A stretch of DNA of 64,000 nucleotides from Dictyostelium discoideum. Lineage: Eukaryota. A program made the translations under genes and the position numbers. Positions 1 through 64,000 of this stretch are shown piece after piece (position 1 is the first letter of the stretch; the number at the start of each line of letters is the position of its first letter). The notes beneath the pieces were generated by a model that had not been told where the DNA came from, made no database searches, and was given only the letters and a program-made list of their open reading frames with translations. The stretch is taken from contig CM000151.3 of the NCBI GenBank assembly GCA_000004695.1, positions 2,976,001 to 3,040,000 on the forward strand. Direction: 5' to 3'.

Positions 1-1092
1 TTGTTGATTATTATTTTTACTTAATAATTTATAATCCCAAAACCAATTCCAATTTCTTTGTGGTGGATATGTTGCTTTTGGAGTACTAGTTTCAAATTTA
101 ATAGCAATTTCAGTTTGACTTGGATTTTCTAAACCTAGATTTACATTTAAAGATACAGAGGAGCTAATTGACCATCCTAAACATGTTGTATCTTTACTAA
201 CTTGAAGATAACCAGTATCTGGATATCTAATGGTTGAATCATTGCTTGTAGTACCTTGGAAATAATATTTTTGACATGCTACGGTATAGGTCGATGGGGT
301 ATAGGTATAAGCGGCATATGATGGATTACCATAGGTTAATTCCATTGGTAACTTTGAATCAGCACTACCAATTGAACCTACAAAAACAATTGACATTGTT
401 GAAATGGTTTGAGTTTCACTATAAACCATAGCAATGAATTTTGGAATTGTTGCAGATGGATAAAAAGTATGATAACCAGAATAAATTGGATTGGTTGGTA
501 AATTTGAAGAACTTGTAAAATCTTGAGTCCAATAAGTATTATAGGTTGACGATGATGTGTAATAATAACCAACACCTAAAATTTGATAATCTTCACCCAT
601 GATATTCTTTCTGTGACCATCTTGACCACTACCATCTGGTGTACATACTTTATTTCCACTTGGTGAATCACAAATTAATTGATTATTTGTGCTGATTCCA
701 TCTTTATTTCCAGCTGCAATATTTTCAGCCCATGTACCTTCAGTAGACCACTTGTTAAATCTTTGACCAATTGATGTACCATTACAATCACTATGACTAA
801 AACAATTCTTTAATGACATATCAAATGAGTGAGCTTTTGACATACGATTTAATAAATTATCCATATAAAGTGGTGGAACGGCTGAATATGAACTTAACAC
901 TGATGATAAACCAGAATAACCATTCATAAATGATGTCTTGTATTGAACTGGAAACATTCTTGCCAAGTTAATCAAATTATGTGATTCTCTTTCAAGTGAA
1001 CATGGATTACCTTGAGAATCTGATTCACCATATGAATTAACATTTGAACTTTTTAAAATTAATACAATTAAAATTGATAATAATAATTTCAT
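1..1092 (-). CDS. Secreted CAP/SCP (PR-1-like) domain protein with Ser/Thr-rich C-terminal extension; 5' complete (ATG rc at 1090-1092), 3' end runs off the window
   Basis: Reverse-strand translation MKLLLSILIVLILKSSNVNS (signal peptide)...HNLINLARM...GHRKNIMGEDYQILGVGYY (CAP motif-like); coding-type base composition over 1..1090, then an abrupt AT-rich switch; absent from the ORF track because it is open at the window edge. Confidence 0.55.
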   Translation of the reverse strand, partial: MKLLLSILIVLILKSSNVNSYGESDSQGNPCSLERESHNLINLARMFPVQYKTSFMNGYSGLSSVLSSYSAVPPLYMDNLLNRMSKAHSFDMSLKNCFSHSDCNGTSIGQRFNKWSTEGTWAENIAAGNKDGISTNNQLICDSPSGNKVCTPDGSGQDGHRKNIMGEDYQILGVGYYYTSSSTYNTYWTQDFTSSSNLPTNPIYSGYHTFYPSATIPKFIAMVYSETQTISTMSIVFVGSIGSADSKLPMELTYGNPSYAAYTYTPSTYTVACQKYYFQGTTSNDSTIRYPDTGYLQVSKDTTCLGWSISSSVSLNVNLGLENPSQTEIAIKFETSTPKATYPPQRNWNWFWDYKLLSKNNNQQ

Positions 1093-2252
1093 TTTATTGT
1101 TTTTTTTTTTTTAATTGTTATATATATATATTTATAATTTAATTTTTTTTAATTTATATTAATATTTTTAAATTTCTTAATTTATTAATTTACTTTTTTT
1201 ATTTATATATTTGATTATTTGATTATTTGTTTTTGAATGAAATAAATGATTTTTGAATTTTTTTTATTTATACTTTTTTTTTTTAAATTATAATTTTTTT
1301 TTTTTTTTTTTTGATTGGAAAATCTTGGTATTTATAATAAAGCCATTTAATTTATTTTTTTTTTATTTATTCAAATAAAAAAAATAAACGAGTGATTAAA
1401 AAAATAAACAGCAAATTATAGGTTTATCATAATTCATTCTTGAAAAAAAAAAAGTTATTTTGGGTAGGTAAAAAAAAAAATATAAATTGATACATTCTTT
1501 AAATCCAAAAACCTTTTTGATGGTTTTGGCAATATAAAAAATTGTGGAAAATTATTTTGTTAATTTTATTTTTTTAATATTCTTATTTTTTTTTGTAAAA
1601 AAAAAAACCTACCCTCTATAACAGATTATTTTTTTATTTTTTTTTTTTTAATTATGTAATTATTATTATTTTTTTTTTATTTTTTTTTTTTTTTTTTTGT
1701 GGTTAATTCAGATTCAACTTTTATGTACATAGATAATTTTTTGAGTAGGAACAATTATAGAATTAACTACTTGGTTTTTACAAAAAAAAAAAAAAAAAAA
1801 AAAAATAAAAATATAAAAAAGAAAAAAATAAACCACAAATTTTTAGTGACATATATATTAATTTATTTGAAACTATAATTTTGAATTTCATTTTAATAAT
1901 CAACACAAAACTTTTCGTTAATATACTAAAAATTTGCACATAAAATTAAAAAAAAAAAAAAAAATTAAAAAAAAATTAAATATAAAAAAAAAAATAAAAA
2001 AGATTTAAAAAATAAAAATGACTAAAAATAAATTTGATTAAAAAATGGAATATCTTTGTATGGATGGTTTAAAAATAAAAATTTTTTTTTTTTTTTTTTT
2101 ATTAAATTAATTTTTAATTTTTTAGGAATTGTTTAAATTTATTTTATTTTTTTTTTTTTTTTTTTTTTTTTTTTGAAAATTTTTTTTTTTTTTTTTTTTT
2201 TTATTTATTTTTATTTTTATCATAATATCAAGCAAATTAAAAAAAAAGCACA

Positions 2253-2972
2253 ATGTCATCTTCAAACAATATCTATCATATTTTAGATGATCTTGTAAAG
2301 ATGGTAATTCGTGCTTTTTACCCCGATGAATATGCTGTTATTATTGATGGTCTTTTAAGAGAAAAGAAACGGTATATATTTCTAATTCTTTTTTTCTCTT
2401 TTATTATTATCTTTATAGAATTTATAATAATTATTATAAATATTAATAATAAATCACTATTTTTATTTACATTACTAATAATATTTTTTTTTTTCCTTTT
2501 TTTTACTAACTTTATTATAATATACCAATTAAAAATATATTTTCAAATAAAAAATAATAATAATAATAATAAAAATAAAAAACAATAATAAAAATAAAAA
2601 ACAATAACAAAAATAAAAAATAATAATAATAATAATAATAAAATAAATAATAGTATTAAAGATGAAGATTTAGCATTAAGACTTCGTATTCAACAAAAAT
2701 ATGTAAGAAAGATATTAATGGATCTTAAAGGTGATTCAATGGTAAAGAGTTCAGATGTAAAAGTAGAAGCAAAAGGACCAAATGAAAGAGGTAGTACCCA
2801 TCTACTTTGGTATATAGATTATAAACATATCATTGATATTGTAAAATATAAATTATACATGTTTAGAAAGAAGATGGAATCTGTAAAAGTTCAAAAAATT
2901 GACGTTCAAACTTATAAATGTCAAACATGTCATAAAGTGTACACATTTTTTTTATTTATATTCCCATCTTTA

Positions 2973-3061
<89 letters not shown>

Positions 3062-3684
3062 TAATAACTATTATTATTATTATCATCATCATTACTAATT
3101 TCAAACTCTTAAATAATAATTAGATATACAGCATTAGATATTCCAAAATTATTAAATATGGACACTGGTGCATTGGCATGCGAAATTTGCGATGGCGAAT
3201 TAGAAGAGGAATTAAATAATGAATCATTAACACAAACTGCTAAACATCAATCTGATTTGTTTAGTCAATTAAGAAAAATTATTGAACAATTAAAGAAAAC
3301 TGAAGGTCATAATATACCTTTGTATGTTTTTTCTTTTTTTTCTTTTTCTTTTTTTTTTTTTTTTTTTTTCTTTTCTTTTTTTAAAAAAACAAAACAAATA
3401 TAAATATTAATACATCCCTTTTATTTATTATTAAATAGATTTGCAAGAGATTTAGCAGATTTATCAGCAGATCAAGGTCCATCTTATACAATTAATACCA
3501 ATTCATCATTAGGTATGGGTCCAAAACCATCTGCATTTCCTGTTGCACAAGGTGCTGCAACTTCTCATCATATAGATCCAACAAATGAAAATATAGAATT
3601 TCATGTTGATATTTTAGATACTGATGGTATAGAAATTAATAAAGCAGTAGTTAAAAAAGAAAAGTATATATTAAAAAATTTTAA

Positions 3685-3726
<42 letters not shown>

Positions 3727-4341
3727 AAATAATTAAATTTTAAACATTTTTTTTTATTTTTTATCTTCCTCCTTCCGAAACCAATAATTTAATTTAGTAA
3801 AAAAACAGGATTAGCATCACTTCCACCTTGGTTATTGCCAAGTAATTCATTTAAAAATAGAAATGTTAAGTCGAATTCAATCTTGAACAATAATCAACAA
3901 ACTCAAACCTCAACCAACGAACAACCTACTGCTGTTAAAGAACAAATTAAAATTGATCAAGATTTTTATATAAATTATATTAAAACTCATTATCAAGAAT
4001 GGGAGAGTGCTCCTGATAGTGGTGATGCTGATGGTAATGGTAGTAATAGTGGTAGTGGTGGTTCAACCATTGAAGGTAATGATGGTGGTAATGGTGAACA
4101 TCAAAATAAAAAAATGAAATTGGATGATTCACAAACCGTTTCTTCAATGTCACAATCGGATGATGATGGTAAAGATATTTTAGTTAGAGTCGGTGATAAC
4201 TTAATACCAATCACCAAAATCACAGAACATGACCAAGAGTTAATGTCTAATCAAGAATATGAAGATTATAGTCATGCACTCTATTCATATGCTTCCAAAA
4301 ATGTTTTCGATCATCAATATCAAAGTTTAATGTCAAATTAA
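2253..4341 (+). CDS. gtf2e1: General transcription factor IIE alpha subunit (TFIIE-alpha); 5 exons: 2253..2371, 2654..2938, 3124..3321, 3439..3663, 3798..4341
   Basis: VIRAFYPDEYAVIIDGLLREKK, LLWYIDYKHIIDIVKYKLYMFRKKME, YKCQTCHKVY, DTGALACEICDGELEEE (zinc ribbon) and GPSYTINTNS match human GTF2E1 blocks; GT donors (gtatat, gtacac, gtatgt, gtatat) and AG acceptors keep the frame; introns carry (AAT)n and poly-T. Confidence 0.75.
2961..3060. repeat. (AAT)n microsatellite within TFIIE-alpha intron 2
   Basis: ~33 perfect AAT units. Confidence 0.9.
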
Positions 4342-4578
4342 TTTAATCTAATTTTTTTTTTTCCTTTTTTTTTTTTTTTTTCTTTTTCTTTTTTTTTTTT
4401 TTTAATCCTTTAAACTAAACTTGTAAATAATTATAAATAAACTTTAAAAAATAAAATAAAATAAAATAAACCAATAAAATTAATGAAAATAATACTTTTT
4501 TTTTTTATTTACATAGAAATTTTTTATTTCTTTTATACAAAATACTTTATTTATAAAGTTTTTTTTTTTTTTTTTTTT

Positions 4579-5451
4579 CTATTCGTCTTCTTCTATTGTA
4601 GGTTCTTCCCCACCATCATCTTCAGCTACTTCATCATCTTGATTTTCTCCACCATCCTCTTCATTTTCATCATCATCACCAGCAGATTGGTTTGTCCACC
4701 AAGAAACCATACCTAAACCTGCTTCTCTCATTGACACTTTTAAGATCAAAGGAGATTTAACTTGTTTCAAAAGATTTTCATTTTCAATTTGTTTTTCTTT
4801 ATATTCTCTCAATGAATAAGAATCCATTGCTTCTGTATTTACATTTTTTGGTGATGGTGCTGGTTGTGATATCTCTGGATTAAATTCAACTTGATCAATT
4901 TTAAATCTAACCCTACCACCATCTTCAAAAAACAATTGATTTTCATTCCATTCCCAATACCATAATCCTTCTTCTTGATTACTAAAATAAATTTGAATTA
5001 AAATTAAAATTTTATTATTATTAATTATTTATTATTTATTTAATTAATTATTTAACTATTATTTATTAATTATTAATTATTAATTTTATATTTACTAATT
5101 TGATGGATTTGGTAATTCGATTGGATTTAAATAAATTTCATGAAAGAAACCAAGAGAAATTTGAATTGATTGTCTTGAAGACTTTTTTATAACACCTTCC
5201 AAAACTTCACCTTTGAAAGGTTTAAATACAACCATTCTAAAACGAACCATAAGGTGAGCACCTCCGTCACCTGAATGAACATATGAATCACCTGTTCCTA
5301 ATATATCATATAATGCTACAAATAAACCTGCATTTAATACAACTTTACTTGTATACTTCTTTTCAATTTCATCTTCAATTGTTTGTACTTCATTATTGAA
5401 TTGACTTGGTGCTATTCTAACTTTATCTTCAATCGTTATTAAATGAAACAT
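4579..5451 (-). CDS. polr3h: RNA polymerase III subunit RPC8 (POLR3H/Rpc25) with acidic C-terminal tail; 2 exons: 5096..5451 and 4579..4981
   Basis: MFHLITIEDKVRIAPSQF...FKPFKGEVLEGVIK...EEGLWYWEW...GLGMVSWWTNQ parallels human POLR3H (MFVLVEMVDTVRIPPWQF...GLGLLSWWTSN); donor gtaaat and acceptor tttag on the minus strand. Confidence 0.75.
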
Positions 5452-5833
5452 TATATTGTTTCATGTATAATAAATATAGATTGAAACGAAAAAAAAAAAA
5501 AATAAAAAGAAATTGAAAAACATTTTGAAAAAAAAAATTTTCTTTTTTTTTTTTTTTTTTTTCTTTTTTTTTTTTTTTTTCTCTATTCTCAAAAATAACA
5601 ATTATTTTTATATTTTTTTTTTTTTTTTTACATTTTTTTTCATCCAATCAGAATAAAATAAAATAAAACAAAATAAAATAAAATAAAATAAAATAAAATA
5701 AAATAAAATAAAATAAAATAAAATATAAAAAAATAATTTTTTTTTTTTTTTTTACTCCATTCAAAAAAAAGGCAAAGTTATACTTAAATAAAAAAAAAAA
5801 AATAAATACACTTATCAGAGTTATTAATCCAAT

Positions 5834-5894
5834 TGCCCGAGAATCAAAGGATTTTATTCTTTTTTATAAGATAAATCTTTTCATTCTCGGGCAT
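5834..5894. other. Perfect 11-bp stem (tgcccgagaat / attctcgggca) with a 39-nt loop, in the intergenic region upstream of polr3h
   Basis: GC-containing inverted repeat in AT-rich context; candidate small structured RNA or regulatory hairpin. Confidence 0.3.
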
Positions 5895-6288
5895 TGTTGA
5901 TAGGTAGATGCTATATTAAACAGCTTTCACTAAATATTTTTTAATATTAAAAAAAAAAATAAAACAACTTTTATACATGACACAGAAATAAACATTGAAA
6001 TTTTTTAATTTTCGTTCAAGATAAATTTTAAAAATACATTTTATTCTAATAATAATTTTTACTAATATTAATTTATATTATAGGTTGATTGCCATGAAAC
6101 AAAATTAAAAAATCAAAGTTTAGTGAACTATATTTGGCTGAAAGGGGTGTCTCTGGCTGTGTCGGCTCCCGAACAAAACAAAAAAAAAAACAAAACAAAA
6201 CAAAATAAAATAAAACAAAATAAAACAAAATAAAACAAAATAAAATTTATTAAATAAACTAAAAAAAAAAATTAAACAAATAAACAAA

Positions 6289-6322
<34 letters not shown>

Positions 6323-6371
6323 AAATAAATAAATAATCGAATAATTTTATAAAGTTAATTTTTAATACTTT

Positions 6372-6819
6372 TTATTGTTTTGAAATTTCAGATTCATTAT
6401 CTTTTTGTTTATTAAATTCATCTGATTTTTTTGTATTTCTTCTTTTAATTAAAAGTACAGTGACTATAATTATAAATACAATCACTGAAAATCCAATAAT
6501 TGATATTAAGATTGGTATTAAAATATTCTTTTTCTTTACTTGATTTGGTTCAATTGGTGAGCCACCTCTTGCGATAAAACTTTGAGCATATTTTTCATTA
6601 TGATGTAATGGAATTTTAAAGTTTGTATACTTTTCATATGATAATGTATCAATATTATAAACGATTAAAACATTTGATTTATCTGAATAAAATAAACAAA
6701 ATAATTATTTTTCTATTTTAATAAAATTTATTGGTTATAAAATTTTTTATCATACAAAGCATGAGTGAATAGTATTTTATACACAATTTATTATTCCAAT
6801 AAATTAAGGTTGAAACCAT
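6372..6819 (-). CDS. Hypothetical small (~125 aa) single-pass membrane protein; 2 exons: 6756..6819 and 6372..6682
   Basis: Exon 2 encodes ...GGSPIEPNQVKKKNILIPILISIIGFSVIVFIIIVTVLLIKRRNTKK... (TM helix plus basic stop-transfer); exon 1 ATG (rc 6817-6819), donor gtatga, acceptor ttattcag; not in the ORF track because it is split by an intron. Confidence 0.35.
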
Positions 6820-6880
6820 TTTTTTTTTTTTTTTTTTTTTATTCACACTTTTTTTTTTTTTTTTTCTTTTTAAAAAATAA

Positions 6881-7756
6881 TTATATTTTATAATTATTTA
6901 ATTTTTTATGATTAAATACAGGTATGTTTTCTCTACAAGTTGAAATGTAATCGAGATCTATATCAACAAAAGCGATATCATTTAGGTTATCAGGTAAATC
7001 ATGTAAGACCTTACCCCAAGGATCAATGATCATTGAATGGCCATAGGAAGATCTTTTAGAATGATGATCACCAGTTTGAGCAGCAGCGATGACATAAGTT
7101 TGATTTTCAATTGCTCTTGCTTGAAGTAATGGTTTCCAATGTGCTTCACCAGTACTCTTCATAAATGCACTTGGTACCAATAGAATTTGAGCATCCATTC
7201 TTCTTAGACTTAGATAAAGTTCTGGAAAACGTAAATCATAACAAATTGATAAACCAAGTTTACCAACTGGTGAATCACAAACCACTAAATCATTACCACC
7301 TTTAACAACTTTACTTTCATTCATTTTAACACCCTTTGATGGAATATCGACATCAAATAAATGCATCTTTCTATACTCGCAAACTATTACACCATTTGAA
7401 TCAATGATTAAATGAGTATTGTAGATCATATCATTTGGATCATCCAATATCTTTTCATGAAATCCACCTAATGATAACCAAATATTATTTTGCTTTGCTA
7501 AATCTTTATATCTTTCAATGATTCCTCCTTTTTGATCTAAATACTCTGCATTATCTCTTGATTCAAATTGATGAATTCCACCACTTATAAATGCAAAACA
7601 TTCTGGTAAACAAAATAAATTCACTTTATTTTCAACAGCTTTCTCTATCATTTCTTTACATTTTCTAAAATTATCCTCTTTATTATTGGTACTTGTAATT
7701 TGACCTAATCCAATCCTTTTTAATTTATTCATTAATATTTTTGAATTTCTAATCAT
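6881..7756 (-). CDS. nit1: Nitrilase-family Nit1 homologue (carbon-nitrogen hydrolase), 291 aa, single exon
   Basis: LGQITSTNNKEDNF...LPECFAFI...IWLSLGGFHEK...YRKMHLFDV...GLSICYDLRFPEL...VPSAFMKSTGEAHW...ARAIENQTYVIAAAQTG...YGHSMIIDPWG aligns along its length with mammalian NIT1 (E-K-C catalytic-triad context). Confidence 0.85.
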   Translation of the reverse strand: MIRNSKILMNKLKRIGLGQITSTNNKEDNFRKCKEMIEKAVENKVNLFCLPECFAFISGGIHQFESRDNAEYLDQKGGIIERYKDLAKQNNIWLSLGGFHEKILDDPNDMIYNTHLIIDSNGVIVCEYRKMHLFDVDIPSKGVKMNESKVVKGGNDLVVCDSPVGKLGLSICYDLRFPELYLSLRRMDAQILLVPSAFMKSTGEAHWKPLLQARAIENQTYVIAAAQTGDHHSKRSSYGHSMIIDPWGKVLHDLPDNLNDIAFVDIDLDYISTCRENIPVFNHKKLNNYKI

Positions 7757-8112
7757 GATATTTAATTATAAAAATTGAAAATAAAAATAAAAAAAAAAAA
7801 TAAAAAAATAAAAAAAAAATTGAAAAATAAATTAAAATGTTGGTTTGTTTAAAAATTATAATTTGGTATTAAAAAAAAAAATGGATTTATTTTCAAAAAG
7901 AGATTCCATTTTATAATAGCTTTCCAAGAAATAATCCAGATTTCCAAAACATTTTTTTTTTTTTTTTAATAAATATGGATAAATAAGGAAAACAAATGGA
8001 AATAGTTTATTGTGACATTTTATTTTATTTTATTTTTTTTAATCAATTCAGATAATAAGTATTTGGATATTTGTAAATACCATTAGCATATTGTTAGGAT
8101 ATCTTAATTTTC

Positions 8113-9640
8113 TTACAATTGTTGTACGAAATTAGATGGGAAGAAACCTTGTTCACCTGTTGGTAAAGATCCCTATAAAAATAAAAATAAAAATAAAATT
8201 AGCTACTATTATTGACTAATTGATTGATTAATTAATCAATTAATTAATACTTACTTGCCACCAACCATCTGGATCACTTTGATCTAAAATTGTAATGATA
8301 TCACCTTCTCTGAAAGAAAGATCACCATCATTTTCACCATTATAATCGTAAAGTGCTTTAGCTTGAAGATAACCACTTTGATCGTATTGCTCTTCAGCTG
8401 GCTGTTCATATTGTTGTTGTTCTTCTTGATAATATTGTTGATCTTCAGTTGGTTGTTCGTATTGTTGTTGCTCTTCTTGATAATATTGTTGTTCTTCGGT
8501 TGGTTGTTCTTCATATTGTTGTTGTTCTTCTTGATAATATTGTTGTTCTTCAGTTGGTTGTTCTTCGTATTGTTGTTGTGGTTCTTCTTGATAATATTGT
8601 TGTTCTTCAGTTGGTTGCTCTTCATATTGTTGTTGTTGTTCTTCTTCATATTGTGGTTCTTCATATTGTGGTTCTTCATGAACTGGTTCTTGATAAACTG
8701 GTTGGACTGGTGCAGCTGGTTTATTTACACGTGATGGTACTGGAGCAGCTGGACGTGATGGAGCTGGTGGTTCTTGTTGTTGTTGAGTTGCAGCTGGGAA
8801 ACGATTTAAAACACTTCCTTTTGAAGGAGCAGGTCTTGGTTGTGGTGGAGCAGTTTCAGTTGGTTTTGAAACTTGTTCTTGGAATTTATTACCAACAGTA
8901 CGAGATGGTGGTGGAGCATTAACTCTTGATGCTTGTTGTTGCTGTTGTTGTTGTTGTTGTTTTTGTTTCTCTGCTTGTTGTTGTTTCCAATAGTCATCTC
9001 TTTCGGTGGATAAATTATATTCTGGACGAGTTGGTTTGGCTGGTTCAGATTTATTTGCTTGATTTTGTTTCCAATATTCTGCAGATTCTTGAATTTTGTT
9101 ATAATCGTTTTTGTTGATGACATTTTTAACCTCAGCATTTGATTTGGTTGCAGCTTCTCTACCTTGACTAACCGATTGTGGAATGAAGGTACCTTTGGTA
9201 GCACCTTGTACCTTTGAACCACTATCGTATGAGGCACCAGTTGCTTTGTTCAATGCAGCGGTGATTGCTTTCTCGTCGATATCTTCCTCTGAACGAGCGT
9301 TAACTTGATGATGAATTGGTTTGAAAGATTTTGAAAATTCGATTGCGTGTCCACTGAAAGCGCCTTTGATTGGTCCGTTTACACCATCACCACACCATGG
9401 AATGTATACAAACTTTGGCATATTATTAATAACAAAACGAATATAAGCAAAACGAATACTTGAATCATCTAATTCCTCTCTCAACTCTTTCAAATCACCT
9501 GATCCACTATCACAAAATTTAATTTTGTTATTTGATTTTGGTACATATGAAAAAACAATCCAACGATTTGCTGGATTACCATCTTGAACTAATTTAATAT
9601 ATTTTGTAATATCTGGATCACTAATATCTAATGATGCCAT
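8113..9640 (-). CDS. abpE: Abp1/drebrin-like actin-binding protein: N-terminal ADF-H domain, Pro/Gln-rich repeat linker, C-terminal SH3; 2 exons: 8266..9640 and 8113..8172
   Basis: ADF-H: IVFSYVPKSNN...RFAYIRFVINNMPKFVYIPWCGDGV; SH3: AKALYDYNGENDGDLSFREGDIITILDQSDPDGWWQ then gtaagt intron then GSLPTGEQGFFPSNFVQQL*; four tandem copies of QQYEEQPTEEQQYYQEE. Confidence 0.8.
8398..8660 (-). repeat. Coding tandem repeat (~57-60 bp x4) inside abpE giving (Q)QQYEEQPTEEQQYYQEE units
   Basis: Repeated DNA ttgttcttcttgataatattgttgttcttc(a/g)gttggttg...; repeated peptide in the ORF. Confidence 0.8.
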
Positions 9641-9942
9641 CTTCTATGTTTTTCTAATTTATCTCTTTTAAATATATAATACAACAATTTTAAATTAAAT
9701 CAAAAAAAAAAAAAAAAAAAAAAAAATTAAAAATTAAAAAAAAAAAATTAAAAAAAAAAAAAAAAAAAATTAAAAAAAAAAAAAAATATAAAAAAAAAAA
9801 TTATAAAAAAAAAAAAAGATATTTTTTTTAAAAAAAAAAAGACACCTGTGTTTATTCTGAAATTGTCTCCATATTTGTTTTGGTTCAAAGAATAATATTT
9901 GTTGGTTGTGTTGATAAAGGTAAAGTATTTGGATAATATTTA

Positions 9943-9976
<34 letters not shown>

Positions 9977-10239
9977 CTTTTTAAAATTTAAAATTTTCCC
10001 CAATGAATAACTAAATCAAACTTTAATTTTGGTTTAAACATTTTTCCTAAAAAATAAATAAATTAAAAAAAAAAATCTCTGCCATAGCATTTATCTTTTT
10101 TTTTTTTTTTTTGCCAACATAATATTATGTGTTTTGAAACACTTTTTTTTTTTTATTTTCACTTTTTTTTTACAATCTTATTTTTTAACTAAAAAATCTT
10201 TTTATTTTTTAAATTTTATTTTTATTTTATTTTTATTTT

Positions 10240-10291
<52 letters not shown>

Positions 10292-10447
10292 AGCCGAGTC
10301 ATTTGGCTTAATTTTTTGATTCATTTTTTTTTTTTTTTTTTTTTTAAAATTGATAAATTAGTCAATATCATTGGATCAATAATAATATTGATTTAATTTT
10401 TTTTTTTTTGATAAAAAAAAAAAAAAAAAATTTGGAAAAAAAAAAAG

Positions 10448-11269
10448 ATGTTTAGCAAATTAATAACCCCACAAATAAAAAATTATAAAAATTTTTCAAA
10501 ATTTTCAATATTTTCACTTTCAAACACATCATCACTCTTGAATAAAAGTAATAAAAATATTAATTTTATCAAATATAATATTGCAACAAAAGATTATCAA
10601 CTTTCTAAAACAATTATAAATGATCAATTTACATTAATAAATAATAATAGATATTATTCAATCAGAAAAAGTATGGCCACATTATCATCATCGTCTTCGT
10701 CATCATCACCAACAACACCACCAACACCACCAACACCATCATCACCATCATCAATGAAAACAGAAGTTGTTTCATCAATATCAAATACAACAACAGTGGA
10801 AAATAATAATAATAATAATAATTCAACATCAGAACCAACAATCAATCCAATTTTTAATAATAATGAAAATAATAAAACTCTTTTCGATAAAATTATGAAG
10901 AATACATATGAATATCCAAGATTTAGTAAACAATGGTGGACAGAAAAAGCATACATTTTCATAGTCTTTGGTATTACAGGTACTTCATCACTTCATGTAG
11001 TTAAATTTTTATTGAAATATTTAATTGGTTATCAAAATCCAGTTAGTCCATTCCGGGGAGGTTTGGAATTAATTCAAAATGATCCAAAATATGTAATAGT
11101 TTATTTTTTAACAATGTATACAGTTTATCCTTTCATTCTCATTTCATATGGAACTTTATTTGGAAGATTTCAATACTTTATCAAACTCTTTAATAGAATG
11201 TCAATTTTCTCTCAATTAAAAAGATTATTCTTAAAATTTTCAAAAAAATCTTCAAATAAAAAAGAATAA
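10448..11269 (+). CDS. Hypothetical protein, 273 aa: Ser/Pro/Asn-rich N-terminal half, C-terminal half with 2-3 predicted TM helices
   Basis: Single long ORF in AT-rich DNA; hydrophobic segments AYIFIVFGITGTSSLHVVKFLL and YVIVYFLTMYTVYPFILISYGTLF; no family recognised. Confidence 0.45.
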   Translation: MFSKLITPQIKNYKNFSKFSIFSLSNTSSLLNKSNKNINFIKYNIATKDYQLSKTIINDQFTLINNNRYYSIRKSMATLSSSSSSSSPTTPPTPPTPSSPSSMKTEVVSSISNTTTVENNNNNNNSTSEPTINPIFNNNENNKTLFDKIMKNTYEYPRFSKQWWTEKAYIFIVFGITGTSSLHVVKFLLKYLIGYQNPVSPFRGGLELIQNDPKYVIVYFLTMYTVYPFILISYGTLFGRFQYFIKLFNRMSIFSQLKRLFLKFSKKSSNKKE

Positions 11270-11292
11270 TATATTTTTTTTTCTTTTAAAAT

Positions 11293-11372
<80 letters not shown>

Positions 11373-11408
11373 TATAATAATTATACTAATAAAAATAATA
11401 AACAAATT

Positions 11409-11550
11409 TAGTAAATATTTTATTATTTGAGGGTTTCTTTCATTTCCAACAATCTTTTTATTATTTGAGGCTTTCTTTCATTTCCAACAATCTTTTTTTA
11501 ATTTTTTAAAAATTTAGTAAATATTTTATTATTTGAGGGTTTCTTTATAT
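11409..11550. repeat. Degenerate ~40-bp tandem repeats (tattatttgagg[g/c]tttctttcatttccaacaatcttttt x2 plus partial third), flanked by a 25-unit (AAT)n at 11291..11372
   Basis: Direct read; related motifs tcattcccaacaatgttttt at 11742 and atgatttggt at 11582 and 11731. Confidence 0.7.
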
Positions 11551-11904
11551 TTTCTGACTTTTTTTTTTTTTCATTTTTCCCAAAGTCCACAATGATTTGG
11601 TAAGGGGAACTACAAAAAAATTAAAAAATAAAAGAAAAATAAAAAAAAGAAGCGACCAACGAACTGCATAAAATTTCACCACTCTAATGCTGAAATTTTT
11701 TTATATCCCGCCAACCTTATGATTTGGTGTTTCATTCCCAACAATGTTTTTTTTTTTTTTATTTTTTTTATTTTTTTTATTTTTTTTATTTTCCCACAGC
11801 AAAAAATAAAAAAAACATAAAATTAAGACATCTCATTTCCGTATTTTTTTTTTTTTTTATTAAATAAATAATAACAAACGGGTAATAATAGATTTCGAAT
11901 ATTT

Positions 11905-11959
<55 letters not shown>

Positions 11960-12289
11960 TCATTTATTTATCTCCCTTAACTAATTATTTTAATTTTTTT
12001 TTTTTTTTTTTCCCACACCAATTAATTTTTATTTTTTTTTATTTTTTTATTTATTTATTTTTTTCAAATAAATAAAATTTCAATTATTCACTTTTTCTTC
12101 ATTTTTATTATTTATTTTTTTATTAATTCATAACCAAAAAAAAAAAAAAAAAAAAAAAAAACAATAAACAATTTTAAGACACACCTTATTTTCATTTTTT
12201 TATTTTTTTTTTATTTTTTTATTATTTTATTTTTTTTATTTTTTTTTTATATGAAAATTCATATAAATAATTATAAATAGATTTATACA

Positions 12290-13955
<1,666 letters not shown>

Positions 13956-14158
13956 ATTACAAATTTAATTAAATTACAAATTTTACAAATTAATAAAAAA
14001 TTTTTTATATTTTTATTTTCATATTTTCATTTTTTTATCGCGTTACTTTTTTTTTGAAACTAATTTTCATATTTTCATTTTTTTTTTTTTACTTTTTTTT
14101 TTTTTTTTTTTTTTTCACCCCAATAAAAGATATTTATTATAGAATTTTTTTTAAAATT

Positions 14159-15404
14159 ATGAGTTCTTTTGATGCAAGTCCTAAAATTTATACCCCAAGT
14201 GAGATTAAAAGCCATTACGAGGTAAGAAATTAAGTGTATTTTTGTTTTTTTTTTTTTTGTTTTTTCTTTTTTGTTTTTTTTTATTTTTTTTTTACACACA
14301 TTTACCAATTTACTAACAAAAAAAAAATAATAAAAAAAAAAAAAAAAAATGAAAATAATAAAGGAATTTTGTCAAAGTATAAAACAAAGGCATGCATTTA
14401 TATATTGTGGTTCAAAGAGTGAATTTTGTATTAATAGTGCCCTTGAATTTTCAAGGATATTAAAAAAAGATTGTCATTTCAATTGTAAAATAATTGTAAA
14501 TCAATCAAGTTTAATAAATGAATTTGAAAAATATTTAGAAAATTCTTTTAAAGATGTTTCATATTTAGATTTTATTTTTTATTATATTGGTGAATCTCAA
14601 CATAATAAAAATAATAATAATAATTCAATTGAATTTATAATTGAAAATCCAAATCGAGAACAATGTAGTTTTAATAAAATTATAGATTTAATTGATAAAA
14701 AAGAAAAAGATTTACGTATGTTATTAATAAATAAATAAACAAAAAAAATTACAATTATTAAATAATATAATTTTATTAATACTTTATTTTTTGAAAAAAA
14801 AAAAAAAAAAAAAAAAACAAAATAGAATCATCTTTATTAAAACATGAATGTTATATAACTTTTAGAAAACTTTATATATTAGATTTAAATACAAGTAATG
14901 ATGGTATTAATCCTATTGAATCATTATCTCGTTTATTTAAAAATCAACAACAAGAGTTTTATACACCAAAAATGGGTTTTAGTAAGTTTTAAAAATTATA
15001 TCTAATACCTTTGGAAATTTATTATTATTTTATTTATTAATATATATATATTTTCAGATAGTGGAATTTTATATTCACCAATTATTGGAGATCATTCAAT
15101 CCGAGTTTTAAATCAAATGGAATTATCATCTTTTACATCAATTCTTATTGAAAGAATAACTAGTAAATCATCACTTGGTAGAAGATTATTAGATGTTGCT
15201 GATGTAATGGAGTATGAACTCTTTGAGAAATTCATTGAAACTCATTGTACAAACATTCATATCTATCAAGAATTAAATAATCTTTTCAAAGTTGATTTGG
15301 ATATGGAATCAAATTTAAAAAATAAATTTGAAATACTTTTTCTATCAAGTGCTCAAATTGCTTCATTTATTTTCGTTGAAAGAAAATTAAATCAAGAAAC
15401 ATAA
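14159..15404 (+). CDS. Hypothetical protein, ~290 aa; 4 exons: 14159..14221, 14364..14715, 14883..14981, 15058..15404
   Basis: Exon 1 MSSFDASPKIYTPSEIKSHYE then gtaaga donor; intron contains TACTAAC (14306-14312), first downstream AG at 14362-63; exons join ORFs 14349..14738 and 15117..15404 in frame through KLYILDLNTSNDGINPIESLSRLF... (donors gtatgt, gtaagt; acceptor ttttcag); no family recognised. Confidence 0.45.
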
Positions 15405-16199
15405 TCAAAACAAAATGATATTTTAATTTTTTATTTTTGAAAAATTAAATGTATAAAAAAAATATAAAATAAAAAGAGATATGTATTAATAATTTATTTT
15501 TTTTTATTTTTTTTATTTATTTTATTTTTTTTTTTATTTTTTATTTTTCATTTGTCGGAATGTAAAATAAGAAAAGATCTGATTTTACTGAAAATTTGGT
15601 ATTTTTGTTTTAAAGAGTGAGAAAAAAAAAAACAGATTTCAGTTAAAAAAAAAAAAATTTTTTTTTCTATTTTTTTTTCTTTTTTTCTTTTTTTTTTTTT
15701 ACGTTCTAAAAAACCAACGATTAAGATTTGCAGTATTTTTGAATTTTTTCACCCAAAGAACAGAGTTAATCACAATTTTTTTCATTTTTTTTTATTTTTA
15801 TTTTATTTTTTTTTTTATTTTTTTTTTTTATTGTTTTTAAAAAACCAAGAAAAGATTTTTAATTTTTTTTTTTATTTTTTTTTTATAAATTTCATTTTTT
15901 TTTTTTTCTTTTTAAATTTTTTATATAAAACAAACCACATCACGCATTGTACTTAATATATTGTAATATTATTTGATTATAAATATTACTTTTTTTTTTC
16001 ATTTTTTTTATTTTATTTTTTTTCCATATAGAAACATATACAATCTTTATTCAAATAAATAAAATAAATAAAATATAAATATACAAATAAATAAATTAAT
16101 TTATAAATAAATATACAAATAATATACAAATAATAAATAAATATACAAATAAATAAAAAAATAAAAATAAGAATAAAAATAAAAATATAAATAAATATA

Positions 16200-16262
16200 T
16201 ATAAATATAAATAAATAAATATAAATATAAATATAAATATAAATATAAATATAAATATAAAT
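16200..16262. repeat. (AAATAT)n hexanucleotide repeat immediately upstream of the RING/TRAF/MATH gene start; mirror at 63524..63586
   Basis: ataaatataaatataaatataaatataaat. Confidence 0.85.
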
Positions 16263-16271
16263 AATATTAAA

Positions 16272-17729
16272 ATGGATAAAAAAATAAATTTAGATTATTT
16301 AATTGATGATATTATTGTAAATTCAGATGATTTAACACCATTTCAATGTCAAATTTGTTTTAATAGTGTCATTGATTTTAAAAAAGAAACCTTATCATTT
16401 GATGTTTTACAATGTAGAAATGGTCATATTTCTTGTCACGAATGGTATGTAGTAGTATTTTATTTTTTTATTTTTTTTTTAATAAGATAAAATAAAATAA
16501 AATAAAATAAAATAAAATAAAATTATTAATTATTAATTTTATTTTAAAGTTGGAATCGTCAATTATCAATTAAACAAGAATGTCCAAGTTGTAAAGTTAA
16601 AACTTTACCAAGTGAATTATCTCGTAATATATTTTTAGAGAATGCATTTCGTGCATTAAAAGTGATATGTCCAAATAAATTTAAAGAAAGTAAATTTCAA
16701 GGAGAGGCAGTTCATTGTGAGAATGGATGTCCAGAGATTTTAAAGGTAGAATTATTGGAGCATCATTTGAAAGAATGTCAATATCAATTTATAAAGTGTC
16801 CAAACAATTCAAACAAATGTAAATATATTATTAGAAAGAATCAAATTGAACATCACAATCAATCGGTATGCGATTACTCTTTGATTCAATGCGAGAAATG
16901 TTCAGAATTAATAGAGAGAAAGAAATTAAATAAACATATCGAGAGTGAATGTGACACTCTTATGATCACATGTAGTAAATGTTCAGCATCCATTGGTAAA
17001 AAATTAATGAATCATCATTTAGAAACCGATTGTCCAATGGAGGAGATTTCATGTCTCTACAAAGCAGGTGGTTGTAATAAAAGATTCCTTCGTTCACAAC
17101 TTTCTCAACATTTATCTGAAAATAATAATCATATCTTTTATATTCAAAATGTTATGGATTTACATAAACTTCAATTGGATGAATGTAATCAAGATTATAG
17201 AAAATTAGAAAAACAAAATAGAGATTTGGAAAAAAGATTATTTTATTTAGAGAGTACTGTAAATTCAACTGTAATAAATAGTAAACCACATGAATGTGGT
17301 GGTGGTGGTGGTGGTGGCAGTGGTAATAATGTTTATAAAGGGAAATGGGTAATCAATAATTGGGATCGTAAATTACGTGAATATCCAATATCAAAGAGTT
17401 TAAATAGTCCATTCTTTCAAATTGGTTCTTCTAAATTCTTTATCATGCTCTACCCAAATGGTAACAATGAGGTTAAAGGTTTTCTAAGTATTTTCCTCTA
17501 TAAAATTTATGATCGTCCATCACTTGTAAAATATAGTTTAGAAGCTAAAAATATTGACCCCACTAAAAATTATAAAAATACTCATACAAATAATTTCATC
17601 AATAACAATGGTAATGGTTGGTTCAAATGGATTGAAAATAAAAGTCAAAATGGTTTCTTTTCAAATAATTCTTTAACAATTAGTATTAGTATTAAAATTA
17701 TTCAAGATCATTCATTAGTTACTGAATAA
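16272..17729 (+). CDS. RING-finger / TRAF-type zinc-finger / coiled-coil / MATH-domain protein (TRAF-like), left copy; exons 16272..16444 and 16550..17729
   Basis: C3HC4 RING restored only after splicing (CQICFNSV...LQCRNGHISCHE|CWNRQLSIKQECPSCK; donor gtatgt at 16445, acceptor ag at 16548-49); repeated C-x-C-x-H-x-C TRAF zinc fingers; coiled coil LEKQNRDLEKRLFYLE; C-terminal MATH-like beta region. Confidence 0.75.
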
Positions 17730-18039
17730 TTTTGATAAAAATAAAATAATAAAAATTTATAAAAAAAAAAAAGAAATATAATTCAAATATTTAATTTAAT
17801 TAATAAATAATAATAGTTTTTTTTTTTTTTTTTTTTTTTAAAAAAAAAACAAAGTATTTTTTTAACCTTTTTTGGGAATGTTTTAACAAAACATTTAATT
17901 TAATATAATTTTAATAGAATAAACATTAATAATTAAAATAGATTATTTAATCTTATAACAATATATTTTAGTTGATCTTGTTACAAACATTGTCATTAAA
18001 GTTTATAAAAAAAAAGAAAAAAAATGCAACAAATATATA

Positions 18040-18160
18040 ATGCTTAATTATTGATCAAATTCTCCGTTTTCTATATATAAAATTGATAATGATGGAAATG
18101 GTTCATCAGTTGATGCTGCTATTGGAAATATTACTACTGGACAATTTTTATTATGTTAAA
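18040..18160 (-). pseudogene. Short degenerate fragment of the glycerol-dehydrogenase-like gene (5' part of its exon 3), left arm
   Basis: gatcaaattctccgttttc...aatggttcatcagttgatgctgctattggaaatattactactggaca ~85-90% identical to functional gene at 23871..23975. Confidence 0.6.
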
Positions 18161-18165
18161 TTACA

Positions 18166-18400
18166 TTATTTTGTGTCCTTTACAAGTGTTGGTGACATAT
18201 TATATCTGCGTATTAGTTTTGTTGTGAAGTATATGGGTTTTACAAACTTTTGTGATACTAAAACAGATTCATCAACTCTGTTCTCCTTTATATTATGTGT
18301 GTTTCCATTAATTGCTGCTATAGTGTTATGTATTAATTCTTCACCGCCACATTTATCCAATAAACTATTAGATTTTTGGAATTTGAAAAAAAAAAAAAAA
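18166..18400. repeat. Unknown ~250-bp element, copy 1 (left arm); diverged paralogue at 19396..19700
   Basis: Minus-strand conceptual peptide CGGEELIHNTIAAINGNTHNIKENRVDESVLVSQKFVKPIYFTTKLIRRYNMSPTLVKDTK vs copy 2 CGGEELIHNTIAAVNGNTHKIKENRVDASVLVSQKFVKLINFSSKLIRKYNMSPTLVDDTK (~85% nt identity); ORFs on both strands, none convincing. Confidence 0.5.
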
Positions 18401-18486
18401 AATAAATTTCTAAAAATTTAATGAGATTGACAATGTCGTAGTTTAAAAAAATATATAAAAAATTAAAAAGATTTTTGAATTGTTCA

Positions 18487-18539
<53 letters not shown>

Positions 18540-18859
18540 AATTTTCATAAATTGTTTATCTTTTTTTTAAGGTTAAAAAAAATAAGTAAACTTTTGTTTA
18601 TTTGGATACTTGTTTTTAATTTAGTTAAGTTTAGGTTTAAGTTTAATTTTATTTTAATTAATTTTTAATATTAATTTGATCATAATTAAAAAAAAAAAAT
18701 TCACAATAAAAAGAAATAATAAAAAAAAAAAAATATATAAAAATATAATAAATTATATATTATATAAAATGCCACCAAAAGTTTATGGTGGAAGAGTATA
18801 TGTATTAAATAATGGGTTTCACCAACTCATAATACTCAATGTACTCTCGTTATTGTTCT

Positions 18860-19080
18860 GAAAATGAATTGAAAATAAAAGTCAAAATGTTTTCTTTTTT
18901 AACAATTAGTATTAGTATTACTATTATTCAAGATCATTCATTAGTCACTCAATAATTTAGATAAAAATAAAATAATAAAATTTATAAATTCCAAAAAAAA
19001 AAAAATAAAAAAAAAAAAAAAGAAATACAACTCAAATATTTAATATAATTAATAAATAATAAATTTTTATTTATTTTTTT
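18860..19080 (+). pseudogene. Partial duplicate of the 3' end and 3' flank of the RING/TRAF/MATH gene (compare 17631..17830)
   Basis: attgaaaataaaagtcaaaatg(t/g)tttc...aacaattagtattagtatta...ttcaagatcattcattagt(c/t)act(c/g)aataatt...gataaaaataaaataataaaa aligns with the gene's last codons and downstream sequence. Confidence 0.6.
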
Positions 19081-19289
19081 TTAAAAAAGGAAAAAAAAAA
19101 TATTTAAGAACTAAAATTAAAAGAAATAACAGATAAAGTTTTTTTTTTTTAAACAATTCCAAATCCATTCAATTTTTTTTTTTTTTTTTTTTTGATATTA
19201 ATTTTATTACCAAAAAAAAAAAAAAAAATTTGATACCTTGCATGAAATTAAGCGAGCTCTATTTCTTTTGATTATAATTGATATAGAAT

Positions 19290-19332
<43 letters not shown>

Positions 19333-19395
19333 ATAATTTAATTTAATTATTCTCGTTTAAAAAATATTATTTGTAAGTAAATTTATTTATTTTAT

Positions 19396-19700
19396 TTATT
19401 CTCTGAAAATTTTATTTTTTGTGTCATCTACGAGTGTTGGTGACATATTATATTTGCGTATTAGTTTCGATGAGAAGTTTATGAGTTTTACAAACTTTTG
19501 TGATACTAAAACGGATGCGTCAACTCTATTTTCCTTTATTTTGTGTGTGTTTCCATTAACTGCTGCTATAGTGTTATGTATTAATTCTTCACCGCCACAC
19601 TCTTCCAATAAACTATTAGATTCATCAAGATATTCGTTCGTAAGTATAATTAATACGCTCAAGATGTTAATTGCCTGTCCATGTAATGTATTTTGGATTA
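19396..19700. repeat. Unknown ~250-bp element, copy 2 (left arm)
   Basis: See 18166..18400. Confidence 0.5.
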
Positions 19701-19974
19701 TATTTCTCGTTTGATGTTTTGATAACCTTTCTAGCAGTTGATACTTTCTTTAATACACCTGATATTGTTGTATGTATATATTATCTGTGTGTTGATTTTT
19801 GGAATAAATTGAAAAATTTTTATGTGGGGGAAAAAAGTTTTTTTTAATTTTTTTTTTTTTTTTTAATTTATTTATCAAGATAAATAATTAAATTCTAAAA
19901 ATAAATTTTTTGGTTATCCTTCAAGTTCAATGTTACACAATATCCAACAATCAATAATTAGTTTTTAAATTTTA

Positions 19975-20470
19975 TATCGATATTTATTTTTCCAATTTCT
20001 TTTAAAAGAATCCATGGCTTTTTCAATATTTTCACTTATGATTTTATAATATATTTTTGAAAGGTTATATCCAATCAATGATGGTTTTGTATTGGTTAAT
20101 TATTTCCAAAACTTTGAAAACATGGTCTCGCTTCAAAATAAGTTTAAAGTGCATTAGCCACTCCTGAAGAAAATTAACTTGGTGGCGCAGTAACCATAAC
20201 AACTGGATCAACTAAAACAACATCTGGATTTTTGGAATATAAAGATATTGATCAAATTCTCCATTTTCTTTATACCAAACTAATAATTATGCACATGATG
20301 CATCAGTCGAGGAAGCTTTAGGAAATATTACTACTGGACATTTTTACAATAAGGCAATTGCTTTAATTTAAAAATAATAAAAAAAAAAAAATAAAAAAAA
20401 AAAAAAAAATTTTAATTTCCTTTTGTAATATCAATTGTTTTAATACCAATTCCTAAATTTTTAATTTTAT
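19975..20470 (-). pseudogene. Degenerate partial copy of the glycerol-dehydrogenase-like gene (5' part of exon 3, intron 2, start of exon 2) with in-frame stops
   Basis: 19981..20345 aligns with 23631..23975; 20346..20470 aligns with 23976..24130; contains taa/tga in the gene frame (gaaaattaacttgg). Confidence 0.65.
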
Positions 20471-20874
20471 TAGTAAGAGGATTATTGGAATTAATTTATG
20501 TTTTTAATTTTTTCTTTTTTAATTTTTTATTTTTGTTTTTTTTTTTTTTTTTTTCAAATTCTACTTTTTAATTAAAAAGTAGATGTCCTTTGAAAAAATT
20601 GTTCATTGATGGGGTCGTTATTATTTTTTTATTATCTCAAATTTAATTCTTGAGTTTTTTCATAACCTTTGATAGGTCCAACTGTTTTTTAGTTTAAACC
20701 ATTTAACACATATAAATAATAAAATAAAAAATTTAATCTATAAAAAAAAAGTTCTTATTCATTTTTTAACAAAATAATTTAAAATCAATAATTATCTCAT
20801 ATTATCTATTTTTTTAAAAAAGACTGGATAAAAAACTAAAAAGTATGGATTAATTATTTAGTATATATTTAATC

Positions 20875-20911
<37 letters not shown>

Positions 20912-21077
20912 AGTACACAAATAATTTTGAACACTATTTTTAAAACTATTAACATTAATTTTTTTATTTATTTTTATTTTTTATTTTATGTGACTCCTTT
21001 GGTAATATTCCTTGTAATAACGATGTACTATCGATTATAACAAATTTTTTTTCCATTTTTTTTATTCTTTTTTTTTT

Positions 21078-22385
21078 TTATTCTTCCAATTCAGTTATTA
21101 AAGTATTATTAAAATTTTCTTCACTTTCTTCAATTTCTTGTTGTTCATCTTGAATTGATAAAATTTTGATATTAAATTTAATAATTAATTGATCATTTAC
21201 AATGAATTTATTATGAATATTATAGATTTCAGAGGTTGGAAATTCTATTGAATGAGAGGAGCCAATTAGATGAGAGAATTTCTTTTTCTCTTCTTTTTTG
21301 ATTGATTTAGTTTGACTTTGATTTGTAATTTCAAAAGAGAATTTAATGGTTGAAGAGGATTGAAATTGTTTTGATAAAATTACAGAAATACAATTGACCG
21401 AGTTTACCACGGTATCAGCTGATAGAGATAATGAAAATTCTTTTGTTGGTGTTAAAAAGATTGGTGGTGATATTATTAGATTTGTGAACGGGTTCTCTTT
21501 GAATAGATCGAAATGAGCAGAGAATTGTTTAATTATCCATCTACCATTGAAAGAGTAATCATTGTTAATTAGTTTGGTTTCTAATTCTTCACAACTTGAT
21601 CGAAGTTGTTTCAATTGTTTTGAAGTTGATTTCAAAAGTGATTGATGACCATTGATAATGTTGGAGATGTATTGCTGATGATTATCCTCTAATGCTAAAT
21701 GTTTTGAAAGTTCATGACGTGGAAAAGTTTCATTACATCCACCATCTTTATATCTACATCCTATAATCACCAATGGACAATCCAATAGTAAATGATTACT
21801 AAGATTCATTCTTTCAAAATCATTCTTACAATAGAAACATTTGGTTGGATAATAATTACATTGATCTTGATGATTCTCTATCTCATTCATTCTATATTTA
21901 CCACATTTTTCATTATATTCACATGAAACAAATGTAAATTTACATTCTTTTAAATGTTTACCATTCTTTAATTGTTCAATTGTTAATATTTCTTTACATC
22001 CTTTTTTTTCATCTAAAATTAATTTATTATTATCATTATTTAAAAAACTATTTGGACAATAAACCTAATAAAAATTTTTTTTTTTTTTTTTTTTTTTTTT
22101 AGTATTAATAATTTTTTTAAATAAATAAAATAAAATACAAACCTTTAAATTATTTATATGTTTTTGAAGATAAATATTTTTACATAAAGTTTGAATTGTA
22201 ACAGGAATACAACATATTGGACATTCTGATTTTACAGTTTCAATTTGTTTATGAAAACAGCCTTTACATAAACAATGACCATTTGGGCACGAAACTGATT
22301 CATTCATAAGATTACAACATAGTTGACAATAAAGATCTTCATCAATATCTTTTGAAAAAATTAAATCATCTATTGAATATTTCAT
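21078..22385 (-). CDS. TRAF-like protein (RING finger + TRAF-type zinc fingers + coiled coil + MATH-like C-terminus), left copy; exons 22143..22385 and 21078..22064
   Basis: MKYSIDDLIFSKDIDEDLYCQLCCNLMNESVSCPNGHCLCKGCF...CPICCIP (RING); VYCPNSF...CKFTFVSCEYNEKCGKYRMNEIENHQDQCNYYPTKCFYCKNDFERMNLSNHLLLDCPLVIIGCRYKDGGCNETFPRHELSKHL (TRAF fingers); donor gtttgt, acceptor ttattag. Confidence 0.7.
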
Positions 22386-22908
22386 TTTTATATTTTTTAA
22401 TTTTATTTTTTTATTCAACTATTATCATTATTTTAATATACATATATCTTTTTAATTATTATTTTTCTTTTTTTTTTTTTTTTTTTTTTTCTATCTTTTT
22501 TCACTTTTTCGTTTTCTCAATTTTTTTTTTTGTTGTGGTTGGGAAAAAAAAAAAAAAATAAAAAAAATAAAAAAAAAAAAAAAAAATTAAAAATTAATTT
22601 ACCATCAAAATAAATACACAATTTTTTGATCAATTAAAACAAAATTTCTCCCCTTTTAAATAATATTAACCAAATGATAAGCTTGATAAGTAAAATTATG
22701 TATATCAACCAAACACATAAAAAATACTTATAAATTTTTTGTTTTTTTTTTTATGACCAATTTTTGATTGAGGTTCTGTTTTATTTGCAATTTCAACTAT
22801 TTTTAATGCTAAACAATACAAAAATATCATTTTTTACAATGTAAAGGAAATAAAATTTTCATATATTCCTTTCAAATGGGTAGTTTAAACTTTTCAAAGT
22901 AGGTTTAT

Positions 22909-22949
<41 letters not shown>

Positions 22950-23156
22950 AATATGTTTATTTTTTTTTTTTTTATATCGTTTAGTAATTCAGTTAAGGGT
23001 TAAACAAATAAAATTAAATAATAATTTACAAATGTTGATTTTAATAATTATAAATAATAAAAATAAAAAACAAAAGTTTATTTTTAATTTATTTATTTAA
23101 AAACTTTAATTCATTTTATTTCTTTATTATCAAATAATAGATTAATTGAAAGAATT

Positions 23157-24505
23157 TTAAATTGGATAATTTGGTTTTAAATTTTCTATTGATATTTTTT
23201 TATATCTTTTACCCATTTCATTTGCAGCCACAATTGAATTAAAGATATCATCATTTTCAAAGTTTCTTAACATGTTTGACATTGTATCTGATGGTAAATT
23301 TGAAATTGAAGCCACTTTTTTAATATCTTCATCATTCCAATTTTTATAACCTAAATCCTCTAATGTCATCGGAAGTTTTGCAATTTTCATTATTCTAATT
23401 ACATTTTCAATTTCTCCAGTTGGAGCATCTTCTAAAATCAATTGAGCCAATAAACCAAATGCAACCTTTTCACCATGTTGAGAGGAATGTAATTGTTCTA
23501 TTGAACTTAGACCATTGGAAATTGCATGGGCAGCAGCAAGTCCTCCACTCTCTGCCCCAATACCACTTAAATAAATTGTTGCTTCTAAAATATTTTCAAA
23601 TGAAATTGAATTTGATTTACAATTTAAAGAATCCATTGCTTTTTCAATATTTTCACTTATGATTTTATAGCATAATTTTGAAAGGTTATATCCAATCAAT
23701 GATGGTTTTGTATTGGTTAAATTATTTCCAAAACTTTGGAAACATTGTCTTGCTTCAAAATAAGTTGCAAGTGCATCACCTACTCCTGAAGAAAATAATC
23801 TTGGTGGTGCAGTAACCATAACAACTGGATCAACTAAAACAACATCTGGATTATTTGGAATATAAAGATATTGATCAAATTCTCCATTATCTTTGTATAA
23901 AACTGCTAATGATGTACATGGTGCATCAGTTGATGCTGCTGTTGGAAATATTACTACTGGACATTTTTCATAAAATGCCATTGCTTTTTGTTATAAAAAT
24001 AATATAAATTAATTAATAATTAATTATTGATTTAAAAAAATAATAATAATAATAATAATAATAATTACCTTTTGCAGTATCAATTGTTTTACCACCACCA
24101 ATTCCTAAAATTACATTTGAACCTTTAGATTTTTTAATTGAACACATTCTTTCAACTTCATTTTTTGTACATTCAATTTTAAATTTTTCAACGTGAGATA
24201 TAATATTCTCTTTTTCTAAAGACTTTACAGTTTTTTGATTTACTTGATCAATTAATCTCTCATCACAAACAATAAAACATTTATTTCCAAAATCTTTAAT
24301 AAATTTTGAAGGATCATTTAATAAATTCTTTCCAATTATAAATTTTTTTGGTGAGCTAAAGTAAATTAATTAATTAAATAAAAAAAAATAATAATTAGTT
24401 TTTAAAATTATATTAAATATTATTAATAGAAATTATTTAATTTTTTTTTTATTTCTTTATTTTTTTTTATAAATATTACCAAAGAGTTTTATAAATTGTA
24501 TTCAT
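23157..24505 (-). CDS. Glycerol dehydrogenase (GldA-type, Fe/Zn-dependent ADH superfamily) homologue, left copy; exons 24480..24505, 24069..24355, 23157..23983 (379 aa)
   Basis: GIGGGKTIDTAKA, VIFPTAASTDAPCTSLAVLYKDNGEFDQYLYIPNNPDVVLVDPVVMVTAPPRLFSSGVGDALATYFEAR and SGIGAESGGLAAAHAISNGLS...HGEKVAFGLLAQLILE track E. coli GldA (GIGGGKTLDTAKA / [33 protein letters not shown] / GFESGGLAAAHAIHNG / HGEKVAFGTLVQLALE); donors gtaata and gtaatt. Confidence 0.8.
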
Positions 24506-24757
24506 TTTAATTGGTTTTGTTTTTTTTAAACAAACAATATATTAATTAAATAATTTATGATAAATAATAAATAATAAAAATAATTAAAAAAATAAAATAA
24601 TAAAAAATAAACAAAGTGGTTGTAGTGAAAAAGGATTTGGGAGTTGTGGTTATAATAAAAAAGATTTACATTTTTATTAGGAAAAAAAAAGTATAAAAAC
24701 AAAAACTATAATTACACTTCCTCACCTTTATTTTCATAATATTTTAATTAAAAGTAA

Positions 24758-24772
24758 CCACACCCCACCACA
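24758..24772. promoter_or_regulatory. CA-rich element CCACACCCCACCACA ~250 bp upstream of the glycerol-dehydrogenase-like gene (left copy); mirror at 55014..55028
   Basis: Resembles the CAE/G-box class bound by GBF in Dictyostelium post-aggregative promoters. Confidence 0.3.
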
Positions 24773-24941
24773 TTTTATTTTTTTTTAATTTTTTAATTTT
24801 TCTTCGGTCTGTGCTTTTTCGTTAATAAAAAAGTATTTTTTAGTAATTATTTCAAAAATAGACATAAAAGTGAATTTGCTTTTTTTTTTTTTTTTTTATT
24901 CAATTTATTTTATACTTTAAATTATTTTATTTTTTTTATTT

Positions 24942-28624
<3,683 letters not shown>

Positions 28625-29001
28625 TGTTGATTATATATAATGTATAATTAATTATTTATATATTTTTTATTATTTAATTTTGACTTTATTATTATTAATT
28701 TACTCTTTTTACTTTTTATTTTACTTTTTTTTTTTTTTATTATTTTTTTTTTATTAATTGATTAATTATTTATTTTTATCAATCTTTTTAAATATTAATA
28801 CAATCTGTACTACAAATAATTATACAAATGTATAAATGCTACAGGATTTTGAATGAACTTTTTTTTTTTTTTACAATCAAAAAAAAAAAAATAAAAAAAA
28901 TTTAATTAAAAAAAAAAAAAAAATAAAAAAAATAAAAAAAATAAAAAAAATAAAAAATAAAAAAAATTGAAATTTTTATAATTTTTTTTTTATGTGAATA
29001 T

Positions 29002-29017
29002 CACCCATATATGGGTG
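29002..29017. promoter_or_regulatory. Perfect 16-bp palindrome CACCCATATATGGGTG (CArG-like core CCATATATGG flanked by CACCC/GGGTG) ~380 bp upstream of ap2a1 (left copy); mirror at 50769..50784
   Basis: Isolated GC-containing perfect palindrome in an AT-rich intergenic region; CC(A/T)6GG is the MADS-box (SRF-type) consensus; CACCC/GGGTG resemble Dictyostelium G-box/CAE half-sites. Confidence 0.35.
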
Positions 29018-29084
29018 ACTTTTTATTTTTTATTTTTTATTTTTTTTTCATTTTTCTTTATTTTTTTTTTTTTTTGTTATTTCT

Positions 29085-64000: not shown

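Follow-up and report, generated by a model that had tools for sequence, protein, structure and literature searches.

Several described systems offer a frame for a rearranged intergenic region on chromosome 2 of Dictyostelium discoideum. Strains AX3 and AX4 carry a 750-kb inverted duplication on this chromosome (PMC2643946, PMC11193728), which is recent and of laboratory origin, with 99.98% identity. The Dictyostelium transposons (DIRS-1, TRE5/TRE3, DDT, thug, Tdd and Skipper) are defined by terminal repeats, by transposase, reverse transcriptase or integrase domains and, for the TRE type, by adjacency to tRNA genes. Non-processed pseudogene fragments and templated insertions, as in filler DNA or FoSTeS/MMBIR, form a further point of comparison. 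Finally, there is a small family of single-exon dictyostelid genes encoding proteins of 115-130 aa, including DDB_G0274271 (UniProt Q86J13) of D. discoideum, DICPUDRAFT_37434, _154329 and _159421 of D. purpureum, and DLAC_00216 and DLAC_11506 of Tieghemostelium lacteum.

The stretch analysed here, a window of 64 kb from AX4 chromosome 2, lies at the known inverted duplication and contains its inversion point, with arms at 15786-39703 and 40083-64000 separated by a spacer of 379 bp. A mosaic of repeated pieces occupies the spacer between two convergent TRAF genes, and the flanking genes are DDB_G0273433/DDB_G0273509 (TRAF/MATH) and DDB_G0273437/DDB_G0273503 (GldA-like). In contrast to the laboratory duplication, the mosaic is an older, natural layer with identities of 77-89% that was passively copied along. 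Both arms carry this local tandem layer identically, and its layout recurs, at 99.7% identity, in an independent D. discoideum assembly (L005); the layer therefore predates the giant inverted duplication, as a preliminary description of this DNA had proposed. Most probably, the region is a non-functional fossil, the TRAF-TRAF spacer having been rearranged several times at the DNA level, and as part of this overall reading it is ordinary genome decay and not a new mobile element.

Composition of the Mosaic

Two small open reading frames, here called X and Y, a gene 3′ end and two patches of the GldA-like gene make up the mosaic. The features are the following (window positions, strand, description).

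17625..17859, plus: real 3′ end of TRAF/MATH (DDB_G0273433/DDB_G0273509), last ~35 codons and 3′ UTR, source of the copy at 18862-19105
18049..18151, minus: GldA patch A, ~103 nt from exon 3 (codons ~112-146), 88% identical to the parent
18158..18374, minus: X1 pseudogene, codons 51-118 and garbled last codons, orthologue of intact X-b in L002 (93%)
18371..18422, minus: X promoter remnant, about -88 to -34, fused directly to nt ~149 of the X ORF at an AATC microhomology
18423..18811, no strand: diverged shared Y-X intergenic (promoter) region; 18406-18814 is ~65% identical to L002 9360-9696
18812..18865, plus: first 18 codons of ORF Y, now with a stop, 83% aa identity to Y of L002, left side of the junction
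18862..19105, plus: TRAF/MATH copy, last ~25 codons and 3′ UTR, 77% identity, internal deletion of 11 nt, joined to the Y fragment at an AAAT microhomology
19213..19398, minus: X2 3′ flank, collinear with that of X in L004 and with the X-b flank in L002
19399..19816, minus: X2, full-length X pseudogene (ORF 19765-19399) with ~50 nt of conserved upstream sequence, orthologue of L002 X-a (94.6%)
19920..19948, minus: remnant of the Y 3′ flank, 29 nt, 27/29 identical to L002 8803-8831
20002..20470, minus: GldA patch B, last ~45 nt of exon 2, shortened intron 2 and first ~345 nt of exon 3, with stops and frameshifts
23157..24505, minus: patch parent, the GldA-like iron-type alcohol/glycerol dehydrogenase gene DDB_G0273437/DDB_G0273503, 3 exons, 379 aa
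59316..62161, no strand: mirror of the entire mosaic (self-BLAST match 62386-59086), with 100% identity, in the second arm of the giant inverted duplication

All repeat pairs that had been claimed are reproduced by self-BLAST, with E-values of 1e-32 to 1e-143. The two X copies (18158-18374 and 19407-19622) share 89.4% identity over 217 nt (E=5e-78). The TRAF/MATH 3′ end at 17625-17859 matches 18862-19105 over 261 nt (E=5e-59); this copy is real, with an identity of 77.4% and not the 85-90% first given. The smaller GldA piece (18049-18151) is 88.4% identical to 23869-23971 (E=2e-32) and the larger one (20002-20460) is 82.4% identical to 23623-24112 over 490 nt, with a core of 88.9% (E=1e-143). 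Both are indeed degenerate pseudogene fragments, the smaller consisting of exon-3 sequence only. The second X copy extends further than originally delimited, with homology to the full ORF over 19399-19765 and upstream homology to 19816. Each element copy was thought to abut a GldA piece: X1 does contact its piece directly, but X2 lies ~240 nt away from its own. Between X2 and the 29-nt remnant, the expected Y ORF and promoter are deleted. At the stop codon of X1, patch A begins within A-rich sequence, and about 30 nt of such sequence make its exact breakpoints ambiguous.

The X Gene and Its Family

The "unknown ~250-bp element" of the preliminary description, whose minus-strand conceptual peptide is found in both X copies, is a pair of pseudogene copies of a single-exon dictyostelid gene of ~124 aa. 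It had been called unrecognisable, but it belongs to a small protein family whose members are listed in several genomes as hypothetical proteins. D. firmibasis (P0003) and the ACTFIW lineage of D. discoideum (P0002) have intact orthologues of 124 aa; orthologues score 6e-43 to 2e-21 in a protein search and have 77-91% aa identity to the window copies. A profile search retrieves dictyostelid proteins only, of 115-130 aa and including DDB_G0274271 of AX4, with E-values of 1e-27 to 4e-5 for P0007-P0013; the profile match to P0010 (2505 aa, nine stretches) concerns only a repeated TWTGNDDL-like motif and was treated as spurious. The family members introduced above have profile E-values of 1e-6 to 1e-28 and share with X the motifs YI..W, CGGE.LIHNT and NMSP.LV.DTK. 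In tblastn, DDB_G0274271 is 48-49% identical to the window copies (E=1e-15 to 8e-20). Unlike these family members, the window copies are pseudogenes, and it is the 124-aa genes of D. firmibasis and D. discoideum ACTFIW that are their true orthologues.

Substitutions in X fall on codon positions in the order 3>1>2, for example 9/5/22 at positions 1/2/3, and a dN/dS of 0.1-0.4 for the reading frame indicates coding constraint. An AlphaFold2 (AF2) model from a 9-sequence alignment predicts four helices with confidence (pLDDT 83); with five close sequences alone, the model was unusable (pLDDT 49). No known relative or informative structural neighbour of the fold was found, the family has no Pfam model, and a literature search on DDB_G0274271 returned nothing. 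X has also been considered as a diverged C-terminal exon of the GldA-like gene, given the resemblance of EELIHNTIAA to DDIFNSIVAA and of LHGQ to QHGE. This was rejected, as X has no Pfam hit at E<=10 and BLASTP of X against the GldA-like protein gives E=2.5.

Neither X1 nor X2 contains an intact ORF. Alignment of X2 reveals ATG>ATA, a 3-nt deletion, GAA>TAA and a frameshifting 2-nt deletion. X1 is without its first 50 codons, its start codon having been taken away by a 180-nt deletion flanked by AATC microhomology, and its last codons at the 3′ end are garbled. Five of the seven X copies examined are disabled, by independent lesions. These lesions also bear on the idea that four minus-strand pseudogene pieces are spliced into one transcript, so that the mosaic would be a chimeric gene of young age or a non-coding RNA. 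All pieces do have one orientation, and the automated ACTFIT annotation contains a protein of 118 aa (P0006) that joins patch B to X2, X1 and patch A. Nevertheless, each piece bears its own independent disabling lesions, ad hoc splicing around stops is required, the arrangement is missing from the ACTFIW D. discoideum lineage and from other species, and an Rfam scan gave no match for a non-coding RNA, which makes such a gene or RNA highly improbable.

Synteny and the Tandem Layer

D. discoideum and D. cf. discoideum alone have a Y-X module between the TRAF genes. The corresponding sites in D. citrinum, D. firmibasis and D. dimigraforme are empty, with gaps of 270-600 bp that contain no X, Y or GldA pieces; comparison of empty sites (L006, L007 and L008) with filled ones, made for insertion boundaries and target-site duplications, yields low-complexity noise only, AT-rich intergenic DNA being unalignable between species. 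Locus L004 contains one Y-X, enclosed by the TRAF genes. Its positions 9915-10778 are collinear with window 19816-18862, after which homology resumes with L004 9349-9394 corresponding to window 18855-18810. Read base by base, the junction fuses Y codon 18 to the last TRAF/MATH codons with 4 nt of microhomology (18862-18865). The AX4 layout thus matches a tandem segmental duplication, in which, by comparison with the single-copy L004, two collinear units are joined head to tail.

The other D. discoideum lineage (ACTFIW, locus L002) is arranged differently. Here a complete Y lies between two X copies, and the TRAF 3′ fragment is located beside the real gene and not between the copies. A single simple duplication giving both layouts was considered, and no simple model fits both; additional lineage-specific events or gene conversion are therefore needed. 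It could be imagined that X was duplicated independently in AX4 and ACTFIW, that gene conversion mimics orthology and that the AX4 junction is a simple recent tandem duplication, in accordance with the differing flanks of the X copies in AX4 and L002 and with an AX4 layout that is perfectly collinear with what a tandem duplication of the single copy in L004 would give. The copies nevertheless form clear cross-strain pairs (X2 with X-a, 94.6%; X1 with X-b, 93.1%), whereas identity within a strain is 90.2% for X1 and X2 and 87.7% for the other pair, and X2 and X-a have the same diagnostic substitutions despite different disabling lesions. Independent duplication is thus very unlikely, and the preferred reading places the duplication of X before the separation of the lineages.

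The GldA Patches

Patch B keeps a shortened intron 2 between exon-2 and exon-3 sequence, so the GldA pieces are DNA-level copies and not processed pseudogenes. They occur only in AX4-like assemblies, being absent from L002 and L004, and are located at deletion sites, one flanking X1 and the other flanking X2 on the opposite side, outside the duplicated unit. Both keep ancestral bases at sites that later changed in the AX4 parent, and they have just one derived change in common. With a divergence from the parent of 11-18%, the patches date from around the AX4/ACTFIW split or from before it; because of this age, loss of patch B in L002 is conceivable, and its absence there may reflect such a loss.

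The patches are reminiscent of filler DNA and of FoSTeS/MMBIR products in several respects: the retained intron of patch B, a source gene only a few kb away and on the same strand, the coincidence of patches with deletions, and the 4-nt microhomologies at the two resolved junctions. They differ in that the mechanism has to be derived from old, diverged junctions. Patches of 100-465 nt exceed typical polymerase-theta insertions.

Is the Y-X Module Mobile?

The preliminary description offered, beside a local tandem duplication, transduction by an unrecognised mobile element. The tandem layer is supported, while no transposon hallmark was found. At the protein level, X is essentially a single-locus sequence that aligns cleanly to a gene, which had been named in advance as the outcome speaking against a mobile element. 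There is a caveat, as X has three unrelated neighbourhoods: in D. discoideum and D. cf. discoideum it is placed between the TRAF genes, D. firmibasis carries it on another chromosome, beside a RING-TRAF gene and trehalase, and in D. citrinum its neighbours are a REX4-like gene and a phosphodiesterase. Since the neighbourhood of the X orthologue differs in three species groups, relocation of some form did occur, as judged from these sequence comparisons. Moreover, the modules of D. citrinum and D. cf. discoideum have one contiguous 1.1-kb block in common and nothing beyond, in genomes that are otherwise extensively syntenic (PMC11193728).

These observations favour an unrecognised mobile element, either the Y-X module itself or one that carries it, with the GldA and TRAF fragments as transduced flanking DNA. 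Against it, searches for terminal inverted repeats, LTRs or flanking direct repeats gave best matches at the module ends with scores of 24-31, not above the shuffle controls (mean 20-27.5, maximum 32-40). No Pfam domain of a transposase, reverse transcriptase or integrase is present in X, its antisense ORF or Y, and the 64-kb window contains no tRNA gene as a TRE-type target. Protein searches among 5.8 billion proteins return just one or two copies per genome, with one X locus and distant paralogues at the protein level, and the distant family members are ordinary single genes under constraint. Y is absent from the D. purpureum locus L009, the sole distant-paralogue locus checked by tblastn, and the paralogue locus of D. 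cf. discoideum (L010) shows no annotated Y-like neighbour. Furthermore, the GldA patches lie outside the duplicated unit and at deletion sites on opposite sides of the X copies. The likeness to the Dictyostelium transposons is thus limited to the presence of Y-X at different loci in related species, and a mobile element is unlikely.

A related idea is that Y-X is a small self-contained gene cassette that moves from one intergenic spacer to another, lacks classical transposon features and soon decays at its new site. A selfish two-gene element, such as a toxin-antidote-like pair, would be expected to behave in this way, as would the cargo of an undescribed mobile element. Taken together, such a cassette is highly improbable. 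Compatible with a cassette are the spread of the three X neighbourhoods across four species, the company of Y in two of them, the proportion of disabled copies (5/7), the lineage restriction of the family and its confident fold without known relative.

A Possible Order of Events

For the preferred reading, a fossil of successive rearrangements, the repeats, the family to which X belongs, the lesions, the empty sites of other species and the sequences at the junctions are direct observations; the order of events and the repair mechanism are what we infer from them. A module of ~1.1 kb would have arrived between the TRAF genes in the common ancestor of D. discoideum and D. cf. discoideum, with two divergently oriented genes, Y (~60-95 aa) and X (~124 aa, of the DDB_G0274271-like family). 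Duplication of X would precede the separation of the AX4 and ACTFIW lineages, and the AX4 layout would derive from a head-to-tail duplication of ~1.4 kb that begins at Y codon 18, includes X and ends with the last 25 codons of TRAF/MATH. In the AX4 lineage, the 180-nt microhomology-flanked deletion would then have removed the beginning of X1, X2 would have lost the Y gene and promoter upstream of it, two pieces of the GldA-like gene, 3.2-5.7 kb away, would have been copied as DNA into or beside the deletion sites, and X2 would have gained its start-codon loss, stop and frameshift. Lastly, the laboratory AX3/AX4 inverted duplication would have doubled the entire region. The probable mechanism would be a switch of template, of the MMBIR/FoSTeS or filler-DNA type, while a break was repaired or the DNA replicated.

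Concluding Remarks

The practical value of these results is modest: they account for an odd-looking stretch of a reference genome. Two X pseudogenes and two GldA pseudogene fragments are identified, with no AX4 protein entry in the collections searched, and the chimeric gene model ACTFIT_003014 is flagged as an annotation artefact built from these pieces. The X family (DDB_G0274271-like) is uncharacterised, and its relocation between close species is the sole mildly surprising element. The locus provides a dated example, resolved to the base, of how an intergenic spacer of Dictyostelium undergoes microhomology-associated duplication, deletion and templated patching, and this sub-region of chromosome 2 was rearranged naturally long before it was duplicated in the laboratory.

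Repeat relationships within the mosaic

All repeat relationships listed in the preliminary description are real and lie far beyond chance (E=2e-32 to 1e-143). In a self-comparison of the window, the two copies of the ~250-bp element, X1 (18158-18374) and X2 (19407-19622), are 89.4% identical (E=5e-78), while the TRAF/MATH 3' end (17625-17859) recurs at 18862-19105 (77.4%, E=5e-59). Two further patches resemble the GldA-like gene (23157-24505, minus strand): patch A (18049-18151) corresponds to exon 3 (23869-23971; 88.4%, E=2e-32), and 20002-20460 within patch B to 23623-24112 (82.4% overall, 88.9% in the core, E=1e-143). The larger piece spans the exon 2 end, intron 2 in shortened form and 345 nt of exon 3; it carries stops and frameshifts, and both pieces are rightly regarded as degenerate copies.

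The element belongs to a dictyostelid protein family

The element was said to match nothing recognisable; it does match a dictyostelid protein family, which includes DDB_G0274271. Out of 5.8 billion proteins, the longer minus-strand ORF of X2 retrieves only six, all from Dictyostelium; two of the six, from D. firmibasis (P0003) and D. discoideum ACTFIW (P0002), are intact single-exon ORFs of 124 aa. A profile search of 1.84 billion representatives adds AX4 DDB_G0274271 (Q86J13, 115 aa), three D. purpureum and two Tieghemostelium lacteum proteins, and paralogues from D. dimigraforme and D. cf. discoideum came from an additional search. X is therefore a member of a small family, confined to dictyostelids in these searches, that has about 1-3 genes in each genome where several members are seen. 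Pfam contains no model for this family, and no literature on it was found. A first idea, that X is a diverged GldA C-terminal exon, was ruled out by Pfam and BLASTP.

Substitutions in the X frame fall mainly at third codon positions (e.g., 9/5/22 and 19/8/36) and dN/dS is 0.1-0.4, a pattern that shows coding constraint. An antisense ORF opposite X (19421-19714, plus strand) is open over 89-138 codons in several species, with equivalents in L001, the ACTFIW locus L002 and the D. cf. discoideum locus L004. By codon-position pattern, X is the favoured frame, and the K/E-rich codon usage of X probably produces the antisense ORF as a by-product.

States of the X copies, read from the nucleotide alignment
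AX4 X2, 19765-19399: full length; ATG>ATA, 3-nt deletion, GAA>TAA, 2-nt frameshift deletion
AX4 X1, 18374-18158: codons 51-118 and garbled last codons
L002 X-a: different stop (TAG)
L002 X-b: intact
L004 X: start codon lost
D. citrinum X: 10-nt deletion near the 3' end
D. firmibasis X: intact

The 5' half of X1 was taken by a 180-nt deletion, which joined promoter position ~-34 to ORF nt ~149 at AATC. Identity is 94.6% for X2/X-a and 93.1% for X1/X-b, against 90.2% for X1/X2 within the strain. These pairs imply that the duplication of X is older than the AX4/ACTFIW split, with X2 and X-a inactivated independently after it.

Tandem duplication and its junctions

L004 has one X in the spacer between convergent TRAF genes, accompanied ~600 nt upstream, on the opposite strand, by a small conserved ORF, Y (motif DMSWLPxCLRRMHVVKLV). 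X, its 3' flank and the TRAF/MATH 3' end make up window 19816-18862 and align collinearly with L004 9915-10778; homology next resumes at L004 9349-9394, the start of Y (window 18855-18810), followed by the promoter and X1. Collinearity with such a restart is what a ~1.4-kb segment duplicated head-to-tail leaves behind. At the junction, the start of Y runs to ...TGTTCTGAAAAT, ending at 18865, and the TRAF/MATH copy starts from AAATGAATTG at 18862, with AAAT as the overlap. A remnant of 29 nt from the Y 3' flank persists upstream of X2 (19948-19920, 27/29 identical to L002), and the Y ORF and promoter are missing between the two.

The L002 order is TRAF408, X-a, Y, X-b, a short TRAF 3' fragment and TRAF/MATH. 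This layout cannot be derived from the single event behind the AX4 layout, and extra lineage-specific rearrangements or gene conversion would have to be assumed. The ACTFIW lineage has, immediately next to the real gene end, a second, shorter TRAF/MATH 3'-end fragment (L002 10554-10675). AX4 may keep a very degenerate trace of it (~18039-17965), which hints at repeated rounds of such small duplications at this gene end.

Origin of the GldA patches

Patch B lies ~55 nt farther upstream of the 29-nt remnant, and patch A starts at the X1 stop codon, within an A-rich stretch, replacing ~310 nt present in L002. From these positions relative to the deletions, the GldA pieces therefore lie outside the duplicated unit, and it is because they are not part of it that the two X copies are flanked by them on opposite sides. 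Neither piece occurs in L002 or L004. The two have only one derived substitution in common, and both retain ancestral bases, as in L002 and three outgroup species, at sites that later changed in the AX4 parent gene. They are old, roughly of the same age as the AX4/ACTFIW split. Because intron 2 is retained, they were copied as DNA; template switching of the MMBIR/FoSTeS or filler-DNA type, in the course of break repair or replication, may have made them. In an AX4-like assembly, the 118-aa product of ACTFIT_003014 (P0006; L005 10001-12227, minus strand, window ~20200-18040) is a chimera of patch B, X2, X1 and patch A, and the model is almost certainly an annotation artefact from pseudogene pieces.

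The locus in other species and the question of mobility

The orthologous 270-600 bp spacer of D. citrinum, D. firmibasis and D. dimigraforme contains no X, Y or GldA fragment. In D. firmibasis, X is found on another chromosome, adjoining a RING-TRAF gene and trehalase; in D. citrinum, Y-X adjoins a REX4-like gene, and its module has a single contiguous 1.1-kb block in common with that of D. cf. discoideum, with no similarity beyond. Among four closely related species whose genomes are otherwise syntenic, X orthologues thus occupy three different neighbourhoods, which would fit some form of mobility of Y-X. This is nevertheless unlikely: terminal repeats at the module ends do not exceed shuffle controls, Pfam reveals no transposase or RT domains, the 64-kb window has no tRNA gene, and Rfam gives no match. 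Moreover, there is one X locus per genome at the protein level, distant X paralogues are ordinary genes, and Y is absent from D. purpureum L009, the sole paralogue locus tested for it. That Y-X is a selfish two-gene cassette seems highly improbable. Of the scrambled tandem duplication or mobile-element transduction originally proposed, the tandem duplication stands, while the transposon hallmarks (terminal repeats, transposase or RT domains) were not found.

Gene content near the TRAF/GldA locus differs among species. D. dimigraforme (L008 11595-11960) lacks TRAF408 between TRAF/MATH and the Fe-ADH gene, one 742-aa D. firmibasis model merges TRAF408 and Fe-ADH, and D. cf. discoideum (L004 1868-6973) carries two additional genes (774 and 820 aa) at the D. 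discoideum Fe-ADH/adaptin position, with its GldA gene on the same contig.

Genomic setting and the giant inverted repeat

The extremely AT-rich window consists mostly of a giant inverted repeat (arms 15786-39703 and 64000-40083, 99.98% identity). Only 5 positions differ between the arms, namely 24691 and, within the AP-2 alpha-adaptin gene, a cluster (26060, 26062, 26063 and 26071), and the mosaic is mirrored at 62386-59086 with 100% identity. The 379-bp spacer (39704-40082) is not AT-rich and resembles coding sequence; its length equals that of the gap between the two duplicated intervals in dictyBase. Exact protein look-up places the flanking genes, TRAF/MATH (DDB_G0273433/DDB_G0273509) and GldA-like (DDB_G0273437/DDB_G0273503), on AX4 chromosome 2. 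Two further local direct repeats, 27731-27930 versus 30606-30808 (90%; mirrored in the other arm) and 8387-8625 versus 8438-8679 (88%), are of an age similar to the mosaic.

The window spans the inversion point of the 750-kb duplication already described for AX3/AX4 (PMC2643946; PMC11193728). In four independent assemblies, the orthologous locus lies ~5-40 kb from a contig or chromosome end.

Position of the TRAF/GldA/adaptin locus
D. firmibasis (L007): CM069770.1, 2.958-2.980 of 2.984 Mb
D. citrinum (L006): 11-32 kb from the contig start
D. cf. discoideum (L004): 600-620 of 627 kb
D. discoideum ACTFIW (L002): 3.03-3.05 of 3.09 Mb

D. firmibasis chromosomes 4 and 6 show a split in comparison with chromosome 2 of D. 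discoideum, in the region where the AX4 duplication also lies (PMC11193728). Together with the contig-end positions, this suggests that the region is naturally fragile or subterminal.

The region holds a small lineage-specific gene pair that was inserted, was duplicated in tandem and has decayed. Pieces of a neighbouring gene, copied as DNA, patch it, and the laboratory duplication later doubled the whole. Rather than a new kind of element, the mosaic is a new, well-resolved case of a known genome history.
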